Program-made: the position numbers and the translations under genes
Notes under the pieces: model-generated
What the model was told of the DNA's origin: nothing
Database searches by the model: none
What the model saw: the letters and a program-made list of their open reading frames with translations, nothing else
IMG/VR virus record: IMGVR_UViG_3300028578_000003
Coordinates: 32,001 to 96,000 of that record
Strand: one strand, 5' to 3'
From: a virus
Length of the DNA: 64,000 bases
Shown: one piece after another, positions 1-64,000 of the stretch
How the letters are laid out: each line of letters opens with the position of its first letter
Position numbering within the stretch: position 1 is the first letter of the stretch

Positions 1-3000
1 AACCGGATCCGGGATACGTCCATCCCGGCCTCGGTCAGCAACCTGCGCAGCCGGCCGTACGTCTGGTAGTCGACGACCGTGGCGCCCTTGCGTTTGGTCG
101 GGGTGCCGATGTCCAGGAACGCGATCTGCAGCTTGCCCGGGTGCTGCTGCCACGTGGAGATGATGTTCTCGGCGACGACGTGGAGCTTGTGGTAGCCGTC
201 GTCGTCCAACCCGACCAGCGTCGGGTCGGTGGCCATCCTGCGCCCGTCGGAGCAGATCTTCAGCATGTTGTCGCAGCCCGGCCCGGGGAACCGGCCCTGC
301 GAGCGGACATCCTCGGCCCGGTCGACCAGGTCGGAGGAGTACCACTGCTGCGTGTCGGTGGGCTCCACCGGCACGATTCGCAGCTCGGAGGCCGGCCGCT
401 TGAGACCCAGCTGCTCGGCGGTGCGGATGTCCGCCACCTGTGAGAGCAGCACCCGCAGCTCCGGCGCGTTGACGAACTCCGCCGGCCGGGTCCGCATCTG
501 GAAGTCGCCGCCGTCGACCGTCACCTCAGCCGAGGAGACGAACCGCACGTAGGCGGCCGCCCACTCATCGGCCGACCCGATCCCGATCTGCTTGAGGTAC
601 GGCCGCATCGTGTAGTGCATGCACACGTACAGCTCCAGCATCGTGTTGGAGATCGGTGTGCCGGAGAACAGCGACGCGTGCGGGCCGCCGGAGTTGCGGG
701 CCCGCAGGTACCGCAGCTTCATGTCCAGGTCGGTCGCCCGCTTCGACGGCCGGACACTGAAACCCTCAGTCCGGCAAGGGATCGACAGGTTCTTGTAGTA
801 GTGGAACTCGTCGACGCACACGTAGTCGACGCCGAGTTGCTCGAACCGGATGCCCACGTCCCGGCCCTTGGCGGTGTGCCGCAACTCCTTGATGTTGGCC
901 CGCAGCCGGTCGAGCAGCTTCGCCGCGTTCTTGACCATGCGGCCCTTGAGCGACCCGCCGGCACCCTCGACCAGGCCCTCGTACAGGTCCTGCTCCTGGT
1001 CGGAGACGTACCGGGCCTGCGTCTCAGGGTCGACGTCCATCAGGTTGAACGCCGAGTGCGTGACCAGCACGATGTCCCAGTCACCGGTCGTGCAGCGGGC
1101 GGTGAACGACCGCCGCTTGCGGGCGGACCCCCGCTTGTCCTTGCCTTTGAACGTGGACGATGACGCCGACAGGATCCTCGCGGCCGGGAACAGCTGCCGG
1201 ATCTCCCGGTCGATCTGCTCGATCAGGTGGTTGGGCACCACGATCATCGGCTTACGGACCAGGCCAGCCTGCTTGAGCTTGATGGCGACCATCGCCATGA
1301 TGTTCGTCTTGCCGGCCCCGACCGGTAGCCCGCACAGCGCCGCCGAGGTCACCAGCGCCCGCGCCACGTACTCCGGCTGGTGGGCGTACGGCTTGAACCC
1401 CGGCGCGATCCCGTCGATGGTGATGTGCTCGCCGGAGAACTTGCGTGGTGCCAGGTTGTTGTACCGGTGGTTGTAGAGCGTCACCAGCCGGTCGGTCCGC
1501 TCCGGGCACTCCCACACCCACTCGCTGAACCGGGCCCGCAGCTCCTGCTGCTTCTCGGCGGCGAGCATCGACGCCTCTTGATCCTTGACCGACTTCGGTT
1601 CGCCGTCGTCGTCGTACACCGTCTTGTACACGGCCGGGGTCTTGCCGTTGAGGGCCAGCTGGACCAGCTTGAACGCGTCGACTTTCGCGGTACCCCACTC
1701 CGCCGACGCGGCCACACTGTTACGCAGCGCGCCCTGCGCCTCGATCTCCCAGTTGTTGCCGGACGACACCCGCTTGACGGTGGCGGAGTAGCCGATCACC
1801 TCGGCGATGAACGTCTTGACGTCGGTTGGCCCGATCCACGGCGTGCCGAGGTTCGCGACGATCTCACCCGGCCCCAGCCAGCGGGGCAGCACCTTCTCCA
1901 GCGCGGCCGTGTTGCGGGCGAACTGGGCGTCGTGCTTGGTCGCCGTCTGCGCGGCCAGCAGCTTGCCGCGCACGTCACCCGAGCAGTACTCCTCGGCGAT
2001 CACCCAACGGCGGGTGGTCGGGTCGAGGAACACCGTCTCGCCGAGCAGCCCGGCTACCTCGGCGAGCGCCGAGTCCCGCTCGTCGCCGAGCGGGCCGGGG
2101 ATCGGCCGACGCAGCAGCCGGGCGATGTACGCCAGATCCACCTTGCCGGCGTTGCGGTCCAGACACCATGCGAGCGCCTGTTGCGGGTCGTCGGTGGTGG
2201 TGTGCCGCACCGGCGGCACGTTCTGCCGCGCCGTTTGGATCGGTGCCGGTGCCGCCCGTACACCCGCGTCGGCCTCGTCGGCGTCGCCGTCATCGTCGGC
2301 GAACACCTCCAGCGCGTACACCAGCGGCGCGTCGGGGTCCTCACGGAACCCCTGCACGGTCGGGTAGACCCGCGACCACAACTGCTCACCGGTCTCCGGA
2401 TCGACGCCCGCGGCCCGCTGCGTGTACCTGTTCAACGGACCGTGGTGCTTGACGTAGTCCTCGTAGGCGGCCCGCACGTCGGCGCGGATCGGCTCGGTCA
2501 CCGAGTCGGTGTTGCTGTGGTCGGCCTCCGCCTTGACCAGATCGACGGCCAGGTCCCGCAGCCGCAGCAGCCGCAGCAGTTCCGGTCCCGGCCGGGGCAG
2601 CGGCTGCGCCTTGCCCTCGGTGACGACCAGCACCCCACCGTCGCCGGTGAGCCGCATCGTGCCCTCGTGCCAGCCCTCCTTGGACACGACCCCGGCCGCC
2701 TCCACGTCGAACACCGTCGGGTCCGGCGGCGCGGTCCACATCAGGTTCCGCTCCCGCGCCGCCGGCACCAACTCCCGCCGCACGAAGGTGCGCAACTGCT
2801 CGACCACGTCCTTGCCGTTCGGCTCGACCAGCAACCCGAGCCCGTACCGGTTCGTGGATCCGCGCTTCATGGTGCCGAGCACCGCGCCCGGCTCCTCGGT
2901 CCACCACTCGTTGATCGGCACATCAGCGCCGTACGTCGCGACGTCCGACTTCTGCCAGCCGTGCCCGTACGAGCGCCGCTTGGTGCCGCCCTTGCGGCGC

Positions 3001-3797
3001 AGGATCACGATGTCCGCCGCCACGTCGGTGCCACCCTCAAGCGCCCCGTTGGGCAGCCGCACCGCGCCGACGAAGTCCGCGTCCTCACCGATCGCCGCGC
3101 GCGGCTGCCAGTCGTAGGCGTCCATCGTGTACCGGCTGGTCAGCAGCACCGCGTACCCGCCGGGGGTGAGCGCCTGCGTCGCCCGCCAGATGAAGTAGTT
3201 GTGCAGGCTGTCGACCACGTGTCCCGGTGCGGTCGGGTCGAACAGCTTCACGTCACCGAACGGCACATTGCCGACCACGGCGGCGAAGTCCGACCCCACG
3301 CTCACCTCCTCCAGCGGCGCGTTGATGACCCGCGCGTGGGGGTTGAGCAGCTTGCAGATCGCGGCCGCCGTCGGGTCACGGTCGACACCAACCAGCGGCA
3401 CCCCGTCCGGCGCGGTGGCCAGGAACACCCCGGCGCCGCACCCGAGCTCCGCCACCGGCCCGCCGTCGAACCCGAACATTCCGAGCACGTCCCACATCGC
3501 CGCCGCGATGGGGCGGGGCGTGTAGAACGCGTTGTACGTGCCCCGCATACCGAGCTGCACGTCCTGCTCGGGCAGCGCGGCCTTGATCCGCTCGGCCATG
3601 TCCGCCCACGCCTGCTCCTCCGGAGCGAACGCCTTGGCCAGCGGCCCCCAGCCGGAGAACCCGGCCAGGATCACCCGCTCCGCGTCGGTGGCCACCGTGC
3701 GTGCCTGCTCACGGATCCGGGCCAGCGCCTCGATCGCGGCGACCGAGGCGCGTGCTCTGCCGATCGCGCCGACTCCCTTTCCTGCCTGTTCGGTCAT
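1..3797 (-). CDS. DarB-like N6-adenine DNA methyltransferase / SNF2-type helicase fusion (3' end beyond window)
   Basis: Absent from the ORF track because it is open at the edge. Translation from ATG 3797 (SD GAAGGGAAG) gives FSGWG, NAFYTP, ELGCGAG (SAM motif I), GNVPF (motif IV), GLPVGAGKT (Walker A), VDEFHYYKN and SGTPISNT, the typical DarB/giant methylase-helicase motif order. Confidence 0.88.
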   Translation of the reverse strand, partial: MTEQAGKGVGAIGRARASVAAIEALARIREQARTVATDAERVILAGFSGWGPLAKAFAPEEQAWADMAERIKAALPEQDVQLGMRGTYNAFYTPRPIAAAMWDVLGMFGFDGGPVAELGCGAGVFLATAPDGVPLVGVDRDPTAAAICKLLNPHARVINAPLEEVSVGSDFAAVVGNVPFGDVKLFDPTAPGHVVDSLHNYFIWRATQALTPGGYAVLLTSRYTMDAYDWQPRAAIGEDADFVGAVRLPNGALEGGTDVAADIVILRRKGGTKRRSYGHGWQKSDVATYGADVPINEWWTEEPGAVLGTMKRGSTNRYGLGLLVEPNGKDVVEQLRTFVRRELVPAARERNLMWTAPPDPTVFDVEAAGVVSKEGWHEGTMRLTGDGGVLVVTEGKAQPLPRPGPELLRLLRLRDLAVDLVKAEADHSNTDSVTEPIRADVRAAYEDYVKHHGPLNRYTQRAAGVDPETGEQLWSRVYPTVQGFREDPDAPLVYALEVFADDDGDADEADAGVRAAPAPIQTARQNVPPVRHTTTDDPQQALAWCLDRNAGKVDLAYIARLLRRPIPGPLGDERDSALAEVAGLLGETVFLDPTTRRWVIAEEYCSGDVRGKLLAAQTATKHDAQFARNTAALEKVLPRWLGPGEIVANLGTPWIGPTDVKTFIAEVIGYSATVKRVSSGNNWEIEAQGALRNSVAASAEWGTAKVDAFKLVQLALNGKTPAVYKTVYDDDGEPKSVKDQEASMLAAEKQQELRARFSEWVWECPERTDRLVTLYNHRYNNLAPRKFSGEHITIDGIAPGFKPYAHQPEYVARALVTSAALCGLPVGAGKTNIMAMVAIKLKQAGLVRKPMIVVPNHLIEQIDREIRQLFPAARILSASSSTFKGKDKRGSARKRRSFTARCTTGDWDIVLVTHSAFNLMDVDPETQARYVSDQEQDLYEGLVEGAGGSLKGRMVKNAAKLLDRLRANIKELRHTAKGRDVGIRFEQLGVDYVCVDEFHYYKNLSIPCRTEGFSVRPSKRATDLDMKLRYLRARNSGGPHASLFSGTPISNTMLELYVCMHYTMRPYLKQIGIGSADEWAAAYVRFVSSAEVTVDGGDFQMRTRPAEFVNAPELRVLLSQVADIRTAEQLGLKRPASELRIVPVEPTDTQQWYSSDLVDRAEDVRSQGRFPGPGCDNMLKICSDGRRMATDPTLVGLDDDGYHKLHVVAENIISTWQQHPGKLQIAFLDIGTPTKRKGATVVDYQTYGRLRRLLTEAGMDVSRIR

Positions 3798-3815
3798 GTC
3801 GCTTCCCTTCATTCG

Positions 3816-3883
3816 TCCGACACGACACGGCGGGCCGCCCGGACGCCCCGTGACGCCCGGACCTCCCACCGACCCGCACCGGG
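3816..3883 (-). repeat. conserved intergenic long hairpin, copy 1
   Basis: Minus strand CGGTGGG-AG-[inner stem-loop]-GG-CCCGCCG-TGTCGTGTCGGA, directly upstream of the DarB-like RBS. Confidence 0.75.
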
Positions 3884-3892
3884 CCGAGACTT

Positions 3893-3906
3893 GTTACCCC
3901 AACTAC
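3893..3906 (-). promoter_or_regulatory. 14-bp asymmetric operator-like motif GTAGTTGGGGTAAC
   Basis: Exact copies at 3893, 7751 and 10677; one-mismatch copy at 10780; all in the same orientation. Confidence 0.7.
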
Positions 3907-4028
3907 TGGTGAGGTTCGACCCACAGCGGCGACGCCGCCCACAACACCGTCAGCACCACCGTCAGCACCACCGCCACAAGCAGCGCCGACTGCGCGCTCT
4001 TGGGTATGGCCCGCCACACCCGCCGCAT
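3903..4028 (-). CDS. small membrane protein (41 aa)
   Basis: MRRVWRAIPKSAQSALLVAVVLTVVLTVLWAASPLWVEPHQ; its ATG overlaps the upstream TAA (TAATG); one hydrophobic helix. Confidence 0.6.
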   Translation of the reverse strand: MRRVWRAIPKSAQSALLVAVVLTVVLTVLWAASPLWVEPHQ

Positions 4029-4594
4029 TACTGCTCTCCTGCCTGGCCAGTGCGACGCTTGCTGCGCCGCAGCCACTCGGGCGCGGGCCTGGCATTCGGG
4101 AACTCCCGGCCCGCCTTACGCGCCTTGGCGACCAGCTGCGAGACCAGACCGTCGCTGAACCCGCACACCCGACCTGCCTTGCGGTACGACAGACCGGCCG
4201 CCACGAGATCCAGAGCGATCTCATGGCGGCGGTTGACCAGCGCGGTGTGCCGCTTCTCGACCGCGTCGAGCTCCACGCGGAGCTGCTTTGCTTCGAGAGT
4301 CAGCGTGGCCACGACATCCACCGCCGCCACGTACCGGACGTTCGTCTCGACCTCGTAGACGAGGCCGCGGTTACGGGCCCACGCGATCGCGGCGTCCAGG
4401 TCGTACGCCCATGGCGACTTGCTGTCGGACAGCAGCTTCGGCTCGCCGGCCGCCCACTGCTTCCACCGGCCCAGCCCGTACCGCTCCAGCCCCAGCGCCT
4501 GCTCCAGATCGCGCCACTGCTCCTCGGTCTGGACCCCGTGGAGCATGACGGTCCGTTCGATGACCTCACCGTCGCCGTAGACCGCCGCGCTCAT
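4028..4594 (-). CDS. hypothetical protein with C-terminal helix-turn-helix
   Basis: GLSYRKAGRVCGFSDGLVSQL is HTH-like and follows a coiled coil; ATGA overlap with the upstream gene. Confidence 0.7.
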   Translation of the reverse strand: MSAAVYGDGEVIERTVMLHGVQTEEQWRDLEQALGLERYGLGRWKQWAAGEPKLLSDSKSPWAYDLDAAIAWARNRGLVYEVETNVRYVAAVDVVATLTLEAKQLRVELDAVEKRHTALVNRRHEIALDLVAAGLSYRKAGRVCGFSDGLVSQLVAKARKAGREFPNARPAPEWLRRSKRRTGQAGEQ

Positions 4595-5190
4595 CGCGCG
4601 GCCACCTGGTCGGACGCGTACGGGGCGAGCACGGCCGCCTGCGCCCGCTCAACCGTGGAGGCGCTGGCCGTGGCGGACCACAGCCCCTGCTCCCAGCGGT
4701 CGTCGTCGCGCGTGTCCTCGACCGTGCCGGGCACGTGGTAGTCGACCACGATGTGGTCGTCCTGCCAGTGCCCGAAGAACGTGAACGTCCGCACCCACCG
4801 GTCGACCGCCTGGTCCATGAGGATTCGCGCCATCCGCAGCACCGTGTGCGCCGGCACGGCCGTGCTGTCGGTCAGCCCCCGCGACAGCTCGTCGTCGTGG
4901 GTGCTGGTCGGGGACGAGTAGACGATGATCCGCCAGCCCTTCAGCCCGTCCCAGATCAGGTCGGCGACCGGGCCGCCGAGGTCCACCTGGATCACGTGGT
5001 CGGGGTAGTCGAACACGGTCGGGCCCTCGACGTACGTCTTGCTCACCTCGTACCCGACCCCGGACACCGCCTCAGCCACGCCGGCGACGTAGCGGGCATC
5101 CTCCGCCAACTTCCGCCTCTGCGCGTCGGGCACGTACACGCCCAGCTCATGCCCGCCGTCCTGGCCGGGAAAGCCACCCATAGAAGCCAT
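4591..5190 (-). CDS. hypothetical protein
   Basis: 199-aa ORF, SD GAGAGGGG, coupled to the next gene. Confidence 0.75.
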   Translation of the reverse strand: MASMGGFPGQDGGHELGVYVPDAQRRKLAEDARYVAGVAEAVSGVGYEVSKTYVEGPTVFDYPDHVIQVDLGGPVADLIWDGLKGWRIIVYSSPTSTHDDELSRGLTDSTAVPAHTVLRMARILMDQAVDRWVRTFTFFGHWQDDHIVVDYHVPGTVEDTRDDDRWEQGLWSATASASTVERAQAAVLAPYASDQVAAR

Positions 5191-5218
5191 GCCTTACCCC
5201 TCTCGTTGGTCGTGCCCG

Positions 5219-5277
5219 TCTGGCACGACTCGGCGGGCGGCCCGACCCCCGTGTCGGGCTTCCCACCGGGCCGTATC
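5219..5277 (-). repeat. conserved intergenic long hairpin, copy 2
   Basis: CGGTGGG-AA-[GCCCGAC..GTCGGGC]-CG-CCCGCCG-AGTCGTGCCAGA; the inner stem differs in sequence but still pairs. Confidence 0.75.
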
Positions 5278-5623
5278 AGCCCACCGGCGCGCACTGGGCG
5301 AACAGCGCCCGGACCGTGCGCCGGCCCAGTGGCAGCACCCACTCGGTCGGCGTGGTGAAGTGGGCACCGGCGCAGGCCCGGCACAGCACGTCACCGGGCT
5401 GCCCGTCGCGCAGCCGCACCTGAGCCGCCCGGTCGCAGTACTCGCAGGCCAGCGCGAACCGCCAGTTACGCGGGTCCACCACAACCGCCGACCGCTCCCC
5501 GTCGAACCGGATCAGCAGGCCCGCCGGGCCGGACCACGCGACAGCCGTCGCGCACAGGCCGTCCGCGCCCCACAGCCTCGCGCCCGGATTGAGCGCCACC
5601 ATCGTTGCCATGGCCGCGCTCAC
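5276..5623 (-). CDS. hypothetical protein, Cys-pair (zinc-finger-like)
   Basis: GTGA overlap with the upstream stop; CEYC...CRAC. Confidence 0.6.
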   Translation of the reverse strand: MSAAMATMVALNPGARLWGADGLCATAVAWSGPAGLLIRFDGERSAVVVDPRNWRFALACEYCDRAAQVRLRDGQPGDVLCRACAGAHFTTPTEWVLPLGRRTVRALFAQCAPVG

Positions 5624-6057
5624 ACCCAGGTGCCCTGGCAGTTGGCCTCTCGGCACGTCTCGCCGGGGTCGGCGCCGCACTCGGTGCAGCCTTGGTGCTC
5701 GACGAGCTGCGCCGCGCCGAACATCGCGCCGACCGTCGCGTCGGCCATGTTGAGCGTGATCGCCACGGACGTTTCCAGCATCGGGGTGGTCGTCTGCTCC
5801 TCACGGGTCGCCGCGAGCCGCGTGGTGAGGCGGAACGACTCGACCAGCGTCGCCGGCACGACCGCCCGCAGGTGGTCCGGACGCTCGCCATCCCACGCCG
5901 GCGCCTCAACCAGCCCGGCCGGGCCGTACACCGACCGCAGCGGTTCGAGCAGGTACAGGCCGGCGGGGATCGCGTACTCGTCGGACGCGACGAGCGGCGA
6001 GCCGATGACGATCATCGTCGCCTCGCGGAACAGCAGGGCCAAAGGCTTGATCTGCAT
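5620..6057 (-). CDS. hypothetical protein
   Basis: SD AAGGAG before ATG 6057 (MQIKPLALL); C-terminal CTECGADPGETC...C. Confidence 0.7.
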   Translation of the reverse strand: MQIKPLALLFREATMIVIGSPLVASDEYAIPAGLYLLEPLRSVYGPAGLVEAPAWDGERPDHLRAVVPATLVESFRLTTRLAATREEQTTTPMLETSVAITLNMADATVGAMFGAAQLVEHQGCTECGADPGETCREANCQGTWV

Positions 6058-6109
6058 GCGTTGCTCCTTAGCTAGGGACCGTGGCCGACTCGTGCCGGAC
6101 CCACTCGGC

Positions 6110-6151
6110 GATCCGCCCACGCTCGGCCACATGGCCGAGCGTGGGCGGATC
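6110..6151. repeat. perfect ~20-bp intergenic inverted repeat
   Basis: GATCCGCCCACGCTCGGCCA-CA-TGGCCGAGCGTGGGCGGATC; no U-tract. Confidence 0.8.
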
Positions 6152-6168
6152 ACTGGGCAGCGCCGGGT

Positions 6169-6609
6169 TTAGAGCGTGTCGTCCTCCGTCAGCTCGTTGT
6201 GCCTGTCGACCCACGCGGCGACCCGCGTCAGGTCCTCGTCGGTCGGGTAGTGGGCGAAGGACTCGTCCTCGGTCAGGCACGCGTCGGTACCCGCGTCGTG
6301 GACGTCGTACGACACCGGCCCGCCGTTCCACCGCAGCTCGACCACGTAGACCGGTCGGCCCCGCACCCGCCGCCCGTCGGCATACCTGCGCTCACCCACC
6401 ACCCGCGAGCCCGGCGGTATCTCTCGCCGCGCGGTCGGCTGTTCGGCCGGCCCCTCGACGACGTGGCACGGCTCCGACCAGTGCGTGTGACACGGCGGGA
6501 CGCAGAACGTGGGGCCGCCCTCGAACCCGGCCGGCTTGGGGGCGAACCGGTGCGGGATGCCGGAGAAGATCGGTGGAACGTCCGGCCACACCACGTTCAG
6601 CCCGCTCAC
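6169..6609 (-). CDS. hypothetical protein
   Basis: GTG start overlapping the upstream TGA; C-terminal part of track ORF 6169..7107. Confidence 0.65.
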   Translation of the reverse strand: MSGLNVVWPDVPPIFSGIPHRFAPKPAGFEGGPTFCVPPCHTHWSEPCHVVEGPAEQPTARREIPPGSRVVGERRYADGRRVRGRPVYVVELRWNGGPVSYDVHDAGTDACLTEDESFAHYPTDEDLTRVAAWVDRHNELTEDDTL

Positions 6610-7025
6610 ACCGTCACCAGCACCCGGCCGACGACCTCGAACGCCGCCGCCTCGGTGCGCTGGGCGTACCAGGTGGCCCGGGAGTGGTCGGCGGCGTCGA
6701 CGATCTGCTGCCAGTACGCGCGGTGCTCGTCGCCGTTGATCCCGGAGCGCAGCTCCTTCGCGGTCGCCTCGATCACCCACTCCAGCGCCTGCTCCAGCGC
6801 CGGCACCCCCGCGCTGCTGTCCAGCGCCGCGCTGGTCTCCTCGAACCCGGGGATGCCGGGAGCGAAGGAGAGCATCCCCGCGAGCCGCTCGTCGGCACGA
6901 TGGCCGGGCGTCTCCAGCTGCACCAGCGTGCGGACGACCCGACCGTTCGCGGTGTCCCCGATCACGGACAGACTCCAGCCCTGGAAGCGGCCGCGGTAGA
7001 AAGTGATGCTCCTGCTGCTCGACAT
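6606..7025 (-). CDS. hypothetical protein
   Basis: SD GAAGGAG before ATG 7025 (MSSSRSITFY). Confidence 0.7.
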   Translation of the reverse strand: MSSSRSITFYRGRFQGWSLSVIGDTANGRVVRTLVQLETPGHRADERLAGMLSFAPGIPGFEETSAALDSSAGVPALEQALEWVIEATAKELRSGINGDEHRAYWQQIVDAADHSRATWYAQRTEAAAFEVVGRVLVTV

Positions 7026-7201
7026 GCTGTTCTCCTTCGATCTGGGTAGGTGGCCGGTCGTGCACCGGGACCACTCGGCACCCGGCCGCCGTGAGGCGGT
7101 CGAGCACCGGGCAGCACCGACAACCCGCCCGGTACGCCCTTTGGCAGCACCGTGCGGGGCCTTACCGCGCTGCTCGCACCAAGGCGGCCGATGCCACCCC
7201 G

Positions 7202-7345
7202 CTACGCTTTCCAGCCGCCGATGCGGCGGCGCCGCTTCGACCAGCTGAAAAGCGGCTTGGCGTTGCGCGTCCCCGCCGCCTTCCGGTGGCTGACGGTCCG
7301 GTGCCGGGAAATGCTCCGGCCGCAACTGCTCATGGTGTGGTTCAT
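7202..7345 (-). CDS. small Arg/Lys-rich peptide (47 aa)
   Basis: SD GAGAGGGG; MNHTMSSCGRSISRHRTVSHRKAAGTRNAKPLFSWSKRRRRIGGWKA. Confidence 0.45.
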   Translation of the reverse strand: MNHTMSSCGRSISRHRTVSHRKAAGTRNAKPLFSWSKRRRRIGGWKA

Positions 7346-7357
7346 GGGTGGCCCCTC

Positions 7358-7651
7358 TCAGGCGTAGGTGATGCTGTCGATGAGTCGGCTGTGCCGGTCG
7401 CGGGAGCTCTCGCCGTCGCGGCGACCCGGCCGCGTGTAGTGAGTGCCGCCGCCGGAGCTGACCGGGCCAGCGGGCATGTCGGTGCGCGCAGTGGTGCCCG
7501 GCACCCGGACCCCGTCCGGGTAGAAGACACCCGCGACCTGGTTATTCAGCGTGACCACGACACCGCTGCACCCGTTGCGTCGTGCTGGCGCCAGACCGGT
7601 GATCCGCTTGCCGTTCAGGAAGGCCCCACGGCGCAGGTCTTTCGGGAACAT
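7358..7651 (-). CDS. hypothetical protein
   Basis: SD GAGGAG before ATG 7651 (MFPKDLRRG). Confidence 0.7.
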   Translation of the reverse strand: MFPKDLRRGAFLNGKRITGLAPARRNGCSGVVVTLNNQVAGVFYPDGVRVPGTTARTDMPAGPVSSGGGTHYTRPGRRDGESSRDRHSRLIDSITYA

Positions 7652-7679
7652 GCCGACTCCTCGTGTCGCTGCGTACCGC

Positions 7680-7744
7680 TCTGGCACGACACGGCGGGCC
7701 GCCCGGACGCGAGTGCGCCCGGACTTCCCACCGGTACCGCGTCA
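7680..7744 (-). repeat. conserved intergenic long hairpin, copy 3
   Basis: CGGTGGG-AA-[GTCCGGGCG..CGTCCGGGC]-GG-CCCGCCG-TGTCGTGCCAGA. Confidence 0.75.
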
Positions 7745-7750
7745 GGTCGT

Positions 7751-7764
7751 GTTACCCCAACTAC
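7751..7764 (-). promoter_or_regulatory. 14-bp operator-like motif
   Basis: Exact copy just after the stop of gene 7769-9172. Confidence 0.7.
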
Positions 7765-7768
7765 CGCG

Positions 7769-9172
7769 TCAGGCCGACTTGTGCATCCGGTTGCCCACAC
7801 CCGGCACGCTCCGGACCGCCGCCACGAGAGCCGAAGTCAGCAGGTCGCCATCGACGTCAGCGCCGCCCCACTCCACCACGGTCATGACCAACTGGTGGTT
7901 GACCTTGTCGCGACGCACCTCGATCTTGACACCGAACTTGTTGGTCACCGCCCGCAGGACCGCCTGACGCACCTTCGTGGCAACCTCGTTCCGCGACTTG
8001 CCCGACAGGCCAGCCTGAAGCCTGAACTGCCACCCATCCGTCGCGGACCGCTCCGCCTGGTCCTGCTCCACCACCGGCTGCGCCGCCTTGCGCGCCTTGC
8101 GGCCCGGCTTCTCGGCAGGCTCCGGCTCCACGTCCTGGACCGCCACGCCCAGCTTGCCCCGGCACAGCGCGCCGCCGAACGGCCGCTCGTGCATGTCCAG
8201 CCGACCGTCAATCACCGGCTGCTCCGTACGGCACGAGGGGCACTTCGCCATCTCCGGCGCCGGAGCGGCCGTAGCCGGCAACGCCAGCAGGCCCGACAGG
8301 TCCAGCTTCGCTGGGGCAGGCTCCGCCGCAGGCGCCACGGGCACACCGGCGCAGGTGTTGCACTTGACCATCGGCATACCAGCCGCGTCCCGACCGATAC
8401 GCCCGGTCTCCCGGTCCAGACCCACGGCGCCGCACCCGCCGCACGTCTCACGACCCACACCCAAACCCCAATACAGGGCGTTGTGCGCCGCGTCGAACGC
8501 CCGCTGCCACTCGCGGAGCTGCTGCGCCGTGCGCTTCACGGGCAGCGGCTCACCGTTGACCTCCGTGACGATGTCGGTCTCCACCCGGTACAGCGGCACC
8601 CCATCGACCTGCTCCGCCGCCAGACGGGTGAGCAGCGCGTTGATCCGGTCCATGTCCGGCGCGAACCCACCGGTCCGGGGCAGGTAGAACGCATCCTGCT
8701 TCGCCCGCCACCAGAACCAACCCTCGCCGCCCTTTTTCGCCGTTCCGACGATCAGGTGAGCCCGAGAGTGCTGCTCCACCCCGTGGATCACGGTCGGGTG
8801 CTCGCCATCGTGGACCAGCCGCAGCGTGACGGTCTCCACCTTCGGGGTCTCCACCTTCGGAGCCGGCACGGCCTTCTTCGCCACCGCCTTCTTCGGAGCA
8901 GCCTCCACCTTCGGCGCCGCCGGCGCGGGCGTCTCCTCGACAGGCTCCGCCGCCTCCTTCGCCGCGATCTCGTTCGACAGCCACTGCGCCACCTCGGCGA
9001 ACGTCGGTGTCGGCTGGCCCGCCGCACCCGGGAACCGGAAGTCCGGGTACTTCTGCGCGCCCCGCTTCGCCTTAGCGAGCGCGTTCTTCAGCTTGCCCTC
9101 GTTATTGTCCGTGAGGACCTGCTTCGCCAGCACCAAGCGAGGGTCATCCGTTTTCGTAGCCGTAGCCGCCAC
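7769..9172 (-). CDS. first gene of the leftward operon; multidomain hypothetical protein with Ala/Pro/Lys linker and Cys pairs
   Basis: GTG 9172 after GGAAGGTGAG; phage-like codon use; CGGC, CNTC and CPSC pairs. Confidence 0.75.
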   Translation of the reverse strand: MAATATKTDDPRLVLAKQVLTDNNEGKLKNALAKAKRGAQKYPDFRFPGAAGQPTPTFAEVAQWLSNEIAAKEAAEPVEETPAPAAPKVEAAPKKAVAKKAVPAPKVETPKVETVTLRLVHDGEHPTVIHGVEQHSRAHLIVGTAKKGGEGWFWWRAKQDAFYLPRTGGFAPDMDRINALLTRLAAEQVDGVPLYRVETDIVTEVNGEPLPVKRTAQQLREWQRAFDAAHNALYWGLGVGRETCGGCGAVGLDRETGRIGRDAAGMPMVKCNTCAGVPVAPAAEPAPAKLDLSGLLALPATAAPAPEMAKCPSCRTEQPVIDGRLDMHERPFGGALCRGKLGVAVQDVEPEPAEKPGRKARKAAQPVVEQDQAERSATDGWQFRLQAGLSGKSRNEVATKVRQAVLRAVTNKFGVKIEVRRDKVNHQLVMTVVEWGGADVDGDLLTSALVAAVRSVPGVGNRMHKSA

Positions 9173-9179
9173 TTTTCTC

Positions 9180-10641
9180 ACCTTCCGTGGTCGATCGGTC
9201 ATTAGCAGACCGCACCGTGCGCACTCCACTGCGCGCCCGGTCTGGAGAGCCAATGCGCCTTAGGTGCGCCGGCCGGTCGGTTACCCAACCGGCCGGCGCC
9301 CAAGAGATAGATGTCCCGTCACACTCGGAACACAGGTTCGCGTGTGTCCGGGGCGCTACACCCGGCTCACTACGCCACGCTAGGCAGGGACATACCTGAG
9401 AACACACCTCCGGCCCGGCGTCACTCGGGACGGTCGCCCTTACAGGCGTAGGTTCTGTGGCGATCATCGACCGACCCGCTCCCGCGAGTCCGCCTCGACA
9501 CGGGTGCCTTTGCACCCCCCGCTCCTAGGACGTGGTAAGCCCATCATCGGTAGTCGGTGGCTCCGGTCCGTGACCCTTACCGGCATCAGATGCCGGACCC
9601 TCGCACGGGACCATCCGAGCGCACTGTGCACGCTCCCGCCATGCCCCCCACCAGGCCCCGATACGGGCGGGTAGGGAACCGCTCTGGTGTTCAGAGCCCT
9701 AGCGCGCTAGGCGAGACGCACCCGCCTAGCAACATTTCCCCTGGCAATGTGTCAATGAGAGATACCACTCTTCCGCTCGCCTCACGGCGATCCGACAACC
9801 CTGCCTCACGGCGGGTACCTAAGCCACGCTAGTGGTCGCCCGAAGGCATGAAGGCGCGCGGTATCGGTCTCGCATAAGCGCCACCCTCCGCTGATCAGAT
9901 CAGCGGCTAGCTTGCATCCCGTGGTCTCTCGCGCCTAAAGCATGGTTGGCGTCGGCGCAGGCCATTCAATGGGGAATCACACTATTCACGTTTCAAGGAA
10001 CACCGGCCGGACACAGTCCGGGCAAGACTGCGCATACGCCCTTGCGTCGCGCTTTACGTCTCACGCACCGTCCCCGCAGAAAGCGCAGCCATCCCCTTGA
10101 CATCACACGGATGCCCGGATCGGAGGCACACTCGCCCGATTGGGTCTAGTGCCGGAGCTAGCAGCTGGTGATGTCAGCGCACGGGGAACCGCTGGCAGTC
10201 AGACTGCCCGCTATCCCTGGTGTGCACCCCGTCACCCCTATGGCTAGCGCGCCCGGTCAGACCGGGTGAGCGCCGCGCCATGCGGTCGGTTTGCTAGCCG
10301 TATTCGATTCACAAGTAACGGGTGCCCGGTCAGACCGGGCCGTGCCAACCCCGGTCAGACCGGGGGCCTAGCGTGTGCACCCGGTCAGACCGGGCCGTGC
10401 CTTACGTAAACAGCAAGGGGAGGAAAGCATCGGTCCTAGGGGTCGCCAGAAGGCTTCCCGTTCTTCAGCAATTACAGCGTGCCCCGGGTGTTACCGGAGG
10501 ATCTGCCTACCACTGCTTGTGCCGATTGCCGCGTACCCACCATGCCGCCTTGCGTGCAAGCGGCCCGACTGATAGCGATTCACGGATGGCCCATTTCAGA
10601 AACGGGATACCGTCCGCTTACTCGCCTGCCGTTCGCTTGCG
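9180..10641 (-). ncRNA. candidate ~1.4 kb structured non-coding RNA / 5' leader
   Basis: No credible ORF; lower GC; about a dozen CTAG; many hairpins whose GNRA loops and G-U pairs work only on the minus strand; downstream of two promoters. Confidence 0.6.
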
Positions 10642-10647
10642 AGTGCC

Positions 10648-10690
10648 ACTCTGCCGGTCCATTGGCCACTTGTCAAGTTACCCCAACTAC
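10648..10690 (-). promoter_or_regulatory. housekeeping-sigma promoter P2 with abutting operator
   Basis: GTAGTTGGGGTAAC-TTGACA-17 bp-CAGAGT. Confidence 0.7.
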
Positions 10691-10749
10691 TGCCATTGCT
10701 AAGGGGATCGCTTGGCTTCCTGGCTTGCCCTGCTCGGTGGAACGCAAGT

Positions 10750-10793
10750 AGCTTGCGCTCCGCCCAACCCCCTTGTCAAGTTACCCCGACTAC
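10750..10793 (-). promoter_or_regulatory. housekeeping-sigma promoter P1 with abutting operator
   Basis: GTAGTCGGGGTAAC-TTGACA-18 bp-CAAGCT. Confidence 0.65.
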
Positions 10794-10794
10794 A

Positions 10795-10810
10795 TGTGAC
10801 CCAGGTCACA
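10795..10810. promoter_or_regulatory. CRP/GlxR-type binding site
   Basis: TGTGA-CCCAGG-TCACA, a perfect TGTGA-N6-TCACA consensus. Confidence 0.6.
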
Positions 10811-11134
10811 ATCGCCCCCTTTTAATTGCTAAGAGGAATCGCGCGCAATGCGCACGCGCGGTTCCTTACTAAGCAAAGGGGGATCGATTCCTCTCGATGG
10901 ATCCAAGATCAACCCCCGGGGGTACCCCTCCCCCGTACCCCGGCGCGCGCGCCATCGGCGGGTTCGGGGCCTCGCGGTACGTACAGGTCCAAAACTCCTG
11001 AGCCTCCAAAGTTTCCGGGATGCGCGCGTCTGCGGCGTGTCTGCTGACCTGCGGATATAGGATCGCGACCGTGACCGCCGGGGTCGGGCGGCGGGAGGCC
11101 GCGCAGCCAAGATCACCCCCGGCCGCTGCCATGG

Positions 11135-11875
11135 ATGCTCCCCGTCACCACCTCTTCCCCGTACGCTCCCGGCATGCTCGATCCCCGCATACGCCAGCTC
11201 ACTTCCAAGGCAGACGCAGTCGCCGCCGCGCGTACGGTGACGACTCCGGACGAGATCGGACGGTTCGAGGAAATAGCGAGACAAACAGAGGCTGGTCGCG
11301 AATACCTAGCGTCGGGCGAATGGCTTTCCTATCGCGCGGTAATTGCCAGTCGTGGGGCCACCCCGACCAGCCGACCTAAGACACTCGCGGAGCTGGCTCG
11401 ATATCTGCAATACCGCGCCGACCAGGTCCCCGAAACCAGCGACCCGGCGGCGGCTCACCGCGACGCCTACCGGCTAGCCGCCTTCGAGGTCTCCGCGCTG
11501 GACATACAGCTCGCGAGCACGGTCACCTGGCCGGTCATGCACAGCGGCATGCGGTTCCCCGAGGCGCTACGCGCGGCCATGAGCGGTGCCCACATCGCCC
11601 GGGCTGGCTGGCCGGCGGGCTCGTACGTGTTGGTGCGGACCGGGTATCCGGCCGGGATCCCGATCAACGAGAACACCGCGGCGGCGACCGGGCTGCCTGT
11701 GGGGACGCCTGGGGTGTTCTTGCCGTACCTCGAGCGCTGCGACGCGAACGAGGCCGCCGCTGTCGCGCTCGGCGTGGCGGGAGAGTACGTGTTCCAGCCG
11801 TGGACGCCGGGCCAGGAGGACGTCTTCGGCGGCGACTGGCGGGCGATCAGTGGGAGGGCGGGGCTGCTGACCTAG
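11135..11875 (+). CDS. DUF2829 (Tad2-like) domain protein with N-terminal extension
   Basis: C-terminal MRFPEALRAAMSGAHIARAGW...FLPYL...PWTPGQEDVFGGDW matches the DUF2829 pattern; the start could be 11174. Confidence 0.75.
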   Translation: MLPVTTSSPYAPGMLDPRIRQLTSKADAVAAARTVTTPDEIGRFEEIARQTEAGREYLASGEWLSYRAVIASRGATPTSRPKTLAELARYLQYRADQVPETSDPAAAHRDAYRLAAFEVSALDIQLASTVTWPVMHSGMRFPEALRAAMSGAHIARAGWPAGSYVLVRTGYPAGIPINENTAAATGLPVGTPGVFLPYLERCDANEAAAVALGVAGEYVFQPWTPGQEDVFGGDWRAISGRAGLLT

Positions 11876-13022
11876 TCTGCGGCCCGTCGGTGTCCGGGTA
11901 CCAGCGGCGGTACTCGTCGACGTGCTCGGCGACGTGCCGTCGGCCGGCTTCAGTGAGTTGCACTCGAGGTACGGTCTTCGCCTCGCCCGGGTAGCGGCGC
12001 AGGTTGAGTGCCTGGACCACCTCGACCAGGCCGCCGCCTTTGCGGGCGGCGAGCCGCTCGACGGCCGCGGCACTGCCGGCGGTCTTCTCGGCGCCGTAGA
12101 GGCTGATCTGCCCGTCCGGGATGTCGAGCACCGCGGCGGGTACCTCGTCGTCGTACTGGGTGTAGTCGCGGGCGAGCAACTCGCGTTCCGGCGAGCGGCC
12201 GCGCTGCTCCAGATCGGTCAGCCACACGAGCAGCCGCCACTCGGTGACCTTCACCAAGTGCCGCGGCTTGCCCTGGTGGTCGACCAGGCCCTCGTGCGCC
12301 CCGTCGACGTCGTCCGGCTCGATCCCGGGCACGGCCGGGTACAGCTCGGCGTAGCAGCGGTGGTGCAGCTCGGCGTGCCGGCGGCCGCGGGCACTGGGCC
12401 GGTACCGGTACTTGCCGCCGGCCTGGAAATCCTCCATGAGCTCGCCGTCTTTGCGGTCGCGCAACCCCAGGAGCGCGTTCCACGTTGGCCCGTACTCGGG
12501 GCTGTCTTTGGGCAAATCCCAGCGGTCGGTGTCGGTGAGACAGCCCTGCTCGCCGGCGTTGTAGAGCCTGGCCAGCGCGCCCCAAAGCCACTCGGACAGC
12601 AGGCCCTCCGGCGCCTTCGCCGGGCGCGGCTCGTCGAGACCTGCCCGGGCGGCCGCCCGGCCGGCCGGGGTCAGCTTCACGAGTAGCACGTCAGCCATGC
12701 CAAATCCGACCTGCCGAAAGTCGCCCCGCTCCTCGATCAGGCCGCGCGTGCGCAGCACCTTAAGGGTCGACCCGGCGCCCGGATCCAGCTTCCCCTCATG
12801 CTTCAGTTGGGCCTGGATGCTGCTGTGATTTCCGGGGCCCTCGACGGCGTAGAGCTGCCACCGCCATTCGCTCGCCGGCGGGGGCTTCTCCCAGCGCTTG
12901 CGGGCCGCGGCGATTTCCTCTTCGGCGTCCTGGTCGAACTGGTAGATCACACGCAGGTACGCGCGTTGGCGTTCGTTCAGCTGCTCCCACGCGGTGCGGG
13001 CCTTGGCTGCTTGGGTTGGCAC
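11847..13022 (-). CDS. hypothetical protein with repeated winged-helix-like units
   Basis: Three segments ending LTPAGR / PSARGRRH / LTEAGRRH; GTG start inferred. Confidence 0.65.
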   Translation of the reverse strand: MPTQAAKARTAWEQLNERQRAYLRVIYQFDQDAEEEIAAARKRWEKPPPASEWRWQLYAVEGPGNHSSIQAQLKHEGKLDPGAGSTLKVLRTRGLIEERGDFRQVGFGMADVLLVKLTPAGRAAARAGLDEPRPAKAPEGLLSEWLWGALARLYNAGEQGCLTDTDRWDLPKDSPEYGPTWNALLGLRDRKDGELMEDFQAGGKYRYRPSARGRRHAELHHRCYAELYPAVPGIEPDDVDGAHEGLVDHQGKPRHLVKVTEWRLLVWLTDLEQRGRSPERELLARDYTQYDDEVPAAVLDIPDGQISLYGAEKTAGSAAAVERLAARKGGGLVEVVQALNLRRYPGEAKTVPRVQLTEAGRRHVAEHVDEYRRWYPDTDGPQTRSAAPPSH

Positions 13023-13203
13023 GGCGGCACAGTATCGCGTAGGTGTGACGGGATGTCGGTTCTGTCGATTCAGGGGTTGTGACCTGGGTGTCGTGTCCGG
13101 ATTGACACGAGTGCTTAGGCCGCCCATTATGTCCACATTGGCGGTCTCTGCCCTGCGACGGGTGGGCCGCTTTTCCGCGTACTGGCGGGGAGGTGAGCTA
13201 GAT

Positions 13204-13536
13204 GTGACCCAGGAGCGGGCCCGGCCGGCGTGGGCGGGATCGACGCGGCGTGACCGGCTGCCCCCGAACTGGGATGAGCTGCGGGCGGCGAAGGACGCGG
13301 AGAACCCTGAGCACGTCTGCCACCGCTGCGGGTTGCCGGGCGGGTCAGAGCTCGACCACCTGCTGGCCGGCGACGACCACCGGCTGGACAACCTCGACTG
13401 GATCCACAACCGGGCGGACTACCTCGCGGGGCGGTCGCGGGAGAACTGCCACGGGAAGAAGTCCGGGGCGGAGGGCGCGGCCGCGCTGGCGGCGATCCGC
13501 CGCAGGCCGCCAGATATCCATCCCGCGCTGCGGTGA
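13204..13536 (+). CDS. HNH endonuclease (packaging-associated)
   Basis: W.GSTRR.RLP.NW, CHRC, ELDH, DDHRLDNL, CHGKKS; SD GGAGG. Confidence 0.85.
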   Translation: MTQERARPAWAGSTRRDRLPPNWDELRAAKDAENPEHVCHRCGLPGGSELDHLLAGDDHRLDNLDWIHNRADYLAGRSRENCHGKKSGAEGAAALAAIRRRPPDIHPALR

Positions 13537-13814
13537 GGTCCCCCGTCTTCGAGTCTCCGGATGCGGATGTTGCCGGTATCCCAGACCACCCGGAGGCTGC
13601 GATGCCTGAGATGACAGACGACGACCTCGCCCGCTTCAAGGCCGCGGTGCGGCTGCGCGACCGCTGCGTCCGGTTGGCCGTGAAGCGGATGGACCACTGC
13701 GGCCAGCGGCCGGATCAGCAGGCGGCGCGTATCACGTACGACGCGATCGCCGAGGTTATCCGCGAGGACGAGCGTGAGCGGCTGCGCGCGGCCGGCCTGC
13801 TGCTGTCCGGCTAA
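13533..13814 (+). CDS. hypothetical protein
   Basis: GTGA overlap with HNH; start uncertain. Confidence 0.55.
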   Translation: MRSPVFESPDADVAGIPDHPEAAMPEMTDDDLARFKAAVRLRDRCVRLAVKRMDHCGQRPDQQAARITYDAIAEVIREDERERLRAAGLLLSG

Positions 13815-13860
13815 TTCGTTGTCCACGTGACAGCGCCGAGTAACGATTCGAGGAGTAGAG

Positions 13861-14514
13861 ATGTCCGAGGCTGCCCACCCGCAGCAAGGTGACCCGGCGG
13901 CCGCTGACGCGGACGCCCCGCTGGCCGTGAAGAACCCGTTCCCGACGTCGATGACGGTGCCGGGCCCGGACGGGCGGCAGGTGGCTGTGGAGCTCGCGAC
14001 GCTGGACGGGAACGTGTTCGCGCCGGGGCTGGACGCGCTGGGGCTGGAGCCGCATGTGCGGCAGTACGTCACCCAGTACTGCGCGATGTGGTCGGCGTCG
14101 GTGGTGACCACCGGGGCGCTGGCGCAGCGGTGGCCGATGCCGCCGCGGCGCGGGCAGCTGCAGTTCACGGCGAGTCAGCTGCACGCGATGCTGGCGTTGG
14201 CCGCGGACGAGCGGCTGGTGAGCGTGATCGCGGAGCCGTTGACGGGGAGCCTGCGGTTCGTGGTGGAGTCGCCGCGGCTGGCGCCTATGGGTGTCTGGAA
14301 TGTTGAGCCGCCGCCCATCGGTCTGCCGATCTCGGCGTGGTATGAGGGCCGTCAGGGTGACGGCGACCCCGGTGGTCTGGCCGCCGCGCATCGGCAGCTC
14401 GAGGCGCTCAGGGTGCGGGCCAAGGTGTCCGCGCAGGAGTGGGAGAACGCGATCGCGGAGGCGGAGCGGAAGCTCGCGCCGGCGGGCGGGTTCGTGCAGG
14501 GGGTCGGCGGATGA
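13861..14514 (+). CDS. hypothetical protein
   Basis: SD GAGGAG; 217 aa. Confidence 0.75.
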   Translation: MSEAAHPQQGDPAAADADAPLAVKNPFPTSMTVPGPDGRQVAVELATLDGNVFAPGLDALGLEPHVRQYVTQYCAMWSASVVTTGALAQRWPMPPRRGQLQFTASQLHAMLALAADERLVSVIAEPLTGSLRFVVESPRLAPMGVWNVEPPPIGLPISAWYEGRQGDGDPGGLAAAHRQLEALRVRAKVSAQEWENAIAEAERKLAPAGGFVQGVGG

Positions 14515-14747
14515 GCCGCGAGGACCTCGTGGCGATGGTGCCGGCGTGCCTGGCTTTGCCGTCGAGGTACACCGACGCGACGATCACCGTCGGGATTCAG
14601 GTCGACGCCGATGGCCTGGTGGTGTCCGCGCCGGCGCTGGCGCATCTGGTGTCGGTGCTGCCGGCCGGGAGTATCACGCTGGTGGAGCAGTTCTGTTCGA
14701 TGTGGTCGCAGTGGCTGGCTCGGAACCGTGAGGGGGTTCCGGCGTGA
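14511..14747 (+). CDS. hypothetical protein
   Basis: ATGA overlap. Confidence 0.65.
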   Translation: MSREDLVAMVPACLALPSRYTDATITVGIQVDADGLVVSAPALAHLVSVLPAGSITLVEQFCSMWSQWLARNREGVPA

Positions 14748-15064
14748 ATACGAGGCAGTCGGATTCGCGGGTGCCGGGCCGGCCGCCGCCGGCGTCGTTC
14801 GGGCGGGAGGGCGTTGATGGGCCGCCGTCGGAGGATTTCTCGATCCGGGGCGGTCAGGCGTTCCACCTGGTGTTGCACGTCGATGTGACGCCGTCGGTGG
14901 AGTCGCTGGACGCGTTGCGTCAGGCGGTCGCGGCGACCACTCGTCAGGGTGTGCTGGAGGGGTTCGCGGCCGCGTACGAGGAGATGGAAGCGGAGGTCGC
15001 TGCCGCGTCTGGGCCGGGCCCGGACGCTGCCGCGCCGGGCGAGCCGGCGAGCGGGTCGACGTGA
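14744..15064 (+). CDS. hypothetical protein
   Basis: GTGA overlap. Confidence 0.65.
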   Translation: MNTRQSDSRVPGRPPPASFGREGVDGPPSEDFSIRGGQAFHLVLHVDVTPSVESLDALRQAVAATTRQGVLEGFAAAYEEMEAEVAAASGPGPDAAAPGEPASGST

Positions 15065-15699
15065 CCACGGTCATCGGCATCGCCCGGCCGCACGGTGTGT
15101 GGATGTCGGCGGACACCGGCACCAACGTCTTCGACCGGCCGGTCGTCGGGTCGACGTGGAAGATTCGGCGGTTGCTTGACGGCGGGGGCAGTCCGGTCGC
15201 GCTGCTGGGTATCTCCGGGACGGCGGCCGCGATCTCGGTGCTGCGCAAGGCGTTCGCCGACGAGCCGGTCGACCAGCTCGGCGACGGTGACCCGGAGGAT
15301 TGGTCGTACGCGATCGCCTCCCGGATGACGAAGGCGATGGTTGAGGCCGGGCTGACCGACCACGACACCGGGCAGATGGACGGCACGATGCTGCTCGGCA
15401 CGCCTGGGCACATGTGGACGCTCGAACATCACCTGGCTATACGGATGCCCGACGGGATCGGGGCGGTCGGGTCCGGTGAGGCCGTGGCCATCGGCGCGCT
15501 TGACGTGTTGCTGGAGGATGACGTGCCGCTCAGTCAGGCCGTCTACCGCGCGGCCACGATCGCGATCAACCGGGACCAGTGGTCAAGGCTGCCGCTGCAG
15601 AACGATTTCCTGCCTGCCGCCGACTCGGCTCTGCGCGCCGCTGGCCTGACCATCCCCACGCCGGCCGCCGGCGACACTGCGTCCGGGTCGGCTCGCTAG
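15061..15699 (+). CDS. Ntn-hydrolase, HslV/proteasome beta-subunit-like peptidase
   Basis: N-terminal (M)TTVIGI, ADT, KI, GISG, AVGSG, A(A)TIAINRD. Confidence 0.75.
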   Translation: MTTVIGIARPHGVWMSADTGTNVFDRPVVGSTWKIRRLLDGGGSPVALLGISGTAAAISVLRKAFADEPVDQLGDGDPEDWSYAIASRMTKAMVEAGLTDHDTGQMDGTMLLGTPGHMWTLEHHLAIRMPDGIGAVGSGEAVAIGALDVLLEDDVPLSQAVYRAATIAINRDQWSRLPLQNDFLPAADSALRAAGLTIPTPAAGDTASGSAR

Positions 15700-15850
15700 C
15701 CGCCCGTTGTTCCTGCCGCGTGTCGCGCGGCGCTGAGGTCCGCCGCCCGTAATGGGCCGCGGGCCTTTTCTGGTCTTCCGGCCGCCAGTCCCGCAATGGG
15801 CCGTGCCGCCGGGCTTTTTTCACACCGATCCCGAAATGGGAGTGATCACC

Positions 15851-16393
15851 ATGTCCGGACCAGCGGCGCAGGAGCGCAAGCATGGCCGTACGCCGAACTC
15901 GGTCACGGCCGGGGATTGGCGTGAGTACGACGACGTGCCGTTCGACGGTGCGCCGGAGATGCCGAAGTTGCCGGGGCGTAAGAAGTGGCACCCGCTGGTG
16001 GAGGCGTGGTGGATGACCACGTCGACGTTGCCGCACGCGGTCAGCTGGCGCGACGACGACTGGCAAAAGGTGTTCGAACTGTTGTTCGAAAAGCAGCGGT
16101 ACTACACCGCGGCGACGCCGAAGGAGCAGACCACCGCGCAGCTGACGGAGATCCGGCGGCGGGAGGACGCTCTCGGTATCGGGCAGCAGGCGCGGATCGC
16201 GCTGCGGATCCGGTACAAGCAGAAGGTGGAGCCCGGCGCGGCCGGCGACGGGCCCGGCGGCGCGGTCGAGGTGGTAGACGACGGTTCGGTGAAGCCGGCC
16301 GGGCAGGTGATCCCGATGGCGGACCGCCGCAAGACGATCCTGAGTCGCGCGCCCGGCGGCGAGGACACCGAGACCGCGACCGGCTCCGGCTGA
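15851..16393 (+). CDS. terS: terminase small subunit
   Basis: MSGPA, WW...PHA..W...DW, EIRRREDALG...RLRI pattern; directly upstream of TerL. Confidence 0.8.
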   Translation: MSGPAAQERKHGRTPNSVTAGDWREYDDVPFDGAPEMPKLPGRKKWHPLVEAWWMTTSTLPHAVSWRDDDWQKVFELLFEKQRYYTAATPKEQTTAQLTEIRRREDALGIGQQARIALRIRYKQKVEPGAAGDGPGGAVEVVDDGSVKPAGQVIPMADRRKTILSRAPGGEDTETATGSG

Positions 16394-16413
16394 GCCCGGG
16401 CCGGTGAGCGGGG

Positions 16414-18182
16414 ATGCCTCGCAAGATGATCCTCGCCCCGCACCATGACCAGAACCTCAGTTTGGGATGGCTCGGCGTGTCCTGGATTGAGTTTTTTGTC
16501 CGGCACGGGCCCGGCGACGTCCAGGGCCAGCCGGTGCGGCACGGCGAGGAATACACAGAGTTTCTCGTCAACGCGTACGCGGTCGGTGAGCACGCCCGCA
16601 ACAACCACCTGCTGTACGACTCCGTGTTCTTGAGCCGCCCCAAGGGCCGGTGGGCCCCCACCGGGCAACTGGTGGGGGCCCACCGGCCTGACAAGGCTGC
16701 GACAAGAGCGGTCTCGCCGGCCGCATCTGCCTGTTCGAGGCGTTCGGCCCCTGCCGTTTCGCCGGATGGGCGCGCGGAGGCGAAACCTACCGTGACCCTT
16801 ACGGGTTCGGGTTTGAGTACACGTATGCCGAGGGTGAGCCGATGGGCCGGCCGGTCGTGGCCCCGTTCGTGCGGATCTGCGCGACCGAGGAGAACCAGAC
16901 GGGCAACACCTACCGGACCGTCTACTACAACCTGACGGACCGGGACTGCCCGCTGTATCACTGGCCCGGCCACGACGCCGGCAAGCGCGAGGTGTTCCTC
17001 GCCGACGGCGGCGAAATTCGCAGCAGCACAGCCAGTGCGGCCAGCAAAGATGGTGGCCTCGAAACGCATTCCACAATGGACGAAAGTCACCTCTATACGA
17101 CCGCTGAGTTGCGGGAGATGAAAGACGTCGTCGCCGCGAACATGTGGAAACGCAAGCGTGGCGCCGGCACCTGGTATTTGGAAACGACGACCATGTATGA
17201 GCCCGGCGAGGAGTCCGCCGCCGAGGCCACGTACAACGAGGCCGCCGCTCTCGCCGAAGGCCGTAAGCGGCGGGGCTCCCACCGCCTATATTTTGACCAC
17301 AGGTGGGGAGAGGTACCCGACCTGCACGACGAGCCGGTGCTGCGCCAAGGCCTACGGGACGCGTACGGCGACGCGATGGCCTGGATGGACGAGGACTCGC
17401 TCGTCGACCAGGTCTACGACACCCGGACCAGCGAGAACCGGGTGCGGCGATTCATGCTGAACGCGCAGACCAGCGCGAAAGACGCGTGGATCAAGTACGA
17501 GCAGTGGATCGCCTGCAAGGACTCCACGAAGGAGCTCCGGCCCGGCGACATGGTGTGCCTGGGCTTCGACGGCTCGGTGGGTGGCCCGGACGCGGACGCG
17601 ACCGCGCTGGTGGCGTGCCGGGTCTCGGACGGGCACATCGAGCTGATCGGCTGCTGGGAGAAGCCCGACGGGGTCGAGGGTGAGGACTGGCGGGTTCCGC
17701 GCGAGGAGGTCGCCGCCGCGGTCTACCAGGCCCGCGCCGACTACCGCGTGGTCGGCATGTACGCCGATCCGCCGCACTGGGACGACTACCTCGACGTGTG
17801 GCACCGGGAGTTTGGGCACGAGATGCTCGTGCAGGCCACCCAGAAGAGGCCCCTGGAGTGGTGGACGGCCAGGCCGACGCAGATGGTGTCGGCGTTGCTG
17901 CGGTTCCACACCGCGGTGCTCGAACGGCGGGTCACCTACACGCCGGCGGAGGACCGGGTCGGGCGTAAGGCGGAGCTCACGCTGACGCTGCAACGCCACG
18001 CCCTTAATGCCAGGGAAGATCGACGCCGGTCGGGGTTGCACATCCGGAAGGAATATCCGAAATCACCCAGGAAGATCGATGGGGTGATGGCTGCCGTGCT
18101 CAGCTACGAGTGCCGGCAGGACGCGATCGCCGCCGGCGTCGACGCGGCGAGCGACTGGTTCATGCCGAAGCGGATCCGATGA
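16414..18182 (+). CDS. terL: terminase large subunit, interrupted by a 50-nt insertion (16648-16697)
   Basis: The first frame gives SLGW...HGPGDVQG...SRPKG. A shifted frame from 16698 gives CDKSGLAGRICLFEAFGPCRF...ATEENQT, DESH, LGFDGS, D.TAL, KIDG. Removing the 50 nt yields one ORF. Confidence 0.9.
16645..16688 (+). other. 20-bp stem / GCAA tetraloop hairpin inside terL
   Basis: GGCCGGTGGGCCCCCACCGG-GCAA-CTGGTGGGGGCCCACCGGCC with one G-U pair. Confidence 0.9.
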
Positions 18183-18326
18183 GAGCTGCCGGCCCGGGAC
18201 GGAGTGTGGGACCTTCCGGGCCGGCTACACCATCCACCAGGGGCGCCTGCCGCGCGGCGGGCGAAAGAACGTCCCCGTACCCCGCGTGGGGTCGGGGGGG
18301 AATCCACGAGGGGGGAGGTGAAGAGG

Positions 18327-18599
18327 ATGGACACCAAGACGAAGGTCGAAGCGGTCGAGGCCGGCGACGCGGTGAAGGTGGTCGACGAGCACTACGTCGA
18401 GCACGTCGCGTTGGTTACCACGGTCCACGGCGAGTTCAGCGAGGCGTTCACGCCGTGCATCAACGTCGTGTACGTGTCGAAGGACCCCGCTAAGCGAGAC
18501 CCGAACGGTCGGCAGATCGAGCGGATGTCATCGCTGCAGCACTACTCGCAAGGTCCGGACAAGATGCCCCACCCGGGCCGCTACTGGATCAACCTGTGA
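18327..18599 (+). CDS. hypothetical protein
   Basis: SD GGAGG; 90 aa. Confidence 0.7.
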   Translation: MDTKTKVEAVEAGDAVKVVDEHYVEHVALVTTVHGEFSEAFTPCINVVYVSKDPAKRDPNGRQIERMSSLQHYSQGPDKMPHPGRYWINL

Positions 18600-18704
18600 T
18601 CCATGCCGGAGCGCTACTACCTACCGATGAGGCGGGGAACGCGCCGAGGCGCCCGGCGTGGGGAATCACGAGCAGGGCCGGCCATCGCGGGTAGCCTGCT
18701 GATC

Positions 18705-19010
18705 ATGGGTAAGCGGTGGGAAGGCGTCGGTGTCACACCACGCGACTTGACGGCCGGCGCGGTCGTCATGGTGCCGGCCGGTCAGGTCAGCGCGGCGGCG
18801 AACGGCGGGCCCTGCATCATCGCGTGGGCCGTCGTGGTAGGACCCGACGATTACGACGACGCCGTCGGGCCTAAGGCCAAGTGGTGGCTCGACGTCTACA
18901 CAGGCGGCCCGGGAGCGCCGCCTCTGCCGCAGGCGTACCGGGCCGAGGAGATCCTGGGTGTGCCGGCGCTCGGCCTGAGCCATGAGGGCGCGCCACCCCG
19001 ACCGGCCTGA
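18705..19010 (+). CDS. hypothetical protein
   Basis: C-terminal part of track ORF 18603..19010; start uncertain. Confidence 0.55.
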   Translation: MGKRWEGVGVTPRDLTAGAVVMVPAGQVSAAANGGPCIIAWAVVVGPDDYDDAVGPKAKWWLDVYTGGPGAPPLPQAYRAEEILGVPALGLSHEGAPPRPA

Positions 19011-19017
19011 CCGTATT

Positions 19018-20091
19018 TCAATACAGCATGTCGCGGGGTACCTCGGTCTTGTCCGCCAGGTCGTCGACCGCCTCCCGGACGGCGGCGACGTACTCGCGCA
19101 GGTGTTCGTCCACGATCTCGCGGGAGGCCCTGGCGAAGGGGTCGGGCGGACGGGTCTGAAGCTGGACCGTCTGGACGAGGTCGGCCGGGTCCGCGGGGAA
19201 GCACCCCTCGAACATCACGTCCCCCGACTCGACGTCGACGAGCCGCCACGCACTGGCGGGCAGGTCGTGGTCGAGGACGATCGGGACGTCGCCGACCCTG
19301 TCCCGCGCGGACCGTCCGGACCTCACGGCGTGGATTGCCTCGAGCGCTCTGTGCCCGACACGCAGTTCCCGCCTCGGCGGCGGCCGGCCCTCAACCCAGA
19401 CGCCGAGCCGGTCGCGGCGGAACGCGTTGGTGGGCTCGGTATTGATCTCCCTGGTGACGTCGTCGACTGACAGCCACGGCGCCGAACCGTACGCGTCCGC
19501 TGGCCGGTCGGGGTCGTGCTCGTACAGCTGCTCCATGTACGCCTGCGAGACCTTGCCGTCCTTCGGCCAGCCCGGGGGACGCGGCGGCGGCGTGAACAAC
19601 GGTTCCGGTGTGCCGGGCGGAGCGAGCCACACTTCCCCGATGACGTTGCCGTCGTCGATGTAGCCGACGTTGTCCCACGTGCCTACCAGCTGCTGCCAGT
19701 ACCGCTGCCGCAGGTACTCGGTGTCCTGCTTCTGCTCCAGCTCCGGCTCGTTGGAGGAGGGCAGAAGCGGAAAGTCGGCCTCGAACACGGCCGAGTCGGT
19801 CTGCTTCACCCACCGGCCCCGCGCCGGTTCTGTCTTCTCCGCCCGCATGGCGGCGTGCCACAGCTGGTAGATGTCTGACGCGCTCGGTGTGACTGACAGG
19901 TTCGCCGGCCGCGGCGGCGGTGGTTCGGCGGCGAGCTCGGCGAACCGGTCACGGACGCGCCGGACGTCGATGTGGGCCTGTGCCGGTTCGCCGTCGTGGA
20001 CGTCGACGAGTTCGGCGAACCGCTCGCGGTCGATCGGGCTCATGCCCATGCGCACGCGGTCGTACCGCGCTCTGGAGATCGGCAACCTCAT
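19018..20091 (-). CDS. hypothetical protein, antisense to the head operon
   Basis: 357-aa ORF exactly filling the gap before the portal. Confidence 0.7.
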   Translation of the reverse strand: MRLPISRARYDRVRMGMSPIDRERFAELVDVHDGEPAQAHIDVRRVRDRFAELAAEPPPPRPANLSVTPSASDIYQLWHAAMRAEKTEPARGRWVKQTDSAVFEADFPLLPSSNEPELEQKQDTEYLRQRYWQQLVGTWDNVGYIDDGNVIGEVWLAPPGTPEPLFTPPPRPPGWPKDGKVSQAYMEQLYEHDPDRPADAYGSAPWLSVDDVTREINTEPTNAFRRDRLGVWVEGRPPPRRELRVGHRALEAIHAVRSGRSARDRVGDVPIVLDHDLPASAWRLVDVESGDVMFEGCFPADPADLVQTVQLQTRPPDPFARASREIVDEHLREYVAAVREAVDDLADKTEVPRDMLY

Positions 20092-20124
20092 TCTCGCAGG
20101 CTAGCCACCGAGGGGAGGGACCGG

Positions 20125-21645
20125 GTGATTCCCGACAGTGACAGGCCGCTCACCCCAGGCTGGTACTTCAAGACCCTGTTCAACCAGCTGTGCGACCGGG
20201 CCCGCCGCGAGCGCCTCGAGCTGCTGAACAACTACCGGGTAGGGAAGGCGCCGCTGCCGCAGGGTGCTGAGCGGGCCCGGGAGGCGTACGAGGCGTTCAT
20301 GAGGATGGCGCGGACGAACTACGCCGAGTTGGTGGTGTCCGCTCTGGCCGAGCGGATGCGGATCACGGGATTCACGTCGGCGACCGACTCCGACGCGACC
20401 GGCGACCCGGACCTGGCCAGCTTGTGGGAGCGGGCCGGGCTGAACGTCATCTCCTCCGACGTGCACATGGGGATGCTGTCGCTGTCCGAGTCGTACGTGA
20501 TCGTCGGCGCGGTCGACGAGGACACCGACGCGGCGGTGGTCACGTACGAGGACCCACGGTTCATGATCGGGATGCCGGATCCGGACAAGCCACGCAGGCT
20601 GGTCGCCGCCCTGAAAATCAAGTACGACTTGGCCGACGACATGGACCGCGCCTACCTGTTCCTGGCGGGCAAGACCTTCGCCCCGGGCGCGAACGCGCAG
20701 ATCTGGGTGGCCGAGCGCAAGGCGATGGGCCGCATGGGGCCGCTGGGCGGCTTCTACGACAAGGAGTGGGACTGGGTGCCGGCCCGCTCCGGCGCGCTCG
20801 CCCACGACCGGATCCCCGTGGTGCAGTTCGCCAACAAGGACAACCTGGGCGAGTACGAGCCGCACGTCGACGTCCTAGACCGAATCAATCACCAGATACT
20901 TCAGCGGATGACGGTGGCGGTCATGCAGGCCTTCCGCCAACGCGCTGTCAAGAATCTGCCATCGGTCTATCCGCAGGGCCACCCGAAAGCCGGCCAGGAG
21001 ATCGACTACGGGAACATCTTCGTCTCCGACCCGGCCGCGGTGTGGCACCTGCCGCCCAACGCGGAGATGTGGGAATCCACCGTGGTGGACCTGCGGCCGC
21101 TGCTCGAAGCGGTCCGCGAGGACGTTATCGGGCTCGGTGCGGTCACTAAGACGCCGCTCTACTACCTGATGCAGGGCGGGGAGAACCAGTCCGCCGAAGG
21201 CGCGGTCGCGCAGCGGGAGAACCTGACCTTCAAGGCCAAGGACCGCATCGAGCGGTGCAAGTCCCTGTGGGTCGACGTCGTCATCCTCATGCTCCTGCAG
21301 GCCGGCGCCACCGACCGCCGCGCGCTGGCACGGATCGCGTCGATCTGGGCGGCGCCGGAACTGCTGTCGCTCGCCGAGCGGGCCGACGCCGCGTCCAAGG
21401 CGCAGAACGACATCCCGCGCCGGTCCCGGCTGCGGGAGATCTGGGGCTTCGACCCGGCCACCGTCGACCGGATGATGACCGAGTGGGCTGACGAGCTGCT
21501 GCTCGCCCAGCAGGTCGCCGTCGCGATGGCCAGCGCCGCCCCGATCGGGGCGGCGCCCGCCCAGCCGGCGCTGCCCGGCGCACCCAACCAAGGCCAGCCG
21601 GCATTGCCGGCCGGGCCCGCGCCCGCCCAGCCGGCGGCCGCGTGA
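20125..21645 (+). CDS. portal protein (SPP1 gp6-like)
   Basis: RTNYAELVV, IPVVQFAN, DRIN, QAFRQR, NQSAEG; SD GGGGAGGG; synteny. Confidence 0.9.
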   Translation: MIPDSDRPLTPGWYFKTLFNQLCDRARRERLELLNNYRVGKAPLPQGAERAREAYEAFMRMARTNYAELVVSALAERMRITGFTSATDSDATGDPDLASLWERAGLNVISSDVHMGMLSLSESYVIVGAVDEDTDAAVVTYEDPRFMIGMPDPDKPRRLVAALKIKYDLADDMDRAYLFLAGKTFAPGANAQIWVAERKAMGRMGPLGGFYDKEWDWVPARSGALAHDRIPVVQFANKDNLGEYEPHVDVLDRINHQILQRMTVAVMQAFRQRAVKNLPSVYPQGHPKAGQEIDYGNIFVSDPAAVWHLPPNAEMWESTVVDLRPLLEAVREDVIGLGAVTKTPLYYLMQGGENQSAEGAVAQRENLTFKAKDRIERCKSLWVDVVILMLLQAGATDRRALARIASIWAAPELLSLAERADAASKAQNDIPRRSRLREIWGFDPATVDRMMTEWADELLLAQQVAVAMASAAPIGAAPAQPALPGAPNQGQPALPAGPAPAQPAAA

Positions 21646-21705
21646 GCGCTGGGGGAGCGGCCGCAGTGATGTCGCGATCCACCGCACGCAGAGAGGGACA
21701 CCCGC

Positions 21706-21939
21706 ATGATCTACGTCTACGCCGAGACGGCCCTGGCGGCGCTCGACTGGGCGCGAAGGCAGGAATGGCGGCCGCGCGACTACCGCGTCACCGGTGCCCG
21801 CAGCCCTGCTGCGGACGGCAGGCAGTTCCGGCCAGATGACCGGATCATCGTGGTCGGTGACCTCCCCGCGGAAGCGGCCGAGACGCTCGCCCGCAACCAC
21901 CGCAAGTCACCCGACGCGCCAGCGATCGAGTACCGGTGA
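21706..21939 (+). CDS. hypothetical protein
   Basis: SD GAGAGGGA; 77 aa. Confidence 0.65.
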   Translation: MIYVYAETALAALDWARRQEWRPRDYRVTGARSPAADGRQFRPDDRIIVVGDLPAEAAETLARNHRKSPDAPAIEYR

Positions 21940-22050
21940 GCTGACCGCTCACCACCACGAGACACCCCCTTAACAGGGCCCCCCGCCAGAGGCCACAAGC
22001 CTGCAACCTGGCGGGGGGCCGCCATACCTCGGCTGATTGGAGGGCCCGCG

Positions 22051-22473
22051 GTGCTGCTGCTGCCCGCCCTTTACCACTGGTCGCCCGTTGACCGGTTCGA
22101 GCAGATCCGCCGGGAGGGTTTGCGGCCGCACGCCCAGCCGGCGGTCGCGTCGATCAGCCTGTGCTACGTGTGCCTGTCCCCCACACCGTCGGCGGCGTGG
22201 GGGCTGTCCGGGGACATGCCGTACATGAGCGAGGTCGACGAGTGGGACCTGTGGCAGGTACGGCTGGCCAAGGGCGACGAGGTGCACATACGGCCCAACT
22301 TCGGGCCAGAGATCGAAGAGATCAAGGTCCACGGGCCGATCCCCCCGGATCGGGTCTGGTGGGTGGCGCGGCGCGGGTCGACGCCGGCGACGGTCTGCCT
22401 CGAGGTACCCAAGCCGGCGGCGAAGAAGGCCGGGAAGAAGGCCACCATCAAGAAGGTCGACGACCGTGCGTAG
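22051..22473 (+). CDS. Tpt1/KptA-like ADP-ribosyltransferase-fold protein (putative)
   Basis: LYHWS...IRREGLRP...VCLS...GPIPPD spacing. Confidence 0.5.
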   Translation: MLLLPALYHWSPVDRFEQIRREGLRPHAQPAVASISLCYVCLSPTPSAAWGLSGDMPYMSEVDEWDLWQVRLAKGDEVHIRPNFGPEIEEIKVHGPIPPDRVWWVARRGSTPATVCLEVPKPAAKKAGKKATIKKVDDRA

Positions 22474-22641
22474 CTCAGCCGCGGTGGCCGACGAAACCGC
22501 CAAGGCCGTCCTCACCGCCCACCAGCGCCGCGACTTCGGGAGCTGTCTGTGCGGCTGGGACGAGCTGGGCAAGTCCCATCCCGGGCACCAGGTCGCCATG
22601 CTCCGCGAAGCTGGCCTACTCAAGGACCAGCTCGTGCACCC

Positions 22642-23115
22642 TTAGCCAGAGCGGTGGCGGGCCGACCAGGGGTGGACCAGGAGCTCCACGTCGGCGGGCA
22701 GAGCCGGGATTCCCCTGGTCGCGGCCCGGTAGTCCTCACACGCCCAGTCGCTCTTGCAGGCGTCGCAGGTGACGTGGCAGACACCGTCGCGGCACTTCAT
22801 CCACGGCCCTGGGTGGCCGCTGCACCTTGGGGTGTGCCGTTCGATGATGTCGCGGGCGCCGGCGTACGCCGCGGCGGCGGCGTTGCGCAGCTCGGCGACC
22901 AGGCGGGCGTCAGCACCACGCGCCTCGCGGCCGACGCTGCCGAACACCGCCAGGGCCCGGGCCGGGTCCTCGCCGACGGCGGACACCCCGACGATCGGCA
23001 TCTTCCCGCGTTGCGCGGCCGCGAACCACGGCCCGGACGTCGCCTCCCGCTCAGTCTTCTCCGCCCTGGCCAACGCGGTCAGGACGGCGTCGTGCAACCT
23101 GGACGCTTGATCCAT
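22642..23115 (-). CDS. hypothetical protein
   Basis: MDQASRLH...ATSGPW...ADARLVA...H.P...CDAC..W.C, a pattern common in actinophage hypotheticals. Confidence 0.6.
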   Translation of the reverse strand: MDQASRLHDAVLTALARAEKTEREATSGPWFAAAQRGKMPIVGVSAVGEDPARALAVFGSVGREARGADARLVAELRNAAAAAYAGARDIIERHTPRCSGHPGPWMKCRDGVCHVTCDACKSDWACEDYRAATRGIPALPADVELLVHPWSARHRSG

Positions 23116-23147
23116 TTCGCGACCGTACCGGCGGACACAGCAAGGAG

Positions 23148-23288
23148 ATGATCGACGTGCCGATCGGCTTCTACAGCTACCTGAACGAGTGGCCGAGCGG
23201 AAAACACCGTAAGCCCCGGGTTGGGCGGCCGCCCCGCGACCGGAAGAAGATCGGGGCGGCGCGCAAGGCCGCACGGCGGAACCGGTGA
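23148..23288 (+). CDS. small basic peptide
   Basis: AAGGAG upstream; ...GKHRKPRVGRPPRDRKKIGAARKAARRNR. Confidence 0.45.
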   Translation: MIDVPIGFYSYLNEWPSGKHRKPRVGRPPRDRKKIGAARKAARRNR

Positions 23289-23445
23289 GTGGGGGCCGGC
23301 GACCCGGGCGAATCGAAAGGGTGGCGCCCAACTGGCCCTGCCCAACCATCCCACCCACTAAGTGGGGCGGGCGGGCTGACGCCTTCAACCGGGTTCTGTT
23401 CCTGGCCATGCGGACCGGCCCCCGCCGGCCACGATAGTCGAGGGG

Positions 23446-24597
23446 GTGCCGGTGACCACGCCCGTACAGGCCCCTCCCCCGCAGCAGATGACGGCGGCGC
23501 AGCTGGCCGCGCTGCTCGCGCTCGTGCAGGCGCAGGCGGCGACCCGCCAGCAACTCACCCAGGCGGCGATCGCCGCGGCGCTGGCGCCGCTGACCGCGTT
23601 CACCGCGTGGTGGGACAGCGCGGCGGTGGACCGGCTCATCGACCAGATCCTGCGGGTCGTGCAGCCGATCCAACGGCAGGCCGCGACGCTCACCGACGCC
23701 TACGTCACCCGGGCCTCGACGATCATTTCCGGCCGGACGCAGCGCCCGGCCGGCGTCGTCGACATCACCCGGCTGCGGCGGGCGATGACCGAGCAGGTCG
23801 CCGACGAGATCCTGGCCGGGGTGCGCCGTTCGGTGCGGGTGGAGCTCGGCCAGCTCGCCGAGCAGCCCAGCAGCCGAGTGGAGCCGACCCCCGGGTGGGG
23901 GCTCGAGCACGACCGGGACGCGCAGGACCCCGCCGACGCGTACGGGCGGATCGCGGACGGGTTCCGGTACGCGACCACGGTGCTCGGCGACTCACCGGAC
24001 CAGGCCCAGGCGAAGGCGCGGGTGCGGATCGCGAACGTCGCCGAGACCGACGTGACGTTGGCGGTCAGGGAGCAGTACCGCAAGAACCTCGGCGCGCAGG
24101 GCGCGACGGCGTGGCGGCGGATCCTGCATCCGGAGCTATCGCGGACGGGCCCGTGCGGGCTGTGTGTGGTGGCGGCGGACCGCATCTACTCCACCGAGGA
24201 CCTGCTCCCACTCCACAACAGGTGTGTCTGTGAGGTTTTGCCCGTCTATGGGCGGGTCGACCCGGGGATCCACCTCAACGGCGACGACCTGGCCGCGTTG
24301 TACGCCGCGGCGGGCGGGAACACCCGCGAGAAACTGCGCCGGATCTCGGTGGTGATGACCGAGCACGGCGAGCTCGGCCCGATCCTGGTCGACGGCGCCC
24401 AGCACTACCGGTCGCCGGAGGATGTCGCCCGCACGTACGCGTCCTCCCGGCGGGTGCGCGAGCAGGCCATCCTCGACGCGTTGCTGCCCCGCTACGAGGC
24501 CACCCGGTACCGGGTGGAGCGCGGCGACCCGCTGGAAAAAACGCTGCGTTGGCAGACCGACCGTATTGAAGAGTTGCGGCGGTCACTGTCAAGCTGA
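23446..24597 (+). CDS. minor capsid / MuF-like head morphogenesis protein
   Basis: WRRILHPE...CGLC...PLHNRCVC motif; lies between portal and scaffold. Confidence 0.75.
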   Translation: MPVTTPVQAPPPQQMTAAQLAALLALVQAQAATRQQLTQAAIAAALAPLTAFTAWWDSAAVDRLIDQILRVVQPIQRQAATLTDAYVTRASTIISGRTQRPAGVVDITRLRRAMTEQVADEILAGVRRSVRVELGQLAEQPSSRVEPTPGWGLEHDRDAQDPADAYGRIADGFRYATTVLGDSPDQAQAKARVRIANVAETDVTLAVREQYRKNLGAQGATAWRRILHPELSRTGPCGLCVVAADRIYSTEDLLPLHNRCVCEVLPVYGRVDPGIHLNGDDLAALYAAAGGNTREKLRRISVVMTEHGELGPILVDGAQHYRSPEDVARTYASSRRVREQAILDALLPRYEATRYRVERGDPLEKTLRWQTDRIEELRRSLSS

Positions 24598-25014
24598 AGG
24601 TCCCTACCGGGGCCGGTCCGGAGGCAGGCAAAAGACCGGCCCCGGGTTTCAGCTGAGAATCAAGGCGGCCGCCCAGCGGGCCACGAACGCGCAGATCGCG
24701 GAGAACAGCTCGTCGCGGAGCGCGCAGGCCAACGCGTCACGGAGCCGCCATGGGCCCTGACCAGGCAATGAACCGGCGCCGTTCATTGCCTGAGGCGTAT
24801 TAAACACCTCGCGCCGCCGGGCGTTGAATCGCTGAGTGTTCCGCATGGACTCAGCGTCGCTCCCGCAACGCGTCCCACAGCCCGATCTGGTCTGTCCGCG
24901 GATGTCCGCGCGCTCTCACAAAAGCTCCGGGGCCCCCTTCACGCTGGTCGCTGGTGACGCCAGCGTGTGGGGGCCCCGGGTCCTATCCCATCGCATGAAG
25001 GAGCCCACCCGCTC

Positions 25015-25650
25015 ATGAACGTGACCACGACAGAGGCCGGACCCGAGACGACGCAGGCCCCGCTGAAGCCTGGCGCCGCTGTCATCGAGTGCATCGAACA
25101 GCACCCCGGTCCGGACCGCTACGAGTTCGTTGGCACCGGCTCGATCCTCGCCCCCAACCTCGTGCGGATCAACGGTGTCGCCATCTGGTGCACGGACGTC
25201 GACCCGGTCGTCGTGCAGTCCGTGCACATCGACGGGACCTGCAAGTCATCGTTCGTGGTGCGGGTGCGGATGTCGGCCCGGCTGGTCAACATCGGGGACA
25301 TCCCGGTGTCGGTCGGCGGTCCCGGGGCTGAGCCCGGCGACAGGAACCGCGCTGCCATGCTGGAGATTCCACTGTCCGGTGAGCTGCGGGCCGGGCAGCT
25401 GCTCGAACCGCCGTACGTGTACCTGAACGGCAACCCGCTGTACATCGGCGGGCCCGTCGAGGTGGAGCGGATCCGTACGCCGTGGGGCGGCGGGATCGGG
25501 CACACGGCCACGGTGGTCGTGCCGCTGCTGTGCCGCCGGTTCACCGTCGACGACGAGGTGGTGCCGGAGCGCGACGTGACGTGGCCGAGCCGCCGGATCC
25601 TGCTGGATGACGGGCCCGCCGCCGGCGCGGCGGACGCACCGGCGGAATAA
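25015..25650 (+). CDS. hypothetical protein with two similar halves
   Basis: SD GAAGGAG; PNLVRING and PPYVYLNG repeats. Confidence 0.7.
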   Translation: MNVTTTEAGPETTQAPLKPGAAVIECIEQHPGPDRYEFVGTGSILAPNLVRINGVAIWCTDVDPVVVQSVHIDGTCKSSFVVRVRMSARLVNIGDIPVSVGGPGAEPGDRNRAAMLEIPLSGELRAGQLLEPPYVYLNGNPLYIGGPVEVERIRTPWGGGIGHTATVVVPLLCRRFTVDDEVVPERDVTWPSRRILLDDGPAAGAADAPAE

Positions 25651-25688
25651 TATTTCTCGGCCGTCCTAAATGGACGGAAGGAGTCGAC

Positions 25689-26006
25689 ATGTTGACGAAG
25701 GTCACGGTCGAGATCGTCGACCGAGACGACCCGGACTTCGGTGAGTACGAGTCGAAGACCATCACCGAGCTCGGCTGCGGAGAGCAGGCGGCGAAACAGG
25801 CCGCCGTCGCCAGGCAGACAGCTCACGCGGTCCGCGACCTGCTGGCGGGAAACCCAGCCGTGTTCACCGACGGCCGCCAGTTCCGTGTCCGCGTGCACCG
25901 CTCGTGCCCGCACCGCCCCGGCGGTTGCCCGGGCGGCACGCCGTCGCCCGCGGCCCTCATGCGGGAGTACACCGCACATCCCGGCTCGCCTGCCGGCAGC
26001 AACTAG
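25689..26006 (+). CDS. hypothetical protein
   Basis: SD GAAGGAG. Confidence 0.65.
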   Translation: MLTKVTVEIVDRDDPDFGEYESKTITELGCGEQAAKQAAVARQTAHAVRDLLAGNPAVFTDGRQFRVRVHRSCPHRPGGCPGGTPSPAALMREYTAHPGSPAGSN

Positions 26007-26146
26007 TCGACCGCTGTAAAGGCGGTTTGGTCACACGTGCCCACGAACGCCGGCGTAGCCGCCCGGAGATCCGAAGCCCACATAGGGGTCGGCGCTAGGC
26101 GGTGAGGCCGACCGACGGCTGTGCGCGTGACCTGCCCCCGGACCGT

Positions 26147-26177
26147 GAAGCCCCCGCTTGTGTTGCGGGGGCTTCTT
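26147..26177 (+). terminator. intrinsic terminator-like hairpin
   Basis: GAAGCCCCCGC-loop-GCGGGGGCTTC-TT. Confidence 0.55.
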
Positions 26178-26250
26178 GCTGTCCGGGTTTCTTCACGCCT
26201 CGAGCCCGCAATGGGCGACGGGCACCCACCAACCCGAAATGGGGAAGCAA

Positions 26251-27840
26251 GTGGAAAAGCCGCAACTCGCCGACGTTGAGCCGCTGCCGGTCCATGCGAC
26301 CAGGCGGCACCCGCTGACTGGCGAACCGATCCGGGCACTGGGCACGACCCGCAATGGGCGCCTGATGTGGCCGGTGATGGGTGGCAGTCAGCCGCTCGGT
26401 GGGCCGGCACCCGGCCCCGTCCAGCAGCAGCCGATGAGCGGCCAGGCCGTCGTTCCTCAGGTTCCGCTGCTGGGCGGCGCGCCGCTGCCGGCCTTCGCCG
26501 CCCCGCCGCAGCAGCAGCAGGTGGGCCCGCCGGGCACCTTCCAGCAGCAAGGCGTTCCGGTGCCGGTGTTCGGTCACCAGATCAATGGCCAGCCGGCCCC
26601 GCCGCCGCAGCAGATGTACGGCCAGGTGCCGCAGCAGATGTACGGCCAGCAGGTCGGGCAGCCGCAGCAGCCTTACGGGCAGCCGGCGTACGGGCAGCCG
26701 CCGTTGGTGTACGGGCAGCCCGGTACGACGTCGTCGTACACGCTGCCGGCCGGCGGGCAGCCGGCGTACGTGCCGGGACCGTTCGGCCAGCCGCCCCAGG
26801 CGCCGCCGGCGCCCGGGCAGCAGCCGGTGGCTCCAGTGAATGGTGGCCAGCCGGCGGGCCAGCAGCCCCCGGCCGGCGGGCAGCAGCCCACCGACGGTGC
26901 TTGGGACCGGCCGTACCCGCAAGGGGTGCCGCTGGACCAGATGACCGACCCGCAGAAGATCGAGTACTGGAAGTACCACTCGCGGCTGAACGAGAACCGG
27001 CTGCGCCAGTACGGCGACTACGAGCAGATCAAGGCCCATCGGGACCAGCTGCAGGCCATGACGGCGACCGAGTGGTCTCGCGCCGTGGAGGCCGCCAAGC
27101 AGCAGGGCCGCACGGAGGCGCTGGATCAGGCCTCCTCGCAGATGGTCGCGGTCGCGTTCCAGGGCGCGGCGTCCAACCGGATGTCGCCGGACCAGATCAC
27201 GGCACAGCTGAACGTGCTGGACCCGAAGCGGTTCGTCCACAACGGCAACGTGGACATCGCGTCGATCCAGGCGTACGTCGACATGATCGCGCCGCCGCGG
27301 CAGCCGGGTCTTGTGCCGATCTTGCCGCACCAGCAGCCCTACGGGCAGGCGCTGCCGTTGCAGCACGTCCAGGTGGGGCAGGCGTTGCAGCCGGGCCAGC
27401 TCGGATATGGGCAGCAGCCCACGTTCGGTCCGCTCGGCGCGGCGGCCGGCCAGCCCGGCTACGGGCAGGTGCCGCCTCAGTACGCGGGCCAGCAGCAGGT
27501 TCCGGGCTACGGCCAAGTCCCTGCCGGGTACGGGCAGGTGCCGCCCGGCCAGCCGGGCTATGCGCAGGTGCCGGCCGGTCAGCCCGGGTACGGGCAGGTC
27601 CCGATCCCGGGTGTGCCGCCGGTGTTCCAGCCGGCGGCGCCGGTACCGGTCCCGGTGGTCGGCATGGCTGGGCTGCACGGCCTGCCGACGATCAACGGCC
27701 TGCCCGCGGCGAGCGACTTCGGGCAGGGCCCAGCGGTCCTGGGGGCCCCGGCCAACCCGCAGCAGTCCGGCGCGGCGATGGCCGCGGCCCGGCACGGCAA
27801 GACGCGGTCGCAGCAGCTCGCGGAGACGCGCGGGGCCTGA
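26251..27840 (+). CDS. capsid scaffolding protein with long Q/P/G/Y low-complexity arms
   Basis: Core [10 protein letters not shown]...[10 protein letters not shown]...LDPKRFV..G.VD is actinophage scaffold-like; upstream of decoration and MCP genes. Confidence 0.8.
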
Positions 27841-27910
27841 CGGCCCTCGCGTGGTGGTGCCGGCCCGACCTCCCATCCACATCGAGAGAAGGTAAGGAGC
27901 AGTACCCGCT

Positions 27911-28636
27911 ATGGACATTTCTGTCCGCAAGACCAGTCCACTCGTCGTGGAGGACCGGTCGTGGCTGGGGGACGTCGACGGCACGCAGGCGACGCGTCCC
28001 ATCACCCTGCACACGGCCAGCTTCGTCAAGGCGACCCACTTCCCCGACGGGGTCCTCAAGTCCGGGACGGTGGTGGCGCGGTACGAGTCCGGCGCCAACG
28101 TCGGGCTGTGGGCGCCGTACGCGGGCCGTACCTCCGAGGTGCAGTCGGTGACCATCACCGGCGGGCCGACCGGCGGCACGTTCACGCTGACGCTGTCTGG
28201 TGAGACGACGGCCGCGATCGCGTTCGACGCGACCGCGGCCACCGTCCGCGCGGCCCTGGAGGCGCTGCCCAGCGTCTCGGCCGGCGACGTCACGGTGACC
28301 GGCGCGGCCGGTGGCCCGTACACGGTGACGTTCGGTGGCACGTTCGCCGGCGCGAACGTGCCGGCGATGACCGCGTCGGGCGCTGGCCTGACCGGCGGTA
28401 GCACGCCGGGCGTCACCATCGCCACGCCGACCCCGGGTGGCTCGACCGCCACGAACGGGCTGGAGGTCCCCCGGGGCTTCCTGTTCAACAGCATCCAGAT
28501 GGCGGAGGGCGACGCGAACAAGGGCGCCCCGCTGATGGAGCGCGGCTTCATCCGGCCGGCGTACCTGCCCACCAACCACGGGCTGGACGCGGCGGCGCGG
28601 GCGCTGCTGGCCAACCACTTCATCTTCCGGGACTGA
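27911..28636 (+). CDS. head decoration protein with inserted beta-rich domain
   Basis: EDRSWL, HFPDG.LKSG, GFLF, G.I....LP; inserted EVQSVTITGGPTGGTFTL...GGPYTVTF. Confidence 0.75.
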   Translation: MDISVRKTSPLVVEDRSWLGDVDGTQATRPITLHTASFVKATHFPDGVLKSGTVVARYESGANVGLWAPYAGRTSEVQSVTITGGPTGGTFTLTLSGETTAAIAFDATAATVRAALEALPSVSAGDVTVTGAAGGPYTVTFGGTFAGANVPAMTASGAGLTGGSTPGVTIATPTPGGSTATNGLEVPRGFLFNSIQMAEGDANKGAPLMERGFIRPAYLPTNHGLDAAARALLANHFIFRD

Positions 28637-28651
28637 GAGGAGTCAACGTCC

Positions 28652-29695
28652 ATGTACATCGATGACTACATCAGCCCCGCGGAGCTGACCTGGTACGCGC
28701 GGGAGCTGCCGACGCCGCAGCAGAACATCCTCGAGCGGTTCCTGCCGGACGTGCAGATCAACCACCTCGAGGCGGAGATCGGCGAGGTTCAGAAGACGAA
28801 CCGCGCGGCACACTTCCGCACATGGGACACGCCGGTGCAAATCGGAAAGCGCGACACATTTGAGACACGTCGCGTCAAGATCCCCCCCCTCGGGCAGACC
28901 CTTCCCGTAGGGGAGTACGAGCACCTGCAGCTCGCGCTCGCGCGCACGGGCGGCAACGACCGCGCCGCCATGATCGAGGAGATTTACAAGGATACGGACA
29001 ACAATGTCCGTTCTATCCACAATCGGATCGAGATCGCGCGCGGCGACGTCCTCATGGACGGCAAATTCACACTCGTCAATGAGGACGGTCTGACGCTGGA
29101 GGCCGACTTCGGCCTGCCCGTCGGCAACAGCGTCACCCCGTCCGGCCAGCTGTGGAGCCACGCCGACGCCAAGCCGCTCACCGACATGCGCGCGTGGATG
29201 CTCGCGTACGCCCAGCTGAACGGCAGCCGCCCCGGCTACGCGGTGATGGGCGAGGGGATCATCTCGGCGCTGGAGGCCAACGCGGAGGTCCGCCAGGCCG
29301 CCTCGTACGGCGGGAACATCCTGCTCCCGTTCGTCACCGACGCCGAACTCGCGGCGATCTGGTCGAAGAACCGGTTCCCCCCGATCGTGCCCTACGACAC
29401 GGTGATCGACTACAACGGCAGCAACAAGCGGGTGCTGGACGAGAACAAGATCCTGTTCCTGCCGGCCAACCCCCGTGACCTGGGCTTCACCGCCTGGGGC
29501 ATCACGGCTGAGGCGTTGGCCCTGATGGGCTCCAACAACCCGCAGATCACCTTCCAGCAGGCGCCCGGGATCGTGGCCGTGACCACGCGCCTGGGCAACC
29601 CGCCCCGCGTGTGGACCCAGGCCGGCGCGACGGCGATGCCGATGATCACCGACATTCGCAAGCTCATGGTGGCCGAGGTCCTGGCGGACGCCTGA
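28652..29695 (+). CDS. major capsid protein (lambda gpE-like)
   Basis: LERFLP, A.FR.WD, IPPLGQ, RIE.ARG.VL..GK, DFG, WG.TAEA, AMP. Confidence 0.88.
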   Translation: MYIDDYISPAELTWYARELPTPQQNILERFLPDVQINHLEAEIGEVQKTNRAAHFRTWDTPVQIGKRDTFETRRVKIPPLGQTLPVGEYEHLQLALARTGGNDRAAMIEEIYKDTDNNVRSIHNRIEIARGDVLMDGKFTLVNEDGLTLEADFGLPVGNSVTPSGQLWSHADAKPLTDMRAWMLAYAQLNGSRPGYAVMGEGIISALEANAEVRQAASYGGNILLPFVTDAELAAIWSKNRFPPIVPYDTVIDYNGSNKRVLDENKILFLPANPRDLGFTAWGITAEALALMGSNNPQITFQQAPGIVAVTTRLGNPPRVWTQAGATAMPMITDIRKLMVAEVLADA

Positions 29696-29738
29696 GCCGG
29701 ACCCAGCCACCTGAACAGCGAGAACGAGGAGGAGATCG

Positions 29739-30086
29739 ATGGGCGGCACACTCGCGCGCACCATCTACCACGCCGGCCGCAAGTACCTGGCCGGCACGAC
29801 GTCCGAGGAGATCGGCGCCGTCGCCGCGGAGTTCGGCGACCACGTCTGGGAGGGCGGCCGCAAGCCGGACGACCTGCCCACGCCGGAGGACATCGAGCAG
29901 GGCCCCGCGGGGGGCGTGCTGGCGGGCTCACCGCCGGTGCCCTCGCCGACTGCGCTGCCCTCGCCGGCCGGGGCGCAGACCCTCGCCGGGGCCGCCGGAG
30001 CACCCGCGCCAGTGGTCGACGGCGGCACCGACGATCCAGCCAAGAAGGCGCCGCCGGCCAAGAAGGCCGCGCCGCCGGCGAAGTAG
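29739..30086 (+). CDS. hypothetical virion-associated protein
   Basis: SD GAGGAGGAG; immediately after MCP. Confidence 0.7.
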   Translation: MGGTLARTIYHAGRKYLAGTTSEEIGAVAAEFGDHVWEGGRKPDDLPTPEDIEQGPAGGVLAGSPPVPSPTALPSPAGAQTLAGAAGAPAPVVDGGTDDPAKKAPPAKKAAPPAK

Positions 30087-30174
30087 CACCGCATACGGAT
30101 GTGATGTGCGCGGGCCCGGATCGGCCCGCGCACATCCATGTCTTCGCCCCACGCCGAAGAAGAGAAGGAAAGCC

Positions 30175-30489
30175 ATGGGTGTGTTCGTACTCGCCAACGA
30201 GTGCCGCTGGTATTGCCCCAACTGCCCTCAGACCGCCGTAACCCATGACGCCGAGCCACACACCCGATTCCACACCTGCGGCGGGTTGCGTGGTCTGACC
30301 GCGCCGATGGTGCGGGCCGGTGTGCGCTGCAAGGTCGAGGCGATGGATCGGCAGGACTACGTCGGTAAGGACCTGGTCCAGACCGACGCCTACGGCCGGC
30401 CGGTCATGTCCGTGGTGACCACCCGCGATGACGGCACCGACTGCGCGGTCTACGCCCCTACGGCGACACTGTCGCTACGGGATCTGTAA
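30175..30489 (+). CDS. small Cys/His-rich protein
   Basis: SD GAAGGA; W.CPNC...FHTC. Confidence 0.7.
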   Translation: MGVFVLANECRWYCPNCPQTAVTHDAEPHTRFHTCGGLRGLTAPMVRAGVRCKVEAMDRQDYVGKDLVQTDAYGRPVMSVVTTRDDGTDCAVYAPTATLSLRDL

Positions 30490-30769
30490 AACGCGGCCAG
30501 CCCACGAATTCCACGGCCACCGGAAAGCACACGTGGGCGGTGTCCCCCGATGAAAGACCGCGCAGCTTCATCATGTCTTCGGCCGCCAGGTTCCACGGCG
30601 CGGTACCGACCAGTGCTCCGTCGCGATCGTGGATCCGCACCTCGCTCGCGGCCGGGAATTCGACCGGTGCGGCGAGCGGCCCCAACCAGAAGTTGATTAG
30701 TCCCTGCGCCAGGGTGATCCGCCCAATCGGGTAGATCCGCTCGTCAATTACCAACGTTCCGACTGACAC
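30458..30769 (-). CDS. hypothetical protein (antisense)
   Basis: 103-aa ORF filling the gap; protein-like composition. Confidence 0.5.
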   Translation of the reverse strand: MSVGTLVIDERIYPIGRITLAQGLINFWLGPLAAPVEFPAASEVRIHDRDGALVGTAPWNLAAEDMMKLRGLSSGDTAHVCFPVAVEFVGWPRFTDPVATVSP

Positions 30770-30818
30770 CCGTCAAGCCTACAAACCCGCGCGGGCGGGC
30801 GGACTTTTGGGGGTACCG

Positions 30819-31043
30819 ATGGATACAAGGATCGTGACCGGCGGGCCTATGTCGCCGGATCAGGAACAGGAACACCGGCAGCGGCAGCTCGAAACATATG
30901 TGGCCGAGGCGGACCAGGCCGTCCAGGTCATCCGGGAAAAGCTCGCCGGAATGCAGCAGGCCCTCGAGGCGGCCGAGACCGAGGCGCAGCGGCTACGCGC
31001 CGAGCTCGACCTGGTCCGCTCCGAACAGAAGGGCGGTCAGTGA
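30819..31043 (+). CDS. short coiled-coil protein
   Basis: Heptad-rich E/Q/L/A sequence. Confidence 0.65.
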   Translation: MDTRIVTGGPMSPDQEQEHRQRQLETYVAEADQAVQVIREKLAGMQQALEAAETEAQRLRAELDLVRSEQKGGQ

Positions 31044-31044
31044 C

Positions 31045-31527
31045 ATGGCGTGGAGCGACAGCAGGATCTTCCGGGAATGGGCCGTCGGGCCGATGATGCA
31101 GGCGGCCGGCACCTCATACACCGGCCTCGACAGCGACACCGCTTCGGTGGCGCTGTTCAACAACAGCGTGACACCGGACCGGGACGCCGCGGTCGCGAAC
31201 ACCGGGTTCAACACCGGCACCTGGGTCACCGCCAACGAGGTGACCGACGCAACGAACTGGGTCTCCGGCGGCCGGAACCTGGCATCGAAGACATTCACCA
31301 CTCCCGCGACGGGTGTGGCGATGTTCGACGCCGCGGACCTGGCCGGCGGCGGCAACGTCACCCTCGCCGACGTGCACGGGTGCCTGGTGTACGACAACTC
31401 GATCACCGGCGGCACCGTGGCCGACCAGGGCGTCTGCTACAACTACTTCGGCGGTGCGCAGGCTGTCACCGCTGGCCAGTTCACGATCGTCTGGTCGGTG
31501 AACGGGATCAAGCGCATCACGGTGTGA
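31045..31527 (+). CDS. putative virion structural protein
   Basis: MAWSDSRIF...FDAAD...FGG...FTIVW..NGI; Gly/Thr/Ala-rich. Confidence 0.7.
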   Translation: MAWSDSRIFREWAVGPMMQAAGTSYTGLDSDTASVALFNNSVTPDRDAAVANTGFNTGTWVTANEVTDATNWVSGGRNLASKTFTTPATGVAMFDAADLAGGGNVTLADVHGCLVYDNSITGGTVADQGVCYNYFGGAQAVTAGQFTIVWSVNGIKRITV

Positions 31528-31534
31528 TGCCGCC

Positions 31535-32422
31535 ATGCCTATCGCGATCGGGTACACAAGGCATTTCAACCCGGTGCTGGCCGTCAACCCGGCAGCTGGT
31601 CTGGCCACCGGTGTCGGCGCCGCTTACGGGGCATCGGCCGGCGACGGGGGGTGGCCCACCCCGACCACCGTCGGTGTTCCGTCCGGCGCCGAGCTGACCG
31701 ACTGGACGGGCGACACCGAGATCGGCCCCGGCACGTACGAGGGCATCCGCTTCCCTTTGCGGATGGGCATCTCGGCCGCGGCGACCACGTCAAGCTTCCC
31801 GACGTTCTCGTTCTGTCACTTCGAGCAGGGGTTGAACAATTTCGCGTCCGGCGGCGGCCGGCGTTTCTACGTCGCCGACTGCACGTTTGGCATGGATGAC
31901 TCCTGCTGGCCTGATTTTGTGTTGGGCTGCCAGGACTTCGACGCGGTTCGTTGCGCTGTTTACGGCTCGGACGGCGTGCGGTGGTCGCAGCACAACTGGG
32001 ATGAGGGGCACCGATACAGCCTGACGGATTGTTTCATCCGTAGCTGCGCGGTGTTCCCCGCACACGGCGACGGCCTCCAGGCGGACGGATCTGACGGCCC
32101 ACTGGACCTTTTCCATTGCACCGTTGACATGCGGGGCACCAACAGCACCGCGTGCGTGTTTTGGGGCGACTTCGCCACCATTCCGGACGGCCACGACGGC
32201 GCCATCCTTGATGGTTGCCTGTTCGTCGGCGAGGAGTACTTTGGCACCAAGATGAGCCAGGGTGTCCGGCACCAGATCCGCGACTGCGTCTACGTCGGCT
32301 GGGATGTCGGCGGCGAAAACGACGCCGCCTTCAACGCCAACATCTCCGTCTTCGAAAACAACCGGGTCGGGACGATAACCGGCGACTACGAGGTGACGGT
32401 CGGCGACCTGTTGGCCGCGTAG
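31535..32422 (+). CDS. putative right-handed beta-helix (depolymerase-like) protein A
   Basis: Periodic xxCxF/xxCxV strands; HGDGLQ motif. Confidence 0.6.
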   Translation: MPIAIGYTRHFNPVLAVNPAAGLATGVGAAYGASAGDGGWPTPTTVGVPSGAELTDWTGDTEIGPGTYEGIRFPLRMGISAAATTSSFPTFSFCHFEQGLNNFASGGGRRFYVADCTFGMDDSCWPDFVLGCQDFDAVRCAVYGSDGVRWSQHNWDEGHRYSLTDCFIRSCAVFPAHGDGLQADGSDGPLDLFHCTVDMRGTNSTACVFWGDFATIPDGHDGAILDGCLFVGEEYFGTKMSQGVRHQIRDCVYVGWDVGGENDAAFNANISVFENNRVGTITGDYEVTVGDLLAA

Positions 32423-32436
32423 GGAGGGGTGCAGGT

Positions 32437-33348
32437 ATGCCGGTCGCGATTCATTACAGCCGCCACTTCAACCCCGTCCTGGCCGGTGCCCCCGCCGCCG
32501 CGTTCACCCTGGGCACTCAGGTCGGCGTCCCCACCGGTACGTCGCTGACACCGACCGAGGATCTACCGTCCCCCGACGCTACCGAGACGATCACTCTCAC
32601 CCATCCGGTCACCGGCGCCACCCGCGACGTCGAGGTGCTGGTGTGGCAGGACCGATTGTGGACGGACCGGCTCAGCCTGTCGCCCGGCGTTGGGGAGACG
32701 TACCTGTTCCGCCGCTGCGAATGGGATGTGACCGGCGGCGGCGGCAACTTCTTCGCCGTCGACGTCGACCCGACCAACGGGGCCGAAGACCAGATGGAGC
32801 CGCTGGTCATCATGCGGGACTGCACCTTGCTGGGTACGTTGACCGACCGGGTCCTGCACGCCAGTCACATGTGGCTGGAACGCACACATGTGGAGGGCAC
32901 CGACGACGCCTGGTACGGCATGTCCCACTCGGTGGCGGCGGTGTGCAACTTCATCGCGCGGGCGGGCGCGGAGGGCTCACACTGCGACGCTGTGCAGTCG
33001 GTCGCCGGTGGAAACTTCACCCTGTGGCGGCCGTGGATGGAGGCCGAGGAAGCCTTCCCCGAGGCGGCGGAGGCGACCAGCAACGCGGCACTACGCATCG
33101 GGACCGACGTCGCTGCGATCGATGGCGTGACGGTCCGGTACGCGGGCCTGTCCGGTGGCGGGTACTCGCTGCAGGTGCGAGGCGACCCGCCACTCCTGGT
33201 CTCCAATGTGGACGTTCAGGGGTGTCGGTGGCTGGATGACGCACGCTTCGGCCCGGTCGACTTCGGTGAGCCCGGTGAGGTCACCGACGTGACCTGGAGC
33301 GACAACGCGTACGTGCTCGGCGGCGACACCATCACATCGCCGGTCTGA
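32437..33348 (+). CDS. putative right-handed beta-helix (depolymerase-like) protein B
   Basis: HCDAVQ, GGGYSL; N-terminus shared with protein A. Confidence 0.6.
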   Translation: MPVAIHYSRHFNPVLAGAPAAAFTLGTQVGVPTGTSLTPTEDLPSPDATETITLTHPVTGATRDVEVLVWQDRLWTDRLSLSPGVGETYLFRRCEWDVTGGGGNFFAVDVDPTNGAEDQMEPLVIMRDCTLLGTLTDRVLHASHMWLERTHVEGTDDAWYGMSHSVAAVCNFIARAGAEGSHCDAVQSVAGGNFTLWRPWMEAEEAFPEAAEATSNAALRIGTDVAAIDGVTVRYAGLSGGGYSLQVRGDPPLLVSNVDVQGCRWLDDARFGPVDFGEPGEVTDVTWSDNAYVLGGDTITSPV

Positions 33349-33389
33349 CCTTCCCCTGTCGGGCACAGCCGGGATGGGGGTGATCCGCC

Positions 33390-36300
33390 GTGGCCGTCCG
33401 TCACCTTGACGGGACCAACGACCGAATCCTCTGCAACCTCGGCTCAGGCGCGGTCGGTGCGATGACCTACGCGGCGTTCATCAAACGCGGCGCTGACAAC
33501 GCGTGGCACCACGTCATGGGCCTGCACACGACCGCTGGCGCGCAGAACGTTACGGCTCTTGAGATCAGTGGTGGCAACAACCGCCTGAACTACAACGTGG
33601 ACTCCGGCAGCGGCGGAGTGGAATCGCCGATCACGGTCACCGTCTCCGACGGTTGGGTGGTCGTAGCTGTCACCAAGGCCACTGGAACCGCCACACCACG
33701 GTTCCACAAGGTTGTTCCCGGCGGGTCGGCGGAGCACGAGGACGCCTTCGGCACGGCCGTCAACGCCGCCCGTACCCCGGCCTGCTGGAGCATCGGCGAG
33801 TGGGAGGGCACCGACGACTTCAACGGGCGGATCGCGGTCGTCGCGGCGTGGAACTCGGTGCTTACCAACGGACAGATCGAGGCGCTAGCCGGATCCGAAC
33901 AAGCCTGGATTGACGCCGACCCGGACACGCTGCTGCTGCTCGACCAGGCGTCAACCGCGACGCCCGTCGTGGACCTGACCGGCGGCGGCGCCGACGAAAC
34001 CGCGCTCACCGGCACGTCGGTGATCGACGGCGACGACCCGCCCGGCTTCGGCAGCGCGCCCATCCGCCTCGCCGTCGAGACGAGCCCGTGGGTGAATAGC
34101 GCGGTATTCACGCACACGCTGGACGCGGTCGCCCGGGTCGATGACGTGCTCTACGTGGCCCACTACACGCAGGGCAGCGGCGGCGCCAACATGCTCGAAC
34201 CGACGAGCCCCGCCGGCACCTGGAACCTGCTGGGGACCGCCAGCGAAGTGGGTTGGGCACCCGCCATCAAGCTCTGGTCGATCAAGCTGACCAGCGGCAA
34301 CATCGACGGCGGGCACCCCACGATCACGATCCCGCAGAACGGCGCGAGCTCCCACCGGGCCGACATCCTGCTGGCCCGAAACGCCTCGGAAACCCCCGAG
34401 GACGTCCAGGTCTCGACCGGGGACAGCACATCCGGGCATGTCACGCCGGCCGCCGATGCGGACACCGTCGGCGCGATCGTGTGGCGTCAGGTGGTCACCC
34501 GCGGCGGCGACACCGGCACCTACGACTGGCCCACTTCGGCGGAGAAGACCGACTCGGCCACCGGCTCCGGATCCGGCGGCGGTGTCGCCTCCTCGGCCAC
34601 CAGGACCAGCTCCGCGACCGGGTCGCAAGGCACCGAGACCGTCACCGGATCCGCTGTCACCGCGTGGGGCGAGAACGCGGCCGCCACCCTCACCATCGGC
34701 TCGGCGACTGCGGACACCCAGGCGGCGGCCGGGAACGCGGCGGCCACGGGCACCGCGTACCAGGCGACCGTCTCCACCAACCAGATCCACAAGGCCGGCG
34801 ACCGGGGCTCCGCGCAGAACCTGACCTCCGAGACGTCCACGCTGGTCGACCTGCCGTCCGGGTCGCAGATCGCCGTCGGGTCGTTCCTGGTCGCCCGGGT
34901 CGCGGCCGACAACGCCGGCACCAACGGCGCCGCCGTCACGCTCACGGTCACCGACCCGCGGTCACACACGTGGACGATCCTCGGGCCGGCCAACGCCGAC
35001 CCTGGGGCGGCCAACGCCGGCGCCACCTGCTGGATCGCCTACACCCAGGTCGTCACCGCCTACTCCGACGGCGACGACCTGACCGTCGGGTACAGCGGTG
35101 TGAGCGTGCCCGCGAAAGCGATCGTGGTCGAGGAGTGGCGCAACATCGGCGGCGTCGCCGTGGCGGCGACCACGGCCACCGGCGCGTCCGGCACACCGTC
35201 GATCTCCCGAACCCCCACCGCCGCCCTGCAGCTGCTGTACACGGCGATGGCGGTGGAGGGCCCGGCCGGCGACACGTACACGCAGGACTCCGACACCACC
35301 GACGGGTCGTGGGCGACGAACACGAGCCTGTCCACGGCGTCGGGTACGGCCGCGTCGAACCAGACGATCCGCGGCGCCTACAAGATCGTGTCCGGGACCG
35401 GGGCGCAGACGTGGAATCCGACGATCACGTCCCGGGACTGGGCGGCGGTCGCGGTCGTCTTCGCGCTGGCTGTTCATGCGCCGGCTGGTGCGGCGGCCGG
35501 GTCCGGTACCGCGTATGACGCGACCGTGTCCACCGCCGGGGGTGTCAGCCCGAACGCCGGCACGGCCACCGGCACAGGTGTGGCGCATGGCGCGGCAGCG
35601 TCGGTGGCGGCCAACGCTGGTCACGCGGCCGGAACCGGTGTCGCGCACGCGGCGTCGACGTCGGTGGCGGCCGGCGCCGGCGCCGCCTCCGCTACCGGGG
35701 TGGCGCACTTCGAGCCGGGGACCAGCATCAGCGTCACCCTGATCGCGGACAGCCCGGTCGAGGCGACCGGCACCGCCTACGACGCCACCGTGAGCACCGC
35801 CGTGGACGTCGAGACGAACGCCGGTGCGGCCACCGCGGCGGGTGTCGCGCATGGGCCGTCGACGTCGGTCGCGGCCGGCGCCGGCACGGTCACCGGCACA
35901 GGTGTGGCGCATGGCGCGGCAGCGTCGGTGGCGGCCAACGCTGGTCACGCGGCCGGAACCGGTGTCGCGCACGCGGCGTCGACGCCGGTCGCGACCGGCG
36001 CCAGCACGGCCACCGGCACAGGTGTGGCGCATGGCGCGGCAGCGTCGGTCTCGGCAGGCCCCGGTACAGCCACTGCGGCGGGTGTCGCGCATGGGCCGTC
36101 GACGTCGGTCGCGACCAACACTGGTGCGGCCACCGGCACCGGGGTGGCGCACTTCGAGCCGGGCACCAGCATCAGCCTCACCCTGATCGCGGACAGCCCG
36201 GTCGAGGCGACCGGCACCGCCTACGACGCCACCGTGAGCTCGAGCGCGGTCGTTCACGCCGATGCCGGGCACGCGACCGGAACCGGTGTCGCCCACGCGG

Positions 36301-36707
36301 CGTCGACGTCGGTCGCGGCGACCGCTGGGTTTGCCGCCGGCTCCGGCGCCGCGCAGGACGCCACGGCGACGTCGGCGCCAACCGTCGGTGCGGCCGCCGA
36401 GCCAGCCGGCGCGGTCGGGGCGGCGCACGGGGCGACCGTCCACGCCGCGGTGGGTGCCGGGCCCGCCGGGGCGACCGGCGCCGCGTACGGGGCCACCGTG
36501 TCGGCGGGCGCGGTAGTTGAGGTAGAGGCACAGCACGCCGGTGCGGTCGGGACCTCCGGACCGGCCACGGTCGCGGTCGCGGTCCTCGCCGGGGTCGCGG
36601 CCGGGACGGGCGCCGCGGCGGCGCCGGCACAGCGGGGCGCGGTCCGCGCCTACCCGCACCGCATCACCAACACCACCGAGGTGGCCGCCGTGAGGAGGAC
36701 CGTATGA
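33390..36707 (+). CDS. fibre/adhesin-like virion protein: N-terminal LamG-like domain, beta domains, C-terminal Ala/Gly/Thr repeats
   Basis: W..VAVT...FNGRIAVVAAWNSVLT..QI (LamG-like); 20-aa repeats. Confidence 0.75.
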   Translation: MAVRHLDGTNDRILCNLGSGAVGAMTYAAFIKRGADNAWHHVMGLHTTAGAQNVTALEISGGNNRLNYNVDSGSGGVESPITVTVSDGWVVVAVTKATGTATPRFHKVVPGGSAEHEDAFGTAVNAARTPACWSIGEWEGTDDFNGRIAVVAAWNSVLTNGQIEALAGSEQAWIDADPDTLLLLDQASTATPVVDLTGGGADETALTGTSVIDGDDPPGFGSAPIRLAVETSPWVNSAVFTHTLDAVARVDDVLYVAHYTQGSGGANMLEPTSPAGTWNLLGTASEVGWAPAIKLWSIKLTSGNIDGGHPTITIPQNGASSHRADILLARNASETPEDVQVSTGDSTSGHVTPAADADTVGAIVWRQVVTRGGDTGTYDWPTSAEKTDSATGSGSGGGVASSATRTSSATGSQGTETVTGSAVTAWGENAAATLTIGSATADTQAAAGNAAATGTAYQATVSTNQIHKAGDRGSAQNLTSETSTLVDLPSGSQIAVGSFLVARVAADNAGTNGAAVTLTVTDPRSHTWTILGPANADPGAANAGATCWIAYTQVVTAYSDGDDLTVGYSGVSVPAKAIVVEEWRNIGGVAVAATTATGASGTPSISRTPTAALQLLYTAMAVEGPAGDTYTQDSDTTDGSWATNTSLSTASGTAASNQTIRGAYKIVSGTGAQTWNPTITSRDWAAVAVVFALAVHAPAGAAAGSGTAYDATVSTAGGVSPNAGTATGTGVAHGAAASVAANAGHAAGTGVAHAASTSVAAGAGAASATGVAHFEPGTSISVTLIADSPVEATGTAYDATVSTAVDVETNAGAATAAGVAHGPSTSVAAGAGTVTGTGVAHGAAASVAANAGHAAGTGVAHAASTPVATGASTATGTGVAHGAAASVSAGPGTATAAGVAHGPSTSVATNTGAATGTGVAHFEPGTSISLTLIADSPVEATGTAYDATVSSSAVVHADAGHATGTGVAHAASTSVAATAGFAAGSGAAQDATATSAPTVGAAAEPAGAVGAAHGATVHAAVGAGPAGATGAAYGATVSAGAVVEVEAQHAGAVGTSGPATVAVAVLAGVAAGTGAAAAPAQRGAVRAYPHRITNTTEVAAVRRTV
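35557..36310 (+). repeat. ~60-bp period intragenic tandem repeats with longer near-exact duplications
   Basis: ACCGGCACAGGTGTGGCGCATGGCGCGGCAGCGTCGGT x3; the HFEPGTSIS.TLIADSPVEATGTAYDATVS block x2. Confidence 0.85.
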
Positions 36708-37411
36708 GCGGGGTCGTCGACGTCGGTGAGGCCTTGGAGCTGACCTTTGAGGCCTCACCCAGCGCGCTGGTGACCGCCAGCTGGCTGGACCCGGACCAGA
36801 TGCCGGTCATCGACGCCGAGGAGGTGGTGGAGAACCCGGCGGCCAGCGGGAAGTACCCCAAGACGTTCGTGCCGACCGTCGCCGGTGTGTGGACGGCCAT
36901 GTTCCTGGGGCCCGGCCAGCCGCAAACGTACTGGATCCGGGCCCGGGCGTTGCTCGGGCCGCTGCCGTTCGCGGTGGTCGGCGACGTCCGGGACCAGTTT
37001 GGGTCGATGACCACCGCGCAGGAGGGCCTGGCGGGGCACCTGGTGCGGGCGGCGTCGGCGCTGCTGCGCCATCAGGTGCCCGAGCTGCAGGCGAACGTCA
37101 CGGCCGGGAAGGTCGACGCGGAGGTCGCCGCGCTCGCCGCGACCAACATGGTCCTGCGTGTGATGCGTAACCCGCAGGGGTTGCGGGCCGAGACCACGGG
37201 CCCGTTCTCGCGCACGTACGACACGACGGCGGCGGCCGGGTTGCTGGTCGTCACCAAGGATGAGCTCGCCGCGGTCACCCCGGTCGAGGAACCAGCACCG
37301 TTGCCCGACGGGTTGGGTGGGCTGGGTATCGGCACGATCCGGGTCGTGCCGGGCATGGCGCCGCCGGTGGACCGGGCGTTCTGGATCGGTGGTCCGCGTG
37401 GCGGTTACTGA
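36704..37411 (+). CDS. head-to-tail adaptor with extra N-terminal beta domain
   Basis: MVLRVMRNPQGLRAETTGPFSRT, an actinophage adaptor motif. Confidence 0.8.
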   Translation: MSGVVDVGEALELTFEASPSALVTASWLDPDQMPVIDAEEVVENPAASGKYPKTFVPTVAGVWTAMFLGPGQPQTYWIRARALLGPLPFAVVGDVRDQFGSMTTAQEGLAGHLVRAASALLRHQVPELQANVTAGKVDAEVAALAATNMVLRVMRNPQGLRAETTGPFSRTYDTTAAAGLLVVTKDELAAVTPVEEPAPLPDGLGGLGIGTIRVVPGMAPPVDRAFWIGGPRGGY

Positions 37412-37727
37412 GACGGTGACTGTGCTGCGCCGACCACTGAGGGACAACTTCGGGAACCGGCCGGCCGGGTCGACCCCGCAGTGGGATGTGCCCGGCTGCC
37501 AGTTCGCGCCCGGGCCATCGCAGGAGATGGGCGCCGGCGGCGGCCAGGTGGACAGCGACGGAACGATCTACGGCCCGCCGGTCACGGACATCAACGCGAT
37601 CGTCCCGGACGGCATCAAGGCGACCGACGAGATCCGGGTCCGTGGCGTCGACTACCAGGTCGTCGGCGAGGTCCGGGACTGGGGTGCGTCCGGGTCGGTG
37701 ATCGTCCTCAAGCGCGTCGTCGGCTGA
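37398..37727 (+). CDS. head-to-tail stopper
   Basis: TVTVLR...D.FGN...ATDEIRVRG..YQVVGE...W...LKRV.G. Confidence 0.8.
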   Translation: MAVTETVTVLRRPLRDNFGNRPAGSTPQWDVPGCQFAPGPSQEMGAGGGQVDSDGTIYGPPVTDINAIVPDGIKATDEIRVRGVDYQVVGEVRDWGASGSVIVLKRVVG

Positions 37728-37752
37728 GCCGCCCCTGACCGTTGGCCCGTCG

Positions 37753-38283
37753 ATGGAGGTGGTCGCCGTGGCGAAGCGAAAGTCGAAGCGGATCTACTTC
37801 GGACCGACGGATCTGCGTAACCGGCGGGTGACGGCGTACAGCTCCCCCAGGCTGATCGTCGAGTTTGAGATGAACCGGCGCGGTATCGCGCGGATCGCGG
37901 TCTCGCAGCCGCTGCGGGACGCCACCCGGTCGCTGGTGGTGAACCATGCGATGCCGTACGCGATCTCGATCTCGCCGCACGGCGACACGTTGGAGTACGT
38001 GTCGAGCTGGCGGCCGGCCGAGGGGTTCACGGTGATCGCGGGGATGCGCCGCGCGTCCTGCAAGTTGATCAACGTGTCGGGTCACGCGGCGGCGGTCGAG
38101 TGGATTAGCCCGCGTGGCTTCGGGCGCGGCTACGCCGTGTTGGGTCGCACGTTGGCGCACTTGAACTCGACGTCGCCGATCGCGTTGGCCCGCGCCGCGC
38201 GGGCCGCGAGTCGTAAGCCGTGGAACCCGGATCTGCACTACCGCGGGGCCGCCGGTCGGTTCGCTAAGCGGCCAAGCCCGTAG
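37753..38283 (+). CDS. neck / tail completion protein
   Basis: Synteny; SPHGDT.EY..SW...HAAAVEW. Confidence 0.6.
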   Translation: MEVVAVAKRKSKRIYFGPTDLRNRRVTAYSSPRLIVEFEMNRRGIARIAVSQPLRDATRSLVVNHAMPYAISISPHGDTLEYVSSWRPAEGFTVIAGMRRASCKLINVSGHAAAVEWISPRGFGRGYAVLGRTLAHLNSTSPIALARAARAASRKPWNPDLHYRGAAGRFAKRPSP

Positions 38284-38386
38284 GTAGACCCCGGGCCGCC
38301 CCCAGCGCCCGGGCCGGCCGTCTTACCGCATCCGCGGCGGGGGCCTCAGCGCCGCTGAGGCTGGCACGCCGATCGTAATCCGGCCG

Positions 38387-38812
38387 GTGAGGGGGTGGCG
38401 ATTGAGCAGCCCTGTGGAGCGTGATTTCCCGAACATGGAGCGGCTGCTGTCGGCCGTGTTCGCGGCGCAGTTGGGTGGCCTCGAGCACGTCGGTAACCAG
38501 ACGCCGCCGGACTTGGAGGCGGTGCTGCCGTTCGCCCGGACCGTGCGGACCGGGGGGCCGCGTACGGCCACGATGGACTTCCCGACCGTCGAGGTTGATG
38601 TGTTCGCCGTCGACGAGGCGGCCTGTTCGCCGCTGGCTTCGAGGCTGGCGAACCTGTTGCTGGCCAAGCCGCCGCCGCATCCGTCGATCGACCTGGTGAT
38701 TTGTGACCCGTCGTTTCGTGAGCTGCCGTGGGGCGCCAACGAGAACGTGTACCGGCTGGGCGCGACCTTCTACATCGAGACCCGCATGGTCCGGGTCGTG
38801 CCGCTGCCTTGA
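38387..38812 (+). CDS. tail terminator
   Basis: FPNME, V.RTGG, VEVDVFA, ELPW; upstream of the major tail gene. Confidence 0.75.
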   Translation: MRGWRLSSPVERDFPNMERLLSAVFAAQLGGLEHVGNQTPPDLEAVLPFARTVRTGGPRTATMDFPTVEVDVFAVDEAACSPLASRLANLLLAKPPPHPSIDLVICDPSFRELPWGANENVYRLGATFYIETRMVRVVPLP

Positions 38813-38911
38813 GATTTCCCCGGGCTGGTGCCCGGTGGAGGCCCACCCGCCTTTCACCCCGCCCCGCCTGTCGGGGCAACACCCTGCCTCGACCTGAAAG
38901 GGGACGAGTCA

Positions 38912-39577
38912 ATGGCATTGTTCGATGACCTAGCCGTCAAGAAGAACGAGCTGATCCGGCGGGCCAAGACCGGGTCGGTGTTCGTAGCGGCCATGTCGGT
39001 GGCGATTCCGGCCGCGTGGACGTCCGGCGCCAGCGGCGACCTGATCGCCCTGGATCCGGAGGACTGGACCGACCTGGGGTGGACGAACACCGACGGTGTC
39101 GAGTTCCCCCGGGAGACGGAGTCGGTCGACATGAACAGCTTCGGGTCGTCTGAGCCGACCCGAAGCGACGTGACGCGTGACGAGATCTCGATGAACGTCA
39201 CCGCCCAAGAGACGAAGTTGATCACGATCGGCATCACTACAGGTGCCGATACGGCCGCTATCGAGGCGGCGGCGGTCACCGGCGAAGTGAAGATCAACAA
39301 GCCGGCGAAGCCGCGCCTGCGGTTCTACCGCACGCTGGGGCTGTTCCTCGACCACGACGACAACGGCGACGAAATCTACTTCGGCCGATTCATGCCGCGC
39401 GCCCAGGTCAACGACTTCGGAAGCCAGACGTACAGCGACGACGAGACCGGAATCTCGTACCCCATGACATTCCGGGGCAAAGAGGACAGCACGGCCGGGT
39501 ACGCGCACCAATGGTGGTGGGGCGGAAAAGGCTGGCTGGCCCTGCTCTCCGACATGGGCATCCCGCAGGCCACCTGA
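38912..39577 (+). CDS. major tail tube protein
   Basis: DLGW...DGV, G..EPTRSD, QET, PRAQV. Confidence 0.85.
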   Translation: MALFDDLAVKKNELIRRAKTGSVFVAAMSVAIPAAWTSGASGDLIALDPEDWTDLGWTNTDGVEFPRETESVDMNSFGSSEPTRSDVTRDEISMNVTAQETKLITIGITTGADTAAIEAAAVTGEVKINKPAKPRLRFYRTLGLFLDHDDNGDEIYFGRFMPRAQVNDFGSQTYSDDETGISYPMTFRGKEDSTAGYAHQWWWGGKGWLALLSDMGIPQAT

Positions 39578-39681
39578 TCTCGTCGCCTTCGTGAACCGGA
39601 CCGGGGCGACGTCCGGGTGGGCGCGTCGCCCCGGTCCTCAACAACCTCAAGCCCCACCACCGCCCAAGAGAGGCACGCCCG

Positions 39682-39969
39682 ATGGCCGAGAGCGCCGAGA
39701 GCGGCAGCGAGCCGCGGACCTTCGTCAAGAAGGTCGGCGACCAGACCCTGACCCGCCGGGTCACCACCCCCCTCAGCGAGGTGGCGGCCCGCTACGACGG
39801 CTACAAGCCCGCCGACGAAACCGACGACCAGGAACCCGCCGCCGCCGGCGGCGAGCGGGAGGTCACGGCCGGCACCGCACAGCCGCCACCCAGCCCACCA
39901 ACCCCGCCGCCGGCGCCCCGGCCCGGGCCGGCCACCCGACCCACCCCGCCAGGAAACTCGCCGAGCTGA
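39682..39969 (+). CDS. hypothetical protein
   Basis: SD AGAGG; Pro-rich tail. Confidence 0.6.
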   Translation: MAESAESGSEPRTFVKKVGDQTLTRRVTTPLSEVAARYDGYKPADETDDQEPAAAGGEREVTAGTAQPPPSPPTPPPAPRPGPATRPTPPGNSPS

Positions 39970-40018
39970 CCCGCGAACGACCAGTACCTACTCAACCCGA
40001 ACAGGAGCCCACCCGCTC

Positions 40019-40498
40019 ATGACCAGTCCAGACACCCAGCCCGCCACCACGACCGATCCCGACACCCCGCCGCCCGGGGCCCTCCTCGAGGAGCTCGAAG
40101 ACGACGGCGAGTACAAGCCGCCGTTCCTGCGGATCACGGCCTCCTACCCGGTGGTTTCCGGCAGCCCCGAGCACGTCACGGTCGAGATGAACCTCGACGA
40201 CGGCCCCCTTGGTGAGGAGGACCAGCCCGTCGGGGACGGCAGTGGGGGCGTCAAGTCCTGGTTCACCGACTTCTGTACCAACATCGTCCGCGAGTTGCGC
40301 AGCGGTCGGCCGGCGATCGTCGTGGCCATGAACAACACCGGGGTCACACCCGCCCATGTGAGGTCGCTGCTGGAGGAACGGCTGGCGCAGGCGTGCGACC
40401 AGCCCGCCGAGCAGACAGCCGTGGAGGACCCGCGTGCCACCAACGGCGAGCCGGCGCCGACCGACGAGCACGACTCCACTGTGAAGGACGGCCAGTGA
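40019..40498 (+). CDS. hypothetical protein
   Basis: SD AGGAG; acidic. Confidence 0.6.
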   Translation: MTSPDTQPATTTDPDTPPPGALLEELEDDGEYKPPFLRITASYPVVSGSPEHVTVEMNLDDGPLGEEDQPVGDGSGGVKSWFTDFCTNIVRELRSGRPAIVVAMNNTGVTPAHVRSLLEERLAQACDQPAEQTAVEDPRATNGEPAPTDEHDSTVKDGQ

Positions 40499-41040
40499 TG
40501 GCGGGACCGACCCCAGCGAAGCGGGCCACCGCCCGCAAGACGCCAGCACGCAAAGCCGCCCCAGCGGGCCCGAAGGTCACACTCAACCTCGACACCCTCG
40601 ACAAGGCCAAAGCGTTCCCGGATCTGAAGCTCCCGCGGGTGCCGTTCACCTTCCTGCAGCAGGGAGTCGAGTACGAGCTCGGCGACCCCCGCGACAGCGA
40701 CTGGAAAATGTCGCTGCAGCTGTCCGGCAACCCGTTCCTGCTGATGCGCCACTCGCTGAAGGACGCCGACGAGCCGGTCGACGACCCGACCGAGGACGAG
40801 CTCATGGCGTGCCGGGAACGGCACGGGCTGCCGATGCAGCCGCCCGAGCCGGGCTCCGAGCAGGCCAAGCAGGAGGCCGAAGACTGGCCCGACGGGGTGA
40901 CGGTGGCGCTGATCGACCGGTTCACCGCCTCCTACCTGCCGGGCTGGAAACTCGACGCCCTGTTCAAGAACTGGTACGCCCACTACCAGATCGACCTGAC
41001 CAAGGGCATCCTGCGCGCGCTGCTCGGCAAGTCCGAGTAG
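40498..41040 (+). CDS. tail assembly chaperone (G-like)
   Basis: LNLDTL...PFTF...L.DPRD.DW; synteny. Confidence 0.7.
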   Translation: MAGPTPAKRATARKTPARKAAPAGPKVTLNLDTLDKAKAFPDLKLPRVPFTFLQQGVEYELGDPRDSDWKMSLQLSGNPFLLMRHSLKDADEPVDDPTEDELMACRERHGLPMQPPEPGSEQAKQEAEDWPDGVTVALIDRFTASYLPGWKLDALFKNWYAHYQIDLTKGILRALLGKSE

Positions 41041-41058
41041 CGCGGCCAGGACCCTGTA

Positions 41059-41868
41059 ATGGCCGAGCGACCCGCCACCGAGCTGGACGATCTGGACGGC
41101 GAGTGCCCTGATGGCCCGTTCGCCGTCCAGATCGCCGGCCGCGTGGTGGTGTTCCGCCCGGCCGCCGGGCCCGGGTGGCGCGACCTGATGGAGGCGCTGG
41201 CGTGGCCGCCCGCGTTCATGGAGCTGTACGGGCCGGACGACCCGGACCACGCCGACGCGGTGTGGACGCTGCCGGTCTGGCAGATGCGGGCGCTGCTGCG
41301 CGGCTGGCGGGTCCACCACGGCCTGTCCGTGTCCGACGCCGATCACCTGCGCCTGATCGGGACGCTCGCCAAGCCGGCCATGCGGGCGGCCGCCGAACGG
41401 GACCTGCGGGAGATCCACGGCCTGGACCTGACGCGGGAGTGGCGGCAACGGCGGTGGCGGCGGCTGCTGAACCTGCTCGACGGGGTGCGCCGCGACTCGT
41501 ACCTGTCCGAGGCGATCTCGCTGGATGAGGAGTGGGCCGAGGAGACCCTGAAGCGGGAGGACGCCAAGAAAGAAGAGGACCGACGGCCCCGGCGCCGGCT
41601 GTCAGAGTTCAGTGTCGAGGCCGAGCTGCTCAGCCATGTCGTCGACCGGGTCGGCGAGCTGATCCAGACCGTCGCGGCGACGCGCGGCGCTAAACCGCGC
41701 CGGGTCGAACCGATGCCCCGGCCGGAAAGCGTGGTGCACCGGATGCGGCACCGGCGCGCGCACCGCCAGCACAAGTTCACCGTGGCGCGCGCGTTCGGGT
41801 GGGTCGATGCCAAGGGGCAGCCGACCAGTCGCAGTCCCACGGGCGGGACCACGCCACCTACCACCTGA
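41059..41868 (+). CDS. tail assembly chaperone (T-containing)
   Basis: DL...HGLDL...WR...WRRLLNLLD...DEE...P.PRP; precedes the tape measure gene. Confidence 0.7.
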   Translation: MAERPATELDDLDGECPDGPFAVQIAGRVVVFRPAAGPGWRDLMEALAWPPAFMELYGPDDPDHADAVWTLPVWQMRALLRGWRVHHGLSVSDADHLRLIGTLAKPAMRAAAERDLREIHGLDLTREWRQRRWRRLLNLLDGVRRDSYLSEAISLDEEWAEETLKREDAKKEEDRRPRRRLSEFSVEAELLSHVVDRVGELIQTVAATRGAKPRRVEPMPRPESVVHRMRHRRAHRQHKFTVARAFGWVDAKGQPTSRSPTGGTTPPTT

Positions 41869-41890
41869 TCCTTCGAAGGAGGTAGGTGGC

Positions 41891-44800
41891 GTGGGGACCA
41901 AGACGTTCAGTGCAGGCACGGCATTCCTGACCGTGGTCCCAAGCTTCCTCGACGTCGAGGAGGCGTTCAAGAAGCAGGTCCGCGACATGGCGGCCGCCGC
42001 GGACCGGGACCTGGCCGCCGGCATGGCCCGTGGGCTCAAGGAGGCGAACCGGCAGGCGAAGGGCGCCGGCGCCAAGGCCGGCAGCCAGTTCGCCGGCGCC
42101 TACGAGTCCGAGGCCAAGAAGACGCTGGTCAAGGCGTACCGGTCGCTGCCGGAGCCGCAGCCCGGCGTGAACCTGCGCAAGTGGGACAAGGCGCTGGCCG
42201 CTGTTCGCGGCGAGATGAAGGAACTGTCCGAGCAGCAAATCGGCATCGACATCAACCAGCGGGACTTCGACACCGCGGTCGACCAGATGGCCAAGAAGCT
42301 CGAGGAACTGCGGGGATCCGCGCCGACCGACCGGGGCTGGTTCAACGCCAACCAGGCGGCCCAGGCGCTCGGCGAGCTCCAACGGTTCACCGACGAGGTC
42401 AAACGCCGGACCGGTGAGGCCGGCGAGCAGTCCGGATCCGCGTTCCACCAGGGCATGGCCAAGGCGCTACGCGCCGGCCTGTCCGGGCTGCCGCCGATCA
42501 AGCTGACCGCCGACTCCTCCGACGCCGAACGGGCACTCGAAGGCCTGCGGCAGCGGATGCTCACCCTGCAGTCCAAGCAGATCGGTGTGGACATCGACGC
42601 GGCCGCCGCCTACGCGGAGCTGCGGGCAATCTACCTGGAGTTGCAGCGCCTCGACCGAACCAAGGTGCGGGTGGACATCCGCACCAACGCGCACGAGGCC
42701 GCCGCTGGGATGACCCAGTTCATCTCGGCGGCGGAGCAGGCCGGCCGGTCTACCGAAGGCATCGGGCATCGGGCCCAGTTCAGCATGTCGCGGCTGGAGT
42801 ACCTAATCGCGCTGGGCGTCTCGGTCGGTACCGCGATCGTGCCGGCCGCCGCCGCGGCGGCGGGGGCGATCGGGTTCATCGGCACCGCGGCGATCGGGGC
42901 AATCGCCGGTCTCGGTGTTCTCGCGCTCGGTACCAGCGGTGTCGCTGACGCGGTCAAGGCGCTCAACGGATACCAGCAGGACCAGCTGAAGTCGACCAAC
43001 AGCCTGAACCAGGCGCAACGACGGATGGCCGGGGCGGCGGACCAGATCCGGATGGCGGAGCTGTCGCTGGCCAACACACGGCGCAACATCGCCGAGCAGG
43101 CCGAGGACGCGGCGCGGCGGGTCGCCGACGCCGAGCGCGGGGTGACTGACGCGCGGCGGGAGGGACGCCAGCAGCTGGTCGAGGCGGGCCGCGCCGTCCG
43201 GGAGGCGCAGCGCGCGGTCACCGAGGCCGAGGGTGACGCCCTCGACGTGCGTGAGGCGCTGAACGACGCGATCCGCGAGGCCACCCGTGACATGGCTGAG
43301 CTGGACACGGCGCTCAAGCGCAACAGCCACGAGCAGGAGCAGGCCGTCACGGCGCAGATGGCCGCGCTGGAGGACCTCAACCGGCTCAAGGCCAACCCGC
43401 GCGCGACGGAGATCGAACTGCGCCGTGCGAAGGAGTCGTACGACGAGCAGACGATCCGGCTGGAGGAGTTGCGTAACAAGCAGCGGGAGCTGGCCGATGA
43501 CAAGGCCCGCGCGGACAAGCTCGGGGTGGAAGGCGACCGGCGGGTCATCCAGGCCCGGGAGCGGGTCGCGGACGCGGACGAGCGGGTGGCCCGGGCGCGG
43601 GAACGGCTGGACCGCGAGGTCGAGCAACGGCGTGAGGCCGAGTATCAGGCGTCACGGCGGATCGCGGACGCGCAGCGGCAGTTGGCCGACGCGCAGCGTG
43701 CGCAGACCCGGCAGCAGCTCGACGCGCAGTTCCAGCTGGCGCAGGCGACCCACTCGCTGGAGTCCGCCAAGCGGTCCGAGGCGCAGGCGTGGGAGCAGGC
43801 CGGCGTCGCCGGGGGCGCCGCGCTGGAGAAGCTGAACGAGGAGATGAGCCAGCTCAGCCCGGCCGGGCAGCGGTTCGCGCGCTTTTTGTTCGGTTTGAAG
43901 GATGAGGTGCTGCGGTTGCGGACGGCGGCGGCGGAGCCGCTGCTGCCCCGCCTCGAGGAGGCCATCACCCACGGGCTGCGGTACCTGCCGGGCTTCGAGA
44001 AGTTCGTCGGCAAGGTGGCGGAGAAGACCGGCGATCTGGCGATCGCAGCCGTCGACGCGTTCGGCAACCCGGTGTGGCGCAGGTTTTTCAGCTACGTCGA
44101 CGCGCGGGCCGTGCCGGCGTTACAGACGCTGTTCGACACGGGATCGAACCTGGCGCAGGGCCTGATCTCTCTCTACCTGGCATTGACCCCATTCGATGAG
44201 CCGGTGGGTACGGGCCTGGTCGAGCTGTCCCGCGACTTCGCGCAGTGGGCGGAGCGGCTCAACCGCACGCAGGGCTACCAGGACTTCCTGGACTACGTTG
44301 CCGCGAACGGGCCGCGGGTGGTGAAGTTCCTGGGCGAGGTCGGCGAGCTGCTCATCGACCTGGTCGTGGCGGCCGCCCCCCTGGGCTCGGTCGTACTGCG
44401 GGCGTTGACCGCGATCGTCGACGTGCTCAACTCGATCCCGCAGCCGGCCCTGACGGCGCTGGTGATCGGCATCGGTCTGGTGTCGCTGGGCATGACCACG
44501 CTCGGCGCGGTCATGCGGGTAATCAAGTTCCGGCAGCAGATGATGGACATCTTCGGCCCTCGCGTGGCGCAGATGGTGCAGACGTACGCCGTCGAGACCG
44601 GTCGGGCCACCGAGGCGACCAGCCGGTTCGGGAAAGCGACCGCGACCGTGTCCGGGATGGCCGCCGCGGCGGCCACCCGGGTCCGCGTCCTGGGCGAGGC
44701 GTCCGGCGCGGTGAACACGCAGGCCGGCCGGCTCGCCACCACGGTCGAAGGGCCGCTGCGGCGCGGGCTGGACAGCGTCCGGACGGCCGCTTTCAACGCG

Positions 44801-47173
44801 GCGTTGGCGATGAACGGGCCGGGCGGCGCGGCCGGCGCCGCGCAGGCGGCGCAGGCCCGGCTGATCGGGTTGAGCGCGGGCGCCGAGGTAGCGGCCCGCA
44901 CCGGGTTCGCCCGGGTCCGGGACGCGGCGTTCGGTGCCGCCCTGGCCATGAACGGGCCAGCCGGGGTGGCCGGCGCCGTCCAGGTCGCGGGCGGCAAGCT
45001 GCGCGAGTTCGGGGCGTCGGCCGGCACGCACGCCGCCGGGGGTCTGAACGTGCTGCGGCGCAGCGCCGGGTCGCTGGTGGGGTTCCTCGGCGGCCCGTGG
45101 GGTGTGGCGATCGCCGCCGCGACCGTCGGCATCGGGATCCTCACCTCGAAGCAGGCTGACCAGAAGGCCAAGACCGACAGCCTGCGGGACGCGCTGGTCA
45201 GCTTGACCGACGCGTACGAGGAGATCACTGCCGGCAACTCGGGTGCGGTCGACGGGCTGGTGCGTAACAACGTCGCCCTGCAGAACCTGATCCTTAACGC
45301 CGAGCGGTACGGGTTGAAGATCAGGGACATCGTGGCCGCGATCGAGGGTGATGTGGGTGCCCGGGACAAGCTGATGAACTCCTACAACGCGGAGATCGGC
45401 CGGCTGGAGGAGTTGTTCGTCAAGTACAAGGAGCGGGAAGAGTGGTTTGGCACCAACGCTGAGGCGCAGGCCGCCCTGACCGCGGCGGGCGTCGAGAGCG
45501 GCGACGAGCTCCGGGACCGGATCATCCAGCTGAAGGGTGAGCGCGACGCGATCGGCGCGACCGTCGACGCGAACCGGAAGGCGAAAGACGCGGTCGAGGT
45601 GCTGACCGGCGCCGAGCAGCGGGCCGCGGACGTTCTGTTGGTGCACGCCAACAATGCCCGGTTCGGGGCGCAGGCGCAGGATCGGCTGGCCTACCAGTAC
45701 CAGGTCAACGCGGGCCGGATCGCGGCGCTGAACGGACTGGTCAACACGTTCGGTGACGTGCAGTCGACGGCGACCGCGAAAGCGGAGGCGTTGCGGGCCG
45801 CGATCGAGAACCAGACCGGCGCCGTCGTCAACTCCATCGAGCGGGAAGAGGCGTGGCGGCGCTCGCTGATCGACCTGTCCAAGTCGGTGGAGCAGAACGG
45901 TGCCACGCTGGCGCTGAACACGGCCGAGGGCCTCAACAACCGGGACATGTTGCAGGCGACGGCGCGGGCGATCAGGGAGATGTACCTCGAGGACATCGCC
46001 GCCGGTAAGCCAATCGCGGATGTCACAAAGGCCCACCAGGGTCGGATCGACAAGCTGAAAGAGGAAGCGCACCGGCTGGGTCTGGCCGAGGAAGAGACCA
46101 AGGTGCTGATCGACGCGTACGGCGGCGTCCCCGACAAGATCACCACGGTTTTGGAGACGAAGAAGTTCGACCAGGTCTACGACGAGCTGCAGAAGCTCCA
46201 GTTCGCGCAGTTCGCGTTGAAGATGGGCATGTCGCCGAAAGAGGCGGAGAAGCAGTGGGAGCGGGAGAGCAAGGGCACCCAGTTCCGCTCCCCTGACCGC
46301 AAGTCCGGTGGCGGCCTGATGCGCGGGCCGGGGACGACCACATCGGACTCGATCCCGGCGTTGCTGTCCAACCTGGAGTTCGTGGAGCCGGCCGATTCGG
46401 TCGACTACTACGGCGTGGGGCTGTTCGAGGCGCTGCGGCACAAGCGGATCCCGAAGGAAATGCTGCCCGGGTTCGCCGGTGGCGGCCTGGCGATCCGGGC
46501 CCCGTACCGGGTCGAGTTGAGCAAGACCCGGGTGCCTACGCTGGAAGAGGTGCTGTCGAAGGTGGTCCCGCAGCCTTCCGCTGGCGGGATCGGCTCCGAC
46601 GACATGATGAAGATCCTGCACGGGCGGTTCCGGGGGCTGCCGCTGTACTCGGGCTGGCGGCAGGGGTCGCGGACCGCCAACGGCAGCCTGTCGTACCACG
46701 CGATGATCGCCGCGGACGGGGACAAGGGCCGGGCGGTGGACATCCCACCCCGCAAGGACGTCTTCGACTACATCCACGACAACTTCTTCAAGCTCACCCG
46801 TGAGCTGATCTGGCTGGGCGACGCGGCCCGGAACATCCACAACGGGCAGCACCACCGGTACTCGCAGGCGCTGCTCAACCAGCACGGTGTGGCCGGAATG
46901 CCCAACGCCCACATCCACTGGGCCATGGATGAGGGCGGATTCCTTCAGCCGGGGTGGAACCCGCCGATCTGGAACGGCACCGGGCAGCCGGAGCCGGTGA
47001 TGTCCCCCGGCCAGTGGGAGGACCTGCACGAGCTGGCGCGGGCCGGCGCCGCGGCACCCCGCGACGGCAACACCTACCAGTTCACGTTCGCGAACACCAC
47101 GCTCACACCCGGCCGGCTGCGCGCCATGCAGGCGGCCGACGAGACGTTGGCCCGCATCGACCGTCCCCACTAG
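41891..47173 (+). CDS. tape measure protein with C-terminal peptidase-like domain
   Basis: About 1760 aa, Ala-rich helical; GPGTTTSDSIPA.LS..EFV; SYHA...GRAVD...HIH; MDEGG.L.PG...NGTGQPE. Confidence 0.92.
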   Translation: MGTKTFSAGTAFLTVVPSFLDVEEAFKKQVRDMAAAADRDLAAGMARGLKEANRQAKGAGAKAGSQFAGAYESEAKKTLVKAYRSLPEPQPGVNLRKWDKALAAVRGEMKELSEQQIGIDINQRDFDTAVDQMAKKLEELRGSAPTDRGWFNANQAAQALGELQRFTDEVKRRTGEAGEQSGSAFHQGMAKALRAGLSGLPPIKLTADSSDAERALEGLRQRMLTLQSKQIGVDIDAAAAYAELRAIYLELQRLDRTKVRVDIRTNAHEAAAGMTQFISAAEQAGRSTEGIGHRAQFSMSRLEYLIALGVSVGTAIVPAAAAAAGAIGFIGTAAIGAIAGLGVLALGTSGVADAVKALNGYQQDQLKSTNSLNQAQRRMAGAADQIRMAELSLANTRRNIAEQAEDAARRVADAERGVTDARREGRQQLVEAGRAVREAQRAVTEAEGDALDVREALNDAIREATRDMAELDTALKRNSHEQEQAVTAQMAALEDLNRLKANPRATEIELRRAKESYDEQTIRLEELRNKQRELADDKARADKLGVEGDRRVIQARERVADADERVARARERLDREVEQRREAEYQASRRIADAQRQLADAQRAQTRQQLDAQFQLAQATHSLESAKRSEAQAWEQAGVAGGAALEKLNEEMSQLSPAGQRFARFLFGLKDEVLRLRTAAAEPLLPRLEEAITHGLRYLPGFEKFVGKVAEKTGDLAIAAVDAFGNPVWRRFFSYVDARAVPALQTLFDTGSNLAQGLISLYLALTPFDEPVGTGLVELSRDFAQWAERLNRTQGYQDFLDYVAANGPRVVKFLGEVGELLIDLVVAAAPLGSVVLRALTAIVDVLNSIPQPALTALVIGIGLVSLGMTTLGAVMRVIKFRQQMMDIFGPRVAQMVQTYAVETGRATEATSRFGKATATVSGMAAAAATRVRVLGEASGAVNTQAGRLATTVEGPLRRGLDSVRTAAFNAALAMNGPGGAAGAAQAAQARLIGLSAGAEVAARTGFARVRDAAFGAALAMNGPAGVAGAVQVAGGKLREFGASAGTHAAGGLNVLRRSAGSLVGFLGGPWGVAIAAATVGIGILTSKQADQKAKTDSLRDALVSLTDAYEEITAGNSGAVDGLVRNNVALQNLILNAERYGLKIRDIVAAIEGDVGARDKLMNSYNAEIGRLEELFVKYKEREEWFGTNAEAQAALTAAGVESGDELRDRIIQLKGERDAIGATVDANRKAKDAVEVLTGAEQRAADVLLVHANNARFGAQAQDRLAYQYQVNAGRIAALNGLVNTFGDVQSTATAKAEALRAAIENQTGAVVNSIEREEAWRRSLIDLSKSVEQNGATLALNTAEGLNNRDMLQATARAIREMYLEDIAAGKPIADVTKAHQGRIDKLKEEAHRLGLAEEETKVLIDAYGGVPDKITTVLETKKFDQVYDELQKLQFAQFALKMGMSPKEAEKQWERESKGTQFRSPDRKSGGGLMRGPGTTTSDSIPALLSNLEFVEPADSVDYYGVGLFEALRHKRIPKEMLPGFAGGGLAIRAPYRVELSKTRVPTLEEVLSKVVPQPSAGGIGSDDMMKILHGRFRGLPLYSGWRQGSRTANGSLSYHAMIAADGDKGRAVDIPPRKDVFDYIHDNFFKLTRELIWLGDAARNIHNGQHHRYSQALLNQHGVAGMPNAHIHWAMDEGGFLQPGWNPPIWNGTGQPEPVMSPGQWEDLHELARAGAAAPRDGNTYQFTFANTTLTPGRLRAMQAADETLARIDRPH

Positions 47174-47298
47174 CGACGAACGGACTCAACCCCGATGGCG
47201 GTAGGGGTTGGGTCCGTTCGTGTGTGGGCCAGCCGGTAACAGGCCCCGGTGCAACAGCGTACGACCCGGTTCCACGCGAGCGAGGAGGAGGGTCGCAC

Positions 47299-48192
47299 GT
47301 GAGCTTCGCCTCGGAGATCGGCACCATGTACGCCACCTGGACGGACCCGACCGGGCAGGTCTGGGAGTTGACGAACGTCGACGACGACTCCGGTTGGTTC
47401 ACGACGAACGGGCCCGGCGGGTGGGGCGCCGTCGAGTACGAGATCATCCTCGACCCGCTCGCCAGCGGCGGCGGCGAGCCCCGGTTCATCCGTGCCGAGA
47501 GCGGCCGGGTCACGTGGCCGCTGTACATCGCCGGCGACACGCACATGGAGTTCCTGACCCGCTATCGGGCCATCAAACGCGCCATCCTCATGACCGTCCA
47601 CCGTGGACAGCTAGGGGTGCTGCGGGTGGCCCGGCCCGACGGTTCAGCCAGGGAACTGAGATGTTTCTATGAGTCGGGTTTGCGGGGTGAGCCCGGCGAA
47701 AACTGGGTCAAAGCCCAGCCCGTGGTCACGTTCCTCGCGCCGGACGGCTACTGGCGCGACGTCGAAGAGACCGTCATCGAGCACTCCTACGTCGGCACGC
47801 CGGTCTCGTTCTTCGACCCGTTCTTCACCGTCTCCGACTCGCAGGTGCTGGGCGAAGCCACGATCACCAACGTCGGAGACGTTGACGCGTGGCCGGAATG
47901 GACCATCACCGGGCCGATGACCTCGATCGCCGCCACCAACCACACCACCGGCAAGGCGTTCACCCTCGACCACGCCCTGACCTCCGGCGAGCAGATCACC
48001 ATCCGGACCGCGCGGCCGCGGCCGATGGTCCGCGGCCCAGCCGACATCAACCTGGTCGGTGCCCTGAACTGGCCAGCCGCCCAGTTGTGGCCTCTCATCC
48101 CCGACCTCAACGAGATCGAGTTCGACGTCGCCGGCGCGGCCGCCGGCACGAAGACGCAGTTGCGCTACTTCAACCGGTACGACGGGGCGTAG
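47299..48192 (+). CDS. distal tail protein (Dit-like)
   Basis: Follows TMP; G.LRV.RPDG..R, APDGYW, NVGDVDAWP.WTITGP. Confidence 0.8.
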   Translation: MSFASEIGTMYATWTDPTGQVWELTNVDDDSGWFTTNGPGGWGAVEYEIILDPLASGGGEPRFIRAESGRVTWPLYIAGDTHMEFLTRYRAIKRAILMTVHRGQLGVLRVARPDGSARELRCFYESGLRGEPGENWVKAQPVVTFLAPDGYWRDVEETVIEHSYVGTPVSFFDPFFTVSDSQVLGEATITNVGDVDAWPEWTITGPMTSIAATNHTTGKAFTLDHALTSGEQITIRTARPRPMVRGPADINLVGALNWPAAQLWPLIPDLNEIEFDVAGAAAGTKTQLRYFNRYDGA

Positions 48193-48194
48193 AG

Positions 48195-49385
48195 ATGACC
48201 GAACCGCAGATCACCCTCAACGACCTGGCCGACTACACCCTCCTGATCACCGACCGGAACCTTGTGCCGGTCGGTGACCCGGTCTGTTGCTGGACCCAGC
48301 TGGACGCCACGCTGCGCTTCAACGAACCCGCGTCCGGGTTCTTCACTTCCCCCGGTCTGCCATGGGTACGGCAGCAGATCTCACCCGGCAACCGCGTGGT
48401 CGTCATCCGCAACGGCGACGTCTTCACCGCGGGCCCGATCGAGTCCAGCAACTTCGAGCGCTCGGACGACGGCGAGAACGCCGGCCTGGGCAACATCCGG
48501 GTCAACTTCACCGACGACCTTATGTGGGCCGCTGGCCGGCTCGCCTACCCAGACCCGGACGTCGCGCCCGCCCTGCAGGTCATCGACAACTGGACCTTCT
48601 CCGGCAACGCCGAGCTGGCCATCCGCGAGCTGGTCGACGCCAGCGCCGGGCCGAGCGCCCGCAGCGAGCGGCGGGTGCCGCAGCTGGTACTGGGGTCGCT
48701 GGCCAGCGTCGGATCCACCATCGACGCCAAGGCCGCCCTGTTCGAGCCGGTGCTCGACGTCGTGCGCCGCATGGCCCTGGCCGGCGGCGGGCTCGGCGTC
48801 CGCACCCGGCAGGTCGGCGACCAGATCCTGGTCGAGACCTACGACCCACCGGACGTCTCCGGCACCGTCCGGTTCGGCTTCGAATGGGGGAACGCGAAGT
48901 ACCTGGCGTACGAGATGAACGGCCCCACGGTCACCGCGGCCCTGGTCGGCGGGCAGGGCGACGGCGCCGACCGGCTCGTCATCGAGCGGACCAACGCGGC
49001 CGCCGAAGCCGCCTGGGGGCGTATCGAGCGGCTGGTGTCGCGGCCCGGTTCCAGCCCGACCGCCGAACTGGAGGAGGCCGGGGACCAGGAGCTCGCCGAG
49101 GGTGCGGAGACCGCGCGGATCCCCGCGAACGTGGCCGACACCCCCGACATGCGGTACGGCCAGCACTACACCCTCGGTTCGGTCGTGGCGCAGGAGACCT
49201 ACCCCGGTGAGCAGGTCATCGACATCGTCCGGTCCGTGCACCTGCAGGCGTGGGCTACCGCGGGTGAGATCTTCGCCCCCGTCGTCGGCTCCCAGGCCGC
49301 GACCGCCGACCCGGTCTCGGTGCGCAGGCTACGCGCGATGGACCGGCGTATCGGCCGGCTGGAACGCACCACCAGCTCGGTGTAG
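48195..49385 (+). CDS. minor tail / baseplate hub protein (ReqiPepy6 Gp37-like)
   Basis: LRFNE, VGGQG.G..R, WGRIE, YG..Y.LG. Confidence 0.8.
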   Translation: MTEPQITLNDLADYTLLITDRNLVPVGDPVCCWTQLDATLRFNEPASGFFTSPGLPWVRQQISPGNRVVVIRNGDVFTAGPIESSNFERSDDGENAGLGNIRVNFTDDLMWAAGRLAYPDPDVAPALQVIDNWTFSGNAELAIRELVDASAGPSARSERRVPQLVLGSLASVGSTIDAKAALFEPVLDVVRRMALAGGGLGVRTRQVGDQILVETYDPPDVSGTVRFGFEWGNAKYLAYEMNGPTVTAALVGGQGDGADRLVIERTNAAAEAAWGRIERLVSRPGSSPTAELEEAGDQELAEGAETARIPANVADTPDMRYGQHYTLGSVVAQETYPGEQVIDIVRSVHLQAWATAGEIFAPVVGSQAATADPVSVRRLRAMDRRIGRLERTTSSV

Positions 49386-49471
49386 CCACCCACCCTAAGT
49401 CCGTTCCTGATCAGCCCGGCGCGCTTGGTGCGCCGCCGGGCCGCTCACGCCTGTCCGAAGGAGGGATCCCC

Positions 49472-50584
49472 TTGGCCGAGTCTTCGTGGCCGGCGTCCAC
49501 CCACAACTCCGGCGCCGTCAACGCCGGCGCCGAGTACGAGATGGTCGGCCGGTACGCCATGGCCGGAGACGGCATCGCCGGCGTTCCCAGCGACCCCGCG
49601 ATCGCGTACGCCGACGGCTCAGCCCGGCAGGTGACGATCCGCGCGAACCGGTTCGTGACTCTGTGGGGACGGGTGTGGAGCAGCGGCACCACCGACATCA
49701 TCAAGGCCATCTCGGCGAACACGTCCGGGTCGACGCGCGTCGACCTGCTCGTGCTCGAGCTGGCCCGGTCGAGCGGCGCCATCACCAACAAGATCGTGGC
49801 CGGCACACCCGGGGCCGGAGCGCCGGCCATCACCTCCAACGGGTCCATCCACCAGTACGCGGTCCTCGAGGTGACGGTTCCGAACAACGCCTCGGTCATC
49901 CTGGCCGGCAACGTGAAGGTCGTCGCCCGGTTGAACCGGTCCGTGATCCGCCAGGTGCTCCTGGCCGGCGAGACATGGGTGAAGCCGATCAACGCCCGCG
50001 GTCACCTCGTGCAGGCGCAGGCCGGGGGCGGCGGCAGCGGCGGCGTGCCCGCCACCTCGGCCGGTGAGACCGCGTTGGGCGCCCCCGGCGGGGGTGGCGG
50101 CTACTGCGAGAAGTACTTCGACTCCGCCGACATCACCGACACCGTTGTGGTGACCATGGGTGCGGCCGGCGCCGCCGGGGCGGCCGGCACCAGCCCTGGC
50201 GGCAACGCCGGAAACGTCACGTTCGGCGCGTACCTGACCGCCAACGGCGGCGGCGGCGGCGAGGGCGGCGACAACACCAGCGGCAACTTCCTCGCGGCCG
50301 GCGGCAGCGGCGGCGCCGCCAGCGGCGGCGACATCAACATCCCCGGCGGTGACGGCTCGAACAGTCAGGTCCACAGCGGTCAAGCGCTACGCGGTGGACT
50401 GTGCGGCCGCTCGCACCTGTCCGGTCAGGGCCGGATCACCGCGGTGACCACTGGCGCGGTCGGCGGCGTCGGCGCCAACTACGGCGGCGGTGCCGGGCCC
50501 GCCTTCAACAACGGCGCGGGCCAGGCCGCCCGGGCGGGCGCGGTCGGCGGCGCCCCCATCGTGATCATCACCACGTACTTCTAA
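49472..50584 (+). CDS. minor tail protein with glycine-rich C-terminal domain
   Basis: ESSWP, ANTSGSTRVDL.V, GGGGGSGG...GGGGGY. Confidence 0.8.
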   Translation: MAESSWPASTHNSGAVNAGAEYEMVGRYAMAGDGIAGVPSDPAIAYADGSARQVTIRANRFVTLWGRVWSSGTTDIIKAISANTSGSTRVDLLVLELARSSGAITNKIVAGTPGAGAPAITSNGSIHQYAVLEVTVPNNASVILAGNVKVVARLNRSVIRQVLLAGETWVKPINARGHLVQAQAGGGGSGGVPATSAGETALGAPGGGGGYCEKYFDSADITDTVVVTMGAAGAAGAAGTSPGGNAGNVTFGAYLTANGGGGGEGGDNTSGNFLAAGGSGGAASGGDINIPGGDGSNSQVHSGQALRGGLCGRSHLSGQGRITAVTTGAVGGVGANYGGGAGPAFNNGAGQAARAGAVGGAPIVIITTYF

Positions 50585-50607
50585 GGCGGCGGTGAAGGGG
50601 TGTCCAC

Positions 50608-50934
50608 ATGCTGCTGTCCACCACCACCTACCTGTACGCCCTCGCGAGTGCGGCGGAGGCGACCCCCACCGGGCTGGTCGACCTCGCGCAGTACGGCGTA
50701 CTCGGCATCGTCGCCGTCGGACTGATCGTCTTCGCCAGGAACGCGCACAAACGCGAACAAGACCGGGCCGATCGGATGGAAGCCGAAAACCGACGACTCA
50801 ACGAGTTACTCCTGGAGCGGGTCATCCCGGCGCTGACGTCCGCCACGCACGCCGCCAAGCAGTCCGCCGACCTGCTGCAGGCCATGCAGGAAGAACGTCA
50901 ATACAGCCGACGGCCAAGAGGCGGAGGCAGTTGA
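50608..50934 (+). CDS. membrane protein (lysis cassette)
   Basis: QYGVLGIVAVGLIVFA transmembrane segment followed by a coiled coil. Confidence 0.7.
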   Translation: MLLSTTTYLYALASAAEATPTGLVDLAQYGVLGIVAVGLIVFARNAHKREQDRADRMEAENRRLNELLLERVIPALTSATHAAKQSADLLQAMQEERQYSRRPRGGGS

Positions 50935-51104
50935 TGCCCACACCACAAGAATCCGGTGCTGTGGAGAACCGGCTGGTCCTGGTCGCCGAAGGCCTTGACC
51001 AGGCCGTCGCCGACCTCCAGCGCCTGGTGCAGGAACTCAAGGGCGAGCTCTTAGCCGCCACCGAACACCCTAAACCGCAGGCGAGCGAGGGGGAACAGCG
51101 ATGA
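50934..51104 (+). CDS. small coiled-coil protein
   Basis: TGATG overlap; SD GGAGG. Confidence 0.6.
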   Translation: MPTPQESGAVENRLVLVAEGLDQAVADLQRLVQELKGELLAATEHPKPQASEGEQR

Positions 51105-51607
51105 ACGCAATCGACCGCGCCGGGCCCGGGGGTGAGCCCACCGCGCTCGAACAGGCCCTGACCACCCTTGTGACGTCCCTGACCAACCTCGGGACAGAGG
51201 TCCGCGCCCTGCGGCTGGACGTGCAGGCCGGCGAGAGGCGCCGTAAGCGGGGCCAGAAGTGGATCGGTGCCGGCGTCGTCGTGGTGATCACGCTCGTGGC
51301 CCTGCTCGGTGTCGTGTCCTGGCAGAACCGTAAGGTCCTCGACTCGACCAGCCAGACCAACGAGACGATCCTGGAGTGCACGACGCCGGGCAGGCAGTGC
51401 TACGAGGAGGGTCGCAAGCGCACCGCCGAGGCGTTCCAGTACGTGCTCCTCGTGAGTATCTACATGGGACAGTGCGCGCGGCTCTACCCGGATGAGGCCG
51501 GACCGACCTACGACCGCAAGCTCAAAGAGTGCGTGCTCACCCGGCTGGGTCTTCCCGCCACGAGCCCGTCACCGTCGCCTACTCCCGCGCCCACTGGCGG
51601 CGGGTGA
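51101..51607 (+). CDS. single-pass membrane protein (lysis cassette)
   Basis: One transmembrane segment; CTTPG..CY and two more Cys. Confidence 0.7.
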   Translation: MNAIDRAGPGGEPTALEQALTTLVTSLTNLGTEVRALRLDVQAGERRRKRGQKWIGAGVVVVITLVALLGVVSWQNRKVLDSTSQTNETILECTTPGRQCYEEGRKRTAEAFQYVLLVSIYMGQCARLYPDEAGPTYDRKLKECVLTRLGLPATSPSPSPTPAPTGGG

Positions 51608-51636
51608 TCCCACCACACTCCACCGAGGGAGAGATC

Positions 51637-52020
51637 ATGAGTTCGTACCCTCAGGCGCCGGACCCCGGCCACGACCCGCGCGGGTTCCTCGTGGACCTGC
51701 TCGGCCGCCACTTCCCGCCCGGCCTGGTCGAGTCGACGATCCGGACCTGGGTGCCGATCACTATCGGCGCGCTGCTGTCCTGGATCAACGCCAACTACAC
51801 GATCGCGGTGCTGCCGAACCGGCCGTCCGCGACCGCGGTGATCGTCGCGACCGGTGTGGTCACCGCCGGCTACTACGCGCTGGCCCGGGTGGTCGAGCGC
51901 CGGTTTCCCCGGGTCGGCCAGTGGATGCTGGCGTTGAACCTGGTCAAGGCGAAACCGGTCTACGCGACGCCGGCTGAGACGGTCCGCATCGTAGGCCCGG
52001 ACGGGGTCCGCAGCGCCTAG
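51637..52020 (+). CDS. putative holin
   Basis: S.IRTWVP..IG.LL.W...YY..AR.VE...P..G..L; two transmembrane segments. Confidence 0.7.
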   Translation: MSSYPQAPDPGHDPRGFLVDLLGRHFPPGLVESTIRTWVPITIGALLSWINANYTIAVLPNRPSATAVIVATGVVTAGYYALARVVERRFPRVGQWMLALNLVKAKPVYATPAETVRIVGPDGVRSA

Positions 52021-52169
52021 ATGGTGGCCGGCCCGAGATGGTGCAGGCAGGCGGCCGCGGCGAGCGCCAGCCCGAGCGCGGCCGCGCACGCGGCCAGGAA
52101 CCCGATGCCGGCAAGCGTCACCCGGACCCAGTAACGGCCGAGCAACGCCCGGACCCATTGACGGCTCAT
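52017..52169 (-). CDS. small membrane protein
   Basis: MSRQWVRALLG... with a hydrophobic helix; SD GGAAGG. Confidence 0.45.
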   Translation of the reverse strand: MSRQWVRALLGRYWVRVTLAGIGFLAACAAALGLALAAAACLHHLGPATI

Positions 52170-52234
52170 GTTGTGTGCGCCTTCCTGATTGGACCGGTCA
52201 GCGTATAGCCGCCGACCGCTCGTAACCCACGAAA

Positions 52235-52277
52235 TGGCCCCGCTCGCACCCATCAGGGTGCGGGCGGGGCCGTTTTT
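52235..52277. terminator. probable bidirectional terminator where the arms converge
   Basis: GGCCCCGCTCGCACCC-ATCA-GGGTGCGGGCGGGGCC then TTTTT; AAA upstream. Confidence 0.7.
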
Positions 52278-52299
52278 GTGTTCGCGTCGTCTCTTCCGG

Positions 52300-52515
52300 T
52301 TACCGGTTGCTGATGACCTGGTCGACGACGTGCCAGGCCCGGACGGTGCTGGCGACCAGAAGCGCGGCCATACCCAGCCCGACCACGGCGACGGCGGCCC
52401 GCCCGGCGAGCCCCATCCGGGGCCGGGCCTCCCAGGGCGGAAGGCCCGGGCTCGTGTACGGGTCCGCGGACAACGGCTGGTCGCCCTGTTCCGCGTCGTA
52501 CCTGTCCGACCACAT
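52300..52515 (-). CDS. small membrane protein
   Basis: C-terminal hydrophobic helix; immediately after the endolysin. Confidence 0.55.
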   Translation of the reverse strand: MWSDRYDAEQGDQPLSADPYTSPGLPPWEARPRMGLAGRAAVAVVGLGMAALLVASTVRAWHVVDQVISNR

Positions 52516-52518
52516 CGT

Positions 52519-53424
52519 TCAGCCGGTGGTGGTGAGCAGTTGGCCGACCTCGTTCGCCTTGTCGCCGAGCTCCTGACGGAGCCAGTCGGCGATCTGCTGC
52601 GGGGTGTCGCCAGCGAACAGGGCCACGGCCCGCTCCGGCAACGCCTCGATCCCGTCCTGCAGGGCGGTCAGGTCCTGCTGCAGCTGCGCCTTGGTGGCCT
52701 CGTCGACGTTGCCGACCGCGGTGGCGAGCGCCTTGACCGCGCCGGTCATCCAGGCGGCCCAGACCTGCAGCGGCACCCGGCCGGAGCCGGCGGGGTTGGG
52801 GATGCCCCTGGTCACCGCGAAGACGATGTCGCGGAATTCCTTGGACTGTTCCGGGGTCATGTCTGTCTCCGTCCTGGCCTGCCAGTCGGCAAGCTTCTCT
52901 CCACGTAGGACGGACAGCACGCCGTCGAGGGCGGCCCAGTCCTCGCAGAACTGCCTGATGATCGAGAGGTGGATATGCCACAGGTGGGTCTCGTCGCGAC
53001 CCGGGTCCGGGCCCGCGTCCGCGCCGACGCCGAGCGGCAGGCCACCGACCAGCACGTAGCAGTAGACGGTGCGGTTGTCCTTGGTGCCGATGAACTCACG
53101 CAGCACCGGTCCGCGGGGGGTGTAGAGGCGCACGTCGCGGGCCCGGGCGGCGGCGTCGAGCCGGCCGGTGTACTTGCGCATCGCGGCGTCGGACAGGGTC
53201 AGGTCGATCGCCGACGCTTTGGCTCCCGAGCCGAGCTTGTCGGCGGGGACGTGGCGGCCAGTCGAGTAGTCCAGCAGCCGCAACGCGTTGCGGTAGTTGT
53301 GGTACCCGTCCTTGGACGCGTACACGCCGCTGAGCAGGGCGGACGACTCGATCTCGTCGAAGTCGGTCCACAGTCGCCAGATCGCGGCCGAGATCTGGTC
53401 CGTGTTCGGGTTATGCGCCGCCAT
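52519..53424 (-). CDS. endolysin, zinc peptidase (M15-like)
   Basis: GYHN...ASAIDLT...D..HLWHIHLS. Confidence 0.75.
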   Translation of the reverse strand: MAAHNPNTDQISAAIWRLWTDFDEIESSALLSGVYASKDGYHNYRNALRLLDYSTGRHVPADKLGSGAKASAIDLTLSDAAMRKYTGRLDAAARARDVRLYTPRGPVLREFIGTKDNRTVYCYVLVGGLPLGVGADAGPDPGRDETHLWHIHLSIIRQFCEDWAALDGVLSVLRGEKLADWQARTETDMTPEQSKEFRDIVFAVTRGIPNPAGSGRVPLQVWAAWMTGAVKALATAVGNVDEATKAQLQQDLTALQDGIEALPERAVALFAGDTPQQIADWLRQELGDKANEVGQLLTTTG

Positions 53425-53671
53425 CGTCGCCCTCGCCCTCGCCGGGGACAGCGATCACGTCGTACTCGTCGCCGACCGCGGCCTGGATCGCCCGGCCGCC
53501 GTCGAGTTCGCGGCCCTGCTCCTCGCGGACGTGGAAGCCGTCGTCGCGCCAGTCGTACAGCCAGGCTCGGCTGGCTGTCTTGTCGGCGGCCAGGAACCCG
53601 GCCGGGTACCGGCTGGCCCGCTCCTGGCCGTTGAGCGGTCCGCCGTGACATGTGCCCTTCAGCAGCCCCAC
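53411..53671 (-). CDS. hypothetical protein
   Basis: G.C.GGPL.G; SD GGGAGG; overlaps the endolysin start. Confidence 0.65.
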   Translation of the reverse strand: MGLLKGTCHGGPLNGQERASRYPAGFLAADKTASRAWLYDWRDDGFHVREEQGRELDGGRAIQAAVGDEYDVIAVPGEGEGDDGGA

Positions 53672-53829
53672 CGGCCCACCTCCCCCATCAATTCGCTACC
53701 CATGCCGCGAAAACCACCATATAGGACGGGTCGGACTCTTTTCGGGTCATGGGATTACGAAAAGGCGGCGGCCACCGCCGACCTCAGCCGACGTGGTGGC
53801 CACCGCCTCAAGGCGCGGGTGAGGTTGGT

Positions 53830-54393
53830 CTAGATGTCGTTCCAGCGAACCTGCGCGGCTGTTTCCGCCAGCGCCTTCCTCGCCTGCGCCAGCGCCTCAG
53901 GCCAGGCGACAACCAGGTTGTCGACGTACACCGAGTCCTGGTTTTTCAGCCGACCGTCGTTGGTGATCGCCCCACACGCGTCCTCGAAGGTGTCGAACAC
54001 GTGCATCTCGCTGCCCCCGTCCCGGTAGACGTCGAGAAGCTGTATGTCGCGGTAGAAGGCGCACAAGGCGACCACGAACCGACCGCGCTCGGTCTCCGCG
54101 ATGTGGATCGTCCAGCCCTTGCTGTACTTGCCGCCAGCGCCCTGGTCCTCGGGGATGTGTGGCAGGCCGGGCGGGTCGGTGAGCCACCGGCCGGCGAAAC
54201 GCTCCCGGCGTACGAGCTTGACGCCGTCGTGGATCCGCACCTCGCACGCCTCGGTCCCGCCGAGGTGAGCCGCGAGCGCGGACTCGACGAACGTCGAGAG
54301 GGGGACACCGGCCCGCCTGGCGTTCGCGGTGGCGCGCTCCCACAGCGTCTCGCTCTCCGGGCCGACGCTCAGGGTCCGATTCTTGGTCGCCAT
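53830..54393 (-). CDS. ribbon-helix-helix protein resembling the EXLDI family
   Basis: NRTLSV...LWERA...LSTFVESAL, RF.GRWL, T.RGRFV, VFDTFE, C-terminal WNDI. Confidence 0.55.
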   Translation of the reverse strand: MATKNRTLSVGPESETLWERATANARRAGVPLSTFVESALAAHLGGTEACEVRIHDGVKLVRRERFAGRWLTDPPGLPHIPEDQGAGGKYSKGWTIHIAETERGRFVVALCAFYRDIQLLDVYRDGGSEMHVFDTFEDACGAITNDGRLKNQDSVYVDNLVVAWPEALAQARKALAETAAQVRWNDI

Positions 54394-54490
54394 AGCTGTG
54401 ATCCTCACGTAATAGGAGTGACATCCACAGTCTATACGTGACTCCCGCATATCGCTATGGCCTATCGTGCCAGCCTCACCAGCAGACGCC

Positions 54491-54955
54491 CTACTCGGAC
54501 CGGACCCCCGCCATGCGCTTAATCACGGCGCTGATCAGCTCGTCTGCCTTCGACTCCTCGGCTTTGTCCAGGCCGTACCCGTCCCTCCATCCCGCGATCA
54601 GGCCGACCTGGTTCAGCGCCCTGTAGATGTCGTACTGCCAGCTCGAATCGCCGGTCATCCCGTACTTGGGATCGGCACGACCACACCAGAACGAGGTCAG
54701 CAGTTCCGTCAGGTAGTCACGGACGGTGCCGTAGCCGTCCACCGCTGCGGCCAACGCCCGGTCCAGGTCCTCGACGGTGGGCTCGCCTGCGCGGGCTTTC
54801 TCGTCGCGGTCCCGCTTCCACCCGGCGACGTAGCCGGCCAGCGTGCCGCCGTCGCGGATGTACCGCTCCAACGGCGTCAACACCCCCGACCCGGCCGGCT
54901 TCTCGGCGAGGTGATCGATGAGCGCCTCGCGCTCCGCGATATTCAGGTCGGTCAC
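54491..54955 (-). CDS. hypothetical protein
   Basis: SD GGAGGAG; TVRDYL..LL..FW...G.SSWQYDIY.AL. Confidence 0.7.
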   Translation of the reverse strand: MTDLNIAEREALIDHLAEKPAGSGVLTPLERYIRDGGTLAGYVAGWKRDRDEKARAGEPTVEDLDRALAAAVDGYGTVRDYLTELLTSFWCGRADPKYGMTGDSSWQYDIYRALNQVGLIAGWRDGYGLDKAEESKADELISAVIKRMAGVRSE

Positions 54956-55605
54956 GATGGCTCCTCCACTCGGATCTTCTTGACATACATCAGGCAGGAC
55001 ACGCAGGTCGCTGGCCCGCCGGCACCGCCGGACAGGTCGAGCGGCCGCGCGCGCCGCTCGGACTCGCGCAACGCCCGGCCCGCGCGGTGCCGCCGCGGCC
55101 GCCGCGCGGCGCCGGACACCACGTCGACCTTCGGGACGACGTGGCCGAGGTGGTGAGACTGCCCGTGCCGGGGGCGGGCGTGGCCGTTGCGGAGCACCTC
55201 CACTTCGACGGCGACGCCGGTCACGGCGGCTTCCCATTCCGCCCGGTCGGCGTCGTCGAGGGCCTTACGCGTGGCGTCGAGTTGCTCCCGGCGTTCAGCG
55301 GCCGCGGCCCGGGCCTCGAGCAGCCACTGCGGCAGCGGCGGATCCAGGTCCCGATCGTGGGCCAGCAGCAGCACATGCATCTGCAGCACGTTCGGTGGAT
55401 AGTCGTGGCCGAGCACCGCGACCTGCCAGTCCCAGCTACGCGGCAGCAGGGTCTGCCGGCGCAGTTTCGCCGGGTCGACGAACCCGCCGTCGGCGCGTAG
55501 CGAGGCCTCGGCGTCGGCGAGCAGCTGCTCGTACTCCGGGTACGTCGGCGCCGGCCGCTCCGGCAGCGGGAGCAGCCCGTCGACGAGCAACCTCTTCCGC
55601 TTCAC
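54952..55605 (-). CDS. hypothetical protein
   Basis: GTGA overlaps on both sides. Confidence 0.65.
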   Translation of the reverse strand: MKRKRLLVDGLLPLPERPAPTYPEYEQLLADAEASLRADGGFVDPAKLRRQTLLPRSWDWQVAVLGHDYPPNVLQMHVLLLAHDRDLDPPLPQWLLEARAAAAERREQLDATRKALDDADRAEWEAAVTGVAVEVEVLRNGHARPRHGQSHHLGHVVPKVDVVSGAARRPRRHRAGRALRESERRARPLDLSGGAGGPATCVSCLMYVKKIRVEEPS

Positions 55606-55973
55606 TGCGCACCTCCGATCGCGGGCTGCTCGCCGACCGCCAGTGCAGCGTCGGTGAGGCTGCCCCAATCCGGCTGCGGGCCGCCGTTACGCCATCTCCC
55701 GATCGCGTGGAACAGCCGGATGCTGTCCTCCGCCACCGGGATCTGGAACAGCTCGGCGAACCGCAGGTACGTCTCGCACGGCCACGGGCAGGGCTTGCCG
55801 CTTGAGTCCCGGCAGGTCTTGCACCGCGAGTCGAGCCGGTCCATATCCTTCAGCTCACGCGCGCCATGTAGCTCATCCAGCAACCGGATCGCGTCGATGA
55901 TCTGCTGGAGGCGGTTTGTCGCACCGTACGCGGTGACCGTGAGCAGGTTCTCCGGTGTCGGCTCAGCCGGCAT
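55602..55973 (-). CDS. hypothetical protein
   Basis: H...CKTC...WPCET motif. Confidence 0.65.
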   Translation of the reverse strand: MPAEPTPENLLTVTAYGATNRLQQIIDAIRLLDELHGARELKDMDRLDSRCKTCRDSSGKPCPWPCETYLRFAELFQIPVAEDSIRLFHAIGRWRNGGPQPDWGSLTDAALAVGEQPAIGGAQ

Positions 55974-57441
55974 ACGCGGCCTCCGCCACCTCGTCGTCGC
56001 CGTCTTCGGCGTCAGGATCAGGGTCACCGAACTCGGTGGCGGGGGCGGCCTGGCACGCGAGCTCCTCGACCGGGCTCAACGCGTACCCGTTCGCCTCGAG
56101 GAACCGCAGGTACCGTGCCGTGCCGTCGCGGCGGTAACGCCACGAGTTGGTGTCGGTCATCTCCTCGTACGCGCACAACACGATGCCGAGCGCGACCATC
56201 TGGGCGCGTGCCTCGCTGGTCGACGCGGTCACCAGGCTGTCCAGGCCGGTGCCCTCCTGCTCGCCCCGCCGCCAGCCCTTGGCCGGCTCGGGCAGGCCGA
56301 ACAGCAGGTGCGCGACCGTGTTGCCCTTCTCCCGGGCCGAGCTGATCTGGTAGTCGTCCGACGAAGCCAGGCACGAGGCCAGGAACGCCGCAGCGCCCTT
56401 CGGCGCGGCCTTACGGGTCAGGAACGCGCGCAGCCAGTCCCGGCGAACCTTCTCGCCGGTGCGCCACGCCGCGTTGTTCTCCCGCACCTCACGGCGCTCC
56501 TGCTTGGCTTTCTCCGCGTCCTCGGCCTTGCGGGCGCCGGCGCTGTCGCTGCCCCACCGGTCACGGTGCCCGTTGGCCTTCGGGTCGACGCAGATGTCCA
56601 CCGCGTCCCAGCCGTTGCCGGAACGCTTCTCGGTCAGGTAGACGGCCCGGCCGGGGCACTTGCGGTGCTTGGCCTTGGTCAGCTGCTCGCCGCTGGCGAC
56701 GTCGATGAGGTTGTCCAGCGACTGCCGCCACATGGCCCCGGTGTACTCGACGACCGTGACGCCTTTGCTTTCCAGCTTGGCCAGCAGGTCGGCTTTCGCC
56801 CGCGCCGACTCGCGGTTATCGCGGGCCCGGCTCAGCACGTAGTCGAAGTTGACGCCCCGCCCGGCGGCCGCCACCAACGCCTTGACCGTCTCTTTGTCGT
56901 CGTCGAACTCGGCGACCGCTGCGCCCTGCGCGAGGGTCAGGAACGCGTACCTGTTGACGACCGCTTTCGCGGACTTGCTGGCGGCGACGGCCAGAGCGGC
57001 GTCGACGTCGGCACGGGGCCGAGCGGTCCGCCGGGCGATCTCGCCGGCCGGCACCCCGAGCAGGGTCAGCTGGTCGTAAGCGTGGACACGGTCGGCGGGC
57101 GTGACCGCCTCGCGGTGGTCGTTCTCGACGAGCTGGTCGACCAGCCGGTCGACGTCCTCCGGTGCGCTCATCACCCGGACCGGTACCGTCGCACGCTCAG
57201 CGGCGATCGCGCCCAGCGTCCGCCTATGTCCAATCAGGACCTCCAGGTCGCCTCCGTTGTCGAACGCGACGATGGGCTGCAGCACGCCGCGTTCGCGGAT
57301 GCTTTCGACGAACTCGGCGTCAACCTTGGTGTCTATACGGACGTTCCGCTTGAGGATCAGCGCGCGGGGGTCGACGTCGACGTAGTAGCTTTCCGGCTCC
57401 CCGGCAGGGATCCGGTCTTCGGCGATAGCGGGCGCGTTCAA
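55963..57441 (-). CDS. parB: ParB/RepB/Spo0J-family protein
   Basis: NVR, SIRERGVLQPI, GHRR, QLVENDHR, then an HTH; TTG start after AGAGGAG. Confidence 0.82.
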   Translation of the reverse strand: MNAPAIAEDRIPAGEPESYYVDVDPRALILKRNVRIDTKVDAEFVESIRERGVLQPIVAFDNGGDLEVLIGHRRTLGAIAAERATVPVRVMSAPEDVDRLVDQLVENDHREAVTPADRVHAYDQLTLLGVPAGEIARRTARPRADVDAALAVAASKSAKAVVNRYAFLTLAQGAAVAEFDDDKETVKALVAAAGRGVNFDYVLSRARDNRESARAKADLLAKLESKGVTVVEYTGAMWRQSLDNLIDVASGEQLTKAKHRKCPGRAVYLTEKRSGNGWDAVDICVDPKANGHRDRWGSDSAGARKAEDAEKAKQERREVRENNAAWRTGEKVRRDWLRAFLTRKAAPKGAAAFLASCLASSDDYQISSAREKGNTVAHLLFGLPEPAKGWRRGEQEGTGLDSLVTASTSEARAQMVALGIVLCAYEEMTDTNSWRYRRDGTARYLRFLEANGYALSPVEELACQAAPATEFGDPDPDAEDGDDEVAEAAYAG

Positions 57442-57496
57442 AATGGCTCCTCTTGTCCGGGTCTCTAGTTCCACTTCCGCAGGTGGGAGTGCCTTT

Positions 57497-57976
57497 CTAG
57501 AAGGCTTGGGGCGGGCTGAACGGGCCGGTGGTGACGAGCCTCTGGTGCGCGGCCAGGGTGGCGCGGCCTTCGTCGGTGAGCTCGTACGTTCCCGCCGTGG
57601 TGCCGTCGGGCAGCAGTTGGATCAGGCCGATCTCGGCGCAGATGCTGGCGAGCCGGGTACACCGCTGCCAGGTGCGCCGGTTCATGGCGTACCGGCTGCT
57701 GCGCTGTTCGACGCGGTAGACCCGCCCGGCCTCGACCTCGCGGAGGAAGAGGATGTCTGCGGGGTCGGCCGGCAGGTAGCGGGCGTCCCGCGTCGGGTGC
57801 TTGGCCATCACCGTGCGGTCACCGCGGAACCGGATGAGCAGGTTGTCGGCCTCGGCGCCGACGATGGCCCCGGCCCGGCGTTTGATTTCGATGTGGATCA
57901 GGCCGGCGGCCGGCACGGCGAACTGTTCCCGGATGTGCGCCAGCCCGTCACCGGGCAGGCTGGTCGACTCAGGCAC
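57497..57976 (-). CDS. hypothetical protein
   Basis: C-terminal winged-helix-like YELTDEGR. Confidence 0.6.
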   Translation of the reverse strand: MPESTSLPGDGLAHIREQFAVPAAGLIHIEIKRRAGAIVGAEADNLLIRFRGDRTVMAKHPTRDARYLPADPADILFLREVEAGRVYRVEQRSSRYAMNRRTWQRCTRLASICAEIGLIQLLPDGTTAGTYELTDEGRATLAAHQRLVTTGPFSPPQAF

Positions 57977-59120
57977 TGGGCACCAACTCCCCCGGCGTGG
58001 CTTCGACGATCCGGCCGTCGACGGACGGCCACTGCTGCCATGGGCGCCCGTCCAGTTCGTACCCGGCGCTCTTGCCCGGGAAGAACCGCATCGGCGCGTG
58101 CGGCTCGTTGTCGGCGAGTGCTTTCCGTTCCGTCGACCACGGCTTGCCGGTGGCCTCGGTGATCATCCATTCGTACCGGTGGGCCCACACCGGGTAAGCG
58201 TGCGTGGCGCCGACCTTCTCCGCCGCGAGCTTCGCCGCGGCGAGCTCCTCGTCGGTGCCCTGCCAGCCGGTGGCCGGGTCGCACAGCGGGACCTGCCATG
58301 GAGCGGGGGCCCAGTTCCCCCACTGCTTGAAGAAGAACGCGATGCCGGCGGCGCTCGCCTGGTCGCGCAGGTCGCGGGCCCACTGCGGGTGCATCGGTCG
58401 GACGTCGTCGCGGCGGCCGGACTCACCGCCGACAATGACCCAGTCGAGGTGGACGTCAGACCGCTCGGGGTCGGCGGTGAGGACGCCCCTCACTGTCCGG
58501 ATGATCCGGCCGTCGAGAGCGTTCATGAAGCGGCCATTGCCGAGCGGGATGCTGTCGAGCCGGACCGGGCCGAGCAGTGGCTCGCACGAGGCGATCCGGA
58601 TCGCGGCCGGGGTACGGAACAGCCAGGGTAGCCGGATCTGCGCGTACCGCTGGTTCTCCACGCTGGCGCCGAGCCAGACGTTTGGCAGAATGCCGTACTT
58701 GGCGACCATGGCGGTGACGATGTCGTGCATCCGCTTGGCCAGCTTGGAGAAGATCACGTAGATGTGCTGTGGGGTGGCGGCCATCATCTGCCACACCTTG
58801 TCGATGAACTCGCGGCTGACCTGCGGGTCGAACAGTTCCATCAACGCGTTCACGAAGATCATGTGTGGGGTCTTGGTCCGGAGCGGGCGCTCCAGCCGCT
58901 CCGGGAACGTGATGACCTTCCCGGTCCACACGGTCCGGCCGGCGTCGTCCTTGGCGACGATGCCGCCGCGGCCCTCGTAGTGGGCCTGCCGGATCGCCGA
59001 CCGTGGCGCGAAGCACGACCGGCAGCCGGTCGAGCGGGGCGTGCAGCCGATGCCGGGGTTCAGCGTCCACGGTCGGTAGCCGGGCTGGTCCAGCCAGCCG
59101 ATGAGCGACCCCTCAGCCAC
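57969..59120 (-). CDS. DUF5131 (phage Gp37/Gp68) family protein
   Basis: NP..GC...S.GC..C.A, FVN..ELF, NVWLGASVENQ, SCEPLLG, DWVIVGGESG, FFFKQWG, LDG..W.Q.P. Confidence 0.9.
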   Translation of the reverse strand: MAEGSLIGWLDQPGYRPWTLNPGIGCTPRSTGCRSCFAPRSAIRQAHYEGRGGIVAKDDAGRTVWTGKVITFPERLERPLRTKTPHMIFVNALMELFDPQVSREFIDKVWQMMAATPQHIYVIFSKLAKRMHDIVTAMVAKYGILPNVWLGASVENQRYAQIRLPWLFRTPAAIRIASCEPLLGPVRLDSIPLGNGRFMNALDGRIIRTVRGVLTADPERSDVHLDWVIVGGESGRRDDVRPMHPQWARDLRDQASAAGIAFFFKQWGNWAPAPWQVPLCDPATGWQGTDEELAAAKLAAEKVGATHAYPVWAHRYEWMITEATGKPWSTERKALADNEPHAPMRFFPGKSAGYELDGRPWQQWPSVDGRIVEATPGELVPSA

Positions 59121-59499
59121 GAGGCACCGCCTCGAACGGTTCGAGCAGGGGCCACACCAGGTCGGGGCGATTGATGTCGAGGGCGGCGATCGCGTCCGCC
59201 AGCTTGGCGCGCGGGAGAAGCCCGAGTTCCTCGTAGACGAGGGCCTCGTGATCCCAGGCGCCGAAGAAGCAGAACCCGCCGCCGGCGGCTGAGGTGCCGG
59301 TGGCGTCGGCCCGGTCGAGGCGACCACGCGGGTCGGTGACCGCGTTGTGCTCGGCGCCGGGGAACCGGCGCTCAAATTCCTCGGTCAGCCGTGCCAGGAT
59401 CTTTTCGCGGGTGCCCCACGCCTCGGGGCGATCCCACTCGGTGGACCAGATGACGTACAGGTCCACGTCACGGTCGGCCTTGATCACGACGTCAGCCAC
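59113..59499 (-). CDS. hypothetical protein
   Basis: RL.RAD.TGTS motif; coupled overlaps. Confidence 0.7.
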   Translation of the reverse strand: MADVVIKADRDVDLYVIWSTEWDRPEAWGTREKILARLTEEFERRFPGAEHNAVTDPRGRLDRADATGTSAAGGGFCFFGAWDHEALVYEELGLLPRAKLADAIAALDINRPDLVWPLLEPFEAVPRG

Positions 59500-59908
59500 G
59501 GTCGGCCGCCTCGGGCATCTCCCAGACGTGGCGGACGGGATTCCAGCGGCCGGCGCGGGCGACCCGGTGCAGGTCCGGCTGGGCGCCGGGGTCGCCGGGC
59601 TGGCAGGGGATCCAGCCGGTCAGCGGCGCGTCGGCGTCGGTCGCCTGGCGCACGAACAGCCCGTGCGCGGCGGCCTCGGCGGTGCCACGGGCCCGGCCGG
59701 TCCACAGGTCCTCGCCGCAGTCGTGTCCGTCGTCGTTGCCGATCGGGTGCCCGGCGACGTGCCAGTCGTCGGCGTGCGTGATGCGCTGCTGACCGGTCGC
59801 GAGGCAGACCGCCGTTAGGCAGTCGATCCGGTGTTTGGTGCCGATCGGCACCTCGCAGCCGGGGTCGGGGCACTGGTCAGCGATCGCCAGCTGGGGCAGG
59901 TCAGGCAT
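59492..59908 (-). CDS. Cys-rich hypothetical protein
   Basis: CPD.GC....G..H...C....C...G.Q; SD AGGAG. Confidence 0.7.
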   Translation of the reverse strand: MPDLPQLAIADQCPDPGCEVPIGTKHRIDCLTAVCLATGQQRITHADDWHVAGHPIGNDDGHDCGEDLWTGRARGTAEAAAHGLFVRQATDADAPLTGWIPCQPGDPGAQPDLHRVARAGRWNPVRHVWEMPEAADRG

Positions 59909-60255
59909 TCGAGGGCTCCTGCTGGTCGAAGGGGATTCCACCCGCCCAGGCTACACCGACCCCCGGAAAATACACAGCACCGTGACGGAGATTTTCCGCC
60001 CCCCTGGTGGCAGGTCGGGTTTGACCAGACGCGCCCGATTAGCTGCGAGGGTTCCGATTGCACCGGAAACGCGCCCGTTGCGCGGGTAGCATCGCTGGTC
60101 AAGGAAGTGTGGATCAGTCCGACCACCTGCCGTGCGCTCCCCACGCCGCACACCGAGCTCAACCAGCTCGACGGCCCCTGGGCGCACAACACACGCTTTG
60201 CTCTGTTCCGGGGGGAATGCGGCGGCGGCGCAGGACCGGGCAGGGTGCGGAGGCC

Positions 60256-60468
60256 ATGCACAACCGCCCCAGTCCTACGCCGCCGCCGCGCACCGCAGCT
60301 AAGCCGGTAGCCGCGGCGCCGAGGGATCAGCCGACCGTAGTCGGTCCTCCCCCCCGCTCGCCGACCTTCACCGTCGGCGATCGGAAGATCTATGTGCACG
60401 CCGGCAGGGGGCCGGACGAGGGCGCGGGATTCCGCACAACGGCACGATACCCCGCGACACGGCAGTAA
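60256..60468 (+). CDS. small hypothetical protein
   Basis: SD GGAGG before ATG 60256. Confidence 0.4.
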   Translation: MHNRPSPTPPPRTAAKPVAAAPRDQPTVVGPPPRSPTFTVGDRKIYVHAGRGPDEGAGFRTTARYPATRQ

Positions 60469-60523
60469 GGGCGAAACCGGACACTTCCGGATGTCATCCT
60501 CACCTCATTCGGGCGACCGTGCC

Positions 60524-61387
60524 TCAGAAGACCCGGGCGGCCACCTCGTTGACGCCAGCGGCGACCTGCGGCCACCGGAAGTGCGCCATACCGGCGAGCG
60601 CGATCAGGCACCCGGCCAGCGAGCAGAACCTGATCAGGCCTTCCGGGTTGCCGGCCGCGCCGGTCTCGAATCGGCACCACCGCGCTGACTTGAAGGTGCG
60701 CCACCGCTTCCCGCCGATCTTGACCGGGAACGCTAGCGGCACGCCAGTGTTGGTCATCCGGTCGCCGAGGTTGTGGACCAGCGCGCCGCCGCCGATCGCC
60801 CAGCCGAGCCACCAGCCCGACGGTGCCGGCCACTTCAATTCGACCAGCCATGTCAGCTCGGCCAGGACGGCGGGGTTCACCTCTCCGGGAAGCAGGCCGA
60901 TCACGGGGCCGACGCCGGTGGTCAGTAGCGCGACGATCGCGGCGATCACGAACCGGCGACGTCGTCGAACCTTCAGTGCCCGCAACGCGGTCGCCGTAGC
61001 GAACGCGATCATCGCGGTGGGCGCCCAGACGCCACCGTACTGGCCGAGCACGCCGAACCCGACGAAGGACAGCACGCAGAACAGCACGGTGTGGGTGATC
61101 GTCCTATGGCCGTCGAGGTCGACGCGGTCCAGTGGGGTGCGGGTGGCGGCGTGCAGCCGCCGGCCGGCCCAGGCGACCAGGTCGGCGAGCCGGCGGGTGG
61201 GCCAGCCCAGCGACCGGGCGATGCTGGCGCTGGGGTGGTCGATGTCCGGCCAGATCGCCCCGAACGCGGCCAGCGGCGTGCCGACCACCACCTGGTAGAC
61301 ACCCGGGTCGTGACCGAACGCGGCCGCGGTGGCGCACCCGGCGAGCCAGGCCACGGCGCCGGTCGCCGCATGCGTCGCGCCCATCAC
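60524..61387 (-). CDS. YdjM-like membrane metal-dependent hydrolase
   Basis: G.THA..G, PDIDHP.A, HRTITH, H.LGD.MT..GVP..FP. Confidence 0.85.
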   Translation of the reverse strand: MMGATHAATGAVAWLAGCATAAAFGHDPGVYQVVVGTPLAAFGAIWPDIDHPSASIARSLGWPTRRLADLVAWAGRRLHAATRTPLDRVDLDGHRTITHTVLFCVLSFVGFGVLGQYGGVWAPTAMIAFATATALRALKVRRRRRFVIAAIVALLTTGVGPVIGLLPGEVNPAVLAELTWLVELKWPAPSGWWLGWAIGGGALVHNLGDRMTNTGVPLAFPVKIGGKRWRTFKSARWCRFETGAAGNPEGLIRFCSLAGCLIALAGMAHFRWPQVAAGVNEVAARVF

Positions 61388-63303
61388 GAGCGGTCACCGA
61401 CCAGCCTGCCGGCGAGCGCTTCCCGGCTGGGTCGAGACGGCGGCGCCTCGAGTTGGGCCAGCGCCAGGTCGGCTTCGATGTCGGCGGCGTGCGCGCGGCT
61501 GCGTTCCGCGACCAAGGGGTCGGTTTGCTGCCACGTGCCGGCGGAGATGAGCTCGCCGCTGCCGGGCACCGGGTCCGGCATCGCGGCCTTGCGGGGGTCG
61601 ATGCCGTGGCTGCGCAGCAGCGCCTCGGCCATCTGCCGCACGCGTTTGGCGGCTTCGTCGGCGGAAGGCATGACGATGTCCGCGTCCGGGTCGGTGATCG
61701 GTTCGGCGATCCGCCGTTTCAGTTCGATGAGGTCGGCCATCGGCGGGTCGGATCCGCCGTTGGACATTGGGAAGAAGATCGACACGGGTTTCTTCTGACC
61801 CGGCCGGAAGATCCGGCCGCCGATCTGCTTGTGCCGGGCCGGCGACCAGCCCCACTCTCCGTAGACCATCGTGTTGCAGACCTCCTGCAACCCGTTCAGC
61901 CCGGACCCGGACTGCAATGCCAGCACGAACACCCGCGAGTCGCCGCGGGTGAACCGGTGTTTGGTCTCCGCTTTCTGCTTCTTGGACTGCTCGCCGGTGT
62001 AGAAGACCGGGTTGTACTCGGCCAGCTCGCGGCGCCAGATGTCGTAGACCTCGTGGTGGTGGCCGACCAGGACGACCTTCTCAGTGCCCTGCAGCAGGAT
62101 CTGCGTGAACCGCGCGACGTGCGGGGCCTTGGCCACCCCGGTGGCCTTGCGGATCTTCATGTCCAGTTGGCCGGACAGGCTCCACCGCTCCATGCGGTCG
62201 CCGTCGCCGACCACCTTCATGGCCATCGCGAGGATCGCGTCCATCTCCCGTTTGAGCACGTCGTGGTCGGTCTCAATCGGGTAGATCATCTGGGACAGTG
62301 GCGGCAGCTCGATGCCGACGTCTTCGAGCGTGCGGCGCAGCATGATGCCCTCTTCGCGCAGGAACTGACCGAGCGCGCGCGGGTCGGTGACCTTCTTACC
62401 GCCCCAGGTGTGGCGGAACTCGTCCTTGGTGCCCAGGGCGCCTTCGCTGAGCAGGTCGACCAGGTTCCACAACTCGTCGCCGTAGTTGTGCACGGGCGTG
62501 CCGGTGGCCAGGATCCGGTATTTTGCCGATCGGGCGACGTGCAGCGCGGCCTCGTGCTTGTGGGTGCCCTCGCCGGTGCGCAGCTCGTCGCCTTCGTCGA
62601 AGATCACGGTGCGGCGGGTGCCAGCCAGTTCGTCGGCCCAGCCGGTGAGCATGCCGTAGGTGGAGACCAGGACGTGTGGTTCCTGCCCGCGGCAGGAGCG
62701 GTGCTCGGCCACCGTGTAGGGGGCGCGCTGGCGCAGGATGTGGGTTCGGATCCACGGGAAGTACTTCGGCAGCTCCTCGTACGCCCACTGGTCGACCAGG
62801 TGGGTGGGTGCGACCACCAGGGCGGGCAACGCTTCCGGGTCGGTGAAGATGAGGCTTGTGGAGAGCGTTTTTCCCGCCCCGAGGTCGTCGCCGAGGATCA
62901 GGAAGCCGCGGGCCCGGACCATCGCCGGTACGACGAGCTGGTATTTGCGGGGTGTGATCGCCAGTTCCTGCTCGCCGACCAGTTCGGGGACCTGCCCGCC
63001 GAAGATCTGGTCCAAGGCCTGCTCGCCGTCGACGTGTCCGCCGGCGAGCTCGAGCAGGCGGGTGCGGGAGTCGTCGTCTATAGGGTGCAGCGGATACCGG
63101 TCGAGGAACCATTTCAGGTCGCGGGCGTTCGCCAGCGTCGCCGAGATGACCAGCTGACTGGTGTCGTCGGGGTTTTGCCGGTGGCCGGGAAACAGTCGCT
63201 TGAAGACCTGCCGTACGTGCGGCACCGCCGCCACCATGAACACGGGGGTCTTGCGGTTGTGGAACTTCTCGACGTAGGCGTACCCGCCGTACTCGCGGGC
63301 CAT
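61384..63303 (-). CDS. SNF2-family helicase/ATPase
   Basis: GDDLGAGKT, LVVAP, DEGD, TGTP..N, GLNGLQ, WSP..H.Q..GR..R.GQ. Confidence 0.85.
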   Translation of the reverse strand: MAREYGGYAYVEKFHNRKTPVFMVAAVPHVRQVFKRLFPGHRQNPDDTSQLVISATLANARDLKWFLDRYPLHPIDDDSRTRLLELAGGHVDGEQALDQIFGGQVPELVGEQELAITPRKYQLVVPAMVRARGFLILGDDLGAGKTLSTSLIFTDPEALPALVVAPTHLVDQWAYEELPKYFPWIRTHILRQRAPYTVAEHRSCRGQEPHVLVSTYGMLTGWADELAGTRRTVIFDEGDELRTGEGTHKHEAALHVARSAKYRILATGTPVHNYGDELWNLVDLLSEGALGTKDEFRHTWGGKKVTDPRALGQFLREEGIMLRRTLEDVGIELPPLSQMIYPIETDHDVLKREMDAILAMAMKVVGDGDRMERWSLSGQLDMKIRKATGVAKAPHVARFTQILLQGTEKVVLVGHHHEVYDIWRRELAEYNPVFYTGEQSKKQKAETKHRFTRGDSRVFVLALQSGSGLNGLQEVCNTMVYGEWGWSPARHKQIGGRIFRPGQKKPVSIFFPMSNGGSDPPMADLIELKRRIAEPITDPDADIVMPSADEAAKRVRQMAEALLRSHGIDPRKAAMPDPVPGSGELISAGTWQQTDPLVAERSRAHAADIEADLALAQLEAPPSRPSREALAGRLVGDRS

Positions 63304-63743
63304 CAGAACGAACCCCGGCGCAGCAGCACCAGCTCGAACGGTTTGCCGGCCAGCATTCGGCGCGCGCCGGCGCGGTGGCCGGGCGGGCAGTCCTCGGTGT
63401 GGGGGCTGATCTCGAACATGTGCTTGTACATGGTGGTGACGAGCAGCAGCGCGTCGATCTCGTCGTGTTCGGTGTAGCGGGTCAGCTGCCGGCGGACCGT
63501 GTGGGCTGGCCCCTGCACCTTGATCTCGATGCCGACCCGGATCGCGGGCCCGTCGGTGCGGGGCAGTTCGGTGGCCAGGTCGATGCGGTCTCGTTCGCTG
63601 AGCCGGACCTGTCGCCGCACGGTCAGGCCCATCTTGGTAAGGACCTCGTCGATGCCTCTCTCAAGCTCGGTCTCGTTGGCGTGCCTATATTCCTTATCGC
63701 GTAACGCGTTCCTCACGTCACGGACGGTGATCTCGTCGTCCAT
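63303..63743 (-). CDS. PD-(D/E)XK-like nuclease
   Basis: E..L...I, RQV, RIDL, IEIK, RQL.RY. Confidence 0.7.
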   Translation of the reverse strand: MDDEITVRDVRNALRDKEYRHANETELERGIDEVLTKMGLTVRRQVRLSERDRIDLATELPRTDGPAIRVGIEIKVQGPAHTVRRQLTRYTEHDEIDALLLVTTMYKHMFEISPHTEDCPPGHRAGARRMLAGKPFELVLLRRGSF

Positions 63744-63839
63744 GCGGTGGCCTCCCGTGGTGCGGACGATCAGACGGAAAGGGCGGGAGCACGGCAGGCG
63801 GCGGGCCCGGGGTCGGCCGGGCCCGCCGCCTGCGACGGT

Positions 63840-64000
63840 TCAGGGCTTGCTTCGGGATCGCTCCAGCCGGGCGATCCCGGCCGGGGTGATCTTCAACAGT
63901 TGGTGCCCATCATCGTCGGGCTCCCCGACAATCTCGGCATATCCGTCCTCAACGGCGGCGGCCAGGCGCAAGTACATCTGCACCTGCGCGGCGGCGTCAT
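63840..64000 (-). CDS. partial hypothetical protein (5' end outside window)
   Basis: Open frame ending ...LKITPAGIARLERSRSKP*, followed by a GC hairpin at about 63793-63833. Confidence 0.55.
   Translation of the reverse strand, partial: DAAAQVQMYLRLAAAVEDGYAEIVGEPDDDGHQLLKITPAGIARLERSRSKP

What the first reader, a model, noticed from the sequence alone, without database searches (positions are those of the whole stretch)
9180..10641. ~1.4 kb highly structured non-coding RNA heading the early operon
Seen: no credible ORF in an otherwise gene-dense genome, lower GC, and about a dozen CTAG tetramers, which are scarce in the flanking genes. Hairpins have GNRA loops and G-U pairs that work only on the minus strand: 9266-9299 (GUAA, 15 bp), 9435-9448 (GUAA), 9777-9790 and ~9798-9816 (GUGA). 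Two TTGACA promoters point into the region. Known: phages and prophages carry giant structured RNAs (GOLLD, ROOL) and antitermination leaders (HK022 put). Inference: an undescribed large ncRNA or regulatory leader; I do not recognise a known family.
Basis: partly seen in the sequence, partly recalled or inferred. Interest (0 to 1): 0.85.

Follow-up and report, generated by a model that had tools for sequence, protein, structure and literature searches.

The report
Large conserved structured phage leader RNA
The gene-free 1.5 kb at the head of this phage's leftward operon encodes a conserved, heavily folded non-coding RNA of an uncatalogued family that carries ribosomal-RNA-style anti-termination signals, so it is a real and unusually large phage RNA whose main job is still unknown.

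Summary
The window is part of a 163-kb, 70% GC siphovirus-type phage record. Window 9173-10642, minus strand, has no coding signal and no Rfam match.

The downstream 454-467-aa protein has homologues in 12 further metagenome contigs. In every contig where the upstream side is on record (11 of the 12), 1.2-1.5 kb without a called gene precedes the gene. Ten gave upstream DNA, and all align along the leader's length behind a conserved TTGACA/TANNNT promoter that abuts a 14-bp operator.

MAFFT alignments show strong covariation:
- 26 of 67, 30 of 104 and 45 of 109 predicted pairs carry compensatory changes.
- 0 of 500 shuffles reach the observed values.
- Alifold z is -9 to -19 against column shuffles.

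G-U versus A-C counts (203:35 sense, 77:86 antisense) put the RNA on the minus strand.

Each leader has 5-9 hairpins capped by U-N-U-G-A, and none on the antisense strand. Each also has two unpaired boxA-like motifs, the second followed by a boxC-like AAUAGUGUGA.

Best reading: an rrn/nut-style antiterminated, multi-domain leader of a repressor-controlled early operon. What the roughly 1.1 kb of folded domains do is unknown.

The scan has already reported analogous but unrelated boxA-guarded large RNAs in phiEco32-like coliphages. No transcript data could be obtained.

The parts
10795..10810 (.). Crp/GlxR-type palindrome TGTGA-N6-TCACA, just upstream of the outer promoter's operator
   Evidence: Sequence. 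Conserved as TGTGAYNNGGGTCACA in L004, L006, L007 and L008. Function not tested.
10774..10793 (-). Outer promoter P2: 14-bp operator GTAGTCGGGGTAAC (10793-10780) abutting the -35 box TTGACA (10779-10774)
   Evidence: Its -10 box (CAAGCT) is weak. Tandem copies of the operator/-35 motif are also seen in L010 and L012.
10648..10690 (-). Main promoter P1: operator GTAGTTGGGGTAAC (10690-10677), -35 TTGACA (10676-10671), 17-nt spacer, -10 CAGAGT (10653-10648). Predicted start about 10641-10646.
   Evidence: GGGGTNACTTGACA-N16/17-TAATGT, TAGTGT, TAACGT or CAGAGT is conserved in the relatives with DNA there. The generic sigma-70 scan did not call it.
9173..10642 (-). The structured leader RNA as a whole (about 1470 nt): a chain of closed multi-branch domains
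   Evidence: Alignment A2 of 11 sequences: 332 predicted pairs, 92% of cells paired, 135 pairs with compensatory changes. Alifold z is -9 to -19 against column shuffles, and G-U versus A-C counts favour this strand.
10556..10640 (-). 5' stem-loop domain, including the first UCUGA-capped hairpin (10590-10606, with a G-U pair)
   Evidence: Helices at A2 columns 35-125 are 85-96% paired with 2-4 compensatory pairs each. Hairpin.
10400..10555 (-). Variable insert present only in this phage
   Evidence: Absent from L004-L015 in the alignments.
10324..10395 (-). Array of three UCUGA-capped hairpins (boxB-like position), at 10379-10395, 10349-10365 and 10324-10340
   Evidence: Relatives have the same loop on different stems (CCCGG, CCCGA, ACCCAA, GATCCGG and others).
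10307..10319 (-). boxA-like motif 1 (GUUACUUGUGAAU; family consensus GUUCAUUGAGAA), unpaired
   Evidence: Conserved in all 10 sequences with DNA there and lies in a predicted single-stranded linker. One of only two PWM hits in the 163-kb genome.
10156..10299 (-). Domain closed by a 7-bp helix (100% paired, 4 compensatory pairs), holding UCUGA hairpins at 10252-10266 and 10194-10208 and the conserved AACCGACCGCA
10005..10137 (-). Two hairpin domains with the conserved motifs AGGGGAUGGCUGCGC and ACGUAAAGC
9976..10001 (-). boxA-like motif 2 (GUUCCUUGAAACG, 10001-9989) followed by the near-invariant boxC-like AAUAGUGUGA (9985-9976), unpaired
   Evidence: Compared with the B. subtilis and E. coli boxA consensus (PMC13753749) and with the AUA-dependent NusA-boxC contact in M. 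tuberculosis (PMC2724277).
9736..9976 (-). Multi-branch domain with GNRA-capped hairpins (9798-9816 and 9772-9795) and a UCUGA hairpin (9888-9906)
9377..9730 (-). Largest domain: hairpin 9706-9730, closing helix GCGCUAGG/CCUAGCGC (9698-9705 with 9377-9384), 14-bp hairpin 9643-9679, UCUGA hairpin 9580-9596, GNRA hairpin 9436-9447
   Evidence: A4: 104 predicted pairs, 30 with compensatory changes..
9200..9375 (-). 3' domain: hairpin with invariant GUAGCG loop (9340-9375), hairpin 9312-9332, invariant AUCUCUUGG, 17-bp hairpin 9263-9301, terminal domain 9200-9255
   Evidence: A3: 67 pairs, 26 compensatory, 0 of 500 shuffles reach this, slid controls give 4-12.
9170..9186 (-). Shine-Dalgarno GGAAGGUGAG (9186-9177) and GTG start (9172-9170) of the first gene (7769-9172, conserved Cys-rich protein of unknown function)

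Best explanation
Window 9173-10642 (minus strand) is the template of a roughly 1.47-kb non-coding RNA. This RNA forms the 5' leader of the leftward operon, which runs from a 454-467-aa Cys-rich protein through several small genes to a DarB-like giant helicase/methylase.

Proposed sequence of events:
1. When the phage repressor leaves the 14-bp operators that abut the -35 boxes, host RNA polymerase starts at P1 (and P2).
2. The nascent RNA first folds a 5' stem-loop and a row of UCUGA-capped hairpins.
3. It then exposes a boxA-like element, and about 300 nt later a second boxA followed by a boxC-like AAUAGUGUGA.
4. By analogy with rrn operons, lambda nut and the T7 early region, these elements load NusB-S10, NusG and NusA onto the polymerase.
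5. The loaded polymerase can then finish a long untranslated RNA without Rho-dependent termination and read on through the hairpin-punctuated operon.

The remaining 1.1 kb or so folds into four or five closed, covarying multi-branch domains. Their helices are capped repeatedly by U-N-U-G-A pentaloops or GNRA tetraloops. These are most likely docking sites for a protein or for RNA-RNA contacts.

Shown here: absence of coding signal, conservation, covariation, strand, promoter conservation, and the presence and uniqueness of the motifs.

Inferred: transcription, Nus-factor binding, antitermination, early timing, and what the folded domains do.
For: Context and conservation:
- No coding signal.
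- Synteny (Tad2-like gene, gap, this protein, DarB-like gene) and a 1.2-1.5-kb gene-free stretch upstream of the gene in every relative where the upstream side is on record.
- The leader aligns end to end at 58-92% nucleotide identity. That equals or exceeds the adjacent CDS, while protein identity is only 44-59% for most relatives. For the two closest relatives the leader is 92% and 90% identical against 84% and 73% for the CDS.

Covariation, on sequence-based MAFFT alignments:
- A3: 26 of 67 pairs compensatory, 92.9% of cells paired, 0 of 500 shuffles reach this, slid partners give 29-40% paired.
- A4: 30 of 104 pairs compensatory.
- A5: 45 of 109 pairs compensatory.
- Alifold energy for the 3' domain is -320 against -190 +/- 7 for column shuffles (z -18.7). 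The middle domain gives z -9 and the 5' domain z -10.9.

Strand: G-U to A-C counts are 203:35 and 110:19 on the sense strand, against 77:86 and 32:51 for the best antisense structure.

Promoter: operator, -35 and -10 are conserved.

Operator motif: 10 copies in the genome, minus-oriented inside the leftward operon.

boxA-like motifs: two per leader, always in unpaired linkers, and the only two PWM hits in 163 kb. They resemble the published consensus sequences AUGAUCUUUGAAA and UGCUCUUUAACA.

boxC-like motif: it contains the AUA that is critical for M. tuberculosis NusA binding.

Precedent: phage use of boxA behind early promoters is established for T7 (PMC3709561).

UNUGA hairpins: 72 in 10 leaders and 0 on the antisense strand. 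Of the 10 in the whole genome, 8 lie here.
Against:
- The generic promoter scan did not call P1 or P2, and the -10 box in this phage is CAGAGT.
- The host's own rrn boxA could not be fetched. The close match to the mycobacterial rrn leader rests on my memory and is not a test.
- Antitermination needs only about 100 nt, so it does not explain 1.1 kb of conserved folded RNA.
- The 5' hairpin array is made of perfect palindromes and shows no G-U strand bias (22:12 against 30:11). A DNA-level or antisense role for that part is not excluded.
- Folded alone, much of the sequence is no more stable than shuffles.
- There are only 11 sequences, some closely related, so per-pair statistics are modest.
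Confidence: 0.6

Rival explanations
1. A stand-alone, trans-acting large RNA in the manner of GOLLD or ROOL. The folded 1.1-1.4 kb is itself the product, for example a scaffold, a multimeric assembly, or a decoy or sponge whose UNUGA loops bind many copies of a host or phage factor. The boxA elements exist only to get it made, and the downstream genes are simply co-transcribed.
For: - The size, modular closed domains and near-invariant single-stranded motifs go beyond what a leader needs.
- Repeated identical loops on different stems resemble multi-site protein-binding RNAs.
- The neighbourhood is rich in counter-defence genes: Tad2-like, a HicB-like hit and DarB-like.
- The 17-bp GC hairpin about 90 nt before the start codon could mark a 3' end.
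- The scan reported analogous boxA-guarded large RNAs in coliphages.
Against: - In every relative with DNA the RNA sits directly between a promoter and the same gene, never elsewhere and never alone.
- No U-tract follows the terminal hairpin.
- There are no data on processing or stability.
- A later check of the analogous coliphage claim put this kind of reading at low odds.
Confidence: 0.25
2. A cis-regulatory sensor. The folded domains act as a riboswitch-like, protein-titrated or temperature-sensitive attenuator that decides whether polymerase or ribosomes reach the first gene.
For: Position as a 5' leader. A strong conserved hairpin (9263-9301) and a terminal domain (9200-9255) lie close to the ribosome-binding site. 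The single-stranded motifs are invariant.
Against: - The consensus structure leaves the Shine-Dalgarno sequence free.
- There is no terminator-like U-tract.
- No Rfam riboswitch matches.
- 1.4 kb is far larger than any known sensor.
Confidence: 0.1
3. A DNA-level element, such as a replication origin, partition site or packaging site, in which the palindromes are protein-binding sites or cruciforms.
For: Four identical 15-bp perfect palindromes spaced 25-73 bp apart resemble iterons. The region is the lowest-GC part of the window. The phage has a ParB-like gene. The 5' array shows no G-U strand bias.
Against: - The stems differ within and between genomes while the pairing is kept, which double-stranded DNA recognition does not require.
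- The central base is always T on the gene-sense strand: 72 hairpins against 0.
- G-U to A-C asymmetry and long-range covarying helices run across 1.1 kb.
- GNRA loops vary as RNA tetraloops do.
Confidence: 0.04
4. Small protein-coding genes or decayed pseudogenes.
For: Many ORFs of 35-130 codons can be drawn, as in any GC-rich DNA.
Against: - The GC-frame plot is flat.
- No sense ORF is conserved in position.
- The antisense ORFs change frame between relatives and have GC3 of 0.56-0.80.
- The pattern of conservation is helical, not triplet.
Confidence: 0.01

Closest known systems
rRNA operon leader antiterminator (boxB hairpin, boxA, boxC; Nus-factor/rrnTAC complex)
   Same: - Tandem promoters, then hairpins, then an unpaired boxA-like motif, then a boxC-like AUA-containing motif, ahead of a long, highly structured untranslated RNA.
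- The motif resembles the published boxA consensus.
   Different: - A phage element that runs into protein genes.
- Two boxA copies about 300 nt apart.
- The hairpins share a fixed UNUGA loop.
- The RNA is unrelated to rRNA.
- Nus-factor binding was not tested, and the host's own boxA was not available.
Phage T7 early region (host promoters A1-A3 followed by boxA) and lambda nut sites
   Same: A phage places a host-type boxA behind early promoters, so that polymerase is antiterminated (for T7, for lambda nut). Hairpin plus boxA is the logic of nut.
   Different: T7 and lambda leaders are short. Lambda needs the N protein binding a GNRA-like boxB loop. Here no N-like gene was identified, there are 5-9 hairpins with a different loop, and more than 1 kb of extra conserved structure.
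Large 'ornate' phage-associated RNAs GOLLD and ROOL
   Same: Very large, intricately folded, multi-domain non-coding RNAs, often carried by phages, of unknown function (PMC12286853 and PMC5737381, listed).
   Different: - No sequence or structure match: nothing at the Rfam gathering cut-offs, nothing better than 21 bits at E up to 10.
- This RNA is about twice as long.
- It always sits as a promoter-proximal leader of one gene family.
- It is found in high-GC phages.
boxA-guarded 0.8-0.9-kb structured early RNAs of phiEco32-like coliphages
   Same: Early host-type promoters, rrn-type boxA, then a large conserved folded RNA with no Rfam family that runs into a conserved gene.
   Different: Different host phylum. 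No sequence relationship was found: blastn against the phage collection gave nothing. Here boxA lies inside the RNA rather than after each promoter, and the UNUGA hairpin family is specific to this group. Those reports are unchecked AI notes and I did not re-test them.
Mycobacteriophage L5 Pleft with repressor gp71 'stoperators' (from my own knowledge)
   Same: An asymmetric 13-14-bp site overlaps the -35 box of the early leftward promoter. The same site recurs, in the orientation of transcription, inside the operon.
   Different: The motif sequence differs. The repressor gene was not identified. L5 is not known to have a 1.4-kb structured leader.
HK022 put RNA
   Same: A cis-acting, promoter-proximal folded RNA that makes polymerase termination-resistant.
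   Different: put consists of two stem-loops of about 70 nt in total and needs no host factor motif. There is no similarity in sequence or size. Membership was not testable with the libraries used here.

Membership tests
Any Rfam 15 family (GOLLD, ROOL, HEARO, OLE, group I/II introns, riboswitches, C4, etc.) | Covariance-model score at or above the family's gathering cut-off | tested here: not met
   0 matches in the whole window at gathering. With E up to 10 over 8900-11200, there were 11 weak hits of 14.5-21 bits against cut-offs of 39-90.
rrn/nut-type antiterminator | boxA-like linear motif in the nascent RNA downstream of the promoter, single-stranded | tested here: met
   GUUCNUUGAGAA occurs twice per leader, conserved in 10 of 10 sequences, unpaired in the consensus fold, and these are the only 2 PWM hits in 163 kb. 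It resembles AUGAUCUUUGAAA and UGCUCUUUAACA. Similarity only.
rrn/nut-type antiterminator | Hairpin (boxB) adjacent to boxA, and a boxC/NusA-binding motif after it | tested here: met
   UCUGA hairpins lie directly 5' of boxA-1. The near-invariant AAUAGUGUGA lies 3 nt after boxA-2. AUA is critical for the M. tuberculosis NusA-boxC contact.
rrn/nut-type antiterminator | Match to the host's own rrn boxA | not testable with these tools
   The host is unknown. The match I recall is from memory only.
rrn/nut-type antiterminator | NusB-S10/NusA binding and read-through of terminators | not testable with these tools
   Needs biochemistry or reporters.
Structured non-coding RNA (generic) | Compensatory base-pair changes above controls on an alignment not fitted to structure | tested here: met
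   A3: 26 compensatory pairs against 13.5 +/- 2.2 in shuffles (0 of 500 reach it), slid controls 4-12. A4: 30 of 104. A5: 45 of 109. Alifold z is -9 to -19.
Structured non-coding RNA (generic) | Strand assignment from the excess of G-U over A-C | tested here: met
   203:35 and 110:19 on the sense strand against 77:86 and 32:51 on the antisense strand. Neutral for the 5' hairpin array.
Structured non-coding RNA (generic) | Transcript observed | not testable with these tools
Protein-coding gene(s) | Third-position GC bias and a frame-conserved ORF among relatives | tested here: not met
Iteron-type origin or double-stranded DNA operator array | Repeated sites whose sequence, not pairing, is conserved and that have no strand polarity | tested here: not met
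   The stems vary while the dyad is kept. The centre base is always T on the sense strand: 72 against 0.
L5-type stoperator immunity | Asymmetric short motif at the early promoter's -35 box and repeated in the genome, co-oriented with transcription | tested here: met
   There are 9 exact copies and 1 copy with one mismatch: at both promoters, at two intergenic sites of the leftward operon in the same orientation, in two inverted pairs, and at two rightward promoter-like sites. The repressor was not identified.

The most novel reading that the evidence does not exclude
This is a new class of very large (1.2-1.5 kb) ornate phage RNA that acts as an RNA in its own right. Its 5-9 U-N-U-G-A-capped helices would be repeated docking modules, binding many copies of one protein or building a higher-order RNA assembly. 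The phage would borrow the host's rRNA-type boxA/boxC antitermination and co-transcriptional folding machinery to make it first in infection, possibly as part of the counter-defence programme encoded around it.
Probability: 0.2. Interest if true: 0.88.

Novelty: new variant of a known kind. Interest (0 to 1): 0.72.

Why it matters
Bacterial and phage non-coding RNAs longer than 1 kb, other than rRNA, are extremely rare, and the few large ones known (GOLLD, ROOL, OLE) have proved structurally remarkable. This one is well supported by covariation from only 11 metagenomic sequences. It comes with a defined promoter, operator and downstream gene, and with a repeated loop motif that invites a search for a binding partner.

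It also suggests that rRNA-style antitermination signals are used by phages of high-GC (probably actinobacterial) hosts. Together with the coliphage cases seen earlier in this scan, it suggests that boxA followed by a giant folded RNA at the head of the early operon may be a recurrent phage design reached independently.

The predictions can be tested directly with reporters, NusB/S10/NusA binding assays, chemical probing and cryo-EM of an in vitro transcript.

Tried and rejected
- Rfam at the gathering cut-offs and at E up to 10 found nothing credible. The weak C4 and c4-a1b1 hits are chance.
- No tRNA or tmRNA.
- blastn of the region against the phage and plasmid collections gave no match.
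- The flanking proteins, the protein alignment and DNA patterns in IMG/VR found no relatives.
- GTDB species genomes hold no relative of the protein. A 21-nt RNA motif gave two hits, in a Paraflavitalea MAG and an alphaproteobacterial MAG. They lack every other feature and are chance matches.
- Single-sequence folding z-scores showed only local hairpins. I first read the region as a DNA regulatory or origin region with protein-binding palindromes. I dropped that reading after relatives showed varying stems, a fixed strand polarity and G-U asymmetry.
- The antisense ORF 9187-9399 looked conserved in position, but it changes frame between relatives and has no GC3 bias.
- Two relatives are listed without DNA.
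- AlphaFold model of the first gene product: mean pLDDT 75, and only generic ferredoxin-like matches for its C-terminal domain. It gave no clue to function. Pfam and PHROGs gave nothing for it.
- I could not obtain the M. tuberculosis rrn nut sequence. The papers are not held and full-text searches for the sequence found nothing relevant.
- The pattern TTGAGAAYTNNATAGWGTG in IMG/VR gave 19 contigs. None has rRNA nearby or UNUGA hairpins, so they are not members of this RNA family.
- Literature searches found no description of such an RNA in actinobacteriophages.
Full report
**Setting.** The window is bases 32001-96000 of a 163,217-bp IMG/VR virus record rated complete. Its two ends overlap by about 72 nt, so it closes as a circle or carries a short terminal repeat. 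GC is about 70%. The window encodes a siphovirus-type terminase, portal, protease, scaffold, major head protein and tape measure, plus a ParB-like protein and, at its left edge, a DarB-like giant helicase/methylase. The finding lies between a leftward gene (7769-9172, minus strand) and a rightward Tad2-like ORF.

**Observation.**
- Coding signal: the GC-frame plot shows strong third-position bias up to about 9100 and again from about 11400, and is flat in between.
- GC content drops to 0.63-0.64.
- CTAG: thirteen of the genome's 56 CTAGs lie in 9180-10900. Locally that is close to expectation (13 against 9.3), whereas the genome as a whole is depleted (56 against 128).
- Hairpins: those at 9263-9301, 9436-9447, 9772-9795 and 9798-9816 exist with GNRA loops.
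- Promoters: two TTGACA boxes face left, at 10676-10671 and 10779-10774.
- Caveat: by folding energy alone only a few 160-nt windows beat dinucleotide shuffles. On this single sequence 'highly structured' was therefore not demonstrable. My first reading, recorded, leaned towards a DNA regulatory or origin region.

**Relatives change the picture.** Nucleotide searches of the phage and plasmid collections found nothing, and neither did IMG/VR protein searches. The large protein database held ten homologues of the downstream protein at 39-77% identity, and a metagenome scan added more.
- Ten contigs gave DNA upstream of the gene. Two more are listed without DNA, but they too show the gene starting about 1.5 kb into a contig with nothing called upstream.
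- The gene is preceded by 1.2-1.5 kb without a called gene in all of these. Where the contigs are long enough the synteny is the same: a divergent Tad2-like gene, the gap, this gene, small genes, then a DarB-like helicase.
- The gap aligns with the window's minus strand over essentially its whole length.
- Its nucleotide identity (58-92%) equals or exceeds that of the adjacent coding sequence. For the two closest relatives it is 92% and 90% against 84% and 73%.
- A gene-free stretch that is kept in place and evolves no faster than its neighbouring gene is under selection.

**It is an RNA, on the minus strand.** The alignments were made by MAFFT from sequence alone, so they are not fitted to any structure.
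- Whole leader: RNAalifold predicts 332 pairs. Of the cells, 92% are standard pairs, and 135 pairs show changes on both sides that keep the pair.
- Against alignments with shuffled columns, the consensus folding energy is far lower for each of the three sections tested: z is -18.7 for the 3' section, -9.0 for the middle and -10.9 for the 5' section. Compensatory pairs are two to three times more frequent than in the shuffles.
- The session's own tools agree:

| Alignment | Window range | Predicted pairs | Compensatory |
|---|---|---|---|
| A3 | 9189-9435 | 67 | 26 |
| A4 | 9372-9734 | 104 | 30 |
| A5 | 9732-10365 | 109 | 45 |

- For A3, 0 of 500 shuffles reach any of the five measures, and sliding the 3' partners by 1-3 columns drops pairing from 93% to 29-40%.
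- Strand: in the 3' and middle domains the sense-strand structure holds 203 and 110 G-U pairs against 35 and 19 A-C mismatches. The best antisense structure holds 77 and 32 G-U against 86 and 51 A-C.
- GNRA loops vary among relatives as real tetraloops do (GUAA, GGAA, GUGA, GCGA).
- Coding is excluded. No sense ORF is conserved in position. The antisense ORFs, including 9187-9399, sit in different frames in different relatives and lack GC3 bias.

**Architecture.**
- Promoter: a conserved operator, -35 and -10 (GGGGTNACTTGACA, 16-17 nt, then TAATGT, TAGTGT, TAACGT or CAGAGT) precedes the RNA in the relatives with DNA there. This places the start near 10641-10646 and gives a leader of about 1470 nt up to the GTG at 9172.
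- Fold: the RNA is a chain of closed domains rather than one globule. In order these are a 5' stem-loop domain (10556-10640), a 150-nt insert found only in this phage, a hairpin array, and domains closed by covarying helices at 10156-10299, 10005-10137, 9736-9976 and 9377-9730. A 3' section follows, with the 17-bp hairpin and a terminal domain ending about 15 nt before the Shine-Dalgarno sequence, which stays unpaired.
- CTAG: several conserved CUAG motifs are halves of helices, for example GCGCUAGG with CCUAGCGC. This explains part of the CTAG excess.

**Two recurrent features, both first flagged by other first-stage readers and tested here.**

*1. U-N-U-G-A pentaloop hairpins (mostly UCUGA).*
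- This phage has eight, with loops starting at 10600, 10389, 10359, 10334, 10261, 10203, 9899 and 9590. Each relative has 5-9. That makes 72 in ten leaders and none on the antisense strand.
- In the whole 163-kb genome only ten of 222 such pentamers cap a stem of 5 bp or more, and eight of those are here.
- The stems differ within and between genomes (CCCGG, CCCGA, CCCG, GGCAG, CCGGCA, ACCCAA, GATCCGG and others) while the loop stays.
- In most relatives the 17-bp hairpin also ends in U[C/U/G]UGA where this phage has GUAA.
- Varying stems with a fixed, strand-polar loop argue for a hairpin read as RNA, not a double-stranded DNA site. The 5' array itself is made of perfect palindromes and is neutral on the G-U test.

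*2. boxA-like motifs.*
- Each leader has two copies of GUUCNUUGAGAA, at 10319-10307 and 10001-9989 in this phage. Both lie in predicted single-stranded linkers.
- The first follows the hairpin array. The second is followed after three bases by a near-invariant AAUAGUGUGA.
- A weight matrix built from the 20 instances finds only these two sites in the genome, on either strand.
- The motif resembles the published boxA consensus of B. subtilis (AUGAUCUUUGAAA) and E. coli (UGCUCUUUAACA) (PMC13753749).
- In M. tuberculosis, boxC-derived RNA binds the NusA KH domains through a critical AUA (PMC2724277).
- From memory only, the mycobacterial rrn leader reads close to UGUUGUUUGAGAACUCAAUAGUGUG, which would be a near-match to boxA-2 plus the following motif. 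I could not retrieve that sequence, so it is a lead and not a test.
- A phage placing boxA behind early host promoters is established for T7 (PMC3709561).

**Control of the promoters.** The 14-bp asymmetric motif GTAGTTGGGGTAAC abuts the -35 box of both promoters and occurs ten times in the genome. Two copies lie at intergenic sites of the leftward operon in the same orientation. Four form two inverted pairs. Two lie at rightward promoter-like sites. This is the pattern of operator plus 'stoperator' sites known from mycobacteriophage L5 (my own knowledge). It supports the view that the operon is repressor-controlled and early, but that remains an inference.

**Mechanism.** I commit to an rrn/nut-style antiterminated leader.
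- Polymerase starting at P1 or P2 transcribes the hairpins and boxA-1. It acquires NusB-S10, NusG and NusA, and is reinforced at boxA-2 and the boxC-like motif.
- It thereby completes 1.47 kb of untranslated RNA, which would otherwise be a Rho target, and continues through the long operon with its intergenic hairpins.
- The same complex is known to assist co-transcriptional RNA folding (a review is listed; I did not read it).
- This accounts for the motifs and their position. It does not account for 1.1 kb of conserved multi-domain structure, whose function I cannot derive.
- My best guess for that part is a multivalent platform in which UNUGA and GNRA caps serve as docking sites.
- The main rival is that the RNA itself is the product (see the rival explanations).
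- The DNA-element and coding readings are close to excluded.

**Comparison and novelty.**
- No Rfam family matches, and full-text searches found no description of such an RNA in actinobacteriophages.
- Earlier reports of this scan describe analogous 0.8-0.9-kb folded RNAs in phiEco32-like coliphages, sitting behind promoters that are each followed by boxA. A later check kept the observation but gave low odds to the claim that they act in trans. Those are unchecked notes, and I found no sequence relationship.
- The present case is therefore a new RNA family and a new variant of a known kind: the antiterminated phage early leader, or the large phage-borne structured RNA. It occurs in a different host phylum, is longer, and has its own hairpin family.
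- The family is so far confined to this window plus 12 metagenomic relatives (10 with upstream DNA). It is absent from the GTDB species genomes by protein search.

**Limits.** There are no expression data and the host is unknown. Only 11 sequences were available, some close to each other. The pseudoknot-free consensus structures come from RNAalifold, and the two predictions differ in detail. For instance, neighbouring identical palindromes can be drawn either as separate hairpins or as paired with each other.

Noticed in passing
window 3893-3906, 7751-7764, 10677-10690, 10780-10793; genome 14030, 14056, 30785, 30811, 108375, 109322: The 14-bp asymmetric motif GTAGTTGGGGTAAC occurs 10 times. 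It sits at both leftward promoters, at two intergenic sites of the leftward operon (same orientation, just before long hairpins), as two inverted pairs 26 bp apart, and over the spacer and -10 box of two rightward promoter-like sites. The pattern is operator/stoperator-like. The repressor was not identified.
   Followed up: partly
window 10795-10810: Perfect Crp/GlxR-type palindrome TGTGACCCAGGTCACA next to the outer promoter's operator. A matching TGTGAYNNGGGTCACA is kept in L004, L006, L007 and L008.
   Followed up: partly
window 10900-11106: A second conserved non-coding block lies between the outer promoter and the Tad2-like gene. It is about 75% identical in L005, L006 and L008, and about 87% in L004 as part of a longer match. 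It may be the rightward promoter or leader. Not analysed.
   Followed up: no
window 11135-11875 (+): The Tad2-like ORF shows coding-type GC3 bias only from about 11400, and its Pfam match covers residues 139-236. The true start is probably well downstream of 11135, which would extend the non-coding region to about 2.2 kb.
   Followed up: no
L032 7030-11272 (IMGVR_UViG_2518285562_000001): Seven type II hammerhead ribozymes on one strand within 4.2 kb of a 66% GC viral contig, all above the Rfam gathering score.
   Followed up: no
L029 8790-8808, L035, L036, L037, L022, L027, L031 (IMG/VR contigs, GC 0.47-0.58): Other viral contigs carry ..GTTGYTTGAGAACTCMATAGTGTG.., a boxA-plus-boxC-like string. 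In L029 no long ORF covers the site, which lies among repeated promoter-like motifs. No rRNA gene was detected in the fetched stretches around these sites, and they lack the UNUGA hairpins. This hints that rrn-type nut sites are used by several phage groups.
   Followed up: partly
window 12994-13536 (+) and genome ends: An ORF with an HNH-endonuclease-like Cys/His pattern lies upstream of the terminase region, as in cos-type phages. This is by eye and was not checked against a family library. The record's first and last 100 bases overlap by about 72 nt, so it closes as a circle or has a short terminal repeat, although it is labelled linear.
   Followed up: no
window 10400-10555: An insert of about 150 nt in the leader that is absent from all ten relatives, including the 92%-identical L004. 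It shows no coding signal.
   Followed up: no

What the first reader, a model, noticed from the sequence alone, without database searches (positions are those of the whole stretch)
9580..10394. Seven palindromes with different stems but an identical TCAGA/UCUGA apex
Seen: CCGGCA-TCAGA-TGCCGG (9580), CCGCTGA-TCAGA-TCAGCGG (9888), GGCAG-TCAGA-CTGCC (10194), and CCCGG-TCAGA-CCGGG four times (10252, 10325, 10350, 10380). Four unrelated stems preserving the same apex amounts to within-genome covariation, which argues for hairpin recognition rather than a dsDNA site. Inference: multivalent protein-binding hairpins, either boxB-like antitermination sites or a protein-sponge RNA in the manner of CsrB/RsmZ; ssDNA hairpins are also possible.
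Basis: partly seen in the sequence, partly recalled or inferred. Interest (0 to 1): 0.8.

Follow-up and report, generated by a model that had tools for sequence, protein, structure and literature searches.

The report
Phage antitermination leader with UCUGA hairpins
The seven palindromes are real and belong to a previously undescribed 1.45-kb folded RNA leader at the head of a soil phage's early operon; the leader combines eight identically capped hairpins with a copy of the host's ribosomal-RNA anti-termination signal, which resembles the phage lambda "nut" arrangement and has not been reported for phages of Actinobacteria.

Summary
All seven stem-TCAGA-stem palindromes sit at the stated coordinates. 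No other TCAGA in the 163-kb phage genome has a stem longer than 3 bp.

The functional strand is most likely the opposite one, so the loops read UCUGA. An eighth hairpin with a G·U pair then appears.

The hairpins lie in a ~1.45-kb gene-free leader (window ~9188-10641, minus strand). It runs from a TTGACA-N17 promoter to the first gene of a ~40-kb leftward gene block.

Twelve uncultured relatives keep this leader although the flanking protein is only 37-77% identical. Together they carry 82 UCUGA-capped hairpins on 26 different stem tops. The consensus fold has 309 pairs, and 137 of them show compensatory changes.

The leader also carries the actinobacterial rrn boxA-boxC element. The same motif lies ~155-165 nt upstream of 16S rRNA in Actinomycetota genomes. 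The most conserved UCUGA hairpin sits 1-5 nt upstream of a second boxA-like copy.

Best reading: a nut-like leader for processive antitermination, with the UCUGA hairpins as phage-specific, boxB-like protein-binding modules. No binding partner has been identified, and there are no expression data. Rfam has no match.

Other first-stage notes on this same genome reached similar readings (UCUGA leader, boxA-like motifs). The scan holds no look-alike on other DNA.

The parts
10648..10676 (-). Proximal early promoter. The -35 is TTGACA (10676->10671), followed by a 17-nt spacer and the -10 CAGAGT (10653->10648). Relatives have TTGACA-N16/17-TAATGT. The inferred transcription start is near 10641.
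   Evidence: Conserved in the alignment of relatives and read from the sequence. The promoter is inferred; no transcript data exist.
10769..10811 (-). Distal repeat of GTAGTYGGGGTAAC-TTGACA (TTGACA at 10779->10774) plus the palindrome TGTGACCCAGGTCACA (10795-10810). This is a probable operator or second promoter region.
   Evidence: Direct repeat D3; conserved in relatives.
10832..10867 (.). GC-rich hairpin flanked by A/T runs (AGGAAUCGCGCGC...GCGCGCGGUUCCU). It looks like a bidirectional terminator and separates the leftward unit from the Tad2-like gene side.
   Evidence: In relatives it reads AAAAGGAAUCGCGCGC...GCGCGCGAUUCCUUUUAA.
9188..10641 (-). Structured non-coding leader RNA of about 1.45 kb. 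It has 64% GC against 70% for the genome and has G>C on the sense strand.
   Evidence: Conserved in 13 loci. The RNAalifold consensus has 309 pairs, 137 of them with double changes. The strand test favours the minus strand. There is no coding signal and no Rfam match.
10590..10606 (-). UCUGA hairpin H1 (CCCGUU-UCUGA-AAUGGG, one G·U pair). It is the eighth hairpin and is seen only on the minus strand.
   Evidence: The orthologous position is occupied in 9 of 13 loci.
10379..10395 (-). UCUGA hairpin H2 (GCCCGG-UCUGA-CCGGGU).
10349..10365 (-). UCUGA hairpin H3 (CCCCGG-UCUGA-CCGGGG).
   Evidence: The orthologous position is occupied in 11 of 13 loci.
10324..10340 (-). UCUGA hairpin H4 (GCCCGG-UCUGA-CCGGGC). 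It is the most conserved position and directly abuts boxA-like copy 1.
   Evidence: 12 of 13 loci have UCUGA here and the thirteenth has UUUGA.
10307..10321 (-). boxA-like copy 1. It is degenerate in this window (CGUUACUUGUGAAUC); relatives read UGUUCAUUGAGAACU.
10252..10266 (-). UCUGA hairpin H5 (CCCGG-UCUGA-CCGGG). In relatives the stem extends to 9-14 bp with many G·U pairs.
10194..10208 (-). UCUGA hairpin H6 (GGCAG-UCUGA-CUGCC).
   Evidence: The stem pairs show GC, CG and AU alternatives.
9979..10002 (-). rrn-type boxA + boxC element: UGUUCCUUGAAACGUGAAUAGUGUG.
   Evidence: It is the only such composite in the genome.
9888..9906 (-). UCUGA hairpin H7 (CCGCUGA-UCUGA-UCAGCGG). It is lineage-specific, found only in the window and L006.
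9580..9596 (-). UCUGA hairpin H8 (CCGGCA-UCUGA-UGCCGG).
   Evidence: The orthologous position is occupied in 6 of 13 loci, each with a different stem.
9266..9299 (-). 15-bp GC hairpin with loop GUAA here. The same position is capped by UCUGA, UUUGA or UGUGA in relatives. No U-tract follows it.
   Evidence: z-score -6.5.
7769..9187 (-). Ribosome-binding site CGGAAGG (9187->9181), GTG start at 9172, and the first ORF of 467 aa. The protein has a TPR-like N-terminus, two zinc ribbons and a ferredoxin-like C-terminal domain, and belongs to no known family.

Best explanation
The palindromes are RNA hairpins capped by UCUGA, possibly a U-A-closed CUG triloop. They are displayed on a ~1.45-kb highly structured 5' leader.

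The leader is transcribed leftward from a host sigma-A-type promoter, at the head of the phage's ~40-kb co-directional early gene block. It works like a lambda nut or rrn leader:
1. Its boxA-boxC element, copied from the actinobacterial rRNA-operon leader, recruits host NusB/S10 and NusA to the elongating RNA polymerase.
2. The phage-specific UCUGA hairpins, one of which directly abuts a boxA-like copy, act as boxB-like, multivalent docking sites for a loop-specific protein.
3. That protein is most plausibly phage-encoded. The 467-aa zinc-ribbon product of the first ORF is the positional candidate, in the way that N follows nutL in lambda.
4. The result would be transcription that resists termination across the long operon.

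Shown: the hairpins, their conservation and covariation, the strand bias, the conserved leader fold, and the sequence identity of the boxA-boxC block with host rrn leaders.

Inferred: transcription from the predicted promoter, Nus-factor recruitment, protein binding to the loops, and antitermination itself.
For: 1. Specificity. Only these hairpins exist in the 163-kb genome. In 13 leaders, UCUGA occurs 97 times against 13.5 expected, and 82 copies cap stems of 4 bp or more. The complement UCAGA is avoided (2 against 10.2 expected; 0 of 200 shuffles were as low).

2. Conservation with covariation. There are 26 different stem tops. The closing pair is A-U in 32 hairpins and G-C in 47. Orthologous stems switch between GC, CG, AU and UA.

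3. Strand. The minus-strand consensus folds have lower energy (-187.6 against -128.2, and -123.7 against -90.4). Their G·U:A·C ratios are 175:21 and 147:24, against 58:45 and 52:27 on the plus strand. Stems lengthen to 9-16 bp once G·U pairs are allowed. The sense strand has G>C in all 13 leaders.

4. Leader fold. Of 309 consensus pairs, 87% are canonical, against 37-41% when the partners are slid. 137 pairs show double changes, against a maximum of 99 in shuffles. There is no coding signal.

5. Promoter. TTGACA-N16/17-TAATGT is conserved immediately 5' of the leader.

6. Nut context.
- The phage-derived pattern TTGAGAAYTNNATAGTGTG matched at least 120 genome contigs, and every one that was listed was Actinomycetota.
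- In 5 of 6 contigs checked, it lies 153-164 nt upstream of 16S rRNA on the same strand.
- Host consensus GUGUUGUUUGAGAACUCAAUAGUGUG compares with phage GUGUUCNUUGAGAAYUNCAUAGUGUG.
- The boxA consensus is UGCUCUUUAACA in E. coli and AUGAUCUUUGAAA in B. subtilis, and a small helix immediately precedes boxA in B. subtilis rrn operons (PMC13753749).
- boxC is the specific NusA site of the M. tuberculosis rrn operon, with AUA critical (PMC2724277).

7. Position. The most conserved hairpin lies 1-5 nt 5' of boxA-like copy 1 in all 13 leaders.

8. Operon. Genes from window 9172 down to genome position ~750 are almost all on the minus strand. They are punctuated by very stable GC hairpins.
Against: - There are no transcript data. 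No RNA run holds this sequence, so strand and promoter rest on comparative inference only.
- The loop is not GNRA-like as in lambda boxB, and no N-like arginine-rich protein or any RNA-binding family was found. The first ORF matches no family.
- Seven to nine hairpins and 1.45 kb of covarying structure are far more than any known nut site needs, so the leader probably does something more, or something else.
- Not every orthologous position keeps UCUGA in every relative.
- boxA-like copy 1 is degenerate in this window.
- Host Nus binding to the element has not been tested, and the host is unknown.
Confidence: 0.55

Rival explanations
1. The UCUGA loops are RNA-RNA contact modules, used as group I/II introns and RNase P use GNRA tetraloops. 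They would build the tertiary or multimeric architecture of a large ornate RNA. The quasi-palindromic loops could kiss each other (UC/GA), as in the GOLLD, ROOL and OLE assemblies. No dedicated loop-binding protein would be needed.
For: The element is 1.45 kb with long-range covarying helices. Within one genome the clustered hairpins share identical stems, and RNAalifold even pairs neighbouring hairpins with each other. Large phage-associated RNAs are known to form homo-oligomers (PMC12286853).
Against: No conserved receptor or complementary UCAGA exists in the RNA; that sequence is in fact avoided. The number and position of hairpins vary between relatives, which is unusual for fixed tertiary contacts. 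The RNA runs on into an mRNA with no evident 3' end. There is no Rfam similarity to any large RNA.
Confidence: 0.17
2. The hairpin array is a decoy or sponge that titrates a host factor recognising the U-CUG-A sequence. One candidate is an anticodon-loop nuclease or modification enzyme that acts on tRNA-Gln(CUG). The array would then be an anti-defence RNA sitting next to an anti-defence gene.
For: UCUGA equals positions 33-37 of a typical tRNA-Gln(CUG) anticodon loop (from general knowledge of the E. coli tRNA-Gln2 loop UUCUGAU, not tested here). The phage's only tRNA is a tRNA-Gln(CUG) with a deviant loop, CUCUGGA. A Tad2-like anti-Thoeris gene is the divergent neighbour. The array is multivalent and the loop complement is avoided.
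Against: The pair flanking the loop always covaries (A-U or G-C). The loop therefore has 5 nt or fewer rather than the 7 nt of an anticodon loop, and positions 1 and 5 can change together to C-G. No such nuclease is known for the unknown host. The boxA-boxC context is not explained by this reading.
Confidence: 0.1
3. The elements act at the DNA level. They could be extruded single-stranded hairpins, such as N4-type hairpin promoters (5-7 bp stem, 3-nt loop), priming sites or origin signals. Alternatively they could be duplex palindromic operators for a dimeric regulator.
For: The stems are 5-7 bp, and if U and A pair the loop has 3 nt. The hairpins sit at the divergent switch point, where cumulative GC skew reaches its minimum. 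In this window the palindromes are perfect at the DNA level.
Against: In relatives many stems need G·U (G·T) pairs on one strand only: 6 of 14 and 4 of 11 pairs in two of them. The whole 1.45 kb covaries as one fold with long-range helices. A duplex operator would not keep an asymmetric centre in one orientation in 82 of 82 cases while the half-sites change. No N4-like virion RNA polymerase was looked for or seen.
Confidence: 0.06
4. The hairpins are generic stability, processing or termination elements, such as RNase III or RNase E sites, Rho blockers or U-tract-less terminators, with no specific reader of the loop.
For: They are GC-rich stable stems in a long untranslated leader. Actinobacterial transcripts often carry hairpins without U-tracts.
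Against: A generic role does not explain an invariant 5-nt cap (97 observed against 13.5 expected), avoidance of its complement, or the conserved C-G pair at position -3/+3. No U-tract follows any of the hairpins.
Confidence: 0.05

Closest known systems
Phage lambda nutL/nutR with N protein (boxA + boxB)
   Same: It is a cis-acting leader RNA just downstream of an early promoter. It has a boxA related to the host rrn boxA, next to a small hairpin whose 5-nt loop is conserved while the stem varies. The first ORF follows directly, as in pL-nutL-N. It heads a long operon.
   Different: The loop is UCUGA, not a GNRA-like GAAAA or GAAGA. There are eight hairpins rather than one. The element is embedded in 1.45 kb of covarying structure. 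No N homologue or arginine-rich peptide was identified. A boxC (NusA site) is retained as in rrn leaders. The host is an actinobacterium.
Bacterial rrn operon antitermination leader (boxB-boxA-boxC, rrnTAC)
   Same: The boxA-boxC block is near-identical to actinobacterial rrn leaders (about 21-22 of 26 nt in relatives). The order is the same, with a hairpin followed by boxA.
   Different: It does not precede rRNA. No other part of the leader resembles the rrn operon. None of 103 host rrn leaders has a UCUGA-capped hairpin.
Large ornate phage-associated RNAs (GOLLD, ROOL) and OLE
   Same: It is a very large, heavily covarying non-coding RNA carried by phages, of unknown biochemical role, and it reuses one structural module repeatedly.
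   Different: There is no sequence or structure match in Rfam 15. It is about twice the size of ROOL or OLE. It is continuous with an mRNA and carries Nus-factor signals. It is found in high-GC actinophages.
CsrB/RsmZ protein-sponge RNAs
   Same: Many copies of one short loop motif sit on varied stems in one RNA.
   Different: The defining GGA/ANGGA loops are absent. CsrA/RsmA is not a typical actinobacterial protein (general knowledge). The RNA is a cis leader, not a free small RNA.
HK022 put and Bacillus EAR antiterminator RNAs; LoaP leader hairpins
   Same: These are leader RNAs that confer processive antitermination on long operons.
   Different: They are much smaller, lack boxA and lack a repeated capped hairpin. 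There is no sequence relation.

Membership tests
Lambda-type nut site | A boxA element related to the host rrn boxA lies in the early leader. | tested here: met
   Window 10002->9993 reads UGUUCCUUGA. The composite pattern hits at least 120 Actinomycetota contigs, and in 5 of 6 checked it lies 153-164 nt upstream of 16S.
Lambda-type nut site | A hairpin with a conserved loop lies adjacent to boxA. | tested here: met
   The hairpin at 10324-10340 lies 1-5 nt 5' of boxA-like copy 1 in 13 of 13 leaders. The order is hairpin then boxA, as in rrn leaders and not as in lambda.
Lambda-type nut site | The boxB loop is a GNRA-like pentaloop. | tested here: not met
   The loop is U-[C>U,A,G]-U-G-A, and positions 1 and 5 can covary to C-G.
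Lambda-type nut site | An N-like arginine-rich RNA-binding protein is encoded downstream. | tested here: inconclusive
   The first ORF (467 aa) has no Pfam or PHROG family and no decisive fold match. The smaller downstream ORFs were not examined.
Lambda-type nut site | Terminator read-through depends on the site and on Nus factors. | not testable with these tools
   This needs reporter or in-vitro transcription assays.
rrn antitermination leader | A boxA followed by boxC (the NusA site containing AUA) is present. | tested here: met
   The phage reads GUUCNUUGAGAAYUNCAUAGUGUG; the host reads GUUGUUUGAGAACUCAAUAGUGUG. The role of boxC is taken from PMC2724277.
rrn antitermination leader | It lies upstream of 16S rRNA. 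| tested here: not met
   The phage genome has no rRNA. The leader precedes a protein-coding operon.
CsrB/RsmZ-type sponge | Repeated GGA (ANGGA) motifs sit in hairpin loops. | tested here: not met
   All 82 loops are UCUGA and contain no GGA. At orthologous positions where UCUGA is absent, the variants are UNUGA or CCUGG.
GOLLD / ROOL / OLE and other Rfam large RNAs | It matches the family covariance model. | tested here: not met
   There were no hits at the gathering threshold in the window or in 12 relatives, and none of relevance at E<=10.
N4-type DNA hairpin promoter | A 5-7 bp stem with a 3-nt loop forms in template-strand DNA and is read by a virion RNA polymerase. | tested here: inconclusive
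   The stem length fits, and a 3-nt loop is possible. However, stems with many G·U pairs and a whole-region RNA fold argue against it. The presence of a virion RNA polymerase was not tested.
tRNA anticodon stem-loop mimic | A 7-nt loop has an unpaired 32/38 position around U33-NNN-R37. | tested here: not met
   The flanking positions are always complementary and covary (A-U in 32, G-C in 47 of 82), so the loop has 5 nt or fewer.

The most novel reading that the evidence does not exclude
The leader is a new class of giant (~1.45 kb) phage regulatory RNA or RNP. In it, an array of UCUGA-capped hairpins, a cap not known as a recurrent RNA motif, assembles a dedicated phage protein or the RNA itself into a multivalent scaffold. 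That scaffold rides on RNA polymerase together with hijacked host Nus factors. It could also double as a decoy for a host factor that reads the tRNA-Gln(CUG) anticodon loop. Either way the mechanism would go beyond any described nut, put or EAR system.
Probability: 0.2. Interest if true: 0.88.

Novelty: new variant of a known kind. Interest (0 to 1): 0.72.

Why it matters
Processive antitermination through nut sites is a textbook mechanism, but it is essentially known only from lambdoid phages of enterobacteria. Searches of the held literature found no boxA or nut system described for actinobacteriophages.

This family of 13 members, all from soil or rhizosphere metagenomes, shows large actinophages copying their hosts' rrn boxA-boxC signal and pairing it with a hairpin cap of their own.

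It gives four things:
1. A directly testable model for how a ~40-kb early operon is transcribed in high-GC hosts.
2. A new, strongly covarying 1.45-kb RNA family for structural study.
3. A defined RNA bait (stem-UCUGA-stem) for finding its reader protein.
4. A host-prediction handle, because the boxA-boxC variant tracks particular actinobacterial lineages.

Tried and rejected
- **Public phage collection.** DNA search with the region and protein search with the first ORF found no match. The portal protein is only about 33% identical to those of Gordonia phages.
- **IMG/VR.** Searches with the two flanking proteins and with the protein alignment found no relatives. The terminase found only short provirus fragments that lack the region.
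- **Representative genomes with the terminase.** Nothing was found.
- **Double-hairpin DNA pattern in IMG/VR.** The one hit (L001) is a Gly-rich coding tandem repeat at 56% GC and is a chance match.
- **Conserved leader-block pattern in IMG/VR.** The seven hits (L021-L027) have no UCUGA hairpins and no homologue of the ORF. Six are at 46-50% GC, so they are unrelated.
- **Rfam.** No family matched in the window or in relatives.
- **Sequencing runs.** No RNA holder is listed; only DNA runs of soil metagenomes hold the stretch.
- **The first ORF.** Structure searches gave only generic TPR-like and ferredoxin-like similarities. The ESM Atlas gave no usable hit.
- **Literature.** A search for 'UCUGA' hairpin loops found nothing relevant, and UCUGA is not mentioned in a survey of natural pentaloops. 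The primary papers on the M. tuberculosis NusA-boxC complex are not held, so the host sequence was taken from genomes instead.
- **CTAG enrichment in the region** (13 copies). It is only about twice the compositional expectation for non-coding DNA and was not pursued.
- **The element-wide CACSGTG promoter class.** It does not occur in this region.
- **Similarity of the rest of the leader to rrn operons.** None was found.
Full report
**Setting**

The window is bases 32001-96000 of a single 163,217-bp virus record with 70% GC. It encodes a large terminase, a portal and a 1788-aa tape-measure protein. Its portal is only about 33% identical to those of Gordonia and Mycobacterium phages. It is therefore an uncultured siphovirus-type actinophage, and its source is a soil metagenome.

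Codon-position GC analysis puts the finding in a gene-free stretch with 63-64% GC. To the left lies a gene block that is almost entirely on the minus strand and runs for about 40 kb. Its first gene is 7769-9172. To the right lies a plus-strand Tad2-like gene (11135-11875).

**The observation**

- CCGGTCAGACCGG occurs four times against 0.02 expected.
- TCAGA is depleted in the window overall (27 against 66 expected), yet nine plus-strand copies cluster in 9586-10600.
- Of the 59 TCAGA copies in the whole genome on both strands, only these seven have stems of 5-7 bp. No other copy exceeds 3 bp.

**Relatives**

The flanking 467-aa protein has homologues of 37-77% identity in metagenome assemblies. 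Twelve contigs carrying upstream DNA were fetched.

Where neighbouring genes are known, synteny is conserved. A Tad2-like gene, or another small gene, lies on one side of a 1.5-2.4-kb gene-free gap. The homologue, small ORFs and a ~1650-aa DUF8437 helicase lie on the other side.

Every gap holds capped hairpins of the same kind, always on the same strand relative to the genes, and with different stems such as CCCGA/UCGGG, CCCG/CGGG, CCUG/CAGG and CGUA/UACG.

**Which strand**

Four lines of evidence point to the minus strand of the window.
1. RNAalifold on the aligned gaps gives clearly better consensus energies for the minus strand: -187.6 against -128.2, and -123.7 against -90.4. It also finds more pairs. 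The G·U:A·C ratios are 175:21 and 147:24 on the minus strand, against 58:45 and 52:27 on the plus strand. This means many plus-strand 'mismatches' are G·U pairs on the minus strand.
2. Read on the minus strand with G·U pairs allowed, the hairpin stems lengthen to 9-16 bp in relatives. An eighth hairpin also appears in the window at 10590-10606.
3. The sense strand has G>C in all 13 sequences.
4. A canonical TTGACA-N16/17-TAATGT promoter, reading in this direction, is conserved just upstream. In the window the -10 is CAGAGT.

The loops therefore most likely read UCUGA.

**The hairpins as a class**

- In 17.1 kb of sense leader from 13 loci, UCUGA occurs 97 times against 13.5 expected. Its complement UCAGA occurs twice against 10.2 expected, and 0 of 200 shuffles were as low.
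- Eighty-two copies cap stems of 4 bp or more. They fall at about eight orthologous positions, plus some lineage-specific ones.
- There are 26 different four-pair stem tops. The pair next to the loop is A-U in 32 hairpins and G-C in 47. A C-G pair at the third position is kept in 87%.
- Loop variants at orthologous sites are UUUGA, UAUGA and UGUGA. In two lineages positions 1 and 5 change together to C-G (CCUGG, CCUAG). The cap may therefore be a U-A-closed N-U-G triloop.

Stem covariation with a fixed cap argues for recognition of a folded single strand. The residual stem preference shows that the stems are not 'unrelated'.

**The larger element**

The entire gap is conserved, not just the hairpins. 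Mean column identity is about 50%, while the neighbouring protein is about 40% identical.
- The sense alignment gives a consensus of 309 pairs that includes long-range helices, for example window 9705/9377.
- Of those pairs, 87% are canonical, against 37-41% when the 3' partners are slid by 1-3 columns.
- 137 pairs show changes on both sides, against a mean of 83.5 and a maximum of 99 in within-pair shuffles. A tool-made sub-alignment gives the same picture.
- There is no codon periodicity, gap lengths are not multiples of three, and only short stop-free runs occur.
- Rfam 15 has no match in the window or in the relatives.
- The structure continues to a conserved hairpin and the ribosome-binding site of the first ORF. 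No U-tract follows the large hairpin at 9266-9299.

The element is therefore best described as a ~1.45-kb structured leader rather than a separate small RNA.

**The functional clue**

A single-stranded block in the leader reads GUGUUCNUUGAGAAYUNCAUAGUGUG in relatives. In the window it reads UGUUCCUUGAAACGUGAAUAGUGUG (10002->9979).
Every one that was listed was Actinomycetota, including Arthrobacter, Nocardia, Mycobacterium, Mycolicibacterium, Gordonia, Corynebacterium and others.
- In five of six loci checked, the match lies 153-164 nt upstream of the 16S rRNA gene on the same strand.
- The host consensus is GUGUUGUUUGAGAACUCAAUAGUGUG.

This is the boxA-boxC region of the rrn leader.
- The boxA consensus is UGCUCUUUAACA in E. 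coli and AUGAUCUUUGAAA in B. subtilis. It loads NusB-S10, and in B. subtilis rrn operons a small hairpin immediately precedes it (PMC13753749).
- boxC is the specific NusA-binding site of the M. tuberculosis rrn leader, with AUA critical (PMC2724277).

Further points on this element:
- It occurs only once in the phage genome.
- Nothing else in the leader resembles rrn operons.
- None of 103 host rrn leaders has a UCUGA hairpin. The hairpins are thus a phage-specific addition.
- A second, weaker boxA-like copy (UGUUCAUUGAGAACU in relatives; window 10321->10307) lies 1-5 nt downstream of the most conserved UCUGA hairpin in all 13 leaders. This reproduces the order, hairpin then boxA, of rrn leaders.

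**Interpretation**

The arrangement is: early promoter, leader with boxA-boxC plus capped hairpins, first ORF, long co-directional operon punctuated by very stable GC hairpins. It parallels lambda pL-nutL-N and the rrn antitermination leader.

I therefore favour a nut-like processive-antitermination leader in which the UCUGA hairpins are boxB-like docking sites.

The reader protein is unknown. The first ORF is a positional candidate only. It has a TPR-like N-terminal domain, two CxxC zinc ribbons and a ferredoxin-like C-terminal domain, and it has no family or decisive fold match.

The size of the leader and the number of hairpins exceed anything needed for a simple nut site. Additional or alternative roles therefore stay open:
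- an RNA-RNA architecture, as in GOLLD and ROOL (PMC12286853);
- a decoy for a factor that reads the tRNA-Gln(CUG) anticodon loop. The phage's only tRNA is an unusual tRNA-Gln(CUG).

Readings at the DNA level are disfavoured by the one-strand G·U requirement and by the global covarying fold.

**Limits**

- There is no transcript evidence, and no RNA run is listed.
- The host is unidentified.
- All relatives were found through the neighbouring protein, so the RNA's independence from that gene is untested.
- The consensus structure is computational.
- RNAalifold sometimes pairs adjacent identical hairpins with each other, and the data cannot exclude this.

**Earlier notes**

Other first-stage notes on this same genome had independently proposed three things: a UCUGA-capped leader, a structured RNA heading the early operon, and two boxA-like motifs. 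All three were tested here and hold. The scan has no look-alike stretch in other genomes.

Noticed in passing
genome 159847-159920 (about 63.8 kb beyond the window's end): The phage's only tRNA is a tRNA-Gln(CUG) with the anticodon loop CUCUGGA (G at position 37). The leader hairpins display U-CUG-A. A link between the two, such as a decoy plus a resistant tRNA, is speculative.
   Followed up: partly
window 3800-3900, 5195-5290, 7670-7768 (minus strand): Very stable GC-rich intergenic hairpins (-50 to -56 kcal/mol, no U-tract) share the outer stem CGGUGGG/CCCGCCG and punctuate the early operon. They could be pause, processing or termination signals that an antitermination complex would have to pass.
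   Followed up: partly
window 10666-10690 and 10769-10793: The motif GTAGTYGGGGTAAC directly abuts the TTGACA -35 boxes in two co-oriented copies and is conserved in relatives. It is probably an asymmetric operator for a phage regulator. The palindrome TGTGACCCAGGTCACA (10795-10810) lies next to the distal copy.
   Followed up: partly
window 10930-11110: A second conserved non-coding block lies between the bidirectional terminator-like hairpin and the Tad2-like gene. It includes GCGGCGTGTCTGCTGACCTGCGGATATAGGAT and is nearly invariant in relatives. It is probably the control region of the rightward unit.
   Followed up: no
genome 60-130 kb (for example window 59984, 65745, 74632, 76354): An element-wide promoter-like motif, CACSGTG-N-TTGCATTT-N-GTAnnnT, occurs 11 times in front of genes. 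It does not occur in the early leader region.
   Followed up: partly
L003 982-2739 and L002 524-2281, compared with window 16842-18182: Relatives' terminase matches span about 1758 nt, against a 1341-nt ORF in the window.
   Followed up: no
L053 4994-5012 (Gordonia sp. B7-2 chromosome): A boxA-boxC-like match of the phage type (CCUUGAGAACUUCAUAGUGUG) had no 16S rRNA detected downstream in the 8-kb locus. It may be a non-rrn use of the signal, or a masked rRNA.
   Followed up: no
window 10397-10535 (minus-strand RNA between hairpins H1 and H2): The leader has a window-specific insertion of about 140 nt that is absent from all 12 relatives.
   Followed up: no

What the first reader, a model, noticed from the sequence alone, without database searches (positions are those of the whole stretch)
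16630..16710. Terminase Walker A split by an exactly 50-nt hairpin between matched GGC codons: candidate programmed translational bypass
Seen: the reading is AGC CGC CCC AAG GGC(16645-47), then a 50-nt insert ending in GGC(16695-97), then TGC GAC AAG AGC. Skipping 16648-16697 restores SRPKG-CDKSGL and one continuous TerL. The insert is a 20-bp stem with a GCAA tetraloop and a G-U pair valid on the mRNA strand, and the first GGC forms the base of the stem. The downstream frame is closed by TGA at 16689 and has no start until 16842, so two separate proteins cannot give an intact ATPase. Known: T4 gene 60 bypasses 50 nt between matched Gly codons with a take-off hairpin; yeast mitochondrial byps are hairpins between matched codons; bypassing has been proposed in a Streptomyces phage terminase. 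Unlike gene 60, there is no stop after take-off here (next codon CGG). Inference: a hairpin-driven ribosome hop that rations terminase. Alternatives are precise DNA excision between the GGC repeats, a -1 shift at AAG-G, or an inactivating palindromic insertion.
Basis: partly seen in the sequence, partly recalled or inferred. Interest (0 to 1): 0.92.

Follow-up and report, generated by a model that had tools for sequence, protein, structure and literature searches.

The report
Mobile hairpin coding gap in terminase
The DNA-packaging enzyme gene of this high-GC (Streptomyces-type) phage is cut inside its ATP-binding loop by a 50-base RNA hairpin that belongs to a family of about two dozen related hairpin inserts found at just two spots in relatives' terminase genes, and ribosomes most likely hop over it, which would be a new bacterial family of translational bypass elements.

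Summary
Window 16648-16697 is a 50-nt insert: a 20-bp stem with one G-U pair, a GCAA loop and a 9-nt tail. It lies between two GGC codons inside the terL P-loop. Removing it gives SRPKG|CDKSGL, the uninterrupted sequence of Streptomyces phage Samy TerL and of the closest relatives (L012-L014).

It is not a one-off. Among 172 related terL loci, every frame break lies at this site (Walker A, 12 distinct inserts) or at Walker B (12 hairpin inserts and one single-base insertion). All 24 hairpins form one family with a GCCCCCCGCC...GGYGGGGGGC core.
- Stems covary: 14 of 19 pairs show compensatory changes, and 0 of 500 shuffles match.
- 20 of 21 fold better as sense RNA than as antisense RNA.
- Flanking codons are identical or wobble-synonymous in 16 of 24.
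- All five in-frame inserts carry an in-frame stop.
- Interrupted genes are otherwise intact (569-595 aa; dN/dS about 0.15-0.4).

The best reading is a non-autonomous mobile hairpin that is skipped from GGC to GGC by translational bypassing. This was not shown experimentally, and reads could not be inspected. Earlier notes of this scan report analogous hairpin gaps in terL of other phage groups. In the library searched I found only phiHau3 10-nt terL inserts, T4 gene 60 and mention of yeast mitochondrial bypassing.

The parts
15752..16393 (+). terS (small terminase), the gene directly upstream of terL
   Evidence: Pfam PF25673 Terminase_7, E 1.6e-12. The same gene precedes terL in related loci.
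16414..16647 (+). terL first coding segment (78 codons, MPRK...SRPKG), ending at the take-off codon
   Evidence: 62% identical to residues 1-76 of Samy TerL. PHROG 9 terminase large subunit.
16645..16647 (+). proposed take-off codon GGC (Gly78), which forms the bottom three pairs of the stem
   Evidence: Read directly from the sequence. The seven relatives whose insert follows the Gly codon all have GGY here.
16648..16697 (+). 50-nt coding gap; its exact omission restores the P-loop PKG|CDKS
   Evidence: The nearest relatives L012, L013 and L014 read AAG/AAA GGC TGC GAC/GAT with no insert.
16645..16688 (+). hairpin: 20-bp stem (16645-16664 with 16669-16688), GCAA loop 16665-16668, G-U pair 16663/16670
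   Evidence: It is the best match to the family covariance model R1 in the whole 163-kb record (47.9 bits on the + strand, 46.2 on the - strand).
16689..16697 (+). 3' spacer TGACAAGGC, with TGA (16689-16691) in the landing frame and the proposed landing codon GGC (16695-16697)
   Evidence: Stop triplets are enriched in the 3' spacers of the family (16 of 24 elements; 0.049 against 0.011 per nt; p 1e-6).
16698..18182 (+). terL second coding segment (494 codons plus stop, CDKSGL...KRIR), with no start codon of its own before 16842
   Evidence: 56% identical to Samy TerL residues 77-556. PHROG 9, E 1.4e-36. The Walker B region HSTMDESH is intact at about 17067-17090.
16648..16935 (+). zero-frame continuation read by ribosomes that do not skip the gap (the ORF 16414-16935 gives a 173-aa product)
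   Evidence: the ORF listing.

Best explanation
The 50 nt at 16648-16697 are a non-coding gap made by a small, non-autonomous, hairpin-shaped mobile element that sits in the P-loop codons of an otherwise functional terL gene. The proposed mechanism has four steps:
1. Ribosomes decode ...Ser-Arg-Pro-Lys-Gly.
2. The peptidyl-tRNA(Gly) leaves GGC 16645-16647 at the foot of the hairpin.
3. The ribosome passes over the 44-nt hairpin and 6 further bases without decoding them.
4. The same tRNA re-pairs with GGC 16695-16697, and decoding resumes at TGC 16698.

This gives one continuous TerL of about 570 residues (translational bypassing).

Shown here:
- the anatomy of the insert;
- the exact restoration of the conserved protein;
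- the empty site in close relatives;
- a family of 24 homologous hairpins at two terL sites, with covariation, sense-strand G-U pairs and matched codons;
- purifying selection on the interrupted genes.

Inferred:
- that the gap is skipped by the ribosome rather than removed from RNA or DNA;
- how a 15-21-bp stem is traversed;
- the efficiency, and any regulatory use.
For: 1. Exact restoration. Omitting 16648-16697 gives SRPKGCDKSGL, as in Samy TerL. The empty site AAG GGC TGC GAC is seen in L012 and L013 (90-91% identical in the first segment) and L014 (85%; AAA GGC TGC GAT).

2. Recurrence at two sites only.
- tblastn of Samy TerL on 172 loci finds frame breaks only at residue 76 (Walker A) or residues 200-203 (Walker B).
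- Distinct Walker A inserts are 50, 47, 56, 47, 52, 46, 47, 52, 58, 49, 47 and 48 nt.
- Walker B hairpin inserts are about 43-59 nt.

3. One RNA family.
- The alignment A2 of 23 of the 24 elements has a conserved GCCCCCCGCC...GGYGGGGGGC core.
- 96.8% of cells are paired and 14 of 19 pairs show compensatory changes.
- 73 double-change cells are seen against 21 in shuffles (0 of 500 reach this), and the signal collapses when partners are slid.
- Model R1 hits nothing else with a strong score in about 650 kb of loci, and it recovers L097, which was not used to build it.

4. The structure is on the mRNA.
- There are 46 G-U pairs on the sense strand.
- The sense RNA fold is more stable than the antisense fold in 20 of 21 elements.
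- A G-U pair at A2 columns 17/34 is present in 11 of 23 elements.

5. Codon logic.
- The codon before the gap and the last codon of the gap are identical or wobble-synonymous (GGT/GGC, TTT/TTC) in 16 of 24 elements.
- This includes 7 of the 7 whose insert follows the Gly codon.
- The gene 60 family shows the same wobble behaviour (10.1101/2022.08.31.505936).

6. Read-through is blocked.
- All five in-frame inserts carry an in-frame stop (joint shuffle probability 1.6e-4).
- In this window the landing frame is closed by TGA two codons before the landing codon.

7. The gene is alive.
- With the gaps removed, all interrupted genes on long enough contigs give 569-595 aa with no other defect.
- Between insert-bearing genes dN/dS is mostly about 0.15-0.4, at dS of about 1 in the longer second segment.
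- Portal, protease, major head and tape-measure genes in the window are intact.
Against:
- No stop or rare codon follows the take-off codon. It is CGG here and GTG, GCG or TGG in relatives, unlike gene 60 and the yeast byps.
- The stems are far longer and stronger (15-21 bp, -38 to -56 kcal/mol) than any take-off stem-loop shown to work. How a 70S ribosome would pass them is unknown.
- 8 of 24 elements have only near-cognate codon pairs (AAA/AAT, AAA/AGA, TTY/GTC, TTT/CTC).
- SD-like 4-mers are not enriched in the spacers (p 0.41).
- None of the 60 best isolated-phage hits in the phage collection shows the split, so there is no proof that a carrier makes virions.
- The patchy distribution, including near-identical genes with and without an insert (L024 and L028, 94% nt identity), shows recent gain or loss. 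Some carriers could therefore be freshly inactivated.
Confidence: 0.6

Rival explanations
1. Selfish insertion that kills the gene. A site-specific mobile hairpin has recently landed in terL of these (pro)phages. The carriers are defective, or depend on a helper terminase, and look intact only because the hits are recent.
For: - The distribution on the TerL tree is patchy and needs several gains or losses.
- The near-identical pair L024 (empty) and L028 (filled) shows recent events.
- No isolated phage among the 60 best hits carries a split.
- 8 of 24 codon pairs are imperfect.
- The elements diverge less than the surrounding gene (L016 against L092, sequences).
Against: - Stems are kept by compensatory changes within lineages.
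- Non-Watson-Crick positions are G-U on the sense strand only.
- All in-frame copies carry stops, which needs selection on the reading of the mRNA.
- Across 24 independent hairpin carriers there is no second frameshift or stop anywhere in terL.
- dN/dS is about 0.15-0.4 at saturated dS.
- Structural genes of this phage are intact.
Confidence: 0.13
2. Removal at the nucleic-acid level. Either (a) the hairpin is cut out of the transcript precisely and the ends are ligated by an unknown activity, or (b) it is deleted from a fraction of replicating genomes by slippage between the short flanking repeats across the palindrome. Either would give intact terL templates.
For: - The elements are flanked by 2-6-nt direct repeats: GGC..GGC here, TTTGTG..TTTGTG in L008, TTCGTC..TTCGTC in L009.
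- By general knowledge, palindromes between direct repeats are deletion hot spots.
- Evolutionary loss has evidently been precise, since close relatives have clean empty sites.
- Conservation of the sense-strand RNA structure would also suit an RNA-processing signal.
Against: - The repeats are often only wobble-matched (GGT/GGC in L003, L004 and L040; TTT/TTC in L025, L026 and L042). That suits tRNA re-pairing and not strand slippage.
- The bias to sense-strand G-U pairs argues against a DNA cruciform.
- Insert-free revertants would outcompete carriers, yet the hairpins persist with covariation.
- No Rfam family, intron or ribozyme matches 16000-17500.
- The stems are continuous, with no bulge-helix-bulge motif.
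- I know of no bacterial mRNA splicing of this type (own knowledge).
Confidence: 0.12
3. Assembly or base-calling error in the G run. The true 3' junction would be AAGGGC, making a 51-nt in-frame insert that adds 17 residues to the P-loop.
For: - The 3' end CAAGGC resembles the upstream CAAGGGC minus one G.
- The reads could not be inspected.
Against: - Twelve independent assemblies carry inserts of 46-58 nt at this junction, and 11 of the 12 are not multiples of three.
- Every in-frame family member carries a stop, whereas a 51-nt version here would have none.
- Seventeen extra residues between the G and the CDKS of the P-loop would be unlikely to leave an active ATPase (inference).
Confidence: 0.03
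4. A -1 (or +2) ribosomal frameshift near AAG-G or inside the insert restores the frame.
For: The two frames differ by -1/+2.
Against: - The landing frame contains TGA at 16689-16691, so a shift anywhere before 16692 terminates.
- Only two codons remain, and a shift there would leave a 16-17-residue insertion in the P-loop.
- In L003, L004, L006 and L027 the landing-frame stop abuts the landing codon.
- In-frame relatives with stops cannot be rescued by any frameshift.
Confidence: 0.01

Closest known systems
Phage T4 gene 60 50-nt coding gap and its homologues (Huang et al. 1988; Manning and Atkins preprint 10.1101/2022.08.31.505936)
   Same: - The gap is about 50 nt long and lies in an essential, invariant motif of a phage enzyme.
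- Take-off and landing Gly codons are matched, with wobble variants (GGU/GGC) read by one tRNA.
- The take-off codon lies in the 5' side of a stem-loop.
- Stems contain G-U pairs.
[quoted passage not shown]
- The element is mobile.
   Different: - The host gene is terL, not topoisomerase, and there is no sequence homology.
- The stem is 15-21 bp rather than a short tetraloop hairpin.
- No stop or rare codon follows the take-off codon.
- No linked homing endonuclease was found.
- No enriched mini-SD.
- A nascent-peptide signal is unknown here.
- Two insertion sites are used instead of one.
byp elements of Magnusiomyces capitatus mitochondria (Lang et al. 2014; Nosek et al. 2015; cited in PMC10732093, details from own knowledge)
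   Same: - They are short, G+C-rich, hairpin-forming, non-autonomous inserts.
- They occupy more than one site in protein-coding genes.
- They are flanked by matched codons.
- They appear mobile, with a patchy distribution.
   Different: - These elements are in bacterial or phage genomes, not mitochondrial ones.
- They are restricted to two sites of one gene in the DNA sampled.
- The codon after take-off is an ordinary sense codon, whereas in the yeast it lacks a tRNA.
Candidate bypassing of 10-nt UUA inserts in Streptomyces phage phiHau3 large terminase (Smith et al. 2013; PMC10732093)
   Same: - The gene family and host group are the same.
- The phiHau3 g6/g7 junction aligns to the same P-loop, two residues 3' of this site (KGWG|KD against KG|CDKS).
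- The g7/g8 junction lies just before the Walker B strand TFVVLNETH. This was judged by eye; BLASTP of the short piece gave nothing.
   Different: - There is no UUA codon here.
- The gap is 43-59 nt with a long hairpin, not 7-10 nt.
- No dependence on the bldA tRNA is implied.
- The elements form a covarying RNA family present at both sites.
Inteins in actinophage TerL P-loop and Walker B (own knowledge; an intein-like insert is seen in L003)
   Same: - Selfish inserts target the same two catalytic motifs of terL.
- L003 carries a hairpin at Walker A and an intein-like insert of about 140 aa at DE|TH.
   Different: - Inteins are translated and removed from the protein.
- These hairpins are non-coding, usually out of frame or stop-containing, and must be skipped before or during translation.

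Membership tests
Translational bypass coding gap (T4 gene 60 type) | [quoted passage not shown] | tested here: met
   GGC 16645-16647 and GGC 16695-16697, followed by TGC. Across the family 16 of 24 pairs are identical or wobble-synonymous and 8 of 24 are near-cognate.
Translational bypass coding gap (T4 gene 60 type) | Exact omission of the gap restores a conserved, essential protein sequence | tested here: met
   SRPKG|CDKSGL equals Samy TerL and the empty sites of L012-L014.
Translational bypass coding gap (T4 gene 60 type) | The take-off codon lies in the 5' side of a stem-loop | tested here: met
   The GGC forms the bottom three pairs of the 20-bp stem. The stem is much longer than in gene 60.
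Translational bypass coding gap (T4 gene 60 type) | [quoted passage not shown] | tested here: not met
   The next codon is CGG. Relatives have GTG, GCG or TGG after the Gly codon, or GCC/GCG after the Lys codon.
Translational bypass coding gap (T4 gene 60 type) | A mini Shine-Dalgarno lies a few nt 5' of the landing codon | tested here: inconclusive
   AAGG overlaps the landing codon here. Across the family, SD-like 4-mers are no more frequent in the spacers than in terL coding sequence (0.027 against 0.024 per nt; p 0.41).
Translational bypass coding gap (T4 gene 60 type) | A nascent-peptide signal acts in the exit tunnel | not testable with these tools
   The upstream peptide NNHLLYDSVFLSRPKG is conserved in all family members with or without the insert, so conservation is uninformative.
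Translational bypass coding gap (T4 gene 60 type) | The gap is linked to a homing endonuclease cassette (MobA) | tested here: not met
   No Pfam domain, HNH or other, in the ORFs flanking terL (18204-18599, 18603-19010, 19018-20091 on the minus strand, 13861-14514, 15061-15699).
Translational bypass coding gap (T4 gene 60 type) | A single polypeptide spanning the gap is demonstrated | not testable with these tools
   There are no proteomic or read data.
byp-like mobile hairpin elements | Short G+C-rich hairpin inserts of one sequence family occur at more than one site in coding sequence | tested here: met
   24 distinct elements of 43-59 nt at two terL sites share one core. L040 (Walker A) and L008 (Walker B) share the same 15-nt 5' arm, and their 3' arms differ at one wobble position.
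byp-like mobile hairpin elements | The codon after take-off lacks a cognate tRNA | tested here: not met
   These are ordinary sense codons (CGG, GTG, GCG, GCC, TGG).
phiHau3-type terL UUA bypass | A UUA codon lies at the 5' end of a frame-breaking insert of 7-10 nt | tested here: not met
   There is no TTA in 16648-16697 and the insert is 50 nt. The position is only 2 codons from the phiHau3 g6/g7 junction.
Large terminase TerL (PHROG 9, HK97-like) | Homology to TerL over both segments, with the insert in the P-loop | tested here: met
   Samy TerL is 62% and 56% identical. PHROG 9 matches at E 1.4e-36 and 2.6e-4. Pfam found no family. The P-loop assignment rests on a weak alignment of SRPKGCDKSGL to IARKNGKTGL of HK97 TerL 6z6d (whole-sequence E 0.05) and on the motif itself.
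Intrinsic transcription terminator | A G+C-rich hairpin is followed by a U tract, in an intergenic position | tested here: not met
   The stem is followed by TGACAAGGCTGCGAC and lies inside terL. Similar hairpins in intergenic places exist at window 21977-22020 and in L172 and L173.

The most novel reading that the evidence does not exclude
Actinobacterial phages carry a previously undescribed family of non-autonomous, site-specific mobile RNA hairpins. These sit in the two ATPase motifs of terL and program 70S ribosomes to hop 43-59 nt over perfect 15-21-bp stems, with no stop or hungry codon at the take-off site. That would be the first bacterial counterpart of the mitochondrial byp elements. 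It would also be a bypass mechanism in which a long, stable hairpin, rather than a short A-site stem-loop, bridges the take-off and landing codons.
Probability: 0.5. Interest if true: 0.9.

Novelty: new variant of a known kind. Interest (0 to 1): 0.8.

Why it matters
Experimentally supported long-range translational bypassing is, as far as I know, limited to the T4 gene 60 family and yeast mitochondrial byps. The phiHau3 terminase is a 10-nt candidate.

A family of about two dozen natural variants in one gene would add three things:
- It offers a ready-made comparative data set on what a ribosome needs in order to hop: stem length, the conserved G-U pair, spacer length, and cognate against near-cognate landing.
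- It suggests that long, stable hairpins can be skipped without a stalled A site.
- It means that gene callers and phage annotators systematically mis-call such terL genes as pseudogenes or as two ORFs, and so label viable phages as defective.

It also ties together inteins, phiHau3-type mini-inserts, a +1 frameshift-like site and these hairpins as alternative occupants of the same two terL hot spots.

Tried and rejected
- Exact-match scan of genome contigs for the 36-nt core of this hairpin: 0 hits.
- The search for related loci on genome contigs with the C-terminal segment: no relatives.
- BLAST of the insert against its own 163-kb record: no second copy.
- Motif scan of viral contigs with CGGCCCCCCGCC N4-12 GGYGGGGGGCCG: only two intergenic, terminator-like hairpins, so the pattern was too strict to be informative.
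- Pfam on both terL pieces: no family.
- Rfam on 16000-17500: nothing.
- A Shine-Dalgarno-like signal in the spacers: tested and not enriched, so it was dropped as evidence.
- A Pro-Pro (CCC CCC) zero-frame stall motif: seen in many elements but not in this window, not tested statistically, and not used.
- HNH or other homing endonuclease next to terL: none found.
- DNA of P0012, a short insert at Walker B: not retrievable.
- BLASTP of the phiHau3 g7/g8 junction piece against Samy: no alignment.
- -1 frameshift: rejected because of the landing-frame TGA.
- Two separate polypeptides: rejected because the split is inside the P-loop and the second segment has no start codon before 16842.
Full report
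**1. The observation**

The window reads AGC CGC CCC AAG GGC (16633-16647). Fifty bases follow (16648-16697) that end in GGC, and then TGC GAC AAG AGC.

Bases 16645-16664 pair with 16669-16688 in a 20-bp stem. It has 17 G-C pairs, 2 A-U pairs and one G-U pair at 16663/16670, closed by a GCAA loop. The fold is far stronger than shuffled sequence (z -6.4).

The upstream ORF (16414 onward) and the downstream ORF (ending 18182) are in different frames. The downstream frame is closed by TGA at 16689-16691, and its first possible start codon is at 16842.

**2. What the gene is**

The two pieces are the large terminase.
- They match Streptomyces phage Samy TerL over residues 1-76 (62% identity) and 77-556 (56%).
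- They match PHROG 9. Pfam finds nothing.
- Samy reads FFSRPKGCDKSGLGAR, so omitting exactly 16648-16697 recreates the uninterrupted protein.
- A weak alignment to HK97 TerL (6z6d) places SRPKGCDKS on the Walker A loop ARKNGKT.

The record is a 163-kb virus record with 70% G+C. In the window, terS, portal, protease, major head and tape-measure genes are intact.

**3. Relatives**

Searching with the 173-aa zero-frame product found many truncated N-terminal TerL fragments. Their DNA was fetched. Two scans with an alignment of the first segment then gave 160 more loci.

In 172 loci, tblastn with Samy TerL finds frame breaks at only two places: residue 76 (site 1, Walker A) and residues 200-203 (site 2, the Walker B strand before DE[ST]H).

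*Site 1* has 12 distinct inserts:

| Locus | Insert length (nt) |
|---|---|
| window | 50 |
| L003 | 47 |
| L004 | 56 |
| L005 | 47 |
| L006 | 52 |
| L007 | 46 |
| L016 | 47 |
| L027 | 52 |
| L034 | 58 |
| L040 | 49 |
| L092 | 47 |
| L015 | 48 (in frame, TGA in the loop) |

*Site 2* has 12 distinct hairpin inserts of about 43-59 nt: L008, L009, L011, L025, L026, L028, L030, L039, L042, L052, L059 and L097. L010 has a single extra T that gives TTT TGA C.

About 138 loci are uninterrupted at site 1. These include the window's nearest relatives: L012 and L013 read AAG GGC TGC GAC, and L014 reads AAA GGC TGC GAT.

**4. One family of RNA hairpins**

Aligned, 23 of the 24 elements (L097 was left out of A2) share a core GCCCCCCGCC...GGYGGGGGGC with variable outer stems.
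- On the consensus 19-pair helix, 96.8% of cells are paired.
- 14 pairs show compensatory double changes.
- 73 double-change cells are seen against 21 expected. None of 500 shuffles reaches any of the five measures, and sliding the partners destroys the signal.
- The same arms occur at different sites. L040 at site 1 and L008 at site 2 share GTGCGGCCCCCCGCC / GGYGGGGGGCCGCAC.
- The same arms also occur at different offsets within site 2. L009 and L026 differ by a compensatory C/G swap.

So the element moves.

A covariance model built from the family hits only these two terL sites in about 650 kb of loci. It recovers L097, which was not in the training set. It always scores higher on the sense strand. 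In the window's own record the terL copy is the only strong hit; the weaker hits are intergenic terminator-like hairpins.

**5. Evidence that the structure acts in the mRNA and that codons matter**

- The stems hold 46 G-U pairs on the sense strand. The sense RNA folds better than the antisense RNA in 20 of 21 elements. A G-U pair at one alignment position recurs in 11 of 23 elements. A DNA cruciform would not show this asymmetry.
- The codon before the gap and the last codon of the gap are identical or wobble-synonymous in 16 of 24 elements:
  - GGY/GGY in all seven elements that follow the Gly codon;
  - AAG/AAG in two that follow the Lys codon;
  - GTG, GTC or TTT pairs, and TTT/TTC pairs, at site 2.
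- Eight elements are near-cognate only: AAA/AAT twice, AAA/AGA, and TTY against GTC or CTC.
- The pair L024 (empty) and L028 (filled), 94% identical in nucleotides, fixes one such junction as TTC | 54 nt ending in GTC | TGC.
- Wobble-mismatched pairs are what the gene 60 family shows. They are not what strand slippage would favour.
- All five in-frame inserts contain an in-frame stop (joint shuffle probability 1.6e-4). Stop triplets are enriched in the 3' spacers (p about 1e-6).
- Shine-Dalgarno-like words are not enriched (p 0.41), so I do not use them.

**6. Evidence that the interrupted genes are alive**

- With the gaps removed in silico, every carrier on a long enough contig gives a TerL of 569-595 aa with no other stop or frameshift.
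- Between carriers, dN/dS is mostly about 0.15-0.4 in both segments, at dS of about 1 in the longer second segment.
- On a TerL tree the carriers are concentrated in two clades. Six of the nine genes in the window's clade carry a site-1 insert. The distribution is patchy within clades and needs several gains or losses.

**7. Mechanism**

*Frameshifting* is excluded. The landing frame is closed at 16689, and in-frame relatives carry stops.

*Two polypeptides* cannot work. The cut is inside the P-loop and the second piece has no start codon.

The remaining possibilities are a ribosome hop from GGC to GGC, excision from RNA or DNA, or dead genes.

I favour the hop (0.6), for four reasons:
- the matched and wobble-matched codons;
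- the sense-strand structure;
- the stops that block read-through;
- the selection on the gene.

Arguments against the hop:
- Nothing slows the A site after take-off.
- The stems are much stronger than any known take-off stem-loop.
- A third of the codon pairs are imperfect.
- No isolated phage in the collection carries a split.
- I have no protein, RNA or read data.

How the ribosome would pass the stem is unknown. A shunt-like passage across the base of the re-formed hairpin is my speculation only.

**8. Comparison with what is known**

In the paper library searched, the relevant hits were these:
- the phiHau3 terminase with two 10-nt UUA inserts (PMC10732093);
- the gene 60 family (10.1101/2022.08.31.505936);
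- reviews.

The phiHau3 g6/g7 junction aligns two residues 3' of site 1. Its g7/g8 junction lies next to site 2 by eye; BLASTP found no alignment. The same two hot spots are therefore used by different kinds of insert. L003 also carries an intein-like insert at Walker B, and L010 has a prfB-like +1 site.

The present elements differ from phiHau3: no UUA, and 43-59 nt with a long hairpin. They differ from gene 60: another gene, no stop after take-off, and no endonuclease. They differ from yeast byps: a bacterial setting and no unassigned codon. I class them as a new variant of a known kind.

Earlier unchecked notes of this scan describe analogous hairpin gaps in terL of other phage groups. None concerns this TerL family.

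**9. Verdict**

The element is better described as one member of a mobile, covarying hairpin family at two terL sites.

Translational bypassing is the best-supported explanation, but it remains unproven.

Noticed in passing
L003:961-2742 (also L002): The related TerL that carries a 47-nt hairpin at Walker A also has an intein-like insert of about 140 aa within Walker B (MDEA|LALDT...LTHN|THLY).
   Followed up: no
L010:2564-2580: At the Walker B site this relative has one extra T, giving TTT TGA C. That resembles the prfB +1 frameshift site. The protein P0019 from another assembly also ends at FVVF followed by a stop.
   Followed up: partly
protein P0012 (contig in ERZ1761209; DNA not retrievable): The fragment ends KETFVVF-LPNS-TKPTYT. 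That implies a short insert of about 10-13 nt before DETH, possibly of the phiHau3 type.
   Followed up: no
window 21977-22020; L172:9526-9557; L173:4859-4889: Intergenic, terminator-like hairpins share the same GGCCCCCCGCC...GGCGGGGGGCC core as the terL inserts. The mobile hairpins may derive from, or be related to, phage terminator hairpins.
   Followed up: partly
3' spacers of the 24 elements (window 16689-16697): Stop triplets are about four times enriched in the spacers (16 of 24 elements). In 6 of the 12 site-1 elements one lies in the landing frame, at or within three codons 5' of the landing codon. I have no explanation.
   Followed up: partly
alignment A2, columns 17/34: A G-U wobble pair at a fixed stem position is present in 11 of 23 elements (G-C in 8, A-U in 3, as in this window). 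This hints at a recognised feature rather than mere stability.
   Followed up: no
window 11135-11875: An ORF with a Tad2-like (Thoeris anti-defence 2) domain, Pfam PF11195, E 1.9e-8.
   Followed up: no
many elements, e.g. L003:797-802, L008, L009, L011: The conserved C6 run is read CCC CCC (Pro-Pro) in the zero frame two or three codons after the take-off codon in most elements, though not in this window (GCC CCC). It could be a stalling motif. I did not test this statistically.
   Followed up: no
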